From a virus, in the IMG/VR virus record IMGVR_UViG_3300034683_000117, positions 1 to 64,000 of that record: DNA of 64,000 bases; one strand, written 5' to 3'. Every line of letters begins with the position of its first letter. Positions within the stretch are counted from its first letter, which is position 1. This document shows positions 1-64,000 of this stretch, piece after piece. Below the pieces are notes generated by a model. It was not told the DNA's origin and did not search any database. It saw nothing but the letters and a program-made list of their open reading frames with translations. A program made the position numbers and the translations under genes.

Positions 1-163
1 CAGCAGTAGATGCGTACTATTTACCATTTATATTTACCATAACAGCAGGCAGCAAATATAAATTAAATTCCGACACAGAAACTACTACATCAGCAAATAC
101 AGTTCTAACAGTTGCTTGCCCTATTACAGGATATATCAAATACAAGAAAGGAAGTTTTTAATT

Positions 164-511
164 ATGCGTTACAAAATATGGAACGGTACAGATAATCTAG
201 TTACACCTATAGGAGAGGTATTAACCCCCCAGCAGGTACATGAGAGATTTCCCGCATCGGCTATCGCCGGCATAAAGTGGGTGATAGCCGATAACCCAAT
301 ATCCATGAGTGTGTTTATGGAATTCGAGGCTACAAAGGCTATGTATAAGCAGCAAGGGGCACCGATTACAGATGATATGACAGACCAAGAAGTGCTGGAC
401 GCTATATCAGACTTCGAGGAAAATCCGCCTGCACCCGAACCTACTGCCGAAGAAAGAATAGCGTCTGCATTGGAATTCCAAAATTTAATATCAATGCCTG
501 ACGATGTATAG
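164..511 (+). CDS. Tail-associated hypothetical protein (XkdW-like position)
   Basis: ATG at 164 after GGAAG is likelier than the TTG at 116; C-terminal PEPTAEERIASALE motif is typical of genes preceding xkdX. Confidence 0.55.
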   Translation: MRYKIWNGTDNLVTPIGEVLTPQQVHERFPASAIAGIKWVIADNPISMSVFMEFEATKAMYKQQGAPITDDMTDQEVLDAISDFEENPPAPEPTAEERIASALEFQNLISMPDDV

Positions 512-522
512 GAGGTGTAACA

Positions 523-663
523 ATGACATACGAGATGATAAAGAAAAACTATGATAGAGGGCTGTGGAATAAACAAATGGTGGCTGTAGCAGTTAAAAAA
601 GGTGTAATAACGCCTGAACAATATAAAGAGATAACAGGAGATGATTATCCAATTCAACAATAA
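523..663 (+). CDS. xkdX: XkdX family protein (46 aa, not in ORF track)
   Basis: MTYEMIKKNYDRGLWNKQMVAVAVKKGVITPEQYKEITGDDY has the XkdX signature (Y..GLW...V..G.IT.EQY.EITG); GGAGG RBS. Confidence 0.85.
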   Translation: MTYEMIKKNYDRGLWNKQMVAVAVKKGVITPEQYKEITGDDYPIQQ

Positions 664-697
664 GGCGGTGAAATAACAGTTTTATACTGTTAACGCT

Positions 698-1774
698 ATG
701 TATAATAGTTATGTATATAATGGAGCGATGTACAATGATACATCGTTCCAAACAGTCCAAAGTAATATTACAAGTAACTCGATTATAGTTTGCAATACAT
801 CTGTCAAAATGGTCAGTCATGCATTATTAGCAAGCAATACATTGTGTGATATTCAAATTATTAAATCTGTATTTGGGAATAGTCTAATATCCAGCAACAC
901 CAATGTTCAGGATATAATATATCAACGTATACGCCGCACTAATATGCTGCAGTTAACTGCAAATATTATGTTAACAATTAATACGCGGCGTGTATTATAT
1001 GTGTATCCTTACGTTGTGAGTGCAGTTGCTGATATATATGGTACAGGTGTTGCGGCTAATTATGTTATAACTACCGACGGAATATTATATCCATTTGGTA
1101 TGTATATTATGTCAGATTACAGACTTGATATAATGCCGTCTACTAAAGATTATGTTGAAACAATTCCTGGGCGACATGGTGAATTAGATTTTGGTACTGA
1201 TTATGCTGCTCGCGCTATCAATTTACATGGTATTATAGAATCTAACAATGCAGAACGTACTAATGCATTAAAAAGACAGATGGCTCAATCTTTAAATCCA
1301 TCAATGGGTAATAAAACGTTGATATTTGCAGACGATTATCAGAAAGTGCATTATGTCAAATATAGTGGGCAAATTGATTTAGTGCAATACCCAAGCGGAT
1401 TTGAAGTGACTATACCGTTTAAAATGAATGACCCGTATATATATGCAACATTCACTCAAACACATATCGGTGATGGTGTTATTGTTAATAATGGAAATAT
1501 TGCATGTCCTATGTTAATAACAATTTGTGGGCCTGCGAATTCTACTATATCTATTAAAATAAATAACCAATTTATTGTATTTAGTCATTCTATATTAGAT
1601 GGTGATATATTGAATGTTGATACACACAATCTTACGGCATATATTGGCGATAACAATGTGGTTGGCTATGTTGACGGTATTGATTCTAAACTTATACCTG
1701 GTGATAACGTTGTTACAATACAGGGCGTCGATCCAGCGGCAGTAACAATCACATATAGAGAAAGATGGGTGTAA
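698..1774 (+). CDS. Distal tail protein (Dit) with N-terminal extension
   Basis: IPGRHG..DFG, LIFADD..K.HY, F...DPY.Y, N.GN..CP, L.PG.N, YRERW motifs of the siphophage Dit family; directly upstream of Tal. Confidence 0.8.
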   Translation: MYNSYVYNGAMYNDTSFQTVQSNITSNSIIVCNTSVKMVSHALLASNTLCDIQIIKSVFGNSLISSNTNVQDIIYQRIRRTNMLQLTANIMLTINTRRVLYVYPYVVSAVADIYGTGVAANYVITTDGILYPFGMYIMSDYRLDIMPSTKDYVETIPGRHGELDFGTDYAARAINLHGIIESNNAERTNALKRQMAQSLNPSMGNKTLIFADDYQKVHYVKYSGQIDLVQYPSGFEVTIPFKMNDPYIYATFTQTHIGDGVIVNNGNIACPMLITICGPANSTISIKINNQFIVFSHSILDGDILNVDTHNLTAYIGDNNVVGYVDGIDSKLIPGDNVVTIQGVDPAAVTITYRERWV

Positions 1775-3936
1775 ACATGTTAATAATCAAACACGATGGA
1801 CTGCCTTTAGCATATATTACTCCGGAATCCGATAATCTAAAAGATGTATGGATAGACAAACAGCTCAATGGCCCATGTACGTTGTCATTTTCTCTCCCAT
1901 TAAGCAGCAGTAAATGGCAATATATTACTCCACAGAATGTTATCGAATGTGATGGAAAAGATTTTATAATACTAAACGAGTCTGCAATTGAACACACGCG
2001 TGAAGGGCGTACTGTGTGGGGAACAGTGCAAGCTGAGGAAAGTTGGATATTATTAAGCAAAAATTTTCCAAGCATCCCCCCCGCAGGGACACCAGTTGGC
2101 GAATTAATTGTAACTATTCTATCGTCAAGTGCGTATACAGTACTATCCAAACTGTTGCAAAATACTGATTGGACCGTTGGGTCTGTTGACAGTAGCGATA
2201 TTCATGACTTAGAAACAGAAAAATTGTCTACCCTTGCTAATATAAATGAGGTGCAAAAAATATGGGGCGGATATTTAGTTTGGGACAGCTTCGCACACAC
2301 TGTGAGCCTACGCAGCGAAGATGCGTGGCAACCTTATACTGGATTCCGTATACAATATGCTAAAAATGAGAAATCCATTACTCGTACCACAGATTGCAAT
2401 ATAACTACCAGATTATATCCGTTTGGTAAAGAGGATTTGAATATTGCTAACGTTAATAACGGCATCTTATATTTAGAGAACTACCAGTATACCGATCAGG
2501 TATTAGAGGATATCATGCAATATCCTGATATTGACAATCAAACAGAACTCAAAAACAAAGCCATAGAAGATTTAGCTAAATTATCAAAGCCCCGCGTTAA
2601 TTATAAGGTCAGTATTGTAGATGTGCGTACATTACCTGGGTATGAACACGAAATATTTGATATCGGTCATATTGTCGATATATATGATCCAGAGTTATCA
2701 CCAGACGGTGCGCATGTGCGAATTATCCGCTATAAATACAATGTATTACAACCATGGCAATGTGAACTCGAGATCGGCGACCCAATGGAAACTATTGAAT
2801 CAATTTTAGCTGATTCGTCACAAACGTCAGACACTGTAACTAATAATAAAGATAAATGGGATAGTGCACCTGAAAACCTTAATAAACTGGTCAACGGACA
2901 GTATGTTGGTGGTACGTTTATCGACGGTACCAGCGTAATATCTCCAACAATAGGTGGCAACAATGGTAAGTTTATTGGTACTGTAACGGTTGGTTCTGGT
3001 AGTCCTATTGTAATTGATGGTGTAAATAAAAAAATTAGCATTAATTCTACTAATTACATTGATACTAATGGGATTCATGTTGATGCAGCATACATTAGAG
3101 GCACGCTTGATGCAAGTATTGTTAATGTTACAAATATAAATGCTAGTAATATTACTACTGGAACACTAACAGGTATAACATTAACTGGTGTCACCATATA
3201 TGCAACTGGTGATATGAATGTGGGTAAGAATATTATATTATATAAAGATTATGGTGGTATTGGAGGAGTTTTACAGTTTGGGCCATCAAACAGCGCACCA
3301 AAAGTAGCAACATTTGGAAATACACTTGCTATAGTTGGATATGACGGTAGTGGGGACGTTACTGTATATGGAACTCTAGGGAGTACGCATTTACGGAGTA
3401 ATAATATATATACAGATTATTTATACGGAAGTCATAATTCTGATCAAATATATATTGGTTCATATGGTTGTCGTATTGATACTACTAGTGGAATATTGCG
3501 TTTACAACAATCAACAAGCGATTATATATCTATAGATTCTAGCGGGAATGTAGCGATTTATGCTGGTGGCACTGTAAAGCATAGGTTTAATTCCGATGGT
3601 ACCAAAACTGGCGGTAGTATTGTTATTGATGGTGTAAACTTAGGTATGTCGCCTATTGATGCTCCGGAAATTTTAATAGCTGATATAATGCGCAATGTAT
3701 CGCTAATAGCAGGTGACAATGAAATATTACTAGACGACAAAACTGCGCAAGCTTTATATGACTATTCGGTATTTATAGAAAATAATAATGGGGTAGGAGT
3801 TATGAGTAAACAATATGATAAATTTATAGTACATTCCGATATACCAAAAACAGTCGATATATTAGTGGTCGGACGTCGTGTTGAACACGAAGATACGCGA
3901 TGGATTCAGATGGATAATATACAAGAAGGGAGTTAG
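1765..3936 (+). CDS. Phage tail protein / Tal-like baseplate hub (Prophage_tail family)
   Basis: YAKNEKSITR, ITTRLYPFGK, PRVNYKVSIVD, IGHIVDIYDPEL; Gly/Thr-rich beta-repeat C-terminal half. Confidence 0.8.
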   Translation: MGVNMLIIKHDGLPLAYITPESDNLKDVWIDKQLNGPCTLSFSLPLSSSKWQYITPQNVIECDGKDFIILNESAIEHTREGRTVWGTVQAEESWILLSKNFPSIPPAGTPVGELIVTILSSSAYTVLSKLLQNTDWTVGSVDSSDIHDLETEKLSTLANINEVQKIWGGYLVWDSFAHTVSLRSEDAWQPYTGFRIQYAKNEKSITRTTDCNITTRLYPFGKEDLNIANVNNGILYLENYQYTDQVLEDIMQYPDIDNQTELKNKAIEDLAKLSKPRVNYKVSIVDVRTLPGYEHEIFDIGHIVDIYDPELSPDGAHVRIIRYKYNVLQPWQCELEIGDPMETIESILADSSQTSDTVTNNKDKWDSAPENLNKLVNGQYVGGTFIDGTSVISPTIGGNNGKFIGTVTVGSGSPIVIDGVNKKISINSTNYIDTNGIHVDAAYIRGTLDASIVNVTNINASNITTGTLTGITLTGVTIYATGDMNVGKNIILYKDYGGIGGVLQFGPSNSAPKVATFGNTLAIVGYDGSGDVTVYGTLGSTHLRSNNIYTDYLYGSHNSDQIYIGSYGCRIDTTSGILRLQQSTSDYISIDSSGNVAIYAGGTVKHRFNSDGTKTGGSIVIDGVNLGMSPIDAPEILIADIMRNVSLIAGDNEILLDDKTAQALYDYSVFIENNNGVGVMSKQYDKFIVHSDIPKTVDILVVGRRVEHEDTRWIQMDNIQEGS

Positions 3937-3942
3937 CAATTT

Positions 3943-4092
3943 ATGGATGTAGATGTAAATAAAATAATAGAGAAATTACAGATGATTATAGGACAACAGG
4001 CCGTACAAATTGCAGCACTGCAAGTTGTCGTAGATGAATTACAAGCCAAATTAGGTGATAATAATGGCACAAAACAAGATAGTCAATCCTGA
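3943..4092 (+). CDS. Small coiled-coil protein (49 aa, not in ORF track)
   Basis: MDVDVNKIIEKLQMIIGQQAVQIAALQVVVDELQAKL...; GGAG RBS; fills the gap between Tal and the recombinase. Confidence 0.6.
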   Translation: MDVDVNKIIEKLQMIIGQQAVQIAALQVVVDELQAKLGDNNGTKQDSQS

Positions 4093-5047
4093 TGAATTCC
4101 AAACTAAAGTATCACGTGAAAACAAGGCGTTGATACAAGACTTTTTAGATGAAAAAAGGGCGCAAGGTAAGCGCCCTAAAACTATATATCAGTACGAACA
4201 TGACATGAGAATTATTGTCACATTATTATATCGGCATTTTGATAATAAAAGTTTACTCGAATTAACACGTAAAGATATACGCAAATTGGTTTTGATATTC
4301 CAAGATATGGGTATGTCAAATGCTAGAATTAATAGATTGGCAAGTTGTTTACGTTCTGCTTTAAGTTATTTTGAAGAAGATGATGAGATAGATTATCAAA
4401 ATAATGTGGCACATACAATAAAAGGGTTGCCTAAAGACCCGGTTAAAGAAATTGTATTTTTAAAAGATGAATGGATATATATGTTGCGTGATGAGCTTAT
4501 TAGACGCGATAATTTGCTTGTTGCTATGTATTTAATGTTATCATATATTACGGCAGGCCGTAAGAACGAAATTCTGCAAATATTGAAAAACGGATTGCTT
4601 GATGGTTATACAACAAACATGGTAGTCGGCAAACGTGGCAAAAAATTCAGGTTATATTATGACCAAGATACGCAGGATATTATTAGGGAGTATTTAAAAC
4701 AACGCGGGGACGATGATATTGAGGAACTGTTTGTTAAAGTTAAAAAAGACGGCAGCAAAGAAGTGTGCGGTTATGGTTCGCCTGACTATTGGTGCCGTTA
4801 TATGTCTCGTATTTTAACTCAATTGCTTAACACACAAATTAAATTTAACCCACATTCTCTGCGCCATTCACGCTTAGAAAATCTGTCAACTGGCAATAAC
4901 AAATATGGAATTAAAGTTGACCTTAGCGATTTACAAGTATTGGCAAATCATTCTGACCCTGGAACAACTAAAAACTATATCATGGAACACAAAGAAGATT
5001 CATTAAGTAAGATTTTTAGGATAGACCCTAATCAATTCGTATTATAA
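4064..5047 (+). CDS. Tyrosine recombinase/integrase
   Basis: AGRKNE (R), GKRGK (K), PHSLRHS (HxxR), ANHSD...TKNY (H, Y) catalytic motifs; SAM-like N-terminus. Confidence 0.9.
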   Translation: MAQNKIVNPDEFQTKVSRENKALIQDFLDEKRAQGKRPKTIYQYEHDMRIIVTLLYRHFDNKSLLELTRKDIRKLVLIFQDMGMSNARINRLASCLRSALSYFEEDDEIDYQNNVAHTIKGLPKDPVKEIVFLKDEWIYMLRDELIRRDNLLVAMYLMLSYITAGRKNEILQILKNGLLDGYTTNMVVGKRGKKFRLYYDQDTQDIIREYLKQRGDDDIEELFVKVKKDGSKEVCGYGSPDYWCRYMSRILTQLLNTQIKFNPHSLRHSRLENLSTGNNKYGIKVDLSDLQVLANHSDPGTTKNYIMEHKEDSLSKIFRIDPNQFVL

Positions 5048-5060
5048 GAGGTACAGACAT

Positions 5061-5324
5061 ATGGAAGAAAACAATTGGTATGATAATAAATCTCTCTTTG
5101 AAATGCTGCAAGAGGTCAAAGCCGACATATCAGAAATGCGTACAGAAATGGCAGAAACACGTACGTTAATTAGAGATTATAATGGCTTGAGGACAAAGGT
5201 GGAAGAAACAGCAAGAGCTACAGAAAGAATTGCTGGACAATTAGCTGGGGCAATTAAAATTCTATCTATAGTTATATCGGGAATAAGTATACTTTTTGTT
5301 ATACTTAATTTTGCCATAAAATAA
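5061..5324 (+). CDS. XhlA/holin-like protein (coiled coil plus C-terminal TM helix)
   Basis: Coiled-coil N-terminus, hydrophobic C-terminus ILSIVISGISILFVILNFAI; ends the late operon. Confidence 0.55.
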   Translation: MEENNWYDNKSLFEMLQEVKADISEMRTEMAETRTLIRDYNGLRTKVEETARATERIAGQLAGAIKILSIVISGISILFVILNFAIK

Positions 5325-5338
5325 CAAATGTGTTATAT

Positions 5339-5374
5339 AACGGGTTGTTGGTGTATGCTGACAACCCGTTTTTT
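5339..5374 (+). terminator. Rho-independent terminator of the late operon
   Basis: AACGGGTTGTTGG-tgtatg-CTGACAACCCGTT followed by TTTT. Confidence 0.75.
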
Positions 5375-5439
5375 ATTGACAATTAAGATTATTAGCTATA
5401 TAATAGTGTGCAAAAGTATAATAATTGGAGGATAAAATT

Positions 5440-5693
5440 ATGACACCTTATGGGAAGATAAATTTAATCAGGCTGATATTGATACACAAAAATCTATGTT
5501 GAGCTTTATTATTGATAAAATAGTCGTTTATAAGGATAATATAGATATTACTTTGAATATGGATATAGAAAAATATTTACAAATTGTAGGGGTGCAAAAC
5601 TATAGTGGATGTCCTCCCGCTGAACTACTGCCCCGTAGTCAGTGCATTATCTATTATACGCATGTACATATGAAAAGTCAACATGTCAAGTAA
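5440..5693 (+). pseudogene. Remnant of a large serine recombinase (C-terminal tail only)
   Basis: Frame of ORF 5496 extended upstream reads LWEDKFNQADIDTQKSMLSFIIDKIVVYKDNIDITLN, typical of LSR C-termini; the ATG at 5440 with promoter and RBS is out of frame. Confidence 0.55.
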
Positions 5694-5707
5694 AAAAAAT
5701 AGCAGCC

Positions 5708-5896
5708 CTATTTGGCTGCTAATAACTGTAATATATAATTATTATCTATATCATTATTATTAAAGCGTACTGTTACCCACATTTTAGATTTATCGTCATA
5801 TCGTTTGAACACTTTATTGTTTGTATCATACGTATATTCTACACCATTAATTATTACACGTGTTATTGGATTAGTTTGTAATAATTCTACCGACAA
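5708..5896 (-). CDS. Hypothetical protein (62 aa)
   Basis: Overlaps the resolvase stop codon; last gene of the minus-strand operon. Confidence 0.6.
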   Translation of the reverse strand: MSVELLQTNPITRVIINGVEYTYDTNNKVFKRYDDKSKMWVTVRFNNNDIDNNYILQLLAAK

Positions 5897-6258
5897 GCTT
5901 CTCTATCTCCTTTCGGGGCTGTATTAGAAGCTAATTCTATAAATTCATCTATATCCATAATGACAATCCATTTTCCTCTGTCGGCACGAAAGAATACATA
6001 ATTGCTGTTTTCGTCCTCATTTAGCCATTTTTGTATTGTGGCTAACTCATTCTTACGACGTTTTACTTCTATACGTTTACCATTTCCCATTACAACATCG
6101 CAACTATATTTTTGTGTTTTAAGAGAACCTGACAACGGAATACGTTCGGCCTGTATTCCGTTATTTTGCAGAATTTTTACAACCTCGTTTTCACCAGTCC
6201 TCCCTTTTGCTTTACTACGCTTACCTAGCCTGCTCCTGTCAATAGGTTGTTCAGACAT
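5887..6258 (-). CDS. Holliday junction resolvase (Hjc-like PD-(D/E)xK)
   Basis: SKAKG..GE.EV, RIPLSG, D, IEVKRR motifs. Confidence 0.8.
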   Translation of the reverse strand: MSEQPIDRSRLGKRSKAKGRTGENEVVKILQNNGIQAERIPLSGSLKTQKYSCDVVMGNGKRIEVKRRKNELATIQKWLNEDENSNYVFFRADRGKWIVIMDIDEFIELASNTAPKGDREACR

Positions 6259-6272
6259 AACTATAATCCTTC

Positions 6273-9200
6273 CTATACACTATATTTTTGCACAATAGCG
6301 AACGATGATATATATTCATCTATATCACCCGTCTCCACCCATTCCTCATCTTTTTTATAAACCTTTGGTCTTTCATAAATATTGTTAATGCGTATAATGT
6401 CATATTTATTAACCAACAGCCGCACTTGCGGATTATCGTGTGTTGGATTTCCATACAATATGTCTCTTTTGACTTTATATACTTTTGACTCGCCATTACA
6501 TAGCAATACTACATTTAGTCTGGGCGTATATTTAGTATTAATATCTGTTATCATTGCGTATTCTCGGCCAAGGCTTTGAGCTGTAGTTTGCACATAGCCG
6601 AGATATTCCATTTCAGCTATGATCTGTTCCTGTATTGGCAATGGTTTATCATCAAGTGTTTGTGCATATTGTCTAATTTCTTCCAGTCGTTTTCGTTTAG
6701 TTTTATCAACATAAGTTGTTTTATATCGTTCTGTAAATTTATTAAATATATTGAGTAATTTACCATTGTGTCCAAATTCACTAAAAAAGTTTAAAGTAAT
6801 CAGTATTTTTAATTGTTTGGTATTAATCTTGGTATTTTCTATAATATCTACTAATAAATCTATAAAATTACTATATTGTTTGTTACTGATTTTCTGCAAT
6901 TCGTCGGCAATTTGGATGTTGCAATGCTTAATCAATCCGATACCATAACGAATAGCATTATTATCTACTGTACATAACGCGGAGCACTTTTTATATGAGC
7001 TTGGTAAAAACGTAATTTTATGTTCAATTATATCAATCCCATGCTCTGAAATTTTATCAAATTTGCCAGCATACGAGTTTAATAAGGCACAAAAGAATTC
7101 TACCGGATGATGCACTTTCAGCATAGCTGTAATATATGCTGTAATAGCATATGCGTAGCTATGAGCACGATTGAATGAATACTTTGCAAAATCCAGCATA
7201 TCATTCCACAATTGCTCAATTTGGTCGTCTGTCCATCCGCTCTTTAACAGTCCTTCTTGCAATTCAGGTTTAATCTGATCCATGAGTTCAGGTATCTTTT
7301 TTGCACAAGCTTTGCGTAAGTTATCGGGGTTACGTAGGCCAGCCAATCTGCCTATATCAATTAATTCCTCTTGGAATACGATAATACCAAATGTAGATTT
7401 TAATATAGGATCTAGGTCTGGGTGAATATAACTATACGTTTCTTCCCCATGTTTACGTGCTATATAATTGTCAATATATCTTTTTGCCCCTGGCCGATAT
7501 AACGCATTGGCTACAGCAAGGTCATCAATACATGTTGGCTGCATCTTTTTGAGCACTTGACGCATACCACCACTTTCAAATTGGAATATACCGCTGGTGT
7601 CGCCTTGGCAAAACATATTCCATACTTCCGAATCATTAAAATCAATATTAAGTGGCGAAATATAATTGTAATCTTTGTGTATCATTGCCAGCGTGTCATA
7701 TATAACATCCAACGTACGCAGACCTAGCAAATCAATTTTAACCAATCCTAAATCTTCTGCATCGTGCATATCGCACTGCAACACTAGTTCACCGTTATTT
7801 TCGCCAACAGCGTTATAATATTCCATATCGCGATTAGCTATAATTTTGCCCGACGGGTGTACGCCAAAACTACGCGGTAGTCCTGACACTGCTTTAGCGT
7901 ATTTAAATAATTTCGGATATTGTCTGGCGTATTTGTTTATTGTTTCTTCTATACCATAATCGTCAATCATTTTGCTTATGGCATCTGTTTCGGCATACGG
8001 TATATCTAATACACGCCCTATATCTTTAATAGACAATTTATCTTGCATATATGTGAATTGGCCTATGCTAACAACTCTATCTGCACCATATTGATTGACT
8101 ATATGTTGTAATACCTTTTCTCTGTCCAGTACACCAAAGTCAAGGTCTACGTCAGGTACTTTTATTTCTTCTGGCTTAATTTGGCCTTGTTCTAATGCAT
8201 CTAACATAGATACATCTATAAAACGTTCAAAATATAAACCATATTTAATAGGGTCTATATCTACTATATGCATTAAATACGCTACTAACGAACCACCACT
8301 ACTCCCTCTGGCTATGCCACGACGCTGTACAGCATTAGAATAACTATATACCAGTAAATAATAACCCGCAAATCCCATTTTGTCGATGGCATTAAACTCA
8401 TATAGCAACCTGTCTAAATAAATTTGTTGTTGTTCTTTGTTTAGTTTATGAATACCGCGGTCAAGCCATCCTTTGCGACATATATCTTTTAAATATTCCA
8501 TTTCAGACGGATATTTGGCGGGTATATCTATATGTGGCATAATAGGGGGCGATAACGGTATATCAACGTTACACTTTGATGCAATAACATCTGTATTATT
8601 GATTGCTGCATCAATATCTTCTATAGGCAAGTGCGTTGCTAAAATTGACCGTACTTCATCTTCGCTTTGTAAATAACAGTCATTGTATGTTTCGCCAGCT
8701 TCACGCGCTTCTCCTATTTTGACAAATATATTATGAATTTCTTGATCTTGTTTATTAACATAATGATTATCTGTAGTAACTACCCATTGTATGCCTAAAT
8801 CTTTAGCTAATGCTACAATTTGCTGATTTAGTTGTTGCTGTACAGGGTCTGTATGGCTTTGTATTTCTAGGTAGTAATCATTACCCCATACTTGTTTATA
8901 TTGGTTTGCAATACTTCTTGCTAAATCTAAATTATTAGCCAATAATGCTCTTGATATTTCGCCAGCCATACACGCCGACGATATAACCAGACCTTCATGG
9001 TATTGTTGCAGGAGTTGAAAATCAATGCGTGGTTTATAATATTTACCCTCTAAATGCGCTTTAGTAAGCAAAATATTCAGGTTCTGCCTGCCAGTTTCGT
9101 TCTTAGCTAATACAAGTAAATGTGAATAACGGTTATTTTTATCATGAATTTTAATATCATCACATATATAAAACTCACAACCATAAATAAATTTAATATT

Positions 9201-9374
9201 ATATTTTTTACATAGTTTATACATTTTAATTGCGCCATACACGTTACCATGGTCAGTAAGAGCTATGGATGAATGACCTAGCTCTTTGACTTTAGATACT
9301 ATATCTTCTAATCGGGATATTGAATCTAATAATGAATAACATGAATGAGCATGTAGGTGTACCGTATATACCAC
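6273..9374 (-). CDS. dnaE: DNA polymerase III alpha subunit
   Basis: PHP domain (HLHAHSCYSLLD, ALTDHG), RGSSGGSLV, PDVDLDF, KIDLLGLRTL, YSFNRAHS. Confidence 0.97.
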   Translation of the reverse strand: MVYTVHLHAHSCYSLLDSISRLEDIVSKVKELGHSSIALTDHGNVYGAIKMYKLCKKYNIKFIYGCEFYICDDIKIHDKNNRYSHLLVLAKNETGRQNLNILLTKAHLEGKYYKPRIDFQLLQQYHEGLVISSACMAGEISRALLANNLDLARSIANQYKQVWGNDYYLEIQSHTDPVQQQLNQQIVALAKDLGIQWVVTTDNHYVNKQDQEIHNIFVKIGEAREAGETYNDCYLQSEDEVRSILATHLPIEDIDAAINNTDVIASKCNVDIPLSPPIMPHIDIPAKYPSEMEYLKDICRKGWLDRGIHKLNKEQQQIYLDRLLYEFNAIDKMGFAGYYLLVYSYSNAVQRRGIARGSSGGSLVAYLMHIVDIDPIKYGLYFERFIDVSMLDALEQGQIKPEEIKVPDVDLDFGVLDREKVLQHIVNQYGADRVVSIGQFTYMQDKLSIKDIGRVLDIPYAETDAISKMIDDYGIEETINKYARQYPKLFKYAKAVSGLPRSFGVHPSGKIIANRDMEYYNAVGENNGELVLQCDMHDAEDLGLVKIDLLGLRTLDVIYDTLAMIHKDYNYISPLNIDFNDSEVWNMFCQGDTSGIFQFESGGMRQVLKKMQPTCIDDLAVANALYRPGAKRYIDNYIARKHGEETYSYIHPDLDPILKSTFGIIVFQEELIDIGRLAGLRNPDNLRKACAKKIPELMDQIKPELQEGLLKSGWTDDQIEQLWNDMLDFAKYSFNRAHSYAYAITAYITAMLKVHHPVEFFCALLNSYAGKFDKISEHGIDIIEHKITFLPSSYKKCSALCTVDNNAIRYGIGLIKHCNIQIADELQKISNKQYSNFIDLLVDIIENTKINTKQLKILITLNFFSEFGHNGKLLNIFNKFTERYKTTYVDKTKRKRLEEIRQYAQTLDDKPLPIQEQIIAEMEYLGYVQTTAQSLGREYAMITDINTKYTPRLNVVLLCNGESKVYKVKRDILYGNPTHDNPQVRLLVNKYDIIRINNIYERPKVYKKDEEWVETGDIDEYISSFAIVQKYSV

Positions 9375-9397
9375 ACCTTTCTATACCATTAGTTGTC

Positions 9398-10018
9398 TTA
9401 TTTAGTTAAGGTAGTTTCTTGTGCATATTTGCACTGATTATTGCACGTTAGACATGGTGTTGCGAACCCAAAAATACAGCTATAATCTTTCATTAATATT
9501 TGCCATATATTAAAAGCCAAGTTAAAGTGTTCTGGCTGAACTTTGGCTTGGCATAAGCGTTTTTGCAAGTATTCAAACCATGCTCTACCATTACCAGCAA
9601 CCACCATATTAGTTGCTGTTGCATTTGGCAGTACATATCGCGCATCTTCTTTAGGTATACCATTATCCAATAAGGCATCATATAGGATTTGAGATTGACC
9701 TATAAATGCATTATATGAATCTATCAAATTAGCGTTCGCATATATAGAATGTGGCACTATAAACATATCTGGTTCTACATGTCTTTGGCTTTCAACCATA
9801 AAACTAAAATGTCTGTGTCGTGTTATTTCAGCTAACACAACACGCGAAATATCTTTTATCTCAAACGCAAACCAGCAAAACTCTAAACATGCTAATTCGT
9901 TATTGCGTATACACCGTTTAATTGTTTGTTCAGTACATTCCTTATTGCGGCATTTATTTAATGCTTTTATTACAGTTTCTAAACCATGAGTGTTCGCATC
10001 TATCAGTTCAACCTGCAT
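9398..10018 (-). CDS. thyX: FAD-dependent thymidylate synthase
   Basis: RHRHFSFMVESQR ThyX motif; PKEDARYVLPNAT. Confidence 0.92.
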   Translation of the reverse strand: MQVELIDANTHGLETVIKALNKCRNKECTEQTIKRCIRNNELACLEFCWFAFEIKDISRVVLAEITRHRHFSFMVESQRHVEPDMFIVPHSIYANANLIDSYNAFIGQSQILYDALLDNGIPKEDARYVLPNATATNMVVAGNGRAWFEYLQKRLCQAKVQPEHFNLAFNIWQILMKDYSCIFGFATPCLTCNNQCKYAQETTLTK

Positions 10019-10028
10019 AACATGCCTC

Positions 10029-10223
10029 CTATATATTATTGCAATATATTATTATATTGCCACAGTCACGGCATTTACCTTCAAATTTGAACATGCCATG
10101 TTCATTATTATCAGCAAGTCCGCCTTTAATAACGTCCCAATGCCTGGTCTTACATTGAGGGCAGTATGGTTTGCCCTCAATGTATGTGGCCTGTAATCTT
10201 TTTGGTTTTTTAGCTCTGCCCAT
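10029..10223 (-). CDS. Small zinc-ribbon protein
   Basis: Start MGRAKK at 10223 after GGAGG; CPQC...CRDC. Confidence 0.6.
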   Translation of the reverse strand: MGRAKKPKRLQATYIEGKPYCPQCKTRHWDVIKGGLADNNEHGMFKFEGKCRDCGNIIIYCNNI

Positions 10224-10227
10224 ATTA

Positions 10228-10473
10228 TTATTTCCTCCGTTCTTGATGTGCAGGGAAATACATGTCGCATGTTGTACAATAGCTGACTGGGATAAACGAA
10301 CCGTAGGTATCGCTATTTTCATCAGTGCATATATTATCGATACACAGCACTTCACTGTTTCTATCGGCCCAAAGAAACCAGCATTTGTGGCACAGGCGAC
10401 CAGCTTCTTCGTGTGCCTGGTACCATTTCTGATATGCTTCAGTATCTTGATACTGTTTAGACATGTTAATCAC
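10228..10473 (-). CDS. Cys-rich hypothetical protein
   Basis: CHKC...C...C...CTTC; fits the operon. Confidence 0.55.
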   Translation of the reverse strand: MINMSKQYQDTEAYQKWYQAHEEAGRLCHKCWFLWADRNSEVLCIDNICTDENSDTYGSFIPVSYCTTCDMYFPAHQERRK

Positions 10474-11059
10474 CTATCAGTGTGTCATTATATTCACGAA
10501 AGGCACTATATACTATTTGCGACCACGATTCTAATTTGTCATATATAGCACCAATTTCGTCTAACGTCATCCATTGACCCTCTAGCTCATCTTCTAAGCA
10601 CTGAATCTTACTGATATATGATTGTTCTGGTTCAATAATGCATACTACGGCTAAATGCACTCTATCAACGTCAGTTATAGCAGACTGAATAGTACCGAGT
10701 ACATTTATATCATATTCATTAAATCCTAAGCCCACTTCCTCATTAAGTTCGCGCAATATTCCATTGTAAATTGTTTCTGGCTCTCTAATATGACCCCCCG
10801 TTCCGAGGGAATATTGATTCAGTAATCTATCATCTCCACCGCTGACACGATGTGTAACAAATATATTATTAGTAGCATTATCTAGAATGACACAATATGG
10901 TATAATTTGTAAATAATTATAATCATGCTCGACATCGCCACGTCGCATATATTTAATATTTTTATTAATATTAAATAATAAATCTGATACTTTATCAGTC
11001 CTATATCTAAATGCTAATGATTGAGCAGGAACAACCATAACTTTTTCTTCTGGATTCAT
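10466..11059 (-). CDS. NUDIX-family phosphoesterase
   Basis: QIIPY, SLGTGGHI, RELNEEVGL Nudix box, VHL, LESWS. Confidence 0.85.
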   Translation of the reverse strand: MNPEEKVMVVPAQSLAFRYRTDKVSDLLFNINKNIKYMRRGDVEHDYNYLQIIPYCVILDNATNNIFVTHRVSGGDDRLLNQYSLGTGGHIREPETIYNGILRELNEEVGLGFNEYDINVLGTIQSAITDVDRVHLAVVCIIEPEQSYISKIQCLEDELEGQWMTLDEIGAIYDKLESWSQIVYSAFREYNDTLIGD

Positions 11060-11095
11060 AAATATAACGTTGTCCTTTCTTAATTATTTAAATTT

Positions 11096-13720
11096 TTAAT
11101 TACATCTACTCCATCCACAATCTGGGCATTGTACGCATCCAGACTCGTGTATAAGCACAGTGCCACACTCAGGGCATTTGCCGTTATCATTAATAGGTCC
11201 TATATTTGGTATATCATGAACAACATTTGGGACATTGTCCAATTGCTTGTGTTGTTTGGATAAACCCTTTAGCACATTAGCGATAGCCGATGCACACGAT
11301 TTACCAGGGCTAACTTGTTCGCCTTTACCTTTTGCAAATTGATACGCAGGACATGCTCCCGCGGATACCAATTGGTCTATAACTTTTTCAAGCGGTATAC
11401 CACCACGTAAAGCTAGTGATATTAGCCTGCTAGTTGCTTTTGTAAATACTTGGCATCCGCCATTGGCCGATTCGATAAATGTTTCTGTTATATTGCCTTC
11501 ATCATCAAAAGATACATTACAATATAACGTACCGCATCCAGTACTGAGTTTATATCTCACGCTTTTAGCTATATCGGCAGCAGGTGTGACATACCCACGC
11601 TGTAATATTTGTTGCGATTTTGTATCCGTCTTTGTTGTATTCAACACTTGATTGTCTCGACTCCCGTCTACATACACAGTACACCCCTTGCATCCGTTTT
11701 GCCACGCCATAAGATATGCGTCCCACACATCCTGGACTGTAGCACTGGAAGGCATATTAATTGTCTTAGAAATCGCATTGGTCATATGTCTTTGTATAGC
11801 AGCCTGCATTAACACGTGATCTTGCCATGAAATTTCCAACGCCGTCTTGAATAAATATCGCATGTCTATTGGAATAGCATCTATGCCGCGACAGCTCCCA
11901 TTATTGTCTATAATCTGCTTAATAACGTCGTCTGTCAGCCAACCTTCCTGTGTACCTATATCCTTAAACGTCGAATTGATTATAGTCACCATTTCACCGC
12001 GTATATTACGCCTTGTAACGAGAGAATATATAGGTTCTATGCCGCTACTACCGCATATTTCTGATAGTAGTAATTGCGTCGCACCAGTAGGTTGACCGCT
12101 TGTAACAGATAAATTGCGAAGTGGCACACCTTGTTTCTCATACGTGCTACCATACCATGCAGACGGCAAATCACGCCCGAATTCTGTAACCAGCTTAGAA
12201 GAATACGCAATAGCCGTATTAGTAATGCGTTCTTGTAACCACGTAGCAACTTTGCGACCTTCCGGTGAATCGTATTCAAAATTCATGCGTATTAAAGCGC
12301 CATGGACACCCATGTTGCCTATGCCGAGTTTACGAGTCCTTAAAACCGCCTCCTTGATAATATTATCCGGATAGTTATTAACTTCAATAGCATCATCTAA
12401 AAATCTTACAATTGTCTCAACTATATAATCAAGTTTATCCGTATCAAACCTTTTATTCTTGATAAACATTTCCCAATTAATTGCAGATAAGTTACAAGCT
12501 TCATTGTTATATAATGGAATTTCAGAACAGTTGCCCGTTACTACTCCGTTAAAGCATCCTCTATGCCTCTTAGGTTCATTAAAGCAGTACACAACATCGC
12601 ATAGATCGGGTTCGATCTTAATATCTATAATACTGATATCATCGCATACTTGGCCATCTGGTAATGCAAATGGTGCAATCATATCTCTAACTGCTAATTC
12701 TCTAGCTTGCTTGCATACCGTATTACATCCATCTTGTATATAAAATTTATGATAATCAGTACAGCGCAAAATTTTCCCATTATCAAAATAAATACAATAT
12801 ATTTGTTTATTATATCCTGTAATCTGTGGCACAACTGTGGAAAATTCATAACCATTCCAAACATTAGTAGTCTTACCAGCAAGTTGGGCTATCGGGACAT
12901 ATCCTTTATCAGTTAAAACCATCGTTTCGCCCGTAACGCAGGCATTTACTGAATCAATTGGTCCAAGCACATCTAAGGTGGGATTGTCGCGATTAATAAC
13001 ATCTTTAAAAATAATTCCTGGCTCTGCGTGTCTATACGCATTGTCTGTTATCATTTTGAATATATTACGCGCTTTAACGGTTTCGGTCACATACCCTAAA
13101 GGACTACGCAGATCAATATCTCTGTCATTCACAACAGCATCCATAAAATTATCATCTACAAGTACACTCAGATTAAAGTTAGTTATGTCTTTGTGATCTT
13201 GTTTGCAGGTAATAAACTTCTTGATATCGGCATGGTATACATCCATTACTATGATACCTGCACCGCGACGTCTTGCTTGCATGACAACATCTAGCGTAGT
13301 ATTGAATATTTTCATAAATGATACTGGGCCGGATGATTTACCGCCTGTTGAACCTATAGGTGCGCCTTCTTCGCGCAATCGGCTGACGTTTAACCCGATG
13401 CCGCCACCCATTTTGGTCACATTAGCAGCACGCTTATTTACATCAAATATTGAGTTTAAGTCATCTTCAATCTGGCCGATAACAAAACACGAACTGAACA
13501 TATTATTGCGCCCAGCGTTCATCAAAAATGGAGTAGCGGGAATCCAATAACCTTCTATCATCGTATCATAAAAACGTTTTGTCCAATATTCCCGATCTTC
13601 TTCTTTTTCTGCTTGAGCAATAGTTTTCGCCACACGCATAAACATTTGTTCGGGTGTTTCACCATCTAGCAGATAATCTTGTTTGAGCAAATTCATTGCT
13701 ACATCATTAATCTTATACAT
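11096..13720 (-). CDS. nrdJ: Adenosylcobalamin-dependent (class II) ribonucleotide reductase with intein
   Basis: PATPFLMNAG, SSCFV, GGGIG, EPGIIF, N(A)C/SE, RKLGIG, QPTG, SGIEP, AISKTIN; C-terminal TSCPD-like domain and Zn ribbon; no nrdB nearby. Confidence 0.92.
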   Translation of the reverse strand: MYKINDVAMNLLKQDYLLDGETPEQMFMRVAKTIAQAEKEEDREYWTKRFYDTMIEGYWIPATPFLMNAGRNNMFSSCFVIGQIEDDLNSIFDVNKRAANVTKMGGGIGLNVSRLREEGAPIGSTGGKSSGPVSFMKIFNTTLDVVMQARRRGAGIIVMDVYHADIKKFITCKQDHKDITNFNLSVLVDDNFMDAVVNDRDIDLRSPLGYVTETVKARNIFKMITDNAYRHAEPGIIFKDVINRDNPTLDVLGPIDSVNACVTGETMVLTDKGYVPIAQLAGKTTNVWNGYEFSTVVPQITGYNKQIYCIYFDNGKILRCTDYHKFYIQDGCNTVCKQARELAVRDMIAPFALPDGQVCDDISIIDIKIEPDLCDVVYCFNEPKRHRGCFNGVVTGNCSEIPLYNNEACNLSAINWEMFIKNKRFDTDKLDYIVETIVRFLDDAIEVNNYPDNIIKEAVLRTRKLGIGNMGVHGALIRMNFEYDSPEGRKVATWLQERITNTAIAYSSKLVTEFGRDLPSAWYGSTYEKQGVPLRNLSVTSGQPTGATQLLLSEICGSSGIEPIYSLVTRRNIRGEMVTIINSTFKDIGTQEGWLTDDVIKQIIDNNGSCRGIDAIPIDMRYLFKTALEISWQDHVLMQAAIQRHMTNAISKTINMPSSATVQDVWDAYLMAWQNGCKGCTVYVDGSRDNQVLNTTKTDTKSQQILQRGYVTPAADIAKSVRYKLSTGCGTLYCNVSFDDEGNITETFIESANGGCQVFTKATSRLISLALRGGIPLEKVIDQLVSAGACPAYQFAKGKGEQVSPGKSCASAIANVLKGLSKQHKQLDNVPNVVHDIPNIGPINDNGKCPECGTVLIHESGCVQCPDCGWSRCN
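12530..12940 (-). mobile_element. Mini-intein (137 aa) in NrdJ
   Basis: Begins CVTGETMVLT (block A), CTDYHKF (block B), ends VYCFNEPKRHRGCFNGVVTGN followed by +1 Cys; no endonuclease domain. Confidence 0.9.
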
Positions 13721-13735
13721 ATTTCCTCCTTACAC

Positions 13736-14143
13736 TTATAAAATTGATATATATTCACAAGCCTCGGTTAAGTTATCTGATATGATGTCTATATTCCCTA
13801 TTAACCAAGGGTGATTTAACTGCTGGACATCACCAATAGCAATAACTAATTTACCAATAGTGTGAGCATATATAACCTCTCCAAGAGTACCAATACTAGT
13901 TTTGGCCTCGGGTAACGTAAAATCTGCTAATAATATATCGGAAATATTGATTTGGTACTTATTAGAAACAAAAATTAGTTGTGGATCATATTGTTCTGGG
14001 TTATCAATATCAAACCCGCACAATGGATCAATAAATGATATATCATACATAGCTAATGTGTTTTTGATATTGGTGCGATACTGGTTGACTATACCAGTCG
14101 GTAATCCGCTTAATGGTCCTGCGATATAAACCCTTTTCTGCAC
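13736..14143 (-). CDS. Nucleoside 2-deoxyribosyltransferase family protein
   Basis: VYIAGP...DILLAD...SIGTLGEV.YA...GK motif. Confidence 0.8.
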   Translation of the reverse strand: MQKRVYIAGPLSGLPTGIVNQYRTNIKNTLAMYDISFIDPLCGFDIDNPEQYDPQLIFVSNKYQINISDILLADFTLPEAKTSIGTLGEVIYAHTIGKLVIAIGDVQQLNHPWLIGNIDIISDNLTEACEYISIL

Positions 14144-14169
14144 ACTTGAACCTTCTTTCTAAATATTAT

Positions 14170-14220
14170 CTATCCCTTATAGTATAATTATATCATACGA
14201 TACTCTGATTGTCAAGCGTT
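14170..14220 (-). promoter_or_regulatory. Sigma-A-type promoter with conserved spacer (copy 1 of 4)
   Basis: TTGACAATCAGAGTATCGTATGATATAATTATA; near-identical copies at ~24250, ~31590 and ~45053. Confidence 0.75.
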
Positions 14221-14258
14221 ATTTTAGTGAAGCATAAAACATTATTAACAAAATGGTG

Positions 14259-14423
14259 TTACTTTACATATTTTATTGGCAAATTCCGTTTTCTTATTTC
14301 GTTCATTGCCTTATCATAGACCGAGTGGCTTAAATATGCGGTATTAAACAGCACTATGTCGGTATTATCAAATATTGCCGTGTCAAAGTTTTTGGCATCT
14401 GCGCTAATAAATATAAAATTAAT
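14259..14423 (-). pseudogene. Fragment of a DUF2325-like protein
   Basis: Startless frame INFIFISADAKNFDTAIFDNTDIVLFNTAYLSHSVYDKAMNEIRKRNLPIKYVK*. Confidence 0.45.
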
Positions 14424-14547
14424 GTTTTATCCATAAAAATCATGGTACAAGGAGGGCAAACGCAAACATAGTATGAATTCTATATCCATACCATGCTATA
14501 CTTACATATGATAATTAGAACAATATACCTAATTATCTGAATTAAAC

Positions 14548-14781
14548 CTATATCTTAACTTTATGCATCAAAAAATCTATTATATAATCGCAACCATTTT
14601 CTACATGCGGTAAATTACAATTACTGCAATCCTTAATACCGTTGGATAATATGATATAGTTTCCTTGGCACTCATAATTGTATAGTGGACAATAACAAAA
14701 TAAACAATTTAGCGTATCTATATCATGGCATGGGAAAAATTGACATTCTGTATTTGCAAAATATCTATATGAATTCTGCAT
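14548..14781 (-). CDS. Cysteine-rich small domain protein (zf-like)
   Basis: YF.N.EC.FFPCH...NCLFCYCPLY...C.GNY...GIKDCSNC.LPH. Confidence 0.8.
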   Translation of the reverse strand: MQNSYRYFANTECQFFPCHDIDTLNCLFCYCPLYNYECQGNYIILSNGIKDCSNCNLPHVENGCDYIIDFLMHKVKI

Positions 14782-14794
14782 TGCATACTCCGAT

Positions 14795-15574
14795 CTATTG
14801 TGTTATAAACCTATCTTTACCCTTTCGGCAATACTCAATTTCTTTCTCTATGCATATCCACCTTCTGTTTGTGTTCTCTGCCGCAACACCTGTTGTGCAT
14901 ACGCCCGCTGTATTGTCTAATACCAAATCATCTAGATTAGAATATGTTTTAATTAGATATTCAAGCAATGCAACAGGCTTTTGTGTAGGGTGCAAATTAG
15001 ATTTATAATGTATATTATCTCTGGCAAATTTCAAAACTGTTGTTGGTGTTCTTTTGCCATCATTGACCCATAAGCCTGAATTGTCTGATTTAAAATTTAA
15101 ATCTTCGTCGTTATTATTTCTATAATTCTTTTTAATATAAGGTTCACCATGCAAATATTGAATATTATAAGTTGGTTGATGTTTATAAAAAAACAATATA
15201 TTCTCATGTGCGTTTAAAAACTTGCGATTAGCGTTGCCGAAATCCGTTCCTTTATCTTTTTGCCAAATAGCTTCATATCTAAATAATTGCAAATTGGAAT
15301 TAACTAATTGGCTAGTAAAAGGTTGCTTAGCGAATAATATTATAGCTCCATTGTCTTTAATAATGCGTTCATATTGTTCCCACAACTTATCTAACGGTAA
15401 TATACTGTCCCACTTACACTTTGTCGTACCGTAAGGTAAATCTGCTAGTATTAAATCTATGCTTTTATTAGGTATATATGGGAATATATTAAAACAATCA
15501 TCATTGATTATAACGCCATAATCAGTTTGAAAATATATGTTTAGAAACCAAGATGTGAACTCTATAATTTTCAC
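14795..15574 (-). CDS. Site-specific DNA methyltransferase (N6A/N4C, beta class)
   Basis: DLPY motif IV, HPTQKP, LDNTAG.CTT motif I. Confidence 0.9.
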   Translation of the reverse strand: MKIIEFTSWFLNIYFQTDYGVIINDDCFNIFPYIPNKSIDLILADLPYGTTKCKWDSILPLDKLWEQYERIIKDNGAIILFAKQPFTSQLVNSNLQLFRYEAIWQKDKGTDFGNANRKFLNAHENILFFYKHQPTYNIQYLHGEPYIKKNYRNNNDEDLNFKSDNSGLWVNDGKRTPTTVLKFARDNIHYKSNLHPTQKPVALLEYLIKTYSNLDDLVLDNTAGVCTTGVAAENTNRRWICIEKEIEYCRKGKDRFITQ

Positions 15575-15599
15575 CCCCTAATACTTGTTAAAATTAAGG

Positions 15600-16853
15600 T
15601 TAAAATAAGTCGCATCCTTGTCGTTTAAAATCTTCTACATATTTATTCCATGTGTTTTCATCCATACCATATTGTTTTTTTAAGCATTTTTTGCAATAAA
15701 ATATATTAGTTTGTCTACCATTAAGTTTAAGATTCATAGCTATAACTTGACTTCTATTAATCTTTTTACCACATTCAATACATGTATGATTGAAAAATCT
15801 TTGAGCAACCTGATAATCTAATCCTTTATATTCCGCAAATTCTTGTATTACTTTATCGGACGGTTCGTTGGTAAATACGCCTAATTTCCAACCCCCATTC
15901 AGGAATTGTTGTAAAGTACAATGTAAGGCTATCCATAATTCCTTCGATGTAAAATAATCAATTAGTAATTGGTTCCATCGTTCTATAGTTTTAGGGAACC
16001 AGTATCGATTTAACGCATCTTCAAGATGCGTTAAAAATGGACATACAACACAACCACATCGTTTATATCCGTATCTATACATTGGATTAAAATTTAAATT
16101 TTGATAAAATATATACAACCATATATCTAATTCGTCCCATTGCCTAATTGGTAGTCCGGCCATCCAGTTTTCTGGATAATAAGAATATCTATATTCAGTA
16201 GTATAATCTGCTCTTGTTTTACTCTCTGAATTACGCACACCCATAAATAAAAGATATTCTTTATGAGTATCTAAATTTTTAGTAGTCAATTCATGCTTAA
16301 ATTTAGCACAACACCCTCTGCTATGTTGACTCGGAACAAAGTTACTCCTTTTTATCCATTGCCAAAATCCTTCTTTAGGATTTACTATCCAAACATTATC
16401 AAAAGATTTAATAAACTTATAGGTGTCAGCAGATTCGTTTGATGTATTATTAAACATAATTTGTATAGTTGGATCTACGCTGCGTACAATATTGGTTAAT
16501 ACTGTACTGTCTTTACCACCACTGTGACAAATATACTTATTATAATCTGCATATTGATCTAGCAAATATTTTACGGCCTCTATACTGTCTGCTTCTAATT
16601 GTTTTAGTCGGTCAATATTAAATTGAACTAAGTCATCCCAAGACATTAATTTGTCATAATTAATTGATTTCTTCTGTTTATATGTTATCTTAAAATCATC
16701 ATCAACATGTAGCCTACCAAAATTTTGCATTTTACCATTTTTATCAAAACCTTCAATATACAATCTGTTTTGCCACAGATATCCTTCGCGTAACCCAATG
16801 TCTATACCATTGTCTTTTAGAAATGCGATATATTCACTAAAAATTGGTTGCAT
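15600..16853 (-). CDS. Phosphoadenosine phosphosulfate reductase family protein
   Basis: HSGGKDS PP-loop, RGCC..FK, GVR.SES..R, R.GCVVCP; C-terminal CxxC...CxxC. Confidence 0.88.
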   Translation of the reverse strand: MQPIFSEYIAFLKDNGIDIGLREGYLWQNRLYIEGFDKNGKMQNFGRLHVDDDFKITYKQKKSINYDKLMSWDDLVQFNIDRLKQLEADSIEAVKYLLDQYADYNKYICHSGGKDSTVLTNIVRSVDPTIQIMFNNTSNESADTYKFIKSFDNVWIVNPKEGFWQWIKRSNFVPSQHSRGCCAKFKHELTTKNLDTHKEYLLFMGVRNSESKTRADYTTEYRYSYYPENWMAGLPIRQWDELDIWLYIFYQNLNFNPMYRYGYKRCGCVVCPFLTHLEDALNRYWFPKTIERWNQLLIDYFTSKELWIALHCTLQQFLNGGWKLGVFTNEPSDKVIQEFAEYKGLDYQVAQRFFNHTCIECGKKINRSQVIAMNLKLNGRQTNIFYCKKCLKKQYGMDENTWNKYVEDFKRQGCDLF

Positions 16854-16965
16854 AACAACACTCCTTTTGTAATAAAATTCAGATTTTATAATGAAATTCG
16901 TACTGTAGAATGGCTATTTCAAGCCATTCTTACAGCCTAAAAATTTTTTTGTGAACAAAATAATT

Positions 16966-17826
16966 TTATGCACCACAATTTGGTGACAACCAGATATTTT
17001 CTGTGCGTGGTTGTTTTTGTTTGGCTGAACCTTTCCCTAAAATACCTGTACCTCTAGTTCTGCCTGCCGCGGTACATGCTGTTTGGAATTCAATGCGTTG
17101 CCATCCATTATCTTCTAATACTGTATAACATGGATGATTATATCCCGATAGTACTACTTTGCCTTTTAGATTAAGCAATATATTAATCAATTCCTCGTGG
17201 TCTTGTAATGTCATTTCACAATGATATTTGCCACCCTTTCTGGTATTTGGTATATATGGGGGATCGCAATAAAATAATGTTTCTGGTGTATCATATGTTT
17301 TGAATATTGTGCGAAAGTCGTTATTCTCAATTTGCACGCGTAACAATCTATCGCTAACCTGTGGCAACATATCAATAGTAGATAACCACGACGAACATGG
17401 ACCAGCCATATTGCGGCACGAAGTTGTAACAACATATCCCCAATTACCACTTGTAAAATCACCACCAAAGCTCATCCTTGCTACTACAAACCACCTGTAT
17501 GCACGTTCAATTTCATCATCAATATTTTGCCATGTATCACGACAAAAATAATATTCTTCTCTGCTATATGGTGTTAAACATACTTTTTGATAAAATTGTT
17601 CAAACTTTTCTTTATCGCGTAACACTCGAAAAAAGTTTACTAACCCACTATCTAAATCATTATATACTTCAACTTTAGATGGCTCTTTCGCCAGTAATAT
17701 ACTAGCACCGCCACCAAATGGCTCAACATATATATTATGCTGTGGTAATAAAGGTAAAATCTTGGCTACCATCTTTCCCTTCCCTCCAAACCACCAAATT
17801 GGTGAACGTAATCTCTTAGATGCCAT
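16966..17826 (-). CDS. Dam-family DNA adenine methyltransferase
   Basis: WFGGK, EPFGGGAS, VYNDLD, DPPY. Confidence 0.92.
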   Translation of the reverse strand: MASKRLRSPIWWFGGKGKMVAKILPLLPQHNIYVEPFGGGASILLAKEPSKVEVYNDLDSGLVNFFRVLRDKEKFEQFYQKVCLTPYSREEYYFCRDTWQNIDDEIERAYRWFVVARMSFGGDFTSGNWGYVVTTSCRNMAGPCSSWLSTIDMLPQVSDRLLRVQIENNDFRTIFKTYDTPETLFYCDPPYIPNTRKGGKYHCEMTLQDHEELINILLNLKGKVVLSGYNHPCYTVLEDNGWQRIEFQTACTAAGRTRGTGILGKGSAKQKQPRTENIWLSPNCGA

Positions 17827-17835
17827 ACATACCTC

Positions 17836-18714
17836 CTAATAATTTGTGATTAATACTTCTTGCGTAAACGCAGTGTTATTTTTGCGGTGACTGTTATTAT
17901 TTGTATAAGCAAAATCAAGATTATGGACTATATACTGTTTTGCCCACTCATTTAATACCGTGTTTCCTTTATCGCGATACACAGAAACATTACTCAAAGC
18001 AAACTTAACATGTTGTGTATTAAGCATATCCAAATATTGATACATACGCATTTCATCATTTATAGTCCAATTGTTATTTTCTGTATAGGCGGTTACAGTT
18101 GGATAATACGGAGGGTCAAGATACACAAAATCATCTTGATTGAATTGGTTAAATTCTGTAAAATCCTTATTATAAAATTCTATATTTTTGCATTTAGCAG
18201 CATAATTAAATTGCTTAAATCTATCTCGCATGTTTTGACTAAAACTTCTATTGCCACAAGATTGATTAAACAAGCCACTACGATTAAATCTAATACTGTA
18301 GTTTAAAGAAAAACATGATAAGATAAATAATAACCTTGGTGATGGGTTTTGATTATAGACCATGTCTCGAAAATAATAATATTCTTTTTTAGTGTTTTTA
18401 CCTAAATTATATTGCTGGATGATCGTGTCGATTATATTTAATTCCTTATCAACATCGCAAGTAGCTAAATATTGGACTAATTCAGCAATAAATTTGTTTC
18501 CATCATTATAAACAATCTTATTTGCGTTAACATTAATCGCAACATTACATCCACCACCAAACAAATCATAAAAAATATTAATATGCTCTGGGAATAGTGG
18601 CAATATTTGTGGTAACAGCTTAAACTTACCGCCAGTATAGTTAAGTGGAGATTTAACTAATTGTAAAGAATCAAAATATATTTTAATACCCCCATTCGAA
18701 GTTACATAGAACAT
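17836..18714 (-). CDS. Dam-family DNA adenine methyltransferase (second)
   Basis: SPLNYTGGK, DLFGGG, YLDPPY, FALSN, EVLITNY. Confidence 0.92.
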   Translation of the reverse strand: MFYVTSNGGIKIYFDSLQLVKSPLNYTGGKFKLLPQILPLFPEHINIFYDLFGGGCNVAINVNANKIVYNDGNKFIAELVQYLATCDVDKELNIIDTIIQQYNLGKNTKKEYYYFRDMVYNQNPSPRLLFILSCFSLNYSIRFNRSGLFNQSCGNRSFSQNMRDRFKQFNYAAKCKNIEFYNKDFTEFNQFNQDDFVYLDPPYYPTVTAYTENNNWTINDEMRMYQYLDMLNTQHVKFALSNVSVYRDKGNTVLNEWAKQYIVHNLDFAYTNNNSHRKNNTAFTQEVLITNY

Positions 18715-18767
18715 TTGCAGAGATTTGCACTCTGATAACCTACAACTCTGTAAACCACAAAATAGTA

Positions 18768-19646
18768 CTAATTAAGAAACGTTTTAGCTAGTCTGTTATT
18801 AGCAATATCAATATACTCTGGGTTAATTTCAAAGCCTATATAATTCCTGTGTAACCTTTGCGCTACTACAGCAACTGTACCACTACCCATAAACGGGTCA
18901 AGTACAACTCCACCTTCTGGGCATCCTGCTAATATACATAGCTCTGCCAATGCTTCCGGGAATACTGCAAAGTGTGCGCCTTTAAACGGCCTCGTTGGAA
19001 TACTCCATACCGATCTCTTGTTACGCACTGGTACGCCATCTTTCCATTGCCAACGTTCATGCCCCCTATTCGCAAGTTTCTGTTGTTGACCATCTGGCAT
19101 AATAGATGTATGGTATTTACTACTTCCGTGCATTTTTGTATCGTGTCGGCCATCATATGCCGCTGGTTCTTGTATAGCTACATAATCAAAATAGTATTTA
19201 GGAGATTTGGCCAATAAGAATATATGTTCATGAGCTGTATTACACCTATCTTTAACAGATGATGGCATTGCATTGGGCTTGTGCCATATAATGTCCTGCC
19301 GTAAATACCAGCCGTCATTGCGCAAAGCGAACGCAACCAACCATGGAATACCTATTAAATCTTTCCGCTTATAACCTGCTAATCCTCCTGTGCCACAATA
19401 ACTATCTCCTAAATTTAACCATAACGTGCCATCTTTACGTAACACACGTTTTGCTTCACGAAAAATTTGAACCAATTGATCTACATATTGTTCTGGCGAA
19501 CTCTCTAATCCAATTTGACCATCAATACCATAATCTCTTAGAGCATAATACGGAGGTGATGTGACTATGCAATTAATACTATTGTCTAACAATTGTTGTA
19601 ATCCATGTAAACAATCCATATTATAAATTTGATTTAATTCTAACAT
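18768..19646 (-). CDS. Site-specific DNA methyltransferase (N4C/N6A, beta class)
   Basis: TSPPY, WLNLGDSY, HFAVFP, LDPFMGSGT; likely start MLELNQ after GGAG. Confidence 0.92.
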   Translation of the reverse strand: MLELNQIYNMDCLHGLQQLLDNSINCIVTSPPYYALRDYGIDGQIGLESSPEQYVDQLVQIFREAKRVLRKDGTLWLNLGDSYCGTGGLAGYKRKDLIGIPWLVAFALRNDGWYLRQDIIWHKPNAMPSSVKDRCNTAHEHIFLLAKSPKYYFDYVAIQEPAAYDGRHDTKMHGSSKYHTSIMPDGQQQKLANRGHERWQWKDGVPVRNKRSVWSIPTRPFKGAHFAVFPEALAELCILAGCPEGGVVLDPFMGSGTVAVVAQRLHRNYIGFEINPEYIDIANNRLAKTFLN

Positions 19647-19659
19647 TGTTGTCTCCCAA

Positions 19660-20046
19660 TCAATATAAATACTCTTGTATTGAAGATGCGACAATAGACT
19701 GAATTAGGCCATCAATGTCAGTGAACTTAATGGCTAATATATTTCGCATATATTCGGTTAGTTGGCATTGCACCATATGGCAAATTTGCGGGGATAATTG
19801 CGTTAATATGTTGGTCCCAGACGCAGTTTCAATGCGTATTTTACGCTCCTGCACCAGTTGAGCTATAATATCTTCCGTAAGCAAACGAATATTATCAACA
19901 GTGTCGTCAACTAACTGACTAACGTTTTGATTGCTAATTATTTCAATTTCTATAGTTGATTTTTGCATTAATAGGTGAATATAAAATGTAGCATATATAC
20001 CGAATATAACGCCAACACCTAATAGTAATTCGATTAAAAGTTGCAT
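19660..20046 (-). CDS. Hypothetical membrane-anchored protein
   Basis: N-terminal TM helix; GGAG RBS. Confidence 0.6.
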   Translation of the reverse strand: MQLLIELLLGVGVIFGIYATFYIHLLMQKSTIEIEIISNQNVSQLVDDTVDNIRLLTEDIIAQLVQERKIRIETASGTNILTQLSPQICHMVQCQLTEYMRNILAIKFTDIDGLIQSIVASSIQEYLY

Positions 20047-20109
20047 ATTACACTCTCCTTGTTCTAATAGTTGTATTTATATATCTGATACTTGTATTGA
20101 AACATATAT

Positions 20110-20880
20110 TTAGAAACGATTATGACACTGACCCCAATATCCACACCATTTGGGCGAACATAAAAAATTATCTTGTTCTTTCGGGTAGAATATTTCATTT
20201 TTTATACTATTTACGACACCGTGTGCCGTATTAATAAATCGGTTTATATCAGTCTGTGTCCTGTATGTTTCCATACGAATAATTTTAGGCTGTTTAGTTT
20301 TAACTAAACAATCTAATGCTAACTTAACGGGGACTCCACCGTATAAATAATTATAGGCTAATGCGTAAGCCGACAATTGTAAATCAGTTTGCACATGATT
20401 GTCTGTAGGAGTTTTTTTATATACTTTATGGTCTATTACCTGTTGTTTGTCGTCTACTAAGTCAATATACCCCAGTAGAGGCACATCTTCAGCAATTTCT
20501 GGTATAATAATAGTGAACTCTTTTTCAACTGCAACAGGCTGAATCATAGGCGCATGAGTACGCTGGTATAAATCTACAATAGCTACACCAGTATCTTTCA
20601 GTTCCCCAGGTTTTTCATCTTCTGTAAATTGTGTTTCTGCCGCACCTTTATCGAACACATCGGCAAAAACTTCTTTAACATCTTCAACAGGTAAATCTTC
20701 ATGAGTATCTATCTTTTGTGAATAATTGTATTCAAATGCTTCATGCACACTCTTACCCAATGTCAATGCCCCAGACGGGGGTATTTTTAATCCCTCCACA
20801 TACCGAAAATAATACTGTGCTGGGCATCGTAAATACATATTAATTTGTGTCACCGATATATGTTCTTGTGGAAAATTCAT
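20110..20880 (-). CDS. PD-(D/E)xK nuclease (RecB-like/Cas4-like)
   Basis: S.TQ...Y..CP..YY, GK.VH, GYIDL..DHK, QL..Y, C..CGY...C. Confidence 0.85.
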   Translation of the reverse strand: MNFPQEHISVTQINMYLRCPAQYYFRYVEGLKIPPSGALTLGKSVHEAFEYNYSQKIDTHEDLPVEDVKEVFADVFDKGAAETQFTEDEKPGELKDTGVAIVDLYQRTHAPMIQPVAVEKEFTIIIPEIAEDVPLLGYIDLVDDKQQVIDHKVYKKTPTDNHVQTDLQLSAYALAYNYLYGGVPVKLALDCLVKTKQPKIIRMETYRTQTDINRFINTAHGVVNSIKNEIFYPKEQDNFLCSPKWCGYWGQCHNRF

Positions 20881-20890
20881 TGCTTTTACC

Positions 20891-21901
20891 TCATACTTTC
20901 TGTTTAAAATTTTTGTATAATATTTCCCATATATCTTTTCTATCGCAAGGCGATTCTTTACTCTGTAATAATCCCCATTCATCTTTTATAGTGTAAATAT
21001 TTGTAATATTAACAGGTAATTTGAGTTTATCAATATTACTCTGTAATTCTTCGTCAGTTACATCTTGGTCGAGCGCAAATACTATGTCAACATTCATCCG
21101 TAATAATTTTTCTGCCTGAGCATCTGATAACTCCTTCCCTCCAATCGCAACTGCGTTGTGATAACCAAAAGAATCTAGCTTTAATACAGATTTTTCGGCT
21201 TCTACCACAATACACTCATGCTGTTTGGTAATTGCATCTTGGTTTTGATAATACCCATACAATATTTGTGATTTAGGACAAGGATATAGATACAAGTATT
21301 TAGGTTCTATATTATCTATTGCCCTGCCCTTCACACCTACTAATTGGCCAAATTCATCACGAATAGGAATAACTATACGCTCACTATCTATATCTATGCA
21401 AATCTCAAATTTATTTTGGGTATTGCAACAAATACCCTCATTATACCATATAATATGTGGTATTTTGATGTATTGTGTGAGTATATTTTCAGGTAAAATA
21501 GTCATTTTATTGAAATCATCTTTTTTGTTATTTTCTACAAAATTTAACCATTTTAAAATCTCTGGAACCCCGTCATCTTGCGATATATACGCTATATCAC
21601 ATACTTGACATATAATATCTATTGCTTGTGTGAACCCACAATTTTTTGTATATTGCACAAAAGAAACAATGTCTTTGTATGCATAATTATGCATAAATTC
21701 TGGACGTGTATAATCATTAACATTCCACTTATCAGTATATACACATACCGCGTTAGGATTATCTCCATCAGGGTTAGAGCATCGTATCTGGCCGCGATGT
21801 ACTGTAATATGTTGGCAACCAAGATACTCAAGCAACCCAAGCGCCTTATCAATATCAAGTTGCCGCTTAACATCACTGGCCAGCAAGACCTCACCACCCA
21901 T
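20891..21901 (-). CDS. DNA primase (DnaG-like)
   Basis: RIVIPIRD, GVKGR, KY.Y, VVEAEKS, TOPRIM ALDQD; adjacent to helicase. Confidence 0.88.
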   Translation of the reverse strand: MGGEVLLASDVKRQLDIDKALGLLEYLGCQHITVHRGQIRCSNPDGDNPNAVCVYTDKWNVNDYTRPEFMHNYAYKDIVSFVQYTKNCGFTQAIDIICQVCDIAYISQDDGVPEILKWLNFVENNKKDDFNKMTILPENILTQYIKIPHIIWYNEGICCNTQNKFEICIDIDSERIVIPIRDEFGQLVGVKGRAIDNIEPKYLYLYPCPKSQILYGYYQNQDAITKQHECIVVEAEKSVLKLDSFGYHNAVAIGGKELSDAQAEKLLRMNVDIVFALDQDVTDEELQSNIDKLKLPVNITNIYTIKDEWGLLQSKESPCDRKDIWEILYKNFKQKV

Positions 21902-21915
21902 CTATTATATATTAA

Positions 21916-23409
21916 TTATTCGGCGGTATCTTCTTTACCTTCGGATATATTTTCTTTAGCGGTAGCTTGGTATCTGGTTGCCCATCCTAACTCTTTAAAT
22001 ATGACTTTGCCCCTATCAACTTCATATATAATTTCCTTGTGGTCTTTACCACCACGATTTTTGTCAATAACACATAAATAGTAGTCTTTATGCATATCAA
22101 GATTAATTACTTGATTATTAAATGGATTGCCTGGCTGATAAATCCTGCATTGTATTTTTTGTTTATCATCATAATCCAGTTGCCTTGACATTTTGAGAAA
22201 ATCAAGGTTGTGCTTAATTTGTTTACCACTAGCAATACTTGATGAATTTAGTATCTTATTCATCAAGCTTTCATCAGTGAGCTGAAACGTGAGCCATAAA
22301 CACATATTAAGGCCACCCTTTTTCTCACTTCCTACTATGCGCTTTAGTTCTTCTGACGCTGCTACAAATTTTTCCCATGAATCCATACCTGCATTACCTT
22401 TGCGAAATGGTTTAAATGTGTCTATAATTGCAAAATTAATTCCGCGTAACTTGTGCTTTTTTAGTAATATTTTTAACGTTGTGTAATCATATACATCAGT
22501 TTCTATAAATTGTATCTTACTATTTTCTTCTATATACTTAGCGGCTTCTTGGCATATTTTATCTTCTGCCGCATTGCACTTACCCATTAATATTGTATCT
22601 TCATCTATTGTGATTCCTGTTTTAGGTGCAAACACGTTATTGACCACACAGGTTAGTAACATGCTGCGCCATTCTTCTTCATCTTGCTCGTTAACAATAA
22701 CTAGGGCAGGCACATGGTTAACAATACTTGTAAACGTCAATATATATGCCGCCTCACGACTTTTACCGTACCCTGAATGCATACCACTCGCATATACCTT
22801 ACCTAACCTCAATCCTCTGGCCAATGTATTGACTATTGGAAATGGTAATGGATATCCAATATCAGGATTAGCCTTTAGGGATTCATAAAATTCTGTCATG
22901 CCATCCCCTATAGGAATACTGTCATGCACATTTTTAATCTGACTACCTACTTGTGCTAATTGCATTTCATATGATTTTAGTATTTGATCAGGTGTCAAGG
23001 TAATTAACTTGTCAATATGTGGCAATACGTTAAATCCACGTTTATCAAGTTCCCGCAGCAGTGTATAAGTTTTAAGTTGATTATACAGCGGTTGCAACGA
23101 CTGTTGTACGTGTGCAACATCCATTAATCGCTTATACGTATCATAGCCGCCAAGCTTATTAAACATCTCTTGCTGTTCACGTGTTAGCTTGCTTACTTCA
23201 ATATTAATTGCAGTAGCGTCAACCACGTCGTGATTAAGGAAAGCATTAGCTAATATTGTATATAAAAAACGTAAATTATTATCTGTAAAATCTTCCTCAG
23301 GGTTAATCAATTCTATATATTCTGTTAGTAACTGTGGTTCACGTGAAATAATACCGAGTACCAGTGATTCAGTCGCAATATCTTGGATAATAGCTACCAC
23401 ATCCTTCAA
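21916..23409 (-). CDS. Replicative DNA helicase (DnaB-like)
   Basis: GMHSGYGKS Walker A, NEQ, IIDT, QL, DKNRGG. Confidence 0.85.
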   Translation of the reverse strand: MKDVVAIIQDIATESLVLGIISREPQLLTEYIELINPEEDFTDNNLRFLYTILANAFLNHDVVDATAINIEVSKLTREQQEMFNKLGGYDTYKRLMDVAHVQQSLQPLYNQLKTYTLLRELDKRGFNVLPHIDKLITLTPDQILKSYEMQLAQVGSQIKNVHDSIPIGDGMTEFYESLKANPDIGYPLPFPIVNTLARGLRLGKVYASGMHSGYGKSREAAYILTFTSIVNHVPALVIVNEQDEEEWRSMLLTCVVNNVFAPKTGITIDEDTILMGKCNAAEDKICQEAAKYIEENSKIQFIETDVYDYTTLKILLKKHKLRGINFAIIDTFKPFRKGNAGMDSWEKFVAASEELKRIVGSEKKGGLNMCLWLTFQLTDESLMNKILNSSSIASGKQIKHNLDFLKMSRQLDYDDKQKIQCRIYQPGNPFNNQVINLDMHKDYYLCVIDKNRGGKDHKEIIYEVDRGKVIFKELGWATRYQATAKENISEGKEDTAE

Positions 23410-23978
23410 TCAAACATATGTTCATAATCTATATTATCTTGTACATTTTGAACATAATTTGTATTATCGACAAATTCTATATTAGTATCTGGTGTCTGTA
23501 CCGATTGTTTCAATTTATCTTGCTCGTATTGTTTGCTAAAACTATCTATATTTCCCTGTATAGCTTTCATAATATATCTGCATTTTGCAACGTCATTCTT
23601 AAATTGTATTTGCGACATACGCTTAGATAAATACGGTTCTAAACTTTTTAAGCAGGCCAATATGGTATCATAGCTATACCCTGCATATCGACGAGTTTTG
23701 TTAGCATACGTATTACCATTGCGCAGGTCGCTCATACTTGTATACATTTCATGAGGAATCATTTTGTAAAAATACTTATCTTGGATATATTGATATAAAG
23801 CGTCTTTTTCTTTATGTTCTTGTGATACAAATTCATAGCACCGTTTATGATAGGGCGCGCATATTGGCTGCCCGTCAGGGCGAAGATAAATTACACCCTG
23901 ACGATTACGTTTTGGAACTTGCACTAGATCATTTGGCGCAATCTCGCTATGGCAATACACACATTTAGACATCAGCAT
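23406..23978 (-). CDS. Hypothetical replication protein (possible helicase loader)
   Basis: CVYC...H..C Zn motif; coupled upstream of helicase as in SPbeta-like phages. Confidence 0.55.
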   Translation of the reverse strand: MLMSKCVYCHSEIAPNDLVQVPKRNRQGVIYLRPDGQPICAPYHKRCYEFVSQEHKEKDALYQYIQDKYFYKMIPHEMYTSMSDLRNGNTYANKTRRYAGYSYDTILACLKSLEPYLSKRMSQIQFKNDVAKCRYIMKAIQGNIDSFSKQYEQDKLKQSVQTPDTNIEFVDNTNYVQNVQDNIDYEHMFD

Positions 23979-24234
23979 CGCCTGTTATATCTTGTTCTGC
24001 GCTGTCTGGCAATACCCCAAGTTCAACATCAACTTCTTTGTCTTTATTCACTTGTATTTTCCGTTTTGGCTTATTAACTGGTTCAACCACATCAGTACTG
24101 ACCCATTGCGGCCACTTTACTTTATATCCTTTATCATCGACTACATTGACTTCTATAAGAATTGCATTATCAGATACCTGTATTACTGTATACACCTGAT
24201 CGCCAAACTTAACCTTATCGCCTACTTCAAACAT
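23965..24234 (-). CDS. Hypothetical protein (SH3/KOW-like N-terminus)
   Basis: MFEVGDKV; first gene after a conserved promoter. Confidence 0.6.
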   Translation of the reverse strand: MFEVGDKVKFGDQVYTVIQVSDNAILIEVNVVDDKGYKVKWPQWVSTDVVEPVNKPKRKIQVNKDKEVDVELGVLPDSAEQDITGDADV

Positions 24235-24249
24235 ATTCTATCCCCTTTC

Positions 24250-24300
24250 TATACCCTTATATTATAATTATATCATATGATGGTTGGATTGTCAAGCATT
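24250..24300 (-). promoter_or_regulatory. Sigma-A-type promoter with conserved spacer (copy 2)
   Basis: TTGACAATCCAACCATCATATGATATAATTATA. Confidence 0.75.
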
Positions 24301-24559
24301 ATTTTAATTTTATACACACCTATTTATAGGTTTTATACAAAAAATATTCTGTTATGCCAAGCAACAATAACAATACTGGAATTGACAACTTGAACCTCCC
24401 ATTACTAAAGTAATAGGATTCCTGTTTCATCGATTTCGTAACCTCCATCTCCACAGGCTTAAAATCCGACAGTTCCTGCCGTACTTGTTTTGTTACTGTT
24501 ATTCATGATACAGCTCTTTACTCATGACTGAAGTCACGAACGTACAAAGCTTTTTAACA

Positions 24560-24865
24560 TCAATTGGAATGTATAAGATATACAAAATGGCCGAATAGTC
24601 CAAGTGCGGTTATATAACCGTTTGGGAAATCTGTCCTGTACAAGCTGAATACCAGATAGTTGGAAAACTCTGTTGATGTATGCAGATATTCGCTTATTAT
24701 ATCGCTGGACATTCCATTAGTGAATAAATGCAGTGGAGAGTCCCCATTGATTTCTTTTGCCATTTCCCGCTCGGCAAAATCCTGCATCCAAGTAATATAA
24801 CCGTGCCATGACGGGTTTGAAATCATTGCCATAGCTATGATGACTATAATACAGATTATTGCCAT
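24560..24865 (-). CDS. DUF4359-like membrane-anchored protein
   Basis: TM followed by SNPS...NYLVFSLY...LGLFGHF. Confidence 0.6.
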   Translation of the reverse strand: MAIICIIVIIAMAMISNPSWHGYITWMQDFAEREMAKEINGDSPLHLFTNGMSSDIISEYLHTSTEFSNYLVFSLYRTDFPNGYITALGLFGHFVYLIHSN

Positions 24866-24983
24866 AATGATACTACTGATTTTATCTATACATAAACCCT
24901 CCTATCTGGCCTGCTGGTTGGGCAGTGCATTTTGTATCACATATGATTTATACCCCTTTGTTAGATAATATTTGCAGGTGCTA

Positions 24984-25068
24984 TGATGCGGATAACGTAG
25001 GCATTATGCCTTGGTCTAGTCAATTAAGGCTTTTTACAAGCCTACGACTTTAGTCGTGGGTAGTTCAT
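24984..25068 (+). mobile_element. IS200/IS605-family right-end remnant
   Basis: AAGCCTACGACTTTAGTCGTGGGTAGTTCA subterminal hairpin; no transposase. Confidence 0.65.
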
Positions 25069-25166
25069 TCCCCTCAATACAAACATCTTTAGTATGCATA
25101 TTAACATACAAAACAGCTAATCGATACTTAATATTATTGCTGATTTGACGTATTATATTAACTATA

Positions 25167-25388
25167 TTACTTTTCAATATTGTACGTGCTCCTTTTCCAC
25201 GAAATAATGCCATGGATATTCAGTATAGAATAACATATAAATAACACCACTTGTGCCATATTAGGCGTTTTGAACGCTATAATAACCCACAGGATATTGC
25301 TGAGTATCCAAACATAGAAGCCTTCAACCCGCTTTTTGTTAACTAGCAGATTACCAGTCAAACTTAAAACAGTTGCGATCCAAGACAT
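25167..25388 (-). CDS. Small PnuC-like (nicotinamide riboside transporter-like) membrane protein
   Basis: Three TM helices, G..L...K...GF.VW..SN.LW...GI.SW. Confidence 0.6.
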   Translation of the reverse strand: MSWIATVLSLTGNLLVNKKRVEGFYVWILSNILWVIIAFKTPNMAQVVLFICYSILNIHGIISWKRSTYNIEK

Positions 25389-25434
25389 ACGAATTCCTTT
25401 CTATATGCTATGAAATGCCGTCGGGAATATACCC

Positions 25435-26025
25435 CTATTCAAAACATATGATGTTATTAATATCGCCGACTACATCTTCTATAGTTCTATCTGCATTAAT
25501 TACATAATCGCACTTAATACAATTGAATTTCTCCGCATCATGAGCATATCTTTGATATACCTTGTTTATATCGTCTTGCGTTATAGCATTGGCTCGTTTA
25601 AGCATTCGTTCCATACGCACACTGGCTGATGCATATAATGCAATAGTGATGATTCTTGCGTCAAATACAGTGTATTGCAGTTGACTCGCTCCATACGGGT
25701 CTATTACGTAAATAGATATATCATGTCCGCGATATTGTTCTTTTGTAGCCCAATAATAATGCCCATCGAACAAGGTCTCCGCCATGATAATGCCATGTTG
25801 CTTATGCTGCTGATACATAGACTCGTCTGTAAATATATGTCCCCACTCATCATCGCCACGTGGTGGCCGTGTGGTATATGATTGGATAACATTGTACCCT
25901 TGCTGAGCCAACTCTTTTGCAACAGTTGTTTTGCCTGTACCACTAGCGCCTATTAAACATACAAGCTGGGGCAAATTATTTTGAGAAAATAACGTACCAA
26001 ATTCAGCATCTTCTAATGTTTGCAT
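25435..26025 (-). CDS. gmk: Guanylate kinase-like protein
   Basis: GASGTGKT, SYTTRPPR, H.F, YVIDP.G. Confidence 0.85.
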   Translation of the reverse strand: MQTLEDAEFGTLFSQNNLPQLVCLIGASGTGKTTVAKELAQQGYNVIQSYTTRPPRGDDEWGHIFTDESMYQQHKQHGIIMAETLFDGHYYWATKEQYRGHDISIYVIDPYGASQLQYTVFDARIITIALYASASVRMERMLKRANAITQDDINKVYQRYAHDAEKFNCIKCDYVINADRTIEDVVGDINNIICFE

Positions 26026-26088
26026 AATCTACTCCTTTGCGAGCTATTTTGAATTTATATAAATAAATACTTCATAATAATCTTTACC

Positions 26089-26200
26089 CGTGAGGAAACC
26101 GCTACTTTAGTGGTGATATGAGCGGGTTTCCTCCTTTCTTATAAGATTATTCTAACAATAAGACTTTTACAAGCCTACATCTTCAGAGGTGGGTAGTTAA
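26089..26200 (+). mobile_element. Miniature IS200/IS605-derived element (left-end-like plus right-end hairpins)
   Basis: GAGGAAACCGCTACTTTAGTGGTG...GGTTTCCTC followed by AAGCCTACATCTTCAGAGGTGGGTAGTT, similar to the 25037 copy. Confidence 0.5.
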
Positions 26201-26227
26201 CAATAATATTTGTCCATCCCCCTTCTA

Positions 26228-26383
26228 TTAAGGTTGACGCAATTCTTTTTGCAAAGCTTCTATGGTCTCAATCAGATCGAGGCCGTCTGTTGATAATTTG
26301 CTAACCAACGACGATATATTACCTTTTTTACAACGCGTGAAATATTCCTTCATATCTATTATTTGTTCATCGCTCAACCTCAT
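26228..26383 (-). CDS. Small hypothetical protein (51 aa, not in ORF track)
   Basis: MRLSDEQIIDMKEYFTRCKKG...QKELRQP*; AAAGG RBS. Confidence 0.45.
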   Translation of the reverse strand: MRLSDEQIIDMKEYFTRCKKGNISSLVSKLSTDGLDLIETIEALQKELRQP

Positions 26384-26399
26384 AAAAATATTGACCTTT

Positions 26400-26705
26400 C
26401 TATCTCTTAATCATTGCGCGCACAGATCGCATAGCTGCATACACACTATGAGATTCTCTATCAATCGTATAATCGCGACTAAATGTAGTCGACCAAGGTT
26501 TTACCTGCATGTTTGTAGACATACTATATATAGCATCGTTCAAATCGCCAACAGCATCATGAATTTGTGTTGCTTTATCTGTTTTACCTTCCGCAAATAA
26601 CCTTGACGCTATATTATCCGCTATATAAGCAAACTGTTCTGCTTCGGCAATGACGTTATTGCCAAGAGTCGTTGAATTAATATCATAATTTGATCCACAT
26701 AACAT
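26400..26705 (-). CDS. Hypothetical protein
   Basis: AAGGA RBS; fits the operon. Confidence 0.55.
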   Translation of the reverse strand: MLCGSNYDINSTTLGNNVIAEAEQFAYIADNIASRLFAEGKTDKATQIHDAVGDLNDAIYSMSTNMQVKPWSTTFSRDYTIDRESHSVYAAMRSVRAMIKR

Positions 26706-26744
26706 AATTATATGTCCTTCTTTCTATTACTGTATGAAGCAATT

Positions 26745-26951
26745 CTATGCAATTTGATACGCTTTGCCATAAATACCGTATACATCATCTACAAGAACCA
26801 GATCACCAGTAGCTATCCAAGTATCATTGCCATCATCATCTGCAACAATAGATCCATCTTCTTCATATAACTGGAAGATGTCACCCTTTTTCAGATCAAC
26901 AAATGACATTTTTACCCATTGTCCATTATATAAAACCTTCGCTGTACGCAT
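26745..26951 (-). CDS. Hypothetical protein
   Basis: GGAGG RBS; F.DLKKGD.F.L.E.DG motif common in phage small proteins. Confidence 0.65.
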   Translation of the reverse strand: MRTAKVLYNGQWVKMSFVDLKKGDIFQLYEEDGSIVADDDGNDTWIATGDLVLVDDVYGIYGKAYQIA

Positions 26952-26961
26952 TTTGTACCTC

Positions 26962-27360
26962 CTATATATTCAATGTGTTTTGCATATATTCCAACAAAAG
27001 CTTACCGATTGGATGTTTTTCCAATTTCTTTTGAAAATCTAACATTGTTATTCCAGTTATTTCGTCGTTTTCTAAATCTCTTAATACAACAATGCCTGGT
27101 GTATCTTCTTCACCATACGATGGACGCGGTTGTCCAAAACTGATATATATGGTGTCGGTCTCTTTATCGTAATTAATACTAATTTGTTCAACTACATCAT
27201 GGTGTATATCTAGCGATATATCAACCTGTTTGTTGCTATCATCATTTAACTTATTACTATTATTCATAGCAAAGTCTGTCTCCGACAAATTCAAACAATC
27301 TCCAACTATATCTCCGTTGTTACATGGTTTCAAAATAATGTTTATATCTTTATATTCCAT
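26962..27360 (-). CDS. DUF2283 domain protein
   Basis: INYDKETDTIYISF...GIVVLRD...EITGITMLDF. Confidence 0.7.
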   Translation of the reverse strand: MEYKDINIILKPCNNGDIVGDCLNLSETDFAMNNSNKLNDDSNKQVDISLDIHHDVVEQISINYDKETDTIYISFGQPRPSYGEEDTPGIVVLRDLENDEITGITMLDFQKKLEKHPIGKLLLEYMQNTLNI

Positions 27361-27361
27361 G

Positions 27362-27718
27362 TTAATCCCACCATTCAGTTAAATTTTGTTTAATTGTGTC
27401 ACACAATTTGTCAATATTCTCCTGTTCTCCTTCGCCCAAGTAAATAGCGTCTATATAAGCAATGCATTGGCGGATCTCTGTCGCATACTTATCACTATCA
27501 GCAGCATGACCGTATTTTTCAAAATAGTTGGCCATGTTCTTTAGCTTATGCTTCAAAAGAGCCAGGAAATACCAATAATCTATATCAGAGTCGTACCATA
27601 TAACTGGTAACCAATTAAATAAATTGCGTACTCCATTGATAAGCAAGTGCCATGCATCAGAAATATGATATAATAAATGTTTCATAATACAATGAACTCC
27701 AAACCGTGCGCATTGCAA
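27362..27718 (-). CDS. Hypothetical phage protein
   Basis: NLFNWLPVIWYD.D.DY...WWD end. Confidence 0.65.
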   Translation of the reverse strand: MQCARFGVHCIMKHLLYHISDAWHLLINGVRNLFNWLPVIWYDSDIDYWYFLALLKHKLKNMANYFEKYGHAADSDKYATEIRQCIAYIDAIYLGEGEQENIDKLCDTIKQNLTEWWD

Positions 27719-28002
27719 AATTCTTTGACTATGTTTAAATTATTAATATTAACAATAGCTACAACCATTGGATCTCGCATTATTATTTTATCAACTTGGT
27801 TATCTGTCTTGTCCTGTTTAACAAGCGTTGACTCAATAAGCTCTGCAGCGTTATAACATGTATCGCCACAACCAGGCCAATCCGTAGGCTGTCTATAGAG
27901 TGCATCGCCCAATTCTCGCAAATCTATGATAATCTGATTCATATTGTTATCCATTGTTTCCCTTTCCTTATTCCTGTGGCATATAGAATACATAGCCGTC
28001 AA
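27682..28002 (-). CDS. Hypothetical protein (true start probably MDNNMNQ)
   Basis: Fits the operon. Confidence 0.5.
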   Translation of the reverse strand: MTAMYSICHRNKERETMDNNMNQIIIDLRELGDALYRQPTDWPGCGDTCYNAAELIESTLVKQDKTDNQVDKIIMRDPMVVAIVNINNLNIVKEFCNAHGLEFIVL

Positions 28003-28189
28003 ACTTGGCTATTTCATCCAGCACTTCTATTGCACGCGCCATGGATTCATATGCTCCTAATAAGATAAATGTTTCGTTATCACTAGCTAAAGAATATGCA
28101 ACAATCTGATACGACGTATTAGGAGTAATTTCAAGACATATCCCAGCCGTATCCAATAACCATTTATTATTTTGACTTTTTATCAGCAT
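27968..28189 (-). CDS. Hypothetical phage protein
   Basis: IKSQ...LGAYES..RAIEVLDEI...FYMPQE; GGAGG RBS. Confidence 0.7.
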   Translation of the reverse strand: MLIKSQNNKWLLDTAGICLEITPNTSYQIVAYSLASDNETFILLGAYESMARAIEVLDEIAKFDGYVFYMPQE

Positions 28190-28444
28190 GATAAATTCCT
28201 CCTATAAAATTAGTGACTACTCCACACCACCAGTTATAAAGCTTTCTGCTCAGTCGTCAGATGGTTCTGTATCTGTAGTTATCTGTTCATTACCATCCCG
28301 CATCCGTCTATTCAACGCTAACTGTAATGTATCTCGCAAATATTGTTCTGTGACAGTGCTGAATAGTTAGATCATCGCCTTCTCTTAAAATAACAATAAC
28401 TTGCTTATCATCCATAATTTATACCCTTTCTTTGATAATTTCTA

Positions 28445-28518
28445 TGGAGCACCTGTGGAGACTTGAACTCCAATTAATGGATTACAAATCCAACGTTCTA
28501 CCGTTAAACTACAGGTGC
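28445..28518 (-). tRNA. tRNA-Thr (anticodon UGU)
   Basis: GCACCTG/CAGGTGC acceptor stem, D arm GTTT/GAAC, anticodon loop TTTGTAA, T arm TGGAG-TTCAAGT-CTCCA, encoded CCA. Confidence 0.9.
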
Positions 28519-28587
28519 ATAGCGGAGATATAATCTCCGCATATATAAAACGCTCTAGATCAGGAGACGATGCCTTTAAAGAACGTT

Positions 28588-28974
28588 TTAAACATATGGT
28601 ATTTCTGTGGTCTTGTCATATGTCGGTCGATATTCCATACGATATTTAGTTGTACGAATCTTCCCAGTATAACTTCTTAATATTTCCATACAATCTGGAC
28701 ATATTACTTCAATGTTGTTAAAAAAGATAAATCTTCTTTTAGGATATATACGCCTACGTACTATTGCATTCGAAAGCCTTTTGACCTCTTCCGCTTTTTC
28801 ATAGCGTATACGTCTAAACAACTTATGTTTACCATGATAAAATAACCAATCTTCTTGTTTTAACTCTTTACGGTTAAAATCAGTTGCTTCATATAAATAT
28901 ATTGTTCCTTTACATCTATCGCACTGTATTTCAACACATTCTACAGGTATATGTTTTATTACAGTCTGTTCCAT
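28588..28974 (-). CDS. Hypothetical protein (CxxC...CxxC)
   Basis: GGAGG RBS; CDRC and CPDC. Confidence 0.6.
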   Translation of the reverse strand: MEQTVIKHIPVECVEIQCDRCKGTIYLYEATDFNRKELKQEDWLFYHGKHKLFRRIRYEKAEEVKRLSNAIVRRRIYPKRRFIFFNNIEVICPDCMEILRSYTGKIRTTKYRMEYRPTYDKTTEIPYV

Positions 28975-28982
28975 TTTGCCTC

Positions 28983-29588
28983 CTATTTTATGATCTTAAC
29001 TTTCAAATTTCTTCTTCCAAAATTTAATGCTTCTTGTTTTGTAGCCATAAATATATCTATATCATTGCCCGTTATTGCCCCGCCACGATCTTCAACCACA
29101 AACACGCAATCGAAGCCTTCTATCTTAACTTTTGTACCGAATGGGTATTTTTTACTCATGGCAATTGTATGATACGGACGGGCTTTTACTCCACTTGCTG
29201 TTATACCTTTGCCATTCATGCCTTCATCATACGCGGTATAAGCCGTAACCTCGGCAATAAAATCGTACCGCGTCTCTTCTCTGCTTGGTTGAGCAGGTTG
29301 CTTCTTCGGTTTGGGTTGATTCTGCACAGGCTGTATTGGCTGAACTGGTGTTGCTTGCACCGCAGGCTCCTCTTTTACATTAATATCTGGCATTTCGTTT
29401 TGTATGCGGCTGACAAATTCCTGCCGTGTTTCTATTTTAGGCAATTGAATTGGTATTGTATGCTGCGTTTTTTCCATCATCAGTAATAATATAAATAATC
29501 CTAAAACAAGTAAACAATATGATACAAGTTTTCTAATCGTGCTCATTACGCCCCGCAGCAGCACACAACGCAGCAACAGTAAACCCAA
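28983..29588 (-). CDS. 3D-domain cell-wall protein (true start probably MSTIRK)
   Basis: N-terminal TM, VTAYT..GITASG, IA....PFGT, VEDRGGAI..DIDIF. Confidence 0.85.
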   Translation of the reverse strand: MGLLLLRCVLLRGVMSTIRKLVSYCLLVLGLFILLLMMEKTQHTIPIQLPKIETRQEFVSRIQNEMPDINVKEEPAVQATPVQPIQPVQNQPKPKKQPAQPSREETRYDFIAEVTAYTAYDEGMNGKGITASGVKARPYHTIAMSKKYPFGTKVKIEGFDCVFVVEDRGGAITGNDIDIFMATKQEALNFGRRNLKVKIIK

Positions 29589-29666
29589 AGAGAAATCCTA
29601 TTCCTATACCTAATATAAACAACATATTATATATCCTTTCAATTATCATAATCTAAATTATGATTC

Positions 29667-29694
29667 TGTAGTATAGGGTTTGCCCTATACTACA
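29667..29694. terminator. Hairpin terminator
   Basis: GTAGTATAGGG-tttg-CCCTATACTAC at the end of the Sak4-like gene. Confidence 0.55.
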
Positions 29695-30625
29695 ATTGGC
29701 TTATTTCTGACAATACATTATTTGCAATTCCAGCATCAGTTAACATATTGGGATTTTGCACATTGTATTTAGTTAATATATCCATCACTTGTTTTGCTTT
29801 GCCATTAGACGCTTTCTCATTGGCAACAGCTTTAATTTCTGTAATCAAATTTTCTAGCTCCACATCGTCAAACTGTGTCGTATCTTGTTCAACACCCTTG
29901 TTTAAATCAATGTCTCCCACTGGCGCATTGGCTGATTCTTCAAATATTGCCTTCCAGTTATCGAATGATGGATTGTCTATCTCGTCACCAATATTGTATA
30001 AACGGGTACGGTCTTTCTCTACAACAGCATATCTACGATTCTGTTCTTTATCGTATACAAGTTTTATTACTATATCAAAATCAAAATCTAGCCCTTTCAC
30101 ACCGTCGTATTTTTCCCCAACTTTAACCCACTCGTCTCCAACATGTGTTTTTTCTTCTGATAAATGAGCAGTAACTACTACATTTTTGCCTTTTGCGGCA
30201 AGATTAATTAATTTAGCATTAATACGTTTATGCACTAATTTAATCTTACCCCACTCACGCTGCGATAAGCCTTCGCTAAATGGATTACGCCCATTTTCTC
30301 TGGCTCTACGCTCCACAACCACTAACCCTGAATGTTGCAGGTTTTCATACATTTTGGTTTCACTGTCTAGTACAACTGTATCTATATCATTAAAATATTG
30401 CCTAGACAATTCATCAATTGCATCTTCAATCTCTTTAGCCGATGTCGTAACTAAACGCAACGCCATATTAGGATTGTCAACATAGTGAACTGTCCCATCT
30501 TCTGTATCAATTACAGCGCATCTTGGAAATGTTAAAGCAAACCAGCTCTTGCCAACACCCGAATTGCCATAGACTAATATCTTGACACCTCTTTTTTCCT
30601 TTTGCGGTTTTTGAAATAATCCCAT
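29690..30625 (-). CDS. Sak4-like AAA ATPase / ssDNA-annealing protein
   Basis: YGNSGVGKS, IDTE, VLDS, TAH, EKDRT. Confidence 0.8.
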   Translation of the reverse strand: MGLFQKPQKEKRGVKILVYGNSGVGKSWFALTFPRCAVIDTEDGTVHYVDNPNMALRLVTTSAKEIEDAIDELSRQYFNDIDTVVLDSETKMYENLQHSGLVVVERRARENGRNPFSEGLSQREWGKIKLVHKRINAKLINLAAKGKNVVVTAHLSEEKTHVGDEWVKVGEKYDGVKGLDFDFDIVIKLVYDKEQNRRYAVVEKDRTRLYNIGDEIDNPSFDNWKAIFEESANAPVGDIDLNKGVEQDTTQFDDVELENLITEIKAVANEKASNGKAKQVMDILTKYNVQNPNMLTDAGIANNVLSEISQL

Positions 30626-30647
30626 TAATCATATCCTCCTTGTTTTC

Positions 30648-31556
30648 TTAAAATGGTAACGTATTTTCATCACTAAATAACCAGTCAGAGTTATTATCTT
30701 GCGATTCTTTAACACCAAACAAATCATCAAGTGTATATTTATTATGTTCTAGTGTGTCTGGATTAGCGCCTGTTACCTCCATCGCTCGATAGATACGTGT
30801 AGCCACCTTCTCTTTTGTGCCCCATCCATCATCGACTTGTATATTTTCAACAATTTGTTCATTGCGAATGATACCATTGACCCTAATTTTGTCACCAGAT
30901 TGTAACTCCAGCATGTTACGAGCAAATGCTTGATCCTTTGTTGCTTCGATGACCATAGTAGTAGCCACTGTACTCTTATATGGGTCCGTAATATAAGCAT
31001 GAATATATAGCTTATCACCATCAATTTCCATAGTATCAACTATAATATCTTGCGAAAAGCTATTATTTTCCTTAAAATTTGGACTATTAAAATCTATATC
31101 GTTAGTTGCCTTATACATTTGTCTAATAATATAACGTGTTTGCGGAACAGTATCTCCATTTTTATTGACATATTGGCTAAATTGAGGTTCCCCAATTACT
31201 ACAACACTATCACCATCATGAAACGACTCATGAATTATTTTGACTAAGTCATATTCAGGAATAATCAGACTATAACCTTCATCTGGTTTGTTATGGCGTA
31301 TTCCCCATGCTACTTTTTTCGATACCTTTGTTTGGCGATTATATAAGACAGCAGTATCCCTTTCAGACCCAAATAATTCTACTGGTATAATATTGGTTGG
31401 TGATGTCTGTACTAAAAATCTTATGCTACGATATTTCCGCACTTTGCCATTCTTGTCTGTAAATTCACCTTCTTTATATCCGTTGTTGTTACTTGGATTG
31501 TCTTTGCCTCTAATGATACCAGCCACTCTAAAAGAACCTTTACATTTTTCCAACAT
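30648..31556 (-). CDS. Phage ssDNA-binding protein (putative)
   Basis: Two OB-like halves and an acidic tail ending LPF; adjacent to Sak4. Confidence 0.65.
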   Translation of the reverse strand: MLEKCKGSFRVAGIIRGKDNPSNNNGYKEGEFTDKNGKVRKYRSIRFLVQTSPTNIIPVELFGSERDTAVLYNRQTKVSKKVAWGIRHNKPDEGYSLIIPEYDLVKIIHESFHDGDSVVVIGEPQFSQYVNKNGDTVPQTRYIIRQMYKATNDIDFNSPNFKENNSFSQDIIVDTMEIDGDKLYIHAYITDPYKSTVATTMVIEATKDQAFARNMLELQSGDKIRVNGIIRNEQIVENIQVDDGWGTKEKVATRIYRAMEVTGANPDTLEHNKYTLDDLFGVKESQDNNSDWLFSDENTLPF

Positions 31557-31589
31557 TAGTTAAACACTCCTTAAGTTAAAATTTTATCT

Positions 31590-31640
31590 ATCCCCTATAT
31601 TATAATTATATCATATGATGGTTTGATTGTCAAGCATTAT
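31590..31640 (-). promoter_or_regulatory. Sigma-A-type promoter with conserved spacer (copy 3)
   Basis: TTGACAATCAAACCATCATATGATATAATTATA. Confidence 0.75.
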
Positions 31641-31686
31641 TTTTAGAACATAAAATATTTTTGCAAAGTAGCCGTTGCAACACGGC

Positions 31687-31929
31687 CTACGTGGAAACGA
31701 TAGTATTTGGGTCCACACACAATAAATCCAACCATCCAAAACATTTATCAGTAAGCAGGGTAGCATCTCTATATACTTGCGCATTAAACAAAAACGTAAC
31801 CAAACATCCGCTAAATGTATACCCATGACATGTTTCATAATAACCAGCAGACAATAATTCCTGTAGAACGTTGTCGCGTTCTTCGGGCGAAAAGTTAATA
31901 ATTCCACTATCATATAAATCTTCAATCAT
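31687..31929 (-). CDS. Hypothetical protein under a LexA box
   Basis: GGAGG RBS; own TTGACA-17-TATTAT promoter. Confidence 0.65.
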   Translation of the reverse strand: MIEDLYDSGIINFSPEERDNVLQELLSAGYYETCHGYTFSGCLVTFLFNAQVYRDATLLTDKCFGWLDLLCVDPNTIVST

Positions 31930-31954
31930 GATTTATCCTCCCGTTATACAAATC

Positions 31955-31968
31955 CGAACATATGTTCG
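31955..31968. promoter_or_regulatory. LexA (DinR/SOS) box
   Basis: Perfect Firmicutes consensus CGAACATATGTTCG between the -10 element and RBS of 31687-31929. Confidence 0.85.
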
Positions 31969-32098
31969 CACTGATATAATAGCATATACTGAAATAGTTG
32001 TCAATGAATATTTTATGATCACCAAATACCAATATATTGCTATGTTATACTTCTATAATTACACTGATACTGCGATTATATCACATAACCATGACACA

Positions 32099-32632
32099 TC
32101 ATTTTTGTGTGTCATCGGTTATGTGATACTTTTTCTTCGCAATATATTGTAGCCATGTTAAGCCACTATAATTCTTGAAACCATACAATGCCCCTACTGT
32201 CACGATATCATATTCTGGTCTTGATAATAGCCATATCAGCCGACTACGCCTAATATCATTAACAGTGATTCTTTCTAAATCAATGCCCTCGCAGCGAACA
32301 TTATTATTATACATGGCCGCTTGTATGGCATGTGATGGATTATCCAAGTGTTTTTTATTGCTTTTAGTACCATATTCTGTAGCCTTAATTAGCATATCAG
32401 AATCTCTAAACGGTACTAATTTCTGTATACCATTCCTGTCTGTCACCAAATATCGCACCTCACGCTGTACTCTTTTGATATCAAAGACTACTTCCGCATC
32501 TTCGATACGTACAATGCGTTTTGGCAAACGCAATAGTGCTATATCGTGTTTTAACATATCGTTGTGCTGAAATTCTATATTTTCTTCTTTTAATATCTTT
32601 ATTTCTGCCTGTGTTAATCCCCACCACGCCAA
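32099..32632 (-). CDS. MrpR/YopR-like degenerate tyrosine-recombinase-fold repressor (N-terminus apparently missing)
   Basis: WWGL...EI..LK..NI and ITVNDIRRSR match the integrase catalytic fold without HxxR; next to a XerC-like gene. Confidence 0.5.
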   Translation of the reverse strand: MAWWGLTQAEIKILKEENIEFQHNDMLKHDIALLRLPKRIVRIEDAEVVFDIKRVQREVRYLVTDRNGIQKLVPFRDSDMLIKATEYGTKSNKKHLDNPSHAIQAAMYNNNVRCEGIDLERITVNDIRRSRLIWLLSRPEYDIVTVGALYGFKNYSGLTWLQYIAKKKYHITDDTQK

Positions 32633-32820
32633 ATTGTATTAACATTTATTTGCCTGCGCCGTCCCTCCTTCATCAGTTCCTCTAATTTCTGTATCACGAA
32701 TACTTTTTATCTCCTTTCTTTTGTATATAATTATTTTATATGCCCTTTATAATGTTATTATAACACAAACAATATCATTGTCAATAGTTTTATAAAAATA
32801 TTTATAAAATTCTGTTTTTA

Positions 32821-33717
32821 TTAAATCGTTGCAACAACATCCAACGGACTGCGATTTACTGCGGTTTTTAAAGCATTGCTATCAACATGTGTATATATTT
32901 GCGTTGTGGATATATTACTATGTCCTAAAATTTCCTGCAACTGTCTGATATCCATATTGCCACTCTGATAATTCAGTGTCGCAAATGTATGTCGTAAAGT
33001 ATGAACAGCAACGCCGCGTTTGTTCTCTATATTTAACCCGCTTCGACCTATTGCGTTCTTTACGATACGTTCAACCACATCATGAGATATGCGATTGCCG
33101 ATTTCTGACACAAACAGCGGCCTGTTCGGATCGGTGCAGCCCTGCGTATAATCTGCTAACTGTTTAACCATGTTATCGCTTAAATATACATTACGCTCTT
33201 TCCCTCCCTTCCCTTTGATAACAATATACCCATCTTTTATATCACCAACATTAATAGACACAAGCTCAGATAGTCTCATGCCGGTTGTAAGCAATAAGCT
33301 TACTATCAGTCTATCTCGCACCATGTTGCGCCCTTTGATATTATCAATAAGCTGTCGGCACTGTTCTATGGTGAAGTACCTTGGTATGGTTTTATCTATT
33401 TTAGGCGCATCGATATCCTGCATTATATTGTTATCTATAATCTTACGCATATGCAAATATGCAAAAAACGATCTTAAAGACGCAATCTTTCTACGCCTTG
33501 TAGAAGCGCTGCATCCGTCTTGCGATAATTTATATAACCATGCATAAATATGATCTATTGTGACGTCTTTTAACGCTAATGAGTCAATCGCAAAATAATT
33601 GTTGGCCATATACGAATACCACGATGCTATATCTTGTATATATTGTTTAATGGTATTGTCACTTTTATTAACACCAACTAAATACATTTTATAATCATCT
33701 AATATCGTACTGTACAT
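32821..33717 (-). CDS. Tyrosine recombinase (XerC/D-like)
   Basis: TGMRLSEL, GKGGKER, HTLRHTFAT, LGHSNISTTQIYTH. Confidence 0.95.
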   Translation of the reverse strand: MYSTILDDYKMYLVGVNKSDNTIKQYIQDIASWYSYMANNYFAIDSLALKDVTIDHIYAWLYKLSQDGCSASTRRRKIASLRSFFAYLHMRKIIDNNIMQDIDAPKIDKTIPRYFTIEQCRQLIDNIKGRNMVRDRLIVSLLLTTGMRLSELVSINVGDIKDGYIVIKGKGGKERNVYLSDNMVKQLADYTQGCTDPNRPLFVSEIGNRISHDVVERIVKNAIGRSGLNIENKRGVAVHTLRHTFATLNYQSGNMDIRQLQEILGHSNISTTQIYTHVDSNALKTAVNRSPLDVVATI

Positions 33718-33901
33718 TTTTATCCTCCTTTGTATTAGTTTGTGTATACCTGCTCACGCTGTTTATCTGTAAAATCGGGTCTACTTTTGGACCCTGCATA
33801 TTCTTACTATGTTTCGTTGCCGATATAATTAACCCCAGCGCAGGTTCAATCATACTCCATAATAATACCATGGTTAATAATGCAAATGCTGCTGGATTCA
33901 T
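33695..33901 (-). CDS. Small membrane hypothetical protein
   Basis: Hydrophobic N-terminus; fits the operon. Confidence 0.45.
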   Translation of the reverse strand: MNPAAFALLTMVLLWSMIEPALGLIISATKHSKNMQGPKVDPILQINSVSRYTQTNTKEDKNVQYDIR

Positions 33902-33902
33902 A

Positions 33903-34526
33903 CTATCGCCTCCACAATGAAATTTTTGTTAGCATCTCTTGTTGGCATTCTGGCGAGCACACCGCATACGGGAACATTGCATCGCCTACCCAATATTGAT
34001 GCTCTGTCATACCTTTATGGATATGTTCACCGCAATATTGGCAATAGTCTACCTGAATTGGTTGATAATATTGACATGCCTGACCTGTACAGGTCTGCAC
34101 GTGTTTATTATCGCACCCGTATATATTATTTTTCTTATAACCATACATACAATTATCGCACTTTACATTTTGTGTTTTAGTTATAATCTTATTATCAGCT
34201 TTGTGAATTTCGCTTTGCGGGCCACCTGTCACAATGCACCCAACCTCATAATTTTCACTCTTAATACCCAGTTGTTTATCTGGATATGTGTTAGTGTTAT
34301 AAAAATGTACTGTGCTATTCAAACGAATATCATGAGTCATATTAGGTTCTGTTTTATTTATAACATGTATCATAATATGGCTATTATATGGATTAATATT
34401 TACAATAAGCTTATCAACGCAATTATATTCAAAATAACCATTATATTTGAATTTTGTCCCGTCTGTGACCTGTACGCTTGCCGGATTAAAAACAGCTAAT
34501 ACAAAATATGGTCTTGTTACCACCAT
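33903..34526 (-). CDS. Hypothetical protein with Cys-rich C-terminus
   Basis: Start MVVTRP after GGAGG; C-terminal CxxC clusters. Confidence 0.6.
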   Translation of the reverse strand: MVVTRPYFVLAVFNPASVQVTDGTKFKYNGYFEYNCVDKLIVNINPYNSHIMIHVINKTEPNMTHDIRLNSTVHFYNTNTYPDKQLGIKSENYEVGCIVTGGPQSEIHKADNKIITKTQNVKCDNCMYGYKKNNIYGCDNKHVQTCTGQACQYYQPIQVDYCQYCGEHIHKGMTEHQYWVGDAMFPYAVCSPECQQEMLTKISLWRR

Positions 34527-34585
34527 TGTATAATCCTCCTTATATATTTTATAAGTACATATGCACAATTTATTTTTCATATTTT

Positions 34586-34900
34586 TTATTTATATTCTAA
34601 TCTCCAATTAATCCATGGACACCAAAAAATGTCTTTAGCACTTTGTGTACCGTCAATTTTTATAGCGTATTCTGGTTCAAGACAAAAATGTAATACACAT
34701 GTATTGTCAATATTATCACAAATTAATGGAATAAATTTACCATATGCACACCAATTTTGGCCTTTTAATTCGCCTTCAATATAATCAACGTAAAAATCTC
34801 CTATCATGCCTAGGTCTGCATGGTTGTACCCTAATAATTTATCTTGCGGTAAAAAATTTATTCTCATCATATGCCTTTCTTGCACCACGTTGTAGCTCAT
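34586..34900 (-). CDS. Hypothetical protein
   Basis: Fits the operon. Confidence 0.5.
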   Translation of the reverse strand: MSYNVVQERHMMRINFLPQDKLLGYNHADLGMIGDFYVDYIEGELKGQNWCAYGKFIPLICDNIDNTCVLHFCLEPEYAIKIDGTQSAKDIFWCPWINWRLEYK

Positions 34901-34922
34901 GTGCCGCTAAATTTTATTTTTA

Positions 34923-35132
34923 TTATATATTATTTTCCACATAATCACATGGTGGATAACATTCATCTATTATTTTTTTCATGATATTAGCATCCTCCCA
35001 TGATTCAAACCACCCAATAATATCACCTATATATATTTCACCCTCCTTTAGTTCCTCCCATTTATTAGGTTTACCAGTGCACAATATATATTGGTCTTTA
35101 ACCTTTTTTATCATCAACCCTTTGTATTCCAT
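34923..35132 (-). CDS. Hypothetical protein
   Basis: GGAGG RBS. Confidence 0.6.
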   Translation of the reverse strand: MEYKGLMIKKVKDQYILCTGKPNKWEELKEGEIYIGDIIGWFESWEDANIMKKIIDECYPPCDYVENNI

Positions 35133-35146
35133 ATAACAACGCCTCC

Positions 35147-35602
35147 TTATATCTGTCTATGTCCCCATATATGAGCTACACCATCAATTACTTCTATAAC
35201 TTCAACTTCTTCTATATCGCACCCAAAATCCCAATCTGCCGGAATATCTCTCCAGCTTGCGTATTCGTATACAGCATCACTTTCAACATCGTGTACAACA
35301 ACCGCTCCATCCCAATCACACAAATATATTGTATCGCTGTCATCTCCCGCATTGTCTACAATTTCAATCAAATGCTCTACAGCATCATCAAAATCATATT
35401 CATATGGATTTAACAAATCTTTCAACTCATCGGTATTAACCAATATTTCTGCCCGATGGTTATATACTGGCTCGGCAATTCCTAAATTGTCTCCCCGTGA
35501 TATATTAATTTTATCTCCATATTTATATATCAACGGATAACCACTATTTGCCAATGATTCTCTGGCTGTTTCCAGCAATTCCTTAGCTTGTTCTCTTGTC
35601 AT
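35147..35602 (-). CDS. Acidic hypothetical protein
   Basis: Start MTREQA after AGGAGG; D/E-rich. Confidence 0.65.
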   Translation of the reverse strand: MTREQAKELLETARESLANSGYPLIYKYGDKINISRGDNLGIAEPVYNHRAEILVNTDELKDLLNPYEYDFDDAVEHLIEIVDNAGDDSDTIYLCDWDGAVVVHDVESDAVYEYASWRDIPADWDFGCDIEEVEVIEVIDGVAHIWGHRQI

Positions 35603-35616
35603 TGTGATACCTCCTT

Positions 35617-35892
35617 TCAATCTTCGGCTACTAAATATATAGATTCTAACCCCGCCCATGGCGCATTAGCTGTTCCACTGTTCAACTTAAACGCATTAGC
35701 TATTGCTTCCTTGTCAAAATCGCCCACCCAGTCCAATGCGTCATCATCGTCGCTAAATTCGACATTATCTGTCCAATCATATTCTACCCATTCACCATCG
35801 GGTATCTGATAACTAACATTTGTATAAAACTCTATATCATCAAGCTTATAATCTGACAAATCTTCACCATCTTCAAAAAAAACATGTACCAT
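35617..35892 (-). CDS. Very acidic small protein (DNA-mimic candidate)
   Basis: 25 D/E versus 3 K/R in 91 aa by manual count. Confidence 0.6.
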   Translation of the reverse strand: MVHVFFEDGEDLSDYKLDDIEFYTNVSYQIPDGEWVEYDWTDNVEFSDDDDALDWVGDFDKEAIANAFKLNSGTANAPWAGLESIYLVAED

Positions 35893-36082
35893 TGTTCATA
35901 TACTCAATAACTACTGGTTCATCGTCTATTTTGACGTTTACAAATACATTGCCGAACATGCCTTTTTGTTCCTCTTCCTGAATTATTTCGTGCAAACCTT
36001 GTTGCGAAATATATTCGGCCAAATCGTTTAACATAATATAATCCGCTAAATCCATCATGTTTTCTTTTTTCAGTTTTAACAT
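35873..36082 (-). CDS. Hypothetical protein
   Basis: GGAGG RBS. Confidence 0.6.
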   Translation of the reverse strand: MLKLKKENMMDLADYIMLNDLAEYISQQGLHEIIQEEEQKGMFGNVFVNVKIDDEPVVIEYMNNGTCFF

Positions 36083-36094
36083 TTTTATTTCCTC

Positions 36095-36532
36095 CTATTC
36101 CCATTCCAGTCCATATTGTTCTACTAAGTCTATAAAATCACCATCAATGCTCGTATCAACATATACAGCCGTTCCATCATTATCTTCATCATCAATAACA
36201 ACAAGGCCCGCGGACAACCATCCTTCCACCTTTCCATTGTTTAAGAAATCTACCATTTCAACAGAATCATTTTTCCAATATAAATTAAAATGTTTCATGT
36301 TCTCTAACAGCTCGCTTGATTGGTTGATAGCCCAATCATAATTATCTATTGCATATTGTGCATCTTCTATATCTTCAGGAATAGTTGTACTATCCGCTGT
36401 CCATATAGTATCCGATGTTGTCCCATTGTCCCAAGTTGCAGCCAGTACCTTCGCTCCATCCCTTGTATGCGCTATAAAAAATGTATAGCGATCACCATCA
36501 TCCAATACAAATGCTGTTTCTTTATTTGCCAT
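36095..36532 (-). CDS. Acidic hypothetical protein
   Basis: GGAGG RBS; directly behind a phage promoter repeat; D/E-rich. Confidence 0.7.
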   Translation of the reverse strand: MANKETAFVLDDGDRYTFFIAHTRDGAKVLAATWDNGTTSDTIWTADSTTIPEDIEDAQYAIDNYDWAINQSSELLENMKHFNLYWKNDSVEMVDFLNNGKVEGWLSAGLVVIDDEDNDGTAVYVDTSIDGDFIDLVEQYGLEWE

Positions 36533-36617
36533 TTTTAATTCCTCCTAAATATTTTTTATTTTGTATCTATAATATAGAGTCTCAACGCTCTATATTTTAA
36601 ACCCTGCATAAAAATAT

Positions 36618-36815
36618 TTATTGTTTATTATTTTGATATTCGTTTATATATTTATCATAATTTTGCCATATATTGCCTAAATTGATGTCTTGGCATAATA
36701 TACCATCCACAATTGCATAATATAATTTTAGCACAATTTGTTTGTCTAGTAAATCCTGCACCGCCTTTCTAATTAGAAAATCTTGTAATTCTGTCATTTT
36801 TAATCTTCTTTCCAA
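36618..36815 (-). CDS. Hypothetical protein
   Basis: Fits the operon; probable start MTELQD. Confidence 0.45.
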   Translation of the reverse strand: MERRLKMTELQDFLIRKAVQDLLDKQIVLKLYYAIVDGILCQDINLGNIWQNYDKYINEYQNNKQ

Positions 36816-36929
36816 AATATAGAAGTTTTGTCATAATACAACCGTATAATATCTTTGGCTGTATTATATAAACCATATAGTGTGATTATAAGTATTGATA
36901 CTGTAATTATCTTTTGCAATAACATATTA

Positions 36930-37295
36930 TCACCCTTGAATATAATTTACTGCATCAATATACTGGTCAACTATATTTTGGAACCTTGCAATAGCTTCTT
37001 GTAGTGTAATACGCCCCATAAACTCCACCCCGCAATCTTTATTATTTGCATCTATACGTTTGATTTCTAGTCCATAAAACGTATATGATAATACAAATAT
37101 ACTATCGCAAGCATGTACTACAAGCGGCAAATCGCTTTGCGTTATTTCCATAAACCAATTTAAAGCCTCCTGTAAATTATTTTTAGCTTCTGTTTTGGTT
37201 TTACCATATTCTTTCCATGGTCCCAAAGCGGCGACATATCCGCTGTGTTTACGCATCAACGTATCTTTATATTCTGTTATGTCAATTTTTAACAT
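36930..37295 (-). CDS. Hypothetical protein
   Basis: Start MLKIDI after the AGGGGTGA RBS, immediately 3' of the mini-tmRNA. Confidence 0.65.
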   Translation of the reverse strand: MLKIDITEYKDTLMRKHSGYVAALGPWKEYGKTKTEAKNNLQEALNWFMEITQSDLPLVVHACDSIFVLSYTFYGLEIKRIDANNKDCGVEFMGRITLQEAIARFQNIVDQYIDAVNYIQG

Positions 37296-37314
37296 AATAT
37301 CACCCCTTATTTTT

Positions 37315-37393
37315 TGGTGGAGCTGCGGGGAATCGAACCCCGGTCCGGAGTTTTGCACGTTGGCCTTTCACTCCGTCGATACCTTCCAGCCCC
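37315..37393 (-). ncRNA. Mini-tmRNA: tRNA-like domain only (79 nt)
   Basis: GGGGCTG-GAAGGTATCGAC-GGAGT-(18 nt)-ACTCC-GGAC-CGGGG-TTCGATT-CCCCG-CAGCTCC-ACCA: tmRNA 5' and 3' end signatures, G3-U wobble, no D stem, no tag ORF. Confidence 0.8.
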
Positions 37394-37398
37394 TATCT

Positions 37399-37728
37399 TT
37401 ACACTCTTGCTAATGCCCTACACCCTATGATCTTACCCTGGTCATCTCTGACAGAATCATCTGGTATAACCAAATCTTGCCTATCTTTAGCAGCTTGGGC
37501 CACTAAAGCAGATACTATATACAATGTATCTGGCGCAGGATCTGGCAATCCGTCAACAGTACCATATAATGTCTTATTAATATTAACATTGATACCATTA
37601 ATATTAATAACATCTATAGTTTGTCTTGTCGTTGCGCACCTAGCCACTTGACCTGATGCTGGGATTGTTATATCCCCAGCATCTGTCAAGATATTGATAT
37701 CGTGAGGTGTTAAGTTAATTATCTTCAT
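37399..37728 (-). CDS. NLTPH-motif small protein, candidate Crn4-like ring nuclease
   Basis: IINLTPH, IP.SG..AR, GLP......YIVS, VRD..G.I.GC motifs. Confidence 0.5.
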   Translation of the reverse strand: MKIINLTPHDINILTDAGDITIPASGQVARCATTRQTIDVININGINVNINKTLYGTVDGLPDPAPDTLYIVSALVAQAAKDRQDLVIPDDSVRDDQGKIIGCRALARV

Positions 37729-38201
37729 ATTTTCACCTTCTCTATAATAAAATCTTTTACTGTTTGTTCAATATCTTCAAAATCGTATAAATACATGTTA
37801 CATGCAACATCCCAAATGTCGGCTACATCATCATCAGTCAATTTATCCACATATTCTGGGTAATGATCCTTTATATATTTTATTGCATGGTTATACAAAA
37901 TAGTTTCTCTGTTTTTGTCTAAAATATATTCATTATACATATACCATGCGTTTTGTATATCTTTAAGTATATCACCGCTAAAGTCTACAATACCTATTGC
38001 CTCATTGTAAAACCCAGCGTTATACAATTTTTCAAGATTGTTAAACAATTTATGTGAATATATACTTACGTACAAATCCGCAACTGTATTTATCGCGTCC
38101 TCTATATAGCCTTCATATTCAAATGCCACCTCATCGCACATCATGGCATCATCTTGTCCCTGTAACAGATTCTCTACATCGTATTTTTTATATTCTAACA
38201 T
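37725..38201 (-). CDS. Ocr-like acidic DNA mimic (paralog 1)
   Basis: IEDAINTVADLYVSIYSHKLF...GDILKDIQNAWY resembles the T7 Ocr core [21 protein letters not shown]...KDVIRILQARIY. Confidence 0.55.
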   Translation of the reverse strand: MLEYKKYDVENLLQGQDDAMMCDEVAFEYEGYIEDAINTVADLYVSIYSHKLFNNLEKLYNAGFYNEAIGIVDFSGDILKDIQNAWYMYNEYILDKNRETILYNHAIKYIKDHYPEYVDKLTDDDVADIWDVACNMYLYDFEDIEQTVKDFIIEKVKI

Positions 38202-38288
38202 TTTTCTTCCCTCCAATTTTATTATTTATGTATCTATAATATAGAGTTTTGATACTCTATATTATAAACCCTACACAAAAATTTTTAT

Positions 38289-38582
38289 TTATTCTTGCCA
38301 CCCTTCAAGGAGCATGGCCACACCATATGGTATATGGCTGTCTTGATTTGGACTATTCAATAGCCATACCAACGGATCGCCACCATTACATATACAATTA
38401 GCAAATAAATGATCGGCAAATGCTGGATTAACAACCACTTTCGCGGTGTTTACATCACTTTTTCCATTCCAACCTATAGCCTTATAAAAATCGACTATAG
38501 AGTGAATAGATACCTTGCCTACACGTACCAACCTAGCGTTCTTAAATACGCTGGGCAATCTTGGTTCTTGCAATTCTACCAT
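38289..38582 (-). CDS. Hypothetical protein
   Basis: GGAGG RBS. Confidence 0.6.
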   Translation of the reverse strand: MVELQEPRLPSVFKNARLVRVGKVSIHSIVDFYKAIGWNGKSDVNTAKVVVNPAFADHLFANCICNGGDPLVWLLNSPNQDSHIPYGVAMLLEGWQE

Positions 38583-38583
38583 G

Positions 38584-39084
38584 TCATTTTACCTCCTGTA
38601 AAACGTTATTTTGATTAACAAGTTTTAATTCAAATATTCTATTTTTATCTAGCTTTCTTTTTACATCTTGACGTTCTATAGTATTATAACTACCGTCAAG
38701 TATACCTTGCGTGTACTCTGTTATTTCCCAATTCCTAGCCTCAAAATATTGTTTAAATGTTTTATATGCCACCAGCTTTTGTTGCATATCGTATTTATTA
38801 GCTTGTAATTGTCTAATATAACGATATGTATACTTGTCGTTTAACTCAAACACACCATAACAAATCTTATTATTATTTATTTGTGTATTCTTGCGATAAA
38901 TTCTTTTTAATTCATCTATTACTTTTTTGCTTTGACCGCATATTGCCCAATATCCCAACTGGTTACGCATATCATAATCTAAATTAAACATCATCTTTTT
39001 GTTACCGATTATAACATATGCCTTGAACGATTCCGATGCATACCTGTAACAAGTATATGCATAATTAATTTTATCCTTAGCCAT
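38584..39084 (-). CDS. Hypothetical basic protein
   Basis: GGAGG RBS; TTGACA promoter at ~39200. Confidence 0.65.
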   Translation of the reverse strand: MAKDKINYAYTCYRYASESFKAYVIIGNKKMMFNLDYDMRNQLGYWAICGQSKKVIDELKRIYRKNTQINNNKICYGVFELNDKYTYRYIRQLQANKYDMQQKLVAYKTFKQYFEARNWEITEYTQGILDGSYNTIERQDVKRKLDKNRIFELKLVNQNNVLQEVK

Positions 39085-39211
39085 TTGATAAAACCTCCAT
39101 TTTATTTTATATTGCCGTGTTTTGGCGATTTGCTCAGGTACACGGCAAACCTACTCTTTAATAAGTCTTGTATACTAGAATTATATTATATAATAGTTAT
39201 ATTGTCAACTA

Positions 39212-39694
39212 TTATTGATCACCTCCTTTTATCCATTCCACCAATTCATCAACGATGGATTCGATATCTGCGAACTTGTTTCCATCATCAATATTTGTTA
39301 GTGCTAGTGCTAGATCGCTGACTTTTATTTTGTCTACAAATTCTGGATAGCGATCTTGAATAATTCTAACTGCATAGTTAAACACTATCTCGTCAAAGTT
39401 ATTATAAATTTGCCGCTCGGTATAATAGTACCATGCTTGTCCAATGTTTTTGATTAAGTCTCCAGCATCGCCATATTCTTGTATAACATCATCATAATTG
39501 CCACTATTATACAGTATTGGAACAGCTTCAAATAATACATCGTTCCATATACTGACCGATGAATCAGCTGTCTCTGTTATTGCTTCTCTAATTTCAACAT
39601 CACCAGCCACATCTAACACGCGGTCAAGGACTTGTTCGTCGTCCTGCAATTCCCCTAACAGATTCTCTACATCGTATTTTTTAAATTTTAACAT
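39212..39694 (-). CDS. Ocr-like acidic DNA mimic (paralog 2)
   Basis: Paralog of 37725-38201 (shared KKYDVENLL, AI...AD..VSI, GD..K.I..AWY.Y.E). Confidence 0.55.
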   Translation of the reverse strand: MLKFKKYDVENLLGELQDDEQVLDRVLDVAGDVEIREAITETADSSVSIWNDVLFEAVPILYNSGNYDDVIQEYGDAGDLIKNIGQAWYYYTERQIYNNFDEIVFNYAVRIIQDRYPEFVDKIKVSDLALALTNIDDGNKFADIESIVDELVEWIKGGDQ

Positions 39695-39805
39695 TTTTAA
39701 TTCCTCCAATTTTATTATTTTATTTTATATAATATATAGTATTTAACAATGTATTTTTAAACCTTGCCTCAATTTTTTTACCAGCATTTTTATTGAACGG
39801 TTCTA

Positions 39806-40054
39806 CTATTTTTTAACATAATAACTGGGATAACGTCCCAACTCATTAACACAATTGTAATAAATAAAAGCGTTAACTACAATGTTAAAATCTTCATTAT
39901 CGCTATTATCTTTATTAATAGCGATAGGATAGCCTAATATACCGTTTAATCTTGCATTACATGGCGCTATGTATATAGTATTGCCATTATCATATATTTT
40001 TTTTGCTATTGTTTTATTTATCCTTTTATATCCATCAACTTCTATTTGTCGCAT
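39806..40054 (-). CDS. Hypothetical phage protein
   Basis: Y.RINK..AKK.Y..G...VNAF.YYNC..ELG.YP.YY; behind a promoter repeat. Confidence 0.7.
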   Translation of the reverse strand: MRQIEVDGYKRINKTIAKKIYDNGNTIYIAPCNARLNGILGYPIAINKDNSDNEDFNIVVNAFIYYNCVNELGRYPSYYVKK

Positions 40055-40238
40055 TTTTAAACCCTCCAATAATTTTTAATTTTATTCTTTATCTATAATA
40101 TAGAGTCTTTATATACTTGTTTTTAAACCTGCTTAAAAATTTGCTAGACTTGTTTTAAGTCGATTCTTGCATAATATTATATTAATATAAGCACAAAAAC
40201 TGTCAAGAGGTTTTAACCTCTTGACTAAGTACAACATA

Positions 40239-40589
40239 TTATTGTCTAGTGATCTTTAAAATCAGTCCTGCAGCTTGATATAACGCCCTTGCCTGAACGT
40301 CAAGCCATATCTCATGATTATTCGGCTGCAAATCTCCACCATGTTTGCGCTTTAACTCTGATGGTGAGCATAGCCTCTCGGCTATATCACAATCATAAAT
40401 TAAAGCATTGCCACTTTCTGAATACTCGTGCCAACTTTTGGCACCATTTAATAACTGTTGTTTATCTTGAATATCTTGATCATCATTAAAATAACTCAAG
40501 ATATCCATCGCATATAGCTTAACACCTTTTTGCCATGCACTGTTTGCCTTTACGCCATTTATAGCTTCCCTTAATTCTTTTACTTTCAT
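40239..40589 (-). CDS. Hypothetical phage protein
   Basis: SAW.KGV..YA, LLNGA..W.EYS.SG..LIY..DIAERL, WLDVQARAL.QA. Confidence 0.7.
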   Translation of the reverse strand: MKVKELREAINGVKANSAWQKGVKLYAMDILSYFNDDQDIQDKQQLLNGAKSWHEYSESGNALIYDCDIAERLCSPSELKRKHGGDLQPNNHEIWLDVQARALYQAAGLILKITRQ

Positions 40590-40651
40590 CTTTTTATCCT
40601 CCAATTTTATTATTTTATTTTATATAATATATAGTATTTAACAATGTATTT

Positions 40652-41005
40652 TTAAACCTTATATTTGTATAGTGTTAATGCTATATCGTTATTGATCCAG
40701 TCAATTAACAATACGTATTCGTCGCCTAACAGATTATTAAATTGGCTATTGAAGTAATTGTTTATTTCATCAATTGCTTTATCGACAAGCAATATTTGCT
40801 CGTCAAAGTCATGAGGCACTTTATAACCTAACCATGTTAAAAATTCATTGCAGGCATCTTGTCCTGCTTGACTGGATACTATTGTCTCAATTATATACGT
40901 GTTGTCGTATAAGTAACCGTCAGCTTCTAGTTCTTTTTTGGCTTTCTCTATTGCTTGAACCATATTATCCTTGTTTATCAGTTTATCTATTGCTATTCTA
41001 TCCAT
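40652..41005 (-). CDS. Acidic hypothetical protein
   Basis: GGAGG RBS; behind a promoter repeat. Confidence 0.65.
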   Translation of the reverse strand: MDRIAIDKLINKDNMVQAIEKAKKELEADGYLYDNTYIIETIVSSQAGQDACNEFLTWLGYKVPHDFDEQILLVDKAIDEINNYFNSQFNNLLGDEYVLLIDWINNDIALTLYKYKV

Positions 41006-41171
41006 TTTAATTCCTCCAATAAAATTTATTTTTTATGTATCTATAATATAGAGTATTTAACTAGCTTATTTTAAACCTTACGCAAAAAATTTTTATATGA
41101 ATATATAAGTATATATTCATATAAAAAACATAAAAAAATAGCTGCTATATAGCAGCTATGTAATAAAAACA

Positions 41172-41717
41172 TTATTTTATTGAGTAGCCAGCTTCATTAA
41201 GTGCCTTTTTTATGAGTTTGAATTTTTTGGAAATAGCCATAACCGATACACCTTGCAGTTTGGCTATTTCTGTCATGCTTAAACCAGCCAGCTTAAGTTT
41301 GATTATATCGTGATACTTTTTTGGAATTGTATCCCAAGCTTCATAATCGCTATCAAACTGACTACTAACAGCCAGTATATCACGTGTAGCAACTAGATCG
41401 TCGCTTTCTGATTCACGCTCACGCGTGATATAGTCTAGCGACTCATGCATGATATTATATTTATACTGATGTTTCATAGCATTATAAGCGCAAGTCGCTA
41501 GATATGTAAGGCCGGGTATAAATGCGTGTTTTTTGTCGTTAGTCACAAACTTGATCATAATGTTATCAACTATATCTATAGCTTCATCAAAAGTTAAACG
41601 ACAAACTTTACTGATATACTTAATAGCCAACCGATATTGCTCCTCATTATATAAATCGATCGCTCCTTTCGCAGCTTGTACATATTGATACTGTTTGTTG
41701 TTATCCATTTTTTGCAT
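41172..41717 (-). CDS. Phage sigma-70-family (ECF/group-5-like) sigma factor
   Basis: Region-2-like F..TYL..CAYN; region-4 HTH IPKKYHDIIKL...GLSMTEIAKLQGVSVMAISKK; own TTGCAA-17-TATAAT promoter at ~41750-41780. Confidence 0.7.
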   Translation of the reverse strand: MQKMDNNKQYQYVQAAKGAIDLYNEEQYRLAIKYISKVCRLTFDEAIDIVDNIMIKFVTNDKKHAFIPGLTYLATCAYNAMKHQYKYNIMHESLDYITRERESESDDLVATRDILAVSSQFDSDYEAWDTIPKKYHDIIKLKLAGLSMTEIAKLQGVSVMAISKKFKLIKKALNEAGYSIK

Positions 41718-41719
41718 CC

Positions 41720-44447
41720 TCCATTTTTTATATTTATTTTATGCTTCTATTATAATGCTTGATTGTTTGATTTGCAATGCGAACATATACGAACAAATTG
41801 TAAACTTTTTATTAAGGCAATTTTTACCAATAGCTAGTAATACCAGTGTTTCGATAACAATTATTAACAATTAATACATATCATGTATAATTACATTTAT
41901 ATATATTTATGTTATATGTTTACAGTGAATATGTTACATAATTAACATTATATATGTTAAATAGGTTACAAATGGAAAATGTCAAATAATAACAAGTGGC
42001 TATAAGAGGCATTTTTAAGCGTTAGAATTGATTTTTTAAGGCAAGGTAAAATCATACGAGCACTATTCAAAAAATCGATTATAGCAAACGGTAGGATTGT
42101 AAAAGATGTAAAATGTTAGGTGAAATGCTAACATATATATGCAATACTAACATATAGTGTTAGTATTTTTACAGTTTGTGTTATACATATATTAACATGT
42201 ATGCATATGCTATTATTACATATTATATACATTAATATGTAATATGTGGTAATTACATAAGCATAACGATCACAATATCAAGTTATATATTATTATTTTA
42301 GTATGAATTATATTATATATAGTATAGTGCTTTAGTTATATTTATTTATGTTATAGTATATCAATTTACTATGAATTTATCAACCGATTGTTAACCATTG
42401 TTAAAAATTGGATTGACAATTGCCTTAAGGCCAGAATGCTGTAATCATTATCCAATTATGTTATATAGATTATTAATTGTAAAATATTAGTAATAAGCAG
42501 GCTACTACCCAGAATCGGATACTCATTATACATTTTTTACATTATTGTAATTGATTGACAATGGATATAAATGTTAATAATATCCTTTTTTTTGCTATTG
42601 TGTAATATACAAATATTGTATATAAATATATGTTGATATGAATATATGAATATATGAATATGTGTTGAAGTATGAATATATTGTATATATAGATATTAAC
42701 ATATGAATATATGAAACTATGAATATGATATTGTTAAATGAGTTAACAAAGTCTTGTTAAAATTGACAATTCTTGCTATTTCCTTTTATTTATTTTTATT
42801 TACGATTTTTTACGATTATTTATTTTTTTGATTGTTTCCATTTCCTTCCATTACTTGCGTCATAACATATATTATAACGTATGTTTATATTATCCAGTAT
42901 ATACCCACTACAGGTATATAGTTAGAAGTGGCTTGAAATAGCGGTTTGTATCCCATATACGGGGGGGATATTTTACTGTTAGCAGTTGTAAAAAATGGAA
43001 ATCAGAGGCGCTACCTCTTTTCCTCCCCCTCTCACCTCAATTTTTCACCCCCGTTTTTGCACAATTTTATTTTTACGGTTTTACTGATTTACTGCTTATA
43101 TTTTGGCCTAACAGCATAACAACTCGCATCTCTGCGGTTTGAACCATATCAAATCTCGCTCTGCCTCGTTTTTGCTATGCTATCTGTATATTTTCCCCGT
43201 AATATTTACGTTAGCTTATTGTATTATCCCCGCATTTTTTATCACCAAATTTTATAATTAATACTAAAAAATAGAATTAATAATTAAATAAATACTAATT
43301 ATTTGATTAAAAATTGAATTAAATTTCAATTAATTTGCCCTGTTTTTGTTCAAAAATCATTGATTTTCGATTAAATTTGGCCTATTTTTAATAAATTTTG
43401 ACTTATTTTGAATTAAATCCATATTTTATATAAAAAATATAATTTATTCTATTTTTGGGTCTATTTTTTATTATTTTAATCATCTCCGTAGCCAATAAAT
43501 ATAAAAAATAATTATATCCGTTAATGCTGATACCATATCGTTGCCCCCGACTATGTTCGCACAAACTTTCATACGTGAGTTTTGATGTACTCTCCATTGT
43601 GGGTCCACGATGAATGCATTTATTACTGGCGGGTTTTATTGCTCCATATCTTCGTCTTTAGCTTCATTGTCGCCGCAGCGACCTAAAACTAATTTATACT
43701 AAACTAATATGTTATTATATATTTAACATACTAATCATTTGTATAATATATACAAAATAATATAAGTTTTATTGATATTTATTTGTGCAATATGGAGAAT
43801 TTTTAATAAGGGGGTTGTAATAGCGTCGTTTTGCGGTCATATATTATGTAAGGGTATCGATAGAAAGACACTAAGAATAATAAATATATATAATATATAT
43901 AATAAATAATATTAGTACTGGTGGGGGCGCTACGCCGCCTCCCCACACCCCCCGGCGCATTCGTTCGCTAACGCTCACGAATGATAACCAATTAATAAAT
44001 CCTAATCCTTCGAAACTAAGAAATATGTGTTAATAAATAATCAGATACGAATAATCAGAACTAATCCAAACCAAGAGTGAATCAATAATAATATAATAAA
44101 TATATATAATAATATATATAATATATATAGTATTAGTATCTCAATCTCCTAAGTAAATAAGTGGCAACTGATACGGTCCAGCTCCTAAGTAAGAGAGTGC
44201 GTTGGTAAAATTTATATTTTTTTAATTGTTAAATTTTGTATTAAAAATTGTTCTTGACAACTCAAAAATATATAATATAATGGTATTATAATATGTATAT
44301 ATAAGATATAAGAGGCAAAGTCGAACGAAATGTCAGTTTTGCTTGATTTAATGCGTGTTTGCGGATTTGACTATAGTGCCAAATTTGGCACATTACCCTG
44401 TCACTTTTGGCACTATAGTCCCCCTGTGATATTAAAAATAAAGGAGA
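41720..44447. other. Long AT-rich non-coding region at the transcriptional divergence point (putative origin/terminus)
   Basis: No credible ORF over ~2.7 kb; short ATATGAAT repeats, a G7 run, GC-rich hairpins at 43920-43985 and an inverted repeat at 44369-44420. Confidence 0.6.
44369..44420. repeat. 15-bp perfect inverted repeat upstream of the rep-like gene
   Basis: GACTATAGTGCCAAA...TTTGGCACTATAGTC, with an internal GTGCCAAATTTGGCAC palindrome. Confidence 0.8.
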
Positions 44448-45056
44448 TTGGGTATGAAACGTATAGTTATTATGGAGTTAGAGACTACAGCAAGTAATAT
44501 TGAGTGGCTACAGCAACATGCTTTATCTGTTGTGGATAAGGACACAGGCGAAATAATTCATGGTCGTATTGTGCAAGATATTACTGATGATGTCGACAAA
44601 AGAGCTATATTAAAGATGACTAATAAGGTTCGTGATATATTTATGAAATTATATGTTAAAAATAATTTATGTGACATAGTGTTGTCACATATGCTGTCAT
44701 TACAAGAAATGGGACTATTATATGCACTGATGCTATTGACAGGATGGCAAAATAATTATGTTATACATCCACATACCAAGCAATATATGAGCTGTGCTGA
44801 TTTAACGGATATTACCAATATACCACATCGTACTTTGATAAGATATTTAAACAGTTTGTCTGATAAAGGGTTGATTGCGGTTGTTAATGAGCCAGGCAAA
44901 GGCCATATTAACCACTATATTGTTAATACCAATTTATCGCTTAAAGGTTATACCCTGTCTGATTCGTCGCAGCAAGATATATTTAATAATAAAGATTGGC
45001 TATACCAGCCGTCTACTCAAATAAAATATCGTCATTTTCTTAAAAATAGTACTTGA
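44448..45056 (+). CDS. Winged-HTH replication/maintenance protein (RepL-like)
   Basis: VDKDTGEI, FMKLY, L...EMGLL..LM, MS.ADL......RTL.RYL..L..KGLI, YIVN. Confidence 0.6.
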   Translation: MGMKRIVIMELETTASNIEWLQQHALSVVDKDTGEIIHGRIVQDITDDVDKRAILKMTNKVRDIFMKLYVKNNLCDIVLSHMLSLQEMGLLYALMLLTGWQNNYVIHPHTKQYMSCADLTDITNIPHRTLIRYLNSLSDKGLIAVVNEPGKGHINHYIVNTNLSLKGYTLSDSSQQDIFNNKDWLYQPSTQIKYRHFLKNST

Positions 45057-45100
45057 CAATCAGACCATCGTATGATATAATTATAGTATAGGGGGTAGAT
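45053..45100 (+). promoter_or_regulatory. Sigma-A-type promoter with conserved spacer (copy 4)
   Basis: TTGACAATCAGACCATCGTATGATATAATTATA. Confidence 0.75.
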
Positions 45101-45357
45101 AATATTTTAGAAAGAAGGTTTTGATATGTTTCAAATATGCCCTATCAAGGCTAATAGCAAGGATACATTTTGTGTGCGCAAGGGCTGCGCTTGGTGGGCT
45201 GATGGTATGTGCGCCATTACAGCTATCGCAATATCACAACAAAATAAGGTTAAAACACTTGATTTCAGTGTCAATGGCACTCAAAAGAAGTAAATCGCAT
45301 CAGACAATGCGACTATCTAATATAACAATATTATCATATTAGAAAGAGGTTTTTATT

Positions 45358-45588
45358 ATGTATATGACTATAATAGCTAATGACCAAAAGAATAGGCCGC
45401 AGGCGTGGATTATTGAAGAACATGTTCACAATTCGTATCGTGTGCGTCATGATTTTGTGATTACACACATTTCCGAATCTCACACATATGTGCAAGATAA
45501 TCAATTGTATTGTACTGATAACGTATATTTGCCTTTTAATTGTATGTTACCAGTCAGCGAAGATGAATTAACCTATCTTTTATCATAA
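45358..45588 (+). CDS. Hypothetical protein
   Basis: AGAGG RBS. Confidence 0.55.
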   Translation: MYMTIIANDQKNRPQAWIIEEHVHNSYRVRHDFVITHISESHTYVQDNQLYCTDNVYLPFNCMLPVSEDELTYLLS

Positions 45589-45606
45589 GAAAAAGGAGCG
45601 GTAAAA

Positions 45607-46301
45607 TTGCAGCAGGAAAATAAATCTAATATCGAAATGACAGCATCTGACTTATCTAAACAGGTGTACAGCATGTTGGACTATAGCCTCAAAACATCCG
45701 ACGAGCGTAAGGCTGTAGTACAAAAAATTCAAGACGAATACGGACTAGAGATAGAATCAAGATATGAATATTATGCGGGTTCTAATCTCAATAAATACGA
45801 CAATTACCAGCAGTATCAGGCTATTACGCGACTGATGGAAGCTATGGCTGATTATGTGTTAATGTCCGATGATGTAAAAAAAAACAAGACGTGGACTTCT
45901 ACACGGAGAAACAAATGAACCGCAAGGTAAGCAGAGTTAAAACTGTGCAGCTAGATGATTATGCAGTACAAAAACGGCAATTTGACGATTATGTGGAAAT
46001 GGTTGCCGCACTGGATGTTGATATGTCTAATAAACAACATGTTAAAGGTGTTGTGAAAACTTATATTGAGGATAAAAACAGCGTAGCTCTCGAGGACGTG
46101 GTAATGGAATTTTGGGATACTGTAAACAGTATCAATTTAACACTCCTAGAGCGGCAAGTCCTTGATTTGTACCACAGACAAGAAATGTCGCAACAGGATA
46201 TCGCTAAAGAGCTAAATATATCACAACAGCGAGTTAGTTTTATCATAAGAAGGATTATTAAAAAGGTTGTAAGATATAGTAAAAATCAGGGAGTAAAATA
46301 A
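45607..46301 (+). CDS. Sigma-70 region-4 HTH transcription factor split over two frames at an A9 tract
   Basis: ORF 45607-45918 plus the -1 frame ORF 45891-46301 (LT..ERQV..L...QEMSQQDIAKELNISQQRVS); overlap contains GTAAAAAAAAAC. Confidence 0.6.
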
Positions 46302-46306
46302 TTGCG

Positions 46307-46495
46307 ATGGATGGGTTAATATCAATTAATTTTGACAGGCAGACGATTAGTGCTAGAGAGTTATGGGAAAGGTTAGATAGGCCATATACGAAATTCACGA
46401 TGTGGTTTAATGCCTATAAAATTATGGTTTTATAGAGGATCAAGATTATCGCAGGGTGTCAGTAAAAACTTACACCCCAGCAGGCGAACATAATT
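46307..46495 (+). pseudogene. AntA/AntB antirepressor fragment
   Basis: MDGLISINFDRQTISARELWERL...FTMWF..Y, then frameshift to YGFIEDQDY. Confidence 0.7.
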
Positions 46496-46522
46496 AATAA
46501 TTCAAATAAGGAGTATGATAAT

Positions 46523-47560
46523 ATGGCGTATAGAATTTTTCTTGACCCAGGTCATGGTGGCTCAGATAGGACTAACAAAGGTCCGACCGGATATGTAGAG
46601 GCTGATGGTGTATTAGACATAGCGTTACGTCTACGTTCTGAATTGCAAGACTTAGGCTTTGTGGTAGGTATGAGTCGAGACAAAGATGTCAGCGTAAGCT
46701 TATCGCAACGTGGCAAAATGGCAGGACAATTTAAGGCAGATTTATTTTTGTCCATACATTCTAACGCTGGTCCGGCTGCTGCGTCTGGTACAGAAGTATA
46801 CTATTCGGTGGATTTACCGCAAACCAAGGCAATTGCCGCCAAAATGTCAAAAGCAGTAGCAGATGTTTTAGGTATTCCAGATAGAGGGGCAAGAGTTAGA
46901 GAATCGCAGAATTACAAAGGCGAAGATTATTATACGGTAATTGATGCCGCACAGGACGCTGGGGTGCCACGTGTGTTTTTGATTGAAGTTGCATTCCACA
47001 GCAATCCTAAAGAAGAAGCATTGTTGAAACAGCCTAATATCAGAGAAAAAGTTGCTGATGTATTAGCCAATGTTATTGCAGATGCATTTGGCATTAAAAA
47101 AGCAGATGCGAACATACCTATAGTGCCGATAAACAATAGGCGTGGTATAGTGAATGTTAACGGTAATTTAAATGTGCGCAATGGTCCAGGTGAGCAGTAT
47201 GCAGTAATTGGAAAATTGCAAAATAATGATGCGGTTACCGTTACAGGTGAATCTGTTGGTTGGTACAGGATTAATTACAATAATGGTGTAGGTTATGTTA
47301 GTAGTAGATATGTAGTATTAGACAATTCAAGTAATAATTCAAATCAGAAAGAAGAGGATGATGTAGTGGATACGATAATAGTTTATTATGGTGACATTGA
47401 TGCGTTAGCGGCTATAGTATTAGGCCAAAAATACAAAGCCCCTGTAATGCGTAAGTCTGATTTTGATGCCAGTGGTATCAAGGCTAAAAAGGTTATACAA
47501 GTAGGTGGAGGTGAAGGTGATAGGTTTGACACGTTCAAACGAGCCGCACAATTGCTCTAA
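46523..47560 (+). CDS. Endolysin, N-acetylmuramoyl-L-alanine amidase (Amidase_3 plus SH3b)
   Basis: LDPGHGG, E, SIHSNA, LIEVAF; LNVRNGPG...GWY.I.Y...GYVS. Confidence 0.93.
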   Translation: MAYRIFLDPGHGGSDRTNKGPTGYVEADGVLDIALRLRSELQDLGFVVGMSRDKDVSVSLSQRGKMAGQFKADLFLSIHSNAGPAAASGTEVYYSVDLPQTKAIAAKMSKAVADVLGIPDRGARVRESQNYKGEDYYTVIDAAQDAGVPRVFLIEVAFHSNPKEEALLKQPNIREKVADVLANVIADAFGIKKADANIPIVPINNRRGIVNVNGNLNVRNGPGEQYAVIGKLQNNDAVTVTGESVGWYRINYNNGVGYVSSRYVVLDNSSNNSNQKEEDDVVDTIIVYYGDIDALAAIVLGQKYKAPVMRKSDFDASGIKAKKVIQVGGGEGDRFDTFKRAAQLL

Positions 47561-47801
47561 TAAGAGTACACGTTTTTCTAAAAAGATAGTAACATTAGTT
47601 GTTGTGCTTAATATTGTATTTACTTTATTATTTTTGTTGGCTTTCGTTAAAACTGGCGACGAACCTGTATCTCTAATCGCTGCATGGTTTGGTTTCAGTA
47701 CGGGAGAACTATGGATGTTGTCAGGTATTAAGAAGACAGAGTTGACTAGTACAAATAACCAAAATTCAGCTTCAGAAAATCAAGAAACAATCAATATTTA
47801 A
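47505..47801 (+). CDS. Holin-like membrane protein
   Basis: Two TM helices, GDEP..LI..WF....GEL; adjacent to endolysin. Confidence 0.6.
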   Translation: MEVKVIGLTRSNEPHNCSNKSTRFSKKIVTLVVVLNIVFTLLFLLAFVKTGDEPVSLIAAWFGFSTGELWMLSGIKKTELTSTNNQNSASENQETINI

Positions 47802-47819
47802 TTTTGGAGGTTAAATTAT

Positions 47820-48242
47820 ATGTCAGAGGTAATTAACGAAGCGTTGGTAAATATATTAATAGCCCTTATATCATTGGGTGCTGCCTACGCGGTATATTAT
47901 ATAAACACGTTGGCACATAAAGTCAGTGAAGAAGCTAAAGATATAGGTAATAGTAATGTGCGTAAAATAATAGACGATGCAATATACAGAGTATCGGAAT
48001 TAGCAAAAGAGACTGTTACTAAATTTGAACAAACCATAGCTGCTGACTTAAGAGAACAGGTCAAGGCTGGCAAAGTTGATAGAAATGCGTTGTTGGCAGT
48101 TGGTCAAAAGGCTTATGATGAAGTGTATAATCAGCTATCAGATGATGTTAAAAATTTATTGGCTTTAGAATTTAATGATGTATATGCACTTGTGGTTACG
48201 CTAGTTGAGGCTGAAGTGTATAAACTTAAGCGGGGTTTATAA
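47820..48242 (+). CDS. Holin (LL-H-like)
   Basis: N-terminal TM helix; C-terminal LVEAEVYKLK. Confidence 0.65.
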   Translation: MSEVINEALVNILIALISLGAAYAVYYINTLAHKVSEEAKDIGNSNVRKIIDDAIYRVSELAKETVTKFEQTIAADLREQVKAGKVDRNALLAVGQKAYDEVYNQLSDDVKNLLALEFNDVYALVVTLVEAEVYKLKRGL

Positions 48243-48309
48243 GAAAAATTTTGAAATTATTTTTGTAGATAGGTTGTAAAAAAGTCGATTTCCGGTAATA
48301 TATAGTAGA

Positions 48310-49714
48310 GGGGGTATATAAATTTTTAGATACAAATAATAATTTTTATGATACAAAGGAACTCACTCAAAATGATTAAAGCATATAAAGTAATGCTATT
48401 ACCGAATAATAAACAACAAACCAAGTTATTTGAATGTGCTAGTGTTGCTAGATGGGCGTATAATTGGGCACTAGAACAAGAACAAATTAATTACAAAAAT
48501 GGTGGTAAATTTTTGTATGATAGTGTTTTAAGGAAAAGATTAACTGAGCTTAAGCAAACAGAAGAATATAAATGGTTAAATAATTATTCAAATAATATCA
48601 CAAAACAAGCAATAAAAGATGCTTGTAGCGCTTATAAGAATTTTTTTGATGGTCGTGCTGAATTTCCTAAGTTTAAGTCTAAGAAGAGAAATACGCCAAG
48701 TTTTTATCAAGATACAGCTAAAATAATTATTACAGATACCCACGTCAAATTAGAAAAGTTAACAACTTCGCAGAAAACTAACAAGTTAACATTTAATTGG
48801 GTTAGATTAGCTGAACCAGGGAGAATCCCATGCGGCGAAAATATTAAATATTTTAATCCGCGTATAACTTTTGATGGTTTGCACTGGTGGTTATCGGTAG
48901 GCGTAGAAGAAGATATACAATATAATGATACCACTTATTCTGAAGGCATCGGTATAGATTTGGGTGTTAAAGATTTGGCTATAATCAGTACAGGGCGGGG
49001 GTTTAAGAATATCAATAAATCTGATAAGGTTAAAAAACTCGAAAAGAAACTTAAGCGGCTGCAAAGAAAGTTGTCCCAAAAATATGAACTTAATAAAATT
49101 CAAACAGACGCAGGTAAATACCATTACAGAAAAACTAACAATATAAAGAAGTTAGAATTCCTCGTCCGTAAAACCTATAGAAGGCTTAAAAATATAAGAT
49201 GCGATTATATTCATCAAACAACTACGTCTTTGGTGAGAACCAAGCCAGAGTATGTAGTAATGGAAAATCTGAATGTTTCTGGTATGCTGCAAAATAGAAA
49301 ATTATCAAAAGCTATACAAGAACAGAGTTTCCATGAGTTCAAAAGACAGATGGAATATAAATGCGCGTGGCATGGAATTCCGTTTATACTAGCAGATAGA
49401 TATTATCCATCAAGCAAAACTTGCAGCAGATGCGGTAATGTAAGGGATAAATTATCATTGTCAGAAAGAACATTTATATGCCCCGAATGCGGGTATAAGA
49501 TTGACAGGGATTTAAATGCTAGTATAAATCTTAAAAACTATGGTGAATCAATAGTATAGCACAAAACGCTGCTATTAATATGTACCCATATGTTAGTGGG
49601 GAATTTAAGCCTTTGGAGTGTCAAACAAACACAAGTAGGTTTATCCAAAAGTGGACATGATGAACAAGGAAGGAAACTTAAACTTTATAAAGTTTTGTAA
49701 GTTTTCTGTAACAG
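48310..49714 (+). mobile_element. Non-autonomous IS607-type element carrying TnpB
   Basis: TnpA tail remnant (KELTQND*) overlapping the tnpB ATG; downstream right end/omegaRNA-like region ending AAGTTTTCTGTAACAG. Confidence 0.65.
48372..49559 (+). CDS. tnpB: RNA-guided endonuclease TnpB
   Basis: N-terminal HTH, FPKFKSK, GIDLG, VMENL, PSSKTCSRCG, CPECG, DRDLNAS; RuvC D-E-D intact. Confidence 0.95.
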   Translation: MIKAYKVMLLPNNKQQTKLFECASVARWAYNWALEQEQINYKNGGKFLYDSVLRKRLTELKQTEEYKWLNNYSNNITKQAIKDACSAYKNFFDGRAEFPKFKSKKRNTPSFYQDTAKIIITDTHVKLEKLTTSQKTNKLTFNWVRLAEPGRIPCGENIKYFNPRITFDGLHWWLSVGVEEDIQYNDTTYSEGIGIDLGVKDLAIISTGRGFKNINKSDKVKKLEKKLKRLQRKLSQKYELNKIQTDAGKYHYRKTNNIKKLEFLVRKTYRRLKNIRCDYIHQTTTSLVRTKPEYVVMENLNVSGMLQNRKLSKAIQEQSFHEFKRQMEYKCAWHGIPFILADRYYPSSKTCSRCGNVRDKLSLSERTFICPECGYKIDRDLNASINLKNYGESIV

Positions 49715-49839
49715 TATAACTATTTTTTAAAATTTTTGCCCCTCATGATCGACAAATATTGTCCGCTTTGCCGTCGGCGGCTATACAAATAGACGGCTCT
49801 AAAAAATGTTGGGGCCGAACTCTGTCGGGAGGTCAACCT

Positions 49840-50184
49840 ATGGATGAACAGACCGCAAATCAAATTATACAAGAATTAGGGCAATTGTACGGGAAATACT
49901 GCGACGCTTTCAACGGTTATGAAATTTATGGTCAATATTTTTTGAAATGTATTAATATGGCACAGAAGGCCTGTTGGGAAGAAATAACTTATCAAAATAA
50001 ATATAAACCTTGGGAGACAAATATGCTAACAGAATTATGTAAAACATGCCAGTATTGCAAACAAGGGCATTGTATTATGGGACAAGAAAAATATCGTCAT
50101 ATAACAAAAGCTAGCGTGTGTAAATATTATACTAAAAATTTAATTAACTCAAAAGGTGACACATCGCCTAATTCTGACCAATAA
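49840..50184 (+). CDS. Hypothetical protein
   Basis: Start MDEQTA after GGAGG; Cys-rich C-terminus. Confidence 0.55.
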   Translation: MDEQTANQIIQELGQLYGKYCDAFNGYEIYGQYFLKCINMAQKACWEEITYQNKYKPWETNMLTELCKTCQYCKQGHCIMGQEKYRHITKASVCKYYTKNLINSKGDTSPNSDQ

Positions 50185-50433
50185 TATAACTTGGTGTACA
50201 AGACTTTGGCTTGCTATCGCTAAAAACCAGCATTTTTGGGGCATCAGACGTTCTAGAATGCCCTACAAGCGTTCAAAATTTTCAGACGTGTAATCATACC
50301 AGCCTAAAAAAATGAACGCTCTACGCCAAAATCGGCATTTTTGGCGAATCCGAGTTTTGTGCGTCGTGCTGCGGTTTATCGGCATTTGCCAAAGTGTACA
50401 AATTTGCAAAAATAGAAAGAGGTATACCCTGCC

Positions 50434-50712
50434 TTGAATAAGCTACAAAATTTATGTGATAAGAATAATATAACACTTCAAGATATATCAGACAATCTTG
50501 GGGTTTCATTAGATACGGCTAAAGCATGGTCGTCTGGCAGGCGCTTGCCAAAGCCTATAGAACGTCGGCAAATAGAAATGTTGTTGGGTCAAGATGCGTT
50601 TCCTGATATATCTAAATATGCCGATCAATGTATCGGTTGTCAGAAAACATGTAAACAACAATATTGGTCAACGATTGTATATTGTCCCAAATACCAGAAA
50701 GATTCAAAATAA
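50434..50712 (+). CDS. XRE/Cro-type HTH protein with Cys-rich tail
   Basis: ITLQDISDNLGVSLDTAKAWSSGRRLP; C..C...CKQ....CP.Y. Confidence 0.75.
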   Translation: MNKLQNLCDKNNITLQDISDNLGVSLDTAKAWSSGRRLPKPIERRQIEMLLGQDAFPDISKYADQCIGCQKTCKQQYWSTIVYCPKYQKDSK

Positions 50713-50732
50713 TGTAAGAAATGAGGTTGAAT

Positions 50733-51593
50733 ATGGCTTCATGCAATTATTCTGGGTTATTAGATATTACTATGACGGACAGCCAACTTGCTGATTTTTA
50801 CCAGGGTGTGTTTGAAGAACCAATATTGACTAATCAATATTTAATTATCCGCAATACTGCGGGTGAAGTTATAGATAAATATATTTATGACGGTCGTGGA
50901 TTTGCACGTATTAAATTTAAGGCTATTGATAATGGCTTTACTAATAAAATTAAACCCCTTAATGTGCGTCAAGAATTATTATTTCACTTATTACAATCGG
51001 GAACAAAAATTCCTGTTAAACTTATAGATGGTTGTTTTGGTGTCGGCAAAAGCTTTGTTGCGTTAAATTGGGCGTTAGAAGCTGTTAATAAACATGATTA
51101 TGATAAAGTTGTGTATATCCGCAACAATATAGAGGTTAAAGATACTGTGTCAATAGGAGCGTTGCCAAATGGCCTAAACGATAAATTATTACCGTTTGCC
51201 ATGCCGATTGCCGATATTGTCGGTGGCTTGGTTGGTTTGGAATATTTACTCAAAGAAAATAAAATTGAGATGGCGCATCTTGGGTTTTTACGTGGACGTA
51301 ATTTTGATAATTCGGTTATTTTTGTTACCGAAGCAGAAAATTTGACAGAGGAACATGTTAAGCTTATCTTATCGCGTTGCGGTAAAAACAGTGTAATTAT
51401 ATTCGATGGTGATGTTGAGCAGGTAGACAAGAGTGTGTTTGCTGACAAGTCAGGTATGCAGTTGCTAATTAATGCTCTTAAAGGTAATCCGTTGTTTGGT
51501 ATGGTAGAGTTGATAGATGTAGAGCGCAGTGATGTGGCAAAACTTAGCGGCGTGTTGTCGGATTATCAAAAATTGTCGTGTGCTAGGAAGTGA
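50733..51593 (+). CDS. phoH: PhoH family ATPase
   Basis: G.FGVGKS, G.LP....K..P, FLRGRNF, EAENLT, R.G..S.....GD.EQ.D. Confidence 0.9.
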   Translation: MASCNYSGLLDITMTDSQLADFYQGVFEEPILTNQYLIIRNTAGEVIDKYIYDGRGFARIKFKAIDNGFTNKIKPLNVRQELLFHLLQSGTKIPVKLIDGCFGVGKSFVALNWALEAVNKHDYDKVVYIRNNIEVKDTVSIGALPNGLNDKLLPFAMPIADIVGGLVGLEYLLKENKIEMAHLGFLRGRNFDNSVIFVTEAENLTEEHVKLILSRCGKNSVIIFDGDVEQVDKSVFADKSGMQLLINALKGNPLFGMVELIDVERSDVAKLSGVLSDYQKLSCARK

Positions 51594-52734
51594 TTCATTG
51601 CAAAATAAAGAACAAATTATCCATCTATATCAAAACGGTAACAGTTATAGGGAAATAGCTAATGCACTTAACCAACAGTGTGATACGAATTATTGGGATA
51701 GTGAGCGTGTGCGCAATGTTATCAGGCGCTGGCGCAAAAAAAATGAATGTAGTAAAAACACACAAGAAAAACCAATATCCCCACAACCTAATATAACCGA
51801 ATGGGAACAATTACAAATTGAACGACAGAAATTGCGCGATGAAAAAACACAACTTAATGCTGTATTGCGGAATTATTCACGTATTGAATTAATGGGTGAA
51901 TACATTATAGATGCAGTACGCTATTTGCCGCCATTGGATGTATGTATACATCCAGATAAACATAAAAATACTGAGCAACAATTAATTGCGTTATTTTCTG
52001 ACAGCCAGGTTGGTGAAAGCGTTATTCCTGACGAAATAGATGATAGAAACGCATATGATATTGATATATTTAAAGAACGTACAAAACAATATTTTGATCA
52101 GGTTGCCTCGATAGCGCAACATGATGGAATTTATACTATTCATATATTTCTACTGGGGGATATATTAGACGGCATAAATATTTATAAAAATCAAAAAGCT
52201 TATTTGAGCGAAGAAGTAATAGATCAATTAATAATTGCTGCCGAATATTTAAGTCAAATATTTGCGTCTATGTCTAAATATTTTGATATAAAACTGTATG
52301 GTGTTATTGGTAACCATGGGCGTGTGTCTGTGACAGAATCGTTGTCAAGCACCAATTATGAATATTTATTATATCGCTATATGGCCGAGCGTTTAAAAGG
52401 TATACCGTTTGAATATGGCAAAAGCTTCATTTTACAGACATCAATATTAGGTCATAATTACACATTAGTACATGGAGATCATATCAATAACAAAGAAAAT
52501 TCGTTGACACGTTTATACAGTTTATACCCGAATACTGACGTTTTTGTGTTAGGTCATTGGCATGTACCCGAACAAAAGGTAGTTAATAATTTTAAATATG
52601 TGGCTAATGGATGTTTGGTTGGTGGCAATATATACAGTATGAAGCATTTCCAAAGTATAGTTAGGCCAAGCCAGACATGTTTTGTAGTTACGGAAGATCG
52701 TCCTAAATGGGCTACGTACGAAATTGAGTTATAA
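51529..52734 (+). CDS. Calcineurin-like metallophosphoesterase with N-terminal HTH
   Basis: SD.Q.G, LGDI.DG, GNHGR, HGD, GHWH. Confidence 0.85.
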   Translation: MMWQNLAACCRIIKNCRVLGSDSLQNKEQIIHLYQNGNSYREIANALNQQCDTNYWDSERVRNVIRRWRKKNECSKNTQEKPISPQPNITEWEQLQIERQKLRDEKTQLNAVLRNYSRIELMGEYIIDAVRYLPPLDVCIHPDKHKNTEQQLIALFSDSQVGESVIPDEIDDRNAYDIDIFKERTKQYFDQVASIAQHDGIYTIHIFLLGDILDGINIYKNQKAYLSEEVIDQLIIAAEYLSQIFASMSKYFDIKLYGVIGNHGRVSVTESLSSTNYEYLLYRYMAERLKGIPFEYGKSFILQTSILGHNYTLVHGDHINNKENSLTRLYSLYPNTDVFVLGHWHVPEQKVVNNFKYVANGCLVGGNIYSMKHFQSIVRPSQTCFVVTEDRPKWATYEIEL

Positions 52735-52966
52735 GGAGATATGTTATATGGAATATAGAATTACTGTTCCCGTTGAAGATATTCGGGAAGAGATATATGA
52801 ATTAGCCAAAGAACACATTGATTTAATCATAGCATCAGGATATGACCCTAAAATGTTGTGTGATTGCTTGATTGATATGTTTAATATTGGTTACCGCGTC
52901 GGTGTAGAAGATCATAAATTAGCTATGTTGTATTTGGTGGAAAATGCCAACATATTAGACGATTAA
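52724..52966 (+). CDS. Hypothetical protein
   Basis: AGGAG RBS before MEYRIT. Confidence 0.55.
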   Translation: MSYKEICYMEYRITVPVEDIREEIYELAKEHIDLIIASGYDPKMLCDCLIDMFNIGYRVGVEDHKLAMLYLVENANILDD

Positions 52967-52971
52967 TAGCT

Positions 52972-53832
52972 ATGGCTACGGATTTAAGTAAGCGTTTATG
53001 TCAAAGATGCCACCAAAAACGTAACATAGCACGTGACTTCTATATGCATCGTAAATTTGTTGCTGGACGCGGACTTGATTTATGGTGTAAAGAATGTGTT
53101 AGTGAGTATGTGTATAACGAAGAAAGCTTACGCATTTATTTAGCCGCCAATTATCGCGTGTTTCAACCGCAGTTATGGCAAACTGCGGTTAATACTGCTG
53201 TCGAACAACTGCAAAACGATAAAGAGTATCAGTTGTCTCAACCAACGCAAAGACAGAATATGTTGGATGCGGCTGCTGTGAAAATTTATTTACGGCGTAT
53301 GAATCAAAAGCAGTATTATAAAGTTGCGGACGATGCACCAACTGATTGGGCTGATATTGAAGGTGATTCAAACGGTACGCCTGTAGAGTCGATGAAAAAA
53401 ACATATAATCGCAAGTGGCATGGTTATTATACAGACGCTGAAATTGAGTATTTGGATGAATATCTTGAAGGATTGCAGCGCGATTACGAAATAATCACTA
53501 CTAACCATTTAGATTATGCTAAAAAGGTTGCTAAGGCAAGTTTAATGGTGGATAAATGTTATGCCGCTATAGCTGATGGTGGTGACAATGCAATGAAAAA
53601 ATATAAAGATGCAAAAGAAATATTTGACTCGTTATCACAGTCGGCTAAATTTGCAGAAAAGACAAGGTCGCCTAATGAGGTCGCGGGGTTGGGTAGTTTT
53701 GGTGAATTAGTAAAACGTATGGAAAATCAAGGATTTTTACAGACAAAGGTTGAATTTGAGCCTGATGATGTAGATAAAATTTTAGAAGAGTTTAGTCATA
53801 CGATTAAATCTCTGAATGGTGTGGTAGAGTAA
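52972..53832 (+). CDS. Putative terminase small subunit
   Basis: CxxC...CKEC; directly upstream of terL as in SPbeta-like phages. Confidence 0.55.
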   Translation: MATDLSKRLCQRCHQKRNIARDFYMHRKFVAGRGLDLWCKECVSEYVYNEESLRIYLAANYRVFQPQLWQTAVNTAVEQLQNDKEYQLSQPTQRQNMLDAAAVKIYLRRMNQKQYYKVADDAPTDWADIEGDSNGTPVESMKKTYNRKWHGYYTDAEIEYLDEYLEGLQRDYEIITTNHLDYAKKVAKASLMVDKCYAAIADGGDNAMKKYKDAKEIFDSLSQSAKFAEKTRSPNEVAGLGSFGELVKRMENQGFLQTKVEFEPDDVDKILEEFSHTIKSLNGVVE

Positions 53833-55598
53833 TGTGTGCTTTTGCTAATTTTTCGTTGAATAAGGCCGCGGCACAAAATGGTGCTTATCGGAATTTAGAC
53901 AGCCCATTAGCTCATGACCCTATCAAAAAAATTGAAATTAAAAATGCTGGAGAATGGGAAAAACAAATACAGTTTTACCGAACACATTTAGACGTGTTTA
54001 TCGAAGAAGTATTTGGTGTTAAGTTATTTGATTTTCAGAAAGTTATCGCACGTGCTATTAGTAAGACGAACAACAGCGTGATAATTGAGTGTAGGTCATT
54101 AGGTAAAACATGGGAGCTGGCACTTATTTTATTGGCATTAGGTACGTTATATAGCGATTGTCCGATTGGTGTTGTGTCAGGCAATCGTAAACAGGCTAAT
54201 AATGTAGTTAAAAAAATTGAGCATGATTTTGCTAAAAATCCTAATATAGCACGCGAAATAGTATTTCCAATAAAACTATCAACTGATGAAGGTATCGTTA
54301 ATTTACGTTCAGGGAGCTATATTGAAACATTTGTACTTGGTCATAGTGGTGATAGTGGACGTGGCGGTCGTTATAAAGTCGTATTAATCGATGAGGCCAG
54401 ACTTGTGAAAGAACTCGCTATCAATGAGGTTATTTTGCCCACGCTACAGTATAGCCGTCCTGTTTATTATAAATATAAAGATAGTGGTTATGTAGATTTT
54501 GACAGCAAAATTATACAAACGTCAAGCGCTTATTTAAAAGCTTGTGATTTATATAACAGATTTGAAATTCATATTAATGAAATGCGAAATGATAATGACC
54601 ACTATTTTGCCTGTGCGTTAAATTATGATCCTGGTATTCGTAACGGCATTATTAAAGAGAGCTATATTGAAGATCAGAAGCGTAATATTCCATCATCTGT
54701 ATTCAATTATGAGTGGAATTCTGTATTTGTTGGTAGCCAGGAGAATTCATATTTCCCATATGATTTAACAGAACCTTGCCGTAAGCTACAGCGCGTTGAA
54801 GTAGTTCAACCGCGTGATAGTAAATCAATATATGTAATGGGTGTTGACCCTGCTGTTTCAGGTAATCCAAACACAGATAATGCAATTATTACAGTGTTAA
54901 AACTCAAAGAAAAACCTGATGGTACGTATATTAAAGATTTGGTGTATATGCGTTCGTTACATGGTTATCAACTCGACCAGTTGGCTGATGAAATTAGAAA
55001 AACATATACGCGGTTTCCTAATACTCAAAAAATTGTTGTAGATGTTATGAATGTCGGGCAAGGGTTAATTCCGTTATTAGATATGGTGTGGGTCGATCCT
55101 GTAACAAATAAAGAATATCCACCATTTGTACCAGATGATGACCCAAAACGCATGATGATGCCAGATGCTGTACCATTGGTTAGAGCTGTGTTGCCAAGTG
55201 TGGAATCTAATAATAGGATGGCTACTTATACGCGCTTATGCCTTGAAAGAGAAACGTTAAATCTTCCTGTTTCGTCAAGTAGAATTGATTTTATACGTAG
55301 TAATAATGACGATGATGATAATGATACGCATTTAACAAAGAGCAAGGCGCAAATGCTTGTTGAGGAAAAAGCTATATTTATAGAGGCCGATGCTTTACAG
55401 CATGAAATGGCTAATATTATTCCGGCTCTCACATCAAATGGACGTATTATTTATGATCGTGCCACAAAGTCAATACATCGTGACAGATACACATGTATGG
55501 CAATGACATTAGATTATGTTCGTGAGTTAGAAGAAATTAACAAAGACGAAATTAGATCAGACGGCGAAACAGTGGTAGGTATAGCTTTGCATTTTTGA
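53832..55598 (+). CDS. Terminase large subunit
   Basis: RSLGKT Walker A, VLIDEA Walker B, MGVDPA nuclease motif, HRDRY. Confidence 0.92.
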   Translation: MCAFANFSLNKAAAQNGAYRNLDSPLAHDPIKKIEIKNAGEWEKQIQFYRTHLDVFIEEVFGVKLFDFQKVIARAISKTNNSVIIECRSLGKTWELALILLALGTLYSDCPIGVVSGNRKQANNVVKKIEHDFAKNPNIAREIVFPIKLSTDEGIVNLRSGSYIETFVLGHSGDSGRGGRYKVVLIDEARLVKELAINEVILPTLQYSRPVYYKYKDSGYVDFDSKIIQTSSAYLKACDLYNRFEIHINEMRNDNDHYFACALNYDPGIRNGIIKESYIEDQKRNIPSSVFNYEWNSVFVGSQENSYFPYDLTEPCRKLQRVEVVQPRDSKSIYVMGVDPAVSGNPNTDNAIITVLKLKEKPDGTYIKDLVYMRSLHGYQLDQLADEIRKTYTRFPNTQKIVVDVMNVGQGLIPLLDMVWVDPVTNKEYPPFVPDDDPKRMMMPDAVPLVRAVLPSVESNNRMATYTRLCLERETLNLPVSSSRIDFIRSNNDDDDNDTHLTKSKAQMLVEEKAIFIEADALQHEMANIIPALTSNGRIIYDRATKSIHRDRYTCMAMTLDYVRELEEINKDEIRSDGETVVGIALHF

Positions 55599-55615
55599 TA
55601 GAAAGGGGTGATTAA

Positions 55616-57118
55616 GTGGCACGACGTAATAGACAACAGCAAGAGCAGGTACAAAAGGATGATAATATGGTCCTTGGTGTTCGGACCAGCACTACTCCTA
55701 CAGATGTTGTTATTAATGTATATGAGCCTAATCGTAACTATAGCTCAAGCGGAAGCTTGAAAAATTATGATATAGATCAAATATTACAACGCAAACAGGA
55801 TAACATATACAAAATATATGAATTAATGTCATTTTATGTAGATGCTGATAGTATATTTTCAGGAGCTATTAAACGTATATTAGTGCCGTTTAGTTCAAGT
55901 AAATGGTATTTACAAGGTAAAAATGAGGCAGCTAAACGCAAATATGAACAATGGTTCAACGATATTAAGCTTAATGATTTAATAAAAGGACTATTTTATG
56001 ACCTGTATTTATACGGGCAAGTGTTCCTTTATGACCGAGGAAGTTGGATTGACATATTACCTCCGCACAAAATTCAAATTATGGACATGGGGGTTAATGG
56101 CGAACCTGTGCTTGCGTTTAAGATAGAAGAATTTGCTACACGTGGATATGCTGCGATTGATGAAAAATTTATTAACACATTGTTAAAAAAATATGAAGGC
56201 TATCCTGAAGAAATACAAGAGGGTATTAAGAAGCGTCAACAGTGGGTGCAGTTAAATCCAGCAAACACATATGCAATACAGGGACAAAAGTCGCTGTGGG
56301 AAAAATACGCAATGCCATTCGGGGTTTCTGCATTAAAAGCTTTTGCTAAAAAACAACTGATTAGCGAATATGAAAACGCTTTGTTGAACTTAATGGTCAA
56401 AAGCTTTTTACATGTCAAAGTTGGTGATAGTAACCATTACCCTAAACCAAGCGTTGCTGAGTTATCAAATATCGGTAATATATTTAAAGACGCCATTAAC
56501 GGTTTCCCATTAGCTGTTACCACATGGAATATTGATGCGGAATGGGTTAGATTAAACGACAGTAATTTTGATATATCGAAAAATAAATATGTTGAAGTTA
56601 ATACAGAGATATTAGAGAGTTGTGGTATATCAAGTCTGATTGTCAGCGGTCAAGGCGACAGCAGCTCAAGTTATGCGCAGGCACAGGTTAATGTTAATGT
56701 GTTGGTTGAGCGTATAGAACAAGCCCAACGTGATGTTATAGATTTTATAAATACTATTATGCGGAAACGGGCTGCTGAATGGCGTGTATCAGATACACGT
56801 ATTCCTGAATTTCATTTTGAGGAAACGTCGTTGCGTGACGATACTGCGTTCCGCAAAGAAGTATTGTCATTATTCCAGAACGGATTACTTGGCTATCGCT
56901 CTACGCTTGAGCGCCTTGGGTACGATTATGAACAAGAAAAATCGCGTAAACAAGATGAAAATGAAAGTGCTGACCGTAATGTTTTTGTAGTGCCTCCTAG
57001 TTTTTATATACAGACACCAGATTCGGATGCTGGCCGCCCTACTACGCCTGATAATGAGCGTGTCTCTGATCCTAATGATTCAAAGAGCGGGGCTGCACCA
57101 AAGCCGTCTGGGTCATAA
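55616..57118 (+). CDS. Portal protein
   Basis: 500 aa directly after terL; G.V..Y motif; C-terminal AGRP. Confidence 0.75.
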   Translation: MARRNRQQQEQVQKDDNMVLGVRTSTTPTDVVINVYEPNRNYSSSGSLKNYDIDQILQRKQDNIYKIYELMSFYVDADSIFSGAIKRILVPFSSSKWYLQGKNEAAKRKYEQWFNDIKLNDLIKGLFYDLYLYGQVFLYDRGSWIDILPPHKIQIMDMGVNGEPVLAFKIEEFATRGYAAIDEKFINTLLKKYEGYPEEIQEGIKKRQQWVQLNPANTYAIQGQKSLWEKYAMPFGVSALKAFAKKQLISEYENALLNLMVKSFLHVKVGDSNHYPKPSVAELSNIGNIFKDAINGFPLAVTTWNIDAEWVRLNDSNFDISKNKYVEVNTEILESCGISSLIVSGQGDSSSSYAQAQVNVNVLVERIEQAQRDVIDFINTIMRKRAAEWRVSDTRIPEFHFEETSLRDDTAFRKEVLSLFQNGLLGYRSTLERLGYDYEQEKSRKQDENESADRNVFVVPPSFYIQTPDSDAGRPTTPDNERVSDPNDSKSGAAPKPSGS

Positions 57119-57136
57119 TATTATTCGTGAAAGGAG

Positions 57137-58642
57137 GTGAAATTGTTGATAGACAAACTAAAATTTGACGCACAGCGTATCTTGTCTTTGTCTGATACTA
57201 ATGATATTTACATGGAAGCAAAAGTGCTTTTTCTTACTGACCAAACAAACTTAAATGGTACAAGATTTACAGGTAGTTTTATTAATAGTGTTGTAGAACA
57301 AGATTATAAGTACCAAGGACTACCTTTGGTTGTGGATATGGAGAAGTTGGAAAGTAAAAAATATAATCAGCTAACGCATAAATTAACACCAGAGGGATTT
57401 GGCACACAAATGATTGGTGATTTTATACAATTCTATCAGGAGAATGTAGATAATGGTGCGTTGGGTTTGTTTGGTATTGTAAGAATTTATAAGCGCTTTC
57501 CTGCTACGTGTGCTGCTATATTAGATTTATATAGTCGCGGCTTACTAAGATTCTCCGTAGAGGTGCTTGTCGGAGAGTATTACATTAATGACGATGGCAC
57601 AAAGGATGTGCCTGCATCCGATGAAAACACATTGATGGGTGTGGCAATTGTATCAAATCCCGCAGAGCCACGTTCGCAGGCTTATTATTTAGTAGCGGAG
57701 GCGCTGTTAGAAGATCAGAAAGAGGTGAAAACAATGGCTGAAATAAATATTGATAATTCTGCTGAAAAGGCGTCTGATGTACAGTGGGGCGATGTTGATT
57801 TAACGGATTTGCGTGATAAGCTGATGGAGGCCGACAATAAAGCCGAGTTAGTGCGTGAGGCTTATTTGGTAGTTGAAGAAGGCTGGGAGACTGCTCCGTC
57901 GCAACACTTGAAATATCCGCATCATGTTATTGAAAACGATACGCTTGTTGTCGCAGTTAACGGGTGTCAAGCAGCATATCAAAGGCTTATGCAAAATGAC
58001 CCTAATAACGATGAAGCATTAAGTCATCTAAAAAGACATTATGATGAACTTGGATTAACAATGGAAAAAGCGGATACCGAAGCAGATGTTGAAGCGTCAG
58101 ATAATAAAGAGATTGAAGTCCAAGCGCAAGACAATAAAGAGATTGAATCTCAAATACAAGATGTAGCACAAGAATTGCAAGCACTACAAGAGGAACTGGC
58201 TAAATGCAAAGCAGAATTGCAGGACAAAATTAATGAGTTGGCTGAAGCCAAAAACCTAATATCCCAAAAAGAAGCGGATATTGTGTCGCTTGGTGAAGCC
58301 ATATCAAACAAAGATGCAGAAATAGCATCATTGAATGAAATTAAAGTCAAATATGACCAGATTGTAGCCGAGCAAGAAGAAAGTGCTAAACAAGCTAAGA
58401 AATCAGCATTGACTGAAAAGTTAGCTAAGTTCTTTAAAGCTGACGAATTGACGCAACCAGAAATTGCTCAAGCGATTGAGTCGCTTGATGAAAATGCTGT
58501 CAATAAGTTGATAGCTGACAAAGTTGTTGCGCAAGCACAAAATGACAATTATAAACGTTTTGTAACACGCATTACTGCTGATATTAAACCTGGTGATTCG
58601 GCAGATGTCGTGTCAAAATATATAACTATTTATAACAAATAA
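57137..58642 (+). CDS. Prohead protease/scaffold protein
   Basis: NLNG..F, FSVE, GVAIV..PA protease motifs; coiled-coil C-terminus. Confidence 0.75.
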   Translation: MKLLIDKLKFDAQRILSLSDTNDIYMEAKVLFLTDQTNLNGTRFTGSFINSVVEQDYKYQGLPLVVDMEKLESKKYNQLTHKLTPEGFGTQMIGDFIQFYQENVDNGALGLFGIVRIYKRFPATCAAILDLYSRGLLRFSVEVLVGEYYINDDGTKDVPASDENTLMGVAIVSNPAEPRSQAYYLVAEALLEDQKEVKTMAEINIDNSAEKASDVQWGDVDLTDLRDKLMEADNKAELVREAYLVVEEGWETAPSQHLKYPHHVIENDTLVVAVNGCQAAYQRLMQNDPNNDEALSHLKRHYDELGLTMEKADTEADVEASDNKEIEVQAQDNKEIESQIQDVAQELQALQEELAKCKAELQDKINELAEAKNLISQKEADIVSLGEAISNKDAEIASLNEIKVKYDQIVAEQEESAKQAKKSALTEKLAKFFKADELTQPEIAQAIESLDENAVNKLIADKVVAQAQNDNYKRFVTRITADIKPGDSADVVSKYITIYNK

Positions 58643-58654
58643 GGAGGAAATAAA

Positions 58655-59086
58655 ATGGCTTTTTTATTGAATATGGGCAACGACCTATATTTAGGAACTT
58701 TAAATGCCGCCGCTGCGGTGAAACCTGGTGTGTTCGTAGTGCCTGACTACAGCGCTGGTACTGTCGCTATAGCTGATGCAACTTCGGGTGATGGTGATGT
58801 ATGGGTTGTAGCTAACGACATAGATACTGTTGCTGAACAAGGTATAAATGACCTTGACTACGAAGTGGCCGCTGGAGAGAAAGTTAAAATACACAAACTA
58901 GTACCTGGCGAAGTGTTTACGGTTGATTTATTCAACGGCACGCCTGCTGTTGGCGATGTAGTCGCCGCAGGTGTAGGTGGCAAACTTGAGGCTGTGGGGA
59001 CAAGGACGCCCGACTCGTCTTTCACCGTTATAGAGAAACCCGTTTTATGGGGCGTACAATGCATTAAATGCGTTGTGAATGACTAA
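58655..59086 (+). CDS. Capsid decoration/cement protein
   Basis: Ala/Gly/Val-rich 143 aa between scaffold and major capsid genes. Confidence 0.6.
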   Translation: MAFLLNMGNDLYLGTLNAAAAVKPGVFVVPDYSAGTVAIADATSGDGDVWVVANDIDTVAEQGINDLDYEVAAGEKVKIHKLVPGEVFTVDLFNGTPAVGDVVAAGVGGKLEAVGTRTPDSSFTVIEKPVLWGVQCIKCVVND

Positions 59087-59107
59087 TAGAGAAGGGAGAT
59101 TAGAAGA

Positions 59108-60082
59108 ATGGCTTTAAAAACTGATAAGGCTGTAGAAGTCTTTACTGCAAGCATATTGCATAAAGCGAATGATAAGGATATAGAGATAGAGGAAGCCCGT
59201 CAAGCTATACGTACGTTGGCGCAGACGCCCAGTCCTGCTAACCGTTGGGAAATAGCACAGATAATGGGCTTTGTTATTGACAATGTATTAGCCGAGCGTA
59301 TGAATTATTTAGATTATATAGCCGATGTGAAGAACGTTGGTATGGGTGAAAAAGCCCAGTTTGCTATTGAACTTGACGGTCTGCAAGCATTTATAATCGC
59401 TAAAGGTGCTACCGTTGAGAGAAGCAAGGTATTAAATAAATATATAACCGTAGATACTGAAGCAGTTGGTATACGCCCGTTTGTGAACTTTACCGAATTA
59501 GCATCTGGTAAGGTAAATTTCGACAGGTTGGCTGTACAGGCTGCTGACAAAATGGAACAAAAAATGATACAGCGCATAGAGGCAGTATTGTACAGTGCGT
59601 TTGCTGGATATGCTGCTCCGAATTATGCATCTGGTTCTGCTGTTGTGCCTGCAACGTTTGACCAGCAGTTACGTGCGTTCCAGCGTTATGGTGATGTAAG
59701 TATAGTTGGCGATATAGATGTTATATCTCAATTAACCAGCTTAACCGGATTCAATAATGTGGTAGCCGATCCATTAATGGTAGAACATAATCAGAACGGA
59801 TTTATAGGCACATATAAAGGTGCCAATGTGGTTAAGTTAATCAACCCGTTTGCAGACGCCAATATGTCTGGTACTGTATTGCGTAATGATTTGTTATATA
59901 TAGTGCCTAGCGGAGACCCTGCTATGCGTCCGTTAAAAGTCGTATTTGAAGGCGGCATACAGTCTATGGACCAAACCAATATAAACGATTTGTCTTATGA
60001 AATGAGATTTGATCGTTTGTTTGGTGTTGGTATAGCGGCTGGCGTCAACCTGCTTGGCGTGTATGAGGATACTTCCATATAG
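59108..60082 (+). CDS. Major capsid protein
   Basis: Position, size, G.IG.YKGA.VV motif; followed by a terminator. Confidence 0.8.
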   Translation: MALKTDKAVEVFTASILHKANDKDIEIEEARQAIRTLAQTPSPANRWEIAQIMGFVIDNVLAERMNYLDYIADVKNVGMGEKAQFAIELDGLQAFIIAKGATVERSKVLNKYITVDTEAVGIRPFVNFTELASGKVNFDRLAVQAADKMEQKMIQRIEAVLYSAFAGYAAPNYASGSAVVPATFDQQLRAFQRYGDVSIVGDIDVISQLTSLTGFNNVVADPLMVEHNQNGFIGTYKGANVVKLINPFADANMSGTVLRNDLLYIVPSGDPAMRPLKVVFEGGIQSMDQTNINDLSYEMRFDRLFGVGIAAGVNLLGVYEDTSI

Positions 60083-60083
60083 T

Positions 60084-60116
60084 TGTAGGGAGGATCACCT
60101 CCCTACCCTATTTTAT
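60084..60116 (+). terminator. Terminator after the capsid gene
   Basis: GTAGGGAGG-atca-CCTCCCTAC followed by a T-rich tail. Confidence 0.7.
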
Positions 60117-60133
60117 TGTAAAGGAGTGGTTGA

Positions 60134-60571
60134 ATGGCGAAACTTGTGAAGGTAATTAACCCTAATAAGTTTGATGTCGGTGTAAAACTCATGGATGGTA
60201 TCCGTTCGATTAATATACGTCATGGCGCATTTACTATGCTTGATGAAAATGAGGTATATTATATAAACCAAGTCAGCGGACTATTTAAGCGCAAAATGTT
60301 AGTAGTTGAAGATGAGGACGTTGTGCAAAATATGGGGTTTGCTCCCGATGAAGCTAAAAATTTGACTGATGATGAAATTGCTACATTACTCAAAGGCAAT
60401 CATTTAAAGATGAAAAAAGAGCTAGAAAAAATTACCGAGCCTCATATTAAAGACAGAGTGTATAATATCGCTAAAACGCTCGACTTGTCCGCGTCTAAGC
60501 TTAAAATTATATCTGATTTTGTAGGTAGACCGATTGAATTAGATGATATATCGTCTGACGATACAGATTAG
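60134..60571 (+). CDS. Head-associated hypothetical protein
   Basis: Synteny with SPbeta-like head modules. Confidence 0.6.
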   Translation: MAKLVKVINPNKFDVGVKLMDGIRSINIRHGAFTMLDENEVYYINQVSGLFKRKMLVVEDEDVVQNMGFAPDEAKNLTDDEIATLLKGNHLKMKKELEKITEPHIKDRVYNIAKTLDLSASKLKIISDFVGRPIELDDISSDDTD

Positions 60572-60573
60572 AG

Positions 60574-61008
60574 GTGGTGGTTATGGCAACCGCCTTAGAA
60601 CCAATTGTTGATGAATTGCAACAAAGCATGAGGTTTTATCCCACACCGATAGTATATGATCGCGATGACTATAGACGTTTTGTTAAAAATGGTGTTAGCA
60701 GATTATATAATGATATGTTGTGGGATAATTTTGATAGTGACATATATACCGAAGAGGTCAATGGTGAGCAGCAATATTTTTTGCGGCGTGATTTAACTAA
60801 TATACAAAAAGAGTATGTATTAATCGAGTCTGAAATTTTGTTTAAAGAACAGGTCAAAGAGCATGTATCTGCGTTAGTTGGCTATACCACCGACGCATTG
60901 AGCATTACCAAAAGCGACCAGCCATACCGTAATCTTAAGGATGATATCGCTGATTTGGAACGAAGGTTGGTATTGCTGTTTTTCAAAATGACTATGGGAG
61001 GGAAGTAG
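60574..61008 (+). CDS. Head-tail adaptor (putative)
   Basis: Synteny. Confidence 0.55.
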   Translation: MVVMATALEPIVDELQQSMRFYPTPIVYDRDDYRRFVKNGVSRLYNDMLWDNFDSDIYTEEVNGEQQYFLRRDLTNIQKEYVLIESEILFKEQVKEHVSALVGYTTDALSITKSDQPYRNLKDDIADLERRLVLLFFKMTMGGK

Positions 61009-61009
61009 T

Positions 61010-61648
61010 GTGTATGTTTATATCCCCCCTACCCTGCAACAAGATTTTGAAGATGTGTTACAAAGCCCACTTGCCAAAAGCTATACTGTTAATTTTGATT
61101 TAACCAACGTTGTGCGTGCGATATTATACGAACCAAGTAACTCACAATTTAAATCCCCTGATGGTAGTTTTATGTTGCGCGCCAGTGATAAAAGCGTAAT
61201 AAAAAAGGGTGACTATTTAAGTATTGATAATACCGTGTACTTGGTTGTATGGGCTATTAATGAAACATTGCCAAACAGCATCAAAAGCCGTGTTCAGCAA
61301 TGTAATGCCAAGATTGATATTAAGCGTTGGCACGATGCTGTTTTAGATAGTAACGGTATGTTCATTGACGAGGCAGGATATAATGACATTGTTAAAGACC
61401 TGTGGGCTGTTGTATACAATGGCGGCAGGCCAACATTCAGTCTTAGCAACGGTGTGGTTGGTATTGTGCCTTCTAATGATGTTGTAGTAGCTGTTCAATA
61501 TAATGTCAGTACCCAACAAATTAAACCAGATGACGTATTAATTATTAATAATGATTCGTGCAGAGTTATTGGGATTGATTATACACAGCTCAATACTGAT
61601 GGTCAAAGCGGTATGTTATTGATTACGTCACAAAAGATTCCAAGTTAG
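61010..61648 (+). CDS. Head closure protein (putative)
   Basis: IKKGDYL...YLV...CN motif; synteny. Confidence 0.55.
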   Translation: MYVYIPPTLQQDFEDVLQSPLAKSYTVNFDLTNVVRAILYEPSNSQFKSPDGSFMLRASDKSVIKKGDYLSIDNTVYLVVWAINETLPNSIKSRVQQCNAKIDIKRWHDAVLDSNGMFIDEAGYNDIVKDLWAVVYNGGRPTFSLSNGVVGIVPSNDVVVAVQYNVSTQQIKPDDVLIINNDSCRVIGIDYTQLNTDGQSGMLLITSQKIPS

Positions 61649-61651
61649 GAA

Positions 61652-62260
61652 GTGGCTTATATGCAGCTTAATATGTTAAAGTTCGATACACAACGTTTAA
61701 CTAATGACTTTTTAGATGCGGTTGACAAAGAATTGGATATTGTTGCACAACATGCTGTAGAATATATGCAACAGGAAATAAGTCAAATTCCCAACGGACC
61801 ACATTATGCATCCCGATGGAATGACAATGTCAAAAATGCTATTAAATATACAGGGATGCGAACAGCTACAAGCATATTAAAAAAAGTGGGTATTATTGAC
61901 CAAGACAATTTGTTAGTGTTGAATCAGGCGTTGGCTACTAATTATGGTATTGGTAGTACGTTAAGTACTGACAATCCATATCTTGAAGAATTTGAACAGT
62001 CAGAATACTTCAATAAGGCACGTAAGTCTTTGGGATATACAATAGTAACACGCCCAGGTCAATATGTATATGATTATGATTTAGGCACATGGTATCAGAG
62101 CAGGGCAAAAAGTGTGTATACACTAGATTGGTTGTACCAATATCCAAGTTACTTTTTTGAAAATGCTATGAAACTTGTCCAAGACGAATATGATCGTGTA
62201 TTAGAGCGTGTGTTTGATCGTTTTGATTTTTCAAAATATCTGATTACTGATAGTAAATAA
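61652..62260 (+). CDS. Neck/tail completion protein (putative)
   Basis: Synteny; P..FFENA. Confidence 0.5.
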   Translation: MAYMQLNMLKFDTQRLTNDFLDAVDKELDIVAQHAVEYMQQEISQIPNGPHYASRWNDNVKNAIKYTGMRTATSILKKVGIIDQDNLLVLNQALATNYGIGSTLSTDNPYLEEFEQSEYFNKARKSLGYTIVTRPGQYVYDYDLGTWYQSRAKSVYTLDWLYQYPSYFFENAMKLVQDEYDRVLERVFDRFDFSKYLITDSK

Positions 62261-62321
62261 CCCTCTCATGGGTTAATTCTATTTTTCACCCTTCCAAGGG
62301 TTACCTTTTGGAGGTGGTTCA

Positions 62322-62774
62322 ATGGCTAATATTGCCGCAGACTATGCTGCAATATTAAAAACTCTTATTAATGATAATGAGTTAAAAGAATTGATGTTAA
62401 TTCCGTTTAGTGAACAAAGCAATTTTGCTAAACTGCGTAGCACGTATTTTGTTGAATCGTACACATCTGATGTAATGACTACAGAGCAACTTTGTAGATT
62501 GGTGATCCACCCTGCCCCGCAGGGTTCGACTGGCAATCCAATGATCAGAGATGACAGTGTCATTATCGAGATATTTGTGCCTGTTCAACAAGATGCCATG
62601 GAAGGATTTGAGCGACGTGTGCTAAAGATTGCCGGAAGGATAATCAAATTACTTCATCGCCAACGCATGAACGACAGGTTGTTATGGTTGACTGGACAGA
62701 ATGAGTTATTTAGTAGTATCGAGGGTTTCCGCAGGTACTACGTGAGGTTTAATTACAAACGAGCCTATAGTTAA
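62322..62774 (+). CDS. Tail terminator protein (putative)
   Basis: Directly upstream of the major tail gene. Confidence 0.5.
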   Translation: MANIAADYAAILKTLINDNELKELMLIPFSEQSNFAKLRSTYFVESYTSDVMTTEQLCRLVIHPAPQGSTGNPMIRDDSVIIEIFVPVQQDAMEGFERRVLKIAGRIIKLLHRQRMNDRLLWLTGQNELFSSIEGFRRYYVRFNYKRAYS

Positions 62775-62792
62775 ATTTAAGGAGGAAATGAA

Positions 62793-63560
62793 ATGGCGAC
62801 TCAACGTGGTTTTATAATTGATGCACCAAATGCATTGGTTGAACCTTTTGACGGCGGCGATATAGTACATGTGCTTACCGCTACTAGAGGTGAAGTAACA
62901 TTCGCCGGAGAATCTGTTGATGTTAATGGTGGCTGGGGGTTCTACCCGTTGGCATCTATACCTACTACCCGTACAATTACTGTAAATCTGTCTGATGCTG
63001 AATGGGATTTGCAGTATCTAAGGATGGTAACTGGTGGTACAGTATCAACTGGAGCAGATGAATTCACATATTTTGGTGATAAATATGTTATAGACGATAC
63101 CACATATAAAATTACCATTCCTAAAGTTGTGGTAACTGGGAGTGTAAAAATTGCCGGATATACGGAAACGACAGAAGTCACACCAACTGGCCAACAGTTT
63201 AAAGTTACGGTAGCTGCAGATTCTACCGAAGTATTATTCGCATCTACCGAAGCTGGCAAGGTGGTTATGCCGTCGTATCGTGTGAGTATAACGGATGCAG
63301 TTGCGCTTGCAACCAAGACAAACGACTTCCCAAAAACCGCTGCTGTCACTTTAATGTTCCCGATATATGAATCAGAAAGCGACGACGCAACTATAACGGG
63401 ATATGGTGAGCTAATTATATACAAAGCCAGAATAATGGCAGATTTCACGATTGGTGGCGATGCTAAATCAGCATATGCACCAAGCGTACAGTTCTCTGCG
63501 CTTGATCCGAAGCGCCCTGACAAAAATATGTTCAAATTTGTTTATGCTCCTGTAGCCTAA
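62793..63560 (+). CDS. Major tail tube protein
   Basis: Thr/Val-rich beta protein, strong RBS, C-terminal F.ALDP.R.D; followed by a hairpin. Confidence 0.75.
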   Translation: MATQRGFIIDAPNALVEPFDGGDIVHVLTATRGEVTFAGESVDVNGGWGFYPLASIPTTRTITVNLSDAEWDLQYLRMVTGGTVSTGADEFTYFGDKYVIDDTTYKITIPKVVVTGSVKIAGYTETTEVTPTGQQFKVTVAADSTEVLFASTEAGKVVMPSYRVSITDAVALATKTNDFPKTAAVTLMFPIYESESDDATITGYGELIIYKARIMADFTIGGDAKSAYAPSVQFSALDPKRPDKNMFKFVYAPVA

Positions 63561-63678
63561 TAAGTTAGGCTAGTAATGATTCATGGGGAGTGTCTGGCTG
63601 CACGCCACCTCCCCTACCCTATTCAATTTTACAATTCAAATTTGCAATTCAAATTTGCAAATCAAGGAGGCTATTTAG

Positions 63679-64000
63679 ATGGCAAACTCTTCTAAAAATC
63701 TTACTGTTAATGATGCTAACACAGTAGTTATTAATGGCAAACCTTATAAATTACAAATGGTTACAATGAAATATATAAAAGACGGATTTTATAGCAATTT
63801 TATATTGCTGAATAAGTTTAGTTTAGTCCGTATGGGTGGTTTTGAAGATGGCCCAGATATTATAAAAAAGTTTTTATTGGCTGTTTTTCAAGACGAACAA
63901 ATAGTTGATGAAATATATGATGTTTTAGATGCCAAAATATTCAAAGAAATATTAAACAAAGTTAAAACGATGAATGAACTTGAGGATGAAGAAGAACTAA
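63679..64000 (+). CDS. Tail assembly chaperone (partial, runs off the window)
   Basis: MANSSKNLTVND... open to the window end; AGGAGG RBS; follows the major tail gene. Confidence 0.6.
   Translation, partial: MANSSKNLTVNDANTVVINGKPYKLQMVTMKYIKDGFYSNFILLNKFSLVRMGGFEDGPDIIKKFLLAVFQDEQIVDEIYDVLDAKIFKEILNKVKTMNELEDEEEL

Follow-up and report, generated by a model that had tools for sequence, protein, structure and literature searches.

A phage-encoded tmRNA gene comprising only the tRNA-like domain, and a family of similar genes in unrelated phages

Introduction

Trans-translation is the main route of ribosome rescue in bacteria and, to our knowledge, the way in which phages handle it is poorly known. 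The tRNA-like domain (TLD) of tmRNA is characterized by an acceptor stem with CCA, the G3.U70 pair and A73 for AlaRS, a D loop without a stem, and a helix 2 that functions as a long variable arm; contacts between the D loop and the T loop are required for the binding of SmpB, and the complex of the TLD with SmpB and EF-Tu has been crystallised on the ribosome (reviewed in PMC3968760).

Several tmRNAs without the coding sequence for the tag have been described. Those from organelles are found in jakobid mitochondria and in the plastids of the Mallomonadaceae, where they span ca. 65 bp (PMC11915505; see also PMC3590771). In phages, Hudson, Lau and Williams (2014) listed "Mycobacterium phage DS6A (TLD only)" (PMC4131195), which has an entry in the tmRNA Website (tmID 11587) with the form "Standard, no CDS"; DS6A is mentioned again with the 2025 tmRNA database, which contains nine "Standard, no CDS" sequences (PMC11915505). 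As to activity, a TLD-only RNA is reported to have inhibited the tmRNA of E. coli whether or not it was chargeable (Mao et al. 2009, as cited in PMC4131195), and inhibition in E. coli by a similar RNA is also referred to in PMC11915505. A paper on AcrIIIA1 was considered as a possible precedent and set aside, because it deals with fragments of host tRNA and tmRNA and not with phage-encoded minis.

Here we describe a mini-tmRNA gene in a window of 64,000 nt (the whole stretch of DNA analysed, positions 1 to 64,000 of the IMG/VR virus record IMGVR_UViG_3300034683_000117). The initial annotation of this window regarded TLD-only forms as mainly mitochondrial, a view corrected by the published phage case of DS6A (PMC4131195, PMC11915505). 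The published record that we could find consists of DS6A as the one phage and the nine "Standard, no CDS" sequences; the element from the window adds a member to this known kind, and our search of the literature found no paper that describes a broad phage family of TLD-only tmRNAs such as the one presented below.

Results

A tmRNA gene reduced to its tRNA-like domain

A search with Rfam cmscan identified a 79-nt mini-tmRNA gene (Table 1) that matches the tmRNA model, RF00023, with 65.9 bits and an E value of 1.9e-23, above the gathering score of 47 bits for this model. The model was matched end to end, from position 1 to 374, with 18 nt of the element replacing 312 interior positions. Read from 37393 to 37315 on the minus strand, the sequence was identical, base for base, to that quoted in the initial annotation, and each of the parts that had been assigned there (7-bp acceptor stem with G3-U, A discriminator, CCA, D region without a stem, helix 2a, GAC linker and T arm) is present. 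The element is confirmed as the TLD only of a tmRNA, of the alanine type, encoded by a phage and without an mRNA-like domain.

The minimum free energy fold of the element consists of an acceptor stem of 7 bp, a helix 2a of 6 bp and a T stem of 5 bp. The sixth pair of helix 2a, which can be counted as having 5–6 bp, would be formed by C37375 with G37346. The D region is unpaired in this fold and ends in GGUAUCGAC. The z-score of the folding energy against shuffled sequences was only -1.23 for the 79-nt element, which we take as unremarkable for an RNA of tRNA size, and the GC content of the element is 62%, versus ca. 35% for the phage. The 7-bp acceptor stem bears the identity set for AlaRS, that is, G3.U70, A73 and the 3′ CCA.

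Table 1. Features of the mini-tmRNA gene and of its surroundings, with coordinates in the window
Feature	Coordinates	Strand	Basis
79-nt mini-tmRNA gene (tRNA-like domain alone)	37315..37393	-	Rfam RF00023 and fold
Acceptor stem, 5′ strand GGGGCUG, G3 at 37391	37387..37393	-	7/7 pairs with 37319-37325
D region without a stem, GAAGGUAUCGAC	37375..37386	-	Aligned to tmRNA consensus GGaUUCGAC
Helix 2a, 5′ strand GGAGU	37370..37374	-	cmscan and fold
18-nt interior GAAAGGCCAACGUGCAAA, in place of the mRNA-like domain and pseudoknots	37352..37369	-	cmscan
Helix 2a, 3′ strand ACUCC	37347..37351	-	cmscan, fold and pair counts
GGAC linker, typical of tmRNA	37343..37346	-	Aligned to consensus GGAC
T arm CGGGG-UUCGAUU-CCCCG, perfect stem	37326..37342	-	cmscan and fold
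Acceptor 3′ strand CAGCUCC (U70 at 37321), discriminator A73 and encoded CCA	37315..37325	-	Sequence
Crn4b-like ring nuclease, 109 aa, candidate anti-CRISPR/anti-cyclic-oligoadenylate enzyme, upstream neighbour	37399..37728	-	phmmer vs PDB
Ocr-like (anti-restriction) gene	37725..38216	-	phrog_2568 "ocr-like anti-restriction", E 2.3e-5, weak match
Downstream ORF, 121 aa, own ribosome-binding site 7 nt after CCA	36930..37295	-	Sequence
Promoter-like TGTGTAGGGTTTATAAT and then an inverted repeat, ahead of the Ocr-like gene	38240..38270	-	Consensus match only

In comparison with canonical tmRNA (ssrA), the element keeps the entire TLD (acceptor with G3.U70, A73 and CCA; GG..UCGAC; helix 2a; GGAC; and T arm), whereas the mRNA-like domain, helix 5 and all four pseudoknots (PK1–PK4) are absent, lying within the 312 missing positions of the model. 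The proposed absence of an mRNA-like domain was borne out: the two strands of helix 2a are separated by 18 nt, too short an interval for a tag frame, and no tag frame, resume codon or stop codon was found in the element. Its organization is shared with the TLD constructs made in the laboratory, which comprise the acceptor, the D region, a helix 2a capped with a short loop and the T arm (PMC3968760); nevertheless, these are engineered molecules, whereas the element of the window is natural and has an interior with an A-rich run and a CCN hairpin that is specific to its family. ARAGORN did not call the element, its sole call in the window being a tRNA-Thr situated elsewhere. We rejected its reading as a tRNA-Ala because ARAGORN called no tRNA at this site, the clan competition of Rfam retained tmRNA over tRNA, and the fold contains neither a D stem nor an anticodon loop.

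The DS6A element (JN698994.1, 28478–28560) reached 43.2 bits with cmscan in E-value mode, under the Rfam cut-off, and escapes both cmscan at the gathering threshold and scans by regex and stems. Both elements are encoded by phages, have ca. 80 nt and lie on the coding strand with a protein gene on either side; in both cases positions 1–374 of the model were matched with ca. 20 nt standing for 312 positions, and G3.U70, a D region without a stem, helix 2a and the T arm are present, with no tag frame. The DS6A element differs in its score (43.2 vs 65.9 bits), in the motifs CGAC and GCAC, which deviate, and in its 3′ end, which is CUA and not CCA, and the copy in the window is the more canonical TLD of the two. 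Their carriers are also different, being a low-GC phage with a polymerase nearest to that of Brevibacillus phage Sundance in the case of the window and an actinophage in the case of DS6A, and their flanking genes are not shared. The organellar tmRNAs without a CDS are, like the window element, reduced and devoid of a tag frame, and are thought to work with SmpB; however, they are the only tmRNA of the organelle, with an imported SmpB, whereas the RNA of the window is a viral extra beside the full tmRNA of the host. In addition, the organellar forms appear to be mostly permuted, according to database counts of 72 "Permuted, no CDS" sequences versus 73 mitochondrial sequences.

The element belongs to a family found in unrelated phages

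The IMG/VR database was scanned with a strict pattern (GGGG, TCGAC, a short interior, GGAC, GGGTTCGANTCCC and CCACCA), which identified 50 loci, and with a relaxed pattern, which identified at least 120 loci. Since a scan with a sub-pattern recovered known members only, the list from the strict pattern is complete. IMG/VR contains at least 157 mini-tmRNA elements of 67–95 nt, with at least 129 unique sequences also of 67–95 nt, and they come from unrelated phages. As GGGG, TCGAC, GGAC, the 3′ TCCA and a portion of the T loop were fixed by the patterns, the samples do not inform on the conservation of these parts. RF00023 gave a match of mini length above the cut-off in 46 of the 48 records tested, with scores of 49–81 bits, a range in which the 65.9 bits of the window element are typical.

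Three cultured phages carry a mini. The one from Stenotrophomonas virus Jojan60, whose host is S. maltophilia (ON045087.1, 37722–37804; 61.8 bits, G3.U70), is overlaid by a CDS annotated as a "hypothetical protein", and that from Streptomyces phage LuckySocke, whose host is S. lividans (OR725497.1, 17977–18057; 57.1 bits, G3.U70), is unannotated and lies within a tRNA cluster; the third is GiJojo. Genes of this class are missed by ARAGORN, and the copies in cultured phages (Jojan60, LuckySocke, GiJojo) are either unannotated or covered by "hypothetical protein" calls. One complete phage carries a full-length tmRNA together with a mini, another phage has two minis, and G3-C70 takes the place of G3.U70 in at least one copy, from a prophage of a Pseudonocardia MAG. 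A blastn search with the 1.1-kb region of the element found no match among cultured phages, and two pattern scans of JGI metagenomes found no match to the element of the window.

The mini form is near-absent from bacterial and archaeal genomes. The strict pattern produced 32 matches in 185,579 species genomes (one per species), and 28 of these were discarded as the 3′ ends of ordinary tmRNAs preceded by a chance GGGG...TCGAC, which fail the acceptor test. The few true minis of prokaryotes coexist with a normal full-length tmRNA that is situated on another contig and differs in sequence, which shows that they did not arise by recent deletion within the tmRNA gene of the host. Only one of the 45 IMG/VR records examined was classed as a provirus.

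Among the 157 loci listed, a phage tRNA gene occurred at no more than 300 nt in 22, every time on the same strand, which suggests expression and processing of the tRNA type, and five or more tRNA genes were found in 18 loci. No SmpB gene was found in any of 48 phage records with a mini or on the contig of the window; any SmpB partner must therefore come from the host. A tblastn comparison of all the ORFs of the window with the mini-tmRNA loci revealed no common flanking genes and, conversely, no mini-tmRNA was found within 3 kb of the Crn4-like homologues at 26 viral loci, some of which have tRNA genes. These results indicate that the RNA gene moves independently, as phage tRNA genes do.

Helices covary and the alanine identity pair is retained

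Pairs were counted by fixed anchors, free of alignment, in 87 unique sequences, chosen beforehand for having both the acceptor and the T stem intact; the sequences are related and the counts do not represent independent events. Acceptor pairs 5–7 and T-stem pairs 1–3, which were not forced, were formed in 87/87 sequences, with 2–5 and 4–5 pair types, respectively. For these two stems the 87/87 figures follow in part from the pre-filter, and the point is carried by the unfiltered set, where ca. 155 of the 157 matches listed had, after correction of start offsets, the full 7/7 acceptor and 156 of the 157 a 5/5 T stem. Pairs 1–5 of helix 2a were formed in 79–87 of the 87 sequences, with 5–6 pair types, as compared with ca. 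36–42 of 87 in the permutation control. More generally, permuted partners paired in ca. 35–59 of 87 sequences at the variable pairs; for acceptor pair 7, a position with scarcely any variation, the figure was ca. 79 of 87. The compensatory changes, which occur in all three helices of a set of at least 157 viral elements, indicate that the helices are under selection. Together with the E value of the Rfam match, this recurrence puts the element well outside what chance would produce. The earlier proposal of selection rather than decay is thus upheld by helices that covary across a coherent family of 67–95 nt, and the relatives are not a collection of random deletions.

Position 70, which was free in the strict pattern, was U in 42/42 unique viral sequences, and the pair is also kept in the element of DS6A. 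The retention of G3.U70 where U70 was free argues that charging matters. The CCA is encoded in 25/89 sequences from the relaxed pattern, versus 1 in 64 by chance, and the GG of the D region that precedes (U/A)UCGAC, also not forced, is found in 111/130 and 94/130 relatives.

The interior is not random: in most relatives helix 2a leads into an A-rich run, (U/G)AAA(G)CC, and then into a 3-bp CCN/NGG hairpin. The third pair of this hairpin covaries, and 110/130 sequences have at least 3 bp, versus 78 ± 4 in shuffles. In the window, GAAAGGCCAACGUGCAAA retains the A-rich run, whereas the hairpin is reduced to a 2-bp remnant. The initial annotation gave the length of this 18-nt loop correctly, but the loop should not be seen as arbitrary filler. 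Additionally, a stop-like U-R-R triplet occurs at the junction of helix 2a with the loop in 59/87 sequences, versus 24.7 ± 4.1 in shuffles, being UGA in the window; we treat it as an unexplained motif and not as a sign of decoding.

Genomic setting of the element

The carrier is a virus record of 77 kb from IMG/VR, with a CheckV completeness estimate of 54%, that encodes a terminase, a portal, a tail protein, an RNR, a DnaB-type helicase and a DNA polymerase III alpha with 49% amino acid identity to its closest relative, from Brevibacillus phage Sundance. DNA of this phage was found in subsurface and soil metagenomes of one study. In DNA assemblies of this region, contigs are interrupted at the element owing to a T arm that it has in common with other sequences, and a variant copy with four changes in the loop has a different flank.

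The element is situated on the coding strand of a series of small genes on the minus strand, near a divergent AT-rich region at 42–44 kb. Its location between phage genes, with a ribosome binding site soon after the CCA, is as first described: the stop codon (TAA) of the upstream ORF, at 37401–37399, ends 5 nt ahead of G1, and the AAGGGGTG of the next ORF, at 37308–37301, begins 7 nt past the CCA and is followed by an ATG at 37295, 20 nt past the CCA. The upstream ORF codes for the 109-aa protein, which in a phmmer search of the PDB was similar to Crn4b (9r7b, E 1.3e-15) and Crn4a (9sma, E 6e-14). In 25 homologues of this protein, the motif NLTPH, including T7 and H9, is invariant, and R94 is nearly so; we equate these three residues with T13, H15 and R112 of Crn4, of which H15 and R112 are catalytic and T13 is conserved (PMC12830947). 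Phage orthologues of Crn4b may act as anti-CRISPRs (PMC12830947). The end of the Ocr-like gene overlaps the start of the Crn4-like gene, and a second Ocr-like paralogue is found at 39212–39709. This counter-defence neighbourhood of a mini-tmRNA was seen in this genome only. The 121-aa product of the downstream ORF showed no PHROG family, no Pfam domain above the cut-off and no credible sequence match in the PDB. It had a weak structural match, over 55 residues, to a HicB-like N-terminal domain (TM 0.39 for the query and 0.58 for the hit), and a HicB-like assignment was discarded for want of sequence support from PHROG, Pfam and PDB.

Transcription of the RNA gene likely starts at the promoter-like sequence upstream of the Ocr-like gene (Table 1). 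A perfect sigma-70 consensus, TTGACA-17-TATAAT, identified by consensus match only, occurs further upstream, at 39208–39180, and no terminator-like site was found between it and the element. The initial annotation placed the element in an early operon; the term "early" rests on position and on the types of the neighbouring genes. Both co-transcription and early timing are deduced from the gene layout, and should be considered as probable. A XerC/D-like tyrosine recombinase is encoded at 32821–33717, 3.6 kb from the element.

Discussion

On balance, we consider that the element is probably a functional small-RNA gene, whose product would be processed and charged with alanine, take host SmpB and compete with the tmRNA of the host. 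Transcription would take place early, within a polycistronic counter-defence operon containing the Ocr-like gene, the Crn4-like ring nuclease, the RNA and small ORFs. RNase P would free the 5′ end at G1 and the 3′ trimming by the host would halt at the encoded CCA, after which AlaRS could charge the mini-tmRNA with alanine by means of G3.U70 and A73. Host SmpB, and EF-Tu, would then bind at the elbow formed by the D loop and the T loop. Lacking a resume codon, a tag frame and pseudoknots, the mini-tmRNA cannot tag proteins; it may instead compete with the tmRNA of the host for both SmpB and stalled ribosomes, and in this way host trans-translation would be blocked during infection, or uncoupled from proteolytic tagging. 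This interpretation starts from the anatomy of the element, the large covarying phage family, the retention of the alanine identity pair and the absence of a phage SmpB, all of them observed directly, and from the reported inhibition of E. coli tmRNA by a similar TLD-only RNA, and from these we infer expression, processing, charging, SmpB binding and a benefit for the phage.

The published inhibition was independent of charging, and the conserved G3.U70 is therefore not explained by the simple capture of SmpB. A more active role, possible although doubtful in our estimation, is that the mini-tmRNA, once charged, is admitted to stalled ribosomes together with host SmpB and EF-Tu. The nascent chain would be transferred to it, and ribosomes trapped on cleaved messages would be freed without the addition of a degradation tag. 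Rescue of this kind could be a counter-measure to RNA-cutting defences, and would fit the Crn4-like neighbour, because type III CRISPR RNases activated by cyclic oligoadenylates would presumably generate non-stop mRNAs. In a bolder variant of this role, the U-R-R triplet (UGA in the window) might serve as a tag frame of zero length, with addition of alanine followed by release. Capture of SmpB and tag-less entry into stalled ribosomes had both been put forward in the initial annotation, and they are the two functions that we, too, rank highest.

We regard it as rather unlikely that the RNA is a pure sponge for host SmpB, and perhaps for its RNase R partners, that shuts down trans-translation with neither charging nor entry into the ribosome. 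The inhibition of E. coli tmRNA by a TLD-only RNA irrespective of its charging, as reported second-hand in PMC4131195, agrees with such a sponge, as do the lack of SmpB in mini-bearing phage records and in this contig and the fit to the tmRNA consensus of the D-region GG and UCGAC and of the GGAC and T-loop elements, the D loop and T loop being needed for SmpB (PMC3968760). However, a sponge has no need of AlaRS identity and would gain stability from a G-C pair, yet G3.U70 was kept in every case (42/42) where U70 was free, and the CCA is encoded at a frequency (25/89) above the chance expectation of 1 in 64.

A role in the punctuation of mRNA appears improbable. The element could serve mainly as a cleavage site for RNase P, by which the Crn4-like message would be separated from the downstream one or both would be stabilised, and have no part in ribosome rescue. 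The way in which it is squeezed between ORFs, at 5 nt from the preceding stop codon and 7 nt from the following ribosome binding site, leaves no space for a promoter of its own and is consistent with this. Nevertheless, any tRNA-like stem would suffice for that purpose, whereas the family maintains a D region and GGAC of the tmRNA type, the alanine pair and the A-rich run and hairpin of the interior; moreover, many of the copies are located within tRNA arrays and not between ORFs. We likewise see little probability that the element is a decoy or substrate for some other tRNA-directed activity, be it by absorbing a host defence nuclease with tRNA or tmRNA as its substrate or by serving a phage enzyme for RNA repair or modification. 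The Ocr-like and Crn4-like genes nearby would suit a counter-defence decoy, and two further phages with a mini, DS6A (RtcB-like) and LuckySocke, have genes for RNA ligases, but the element has no anticodon loop, the usual target of these nucleases, and no conserved protein partner adjoins the RNA across loci.

Finally, it is very improbable that the element is a relic of integration, either the attP core of a phage that integrates into ssrA or a captured host ssrA in decay, with no RNA function: the XerC/D-like recombinase is 36% identical to one encoded beside an ordinary bacterial tmRNA gene and recombination between ssrA and the 3′ half of the element is conceivable in principle, but a real match of the attP type, in Mycobacterium phage Validus, covers query positions 48–79 only and adjoins the integrase, whereas the element of the window has an intact D region and helix 2a and the two strands of its acceptor, covariation extends across the family, the recombinase is 3.6 kb distant with no tRNA-like fragment beside it, a single one of 45 IMG/VR records is a provirus and the minis in bacterial genomes differ from the host tmRNA. 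With both ends of the TLD present, a reading as attP only was rejected.

A natural and minimal TLD, apparently chargeable and present in many unrelated phages, would represent a widespread and little-studied way of manipulating trans-translation. The element of the window is of value as a clean, canonical example inside an apparent counter-defence operon. The interest of the family lies in its being large, unannotated and experimentally reachable and, since cultured phages carry minis, its function is directly testable.

Mini-tmRNAs in other phages and bacteria

The mini-tmRNAs of the cultured phages Jojan60 and LuckySocke adjoin tRNA genes, and they are either not annotated or are covered by a CDS for a hypothetical protein; in the Jojan60 record, the annotated tRNA features lie on the opposite strand from the Rfam tRNA matches. 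About one in seven relatives is found within a tRNA array, whereas the mini-tmRNA of the window is outside any array, with a single tRNA gene on the same strand 9 kb away. Additionally, two complete phage genomes contain more than one gene of the tmRNA type: a 124-kb phage (G030, the record behind L132) carries a full-length tmRNA (94 bits) plus a mini-tmRNA, and a 136-kb phage (G044, behind L176) carries two mini-tmRNAs.

At three loci, ARAGORN reported tmRNAs of 324–396 nt with odd tag peptides, in which the 3′ end of a mini-tmRNA is joined to a distant upstream 5′ end; these calls look false. The copy from a Pseudonocardia MAG (L233) departs from the alanine identity rule, having G3-C70 in place of G3·U70. 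A tyrosine-recombinase match stops ca. 130 nt upstream of this copy, and an attP-like role for it is worth checking.

Comparison of window positions 37327–37395 with the source metagenomes (runs X2–X4) revealed a further copy of the element in another flanking context; this copy is identical across the 3′ 44 nt and differs at four positions of the interior loop (37357, 37359, 37361 and 37365). The metagenome assemblies break at the element.

Coordinates of the mini-tmRNAs and associated features
Feature	Location	Strand	Remarks
Tyrosine recombinase, XerC/D-like	window 32821-33717	-	SAM-like N domain and catalytic domain; 128 bits
Second tyrosine recombinase	window 4055-5047	+	
phrog_506 "transposase", 403 aa	window 48348-49559	+	E 9.8e-112
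RAGATH-18 RNA	window 49610-49671	+	Rfam, 62.3 bits; starts 50 nt after phrog_506 ORF
Crn4b-like ring nuclease	window 37399-37728	-	directly upstream of the mini-tmRNA; PDB 9r7b, E 1.3e-15
tRNA-Thr(UGU)	window 28445-28518	-	CCA encoded
tRNA gene beside Crn4-like gene	L073/L074:3451-3530		other phages
tRNA gene beside Crn4-like gene	L075/L076:2858-2930, 3925-4017		other phages
ARAGORN "tmRNA"	L016:5905-6228		
ARAGORN "tmRNA"	L037:11650-11973		
ARAGORN "tmRNA"	L041:10275-10670		
Mini-tmRNA, Pseudonocardia MAG	L233:1501-1581 = G001:C158:1790-1870		45.8 bits
Full-length tmRNA, 124-kb phage	G030 77588-77979		
Mini-tmRNA, 124-kb phage	G030 46486-46567		
Mini-tmRNAs, 136-kb phage	G044 42520-42602, 109671-109753		
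Mini-tmRNA, Jojan60	L079:2501-2583 = ON045087.1 37722-37804		Stenotrophomonas phage
Mini-tmRNA, LuckySocke	L080:2501-2581 = OR725497.1 17977-18057		Streptomyces phage

Recombinases and a putative insertion element

The window contains two tyrosine-recombinase genes. The XerC/D-like gene is located within the run of replication and early genes, and its product shows 36 % identity to a recombinase adjoining an ordinary tmRNA gene of a Clostridiales MAG (L108). The ORF with the transposase match and the RAGATH-18 RNA have the early region on one side and the structural genes on the other, and we suspect that together they are a small insertion element within the phage genome.

The Crn4b-like gene

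The ATG of the Crn4b-like gene overlaps the stop codon of the Ocr-like gene. In several other phages it is a tRNA gene that directly adjoins the Crn4-like gene, at the place held in the window by the mini-tmRNA. The motif NLTPH plus one Arg are kept across 25 phage homologs, and the product is a candidate anti-CRISPR, or anti-cyclic-oligoadenylate, enzyme.
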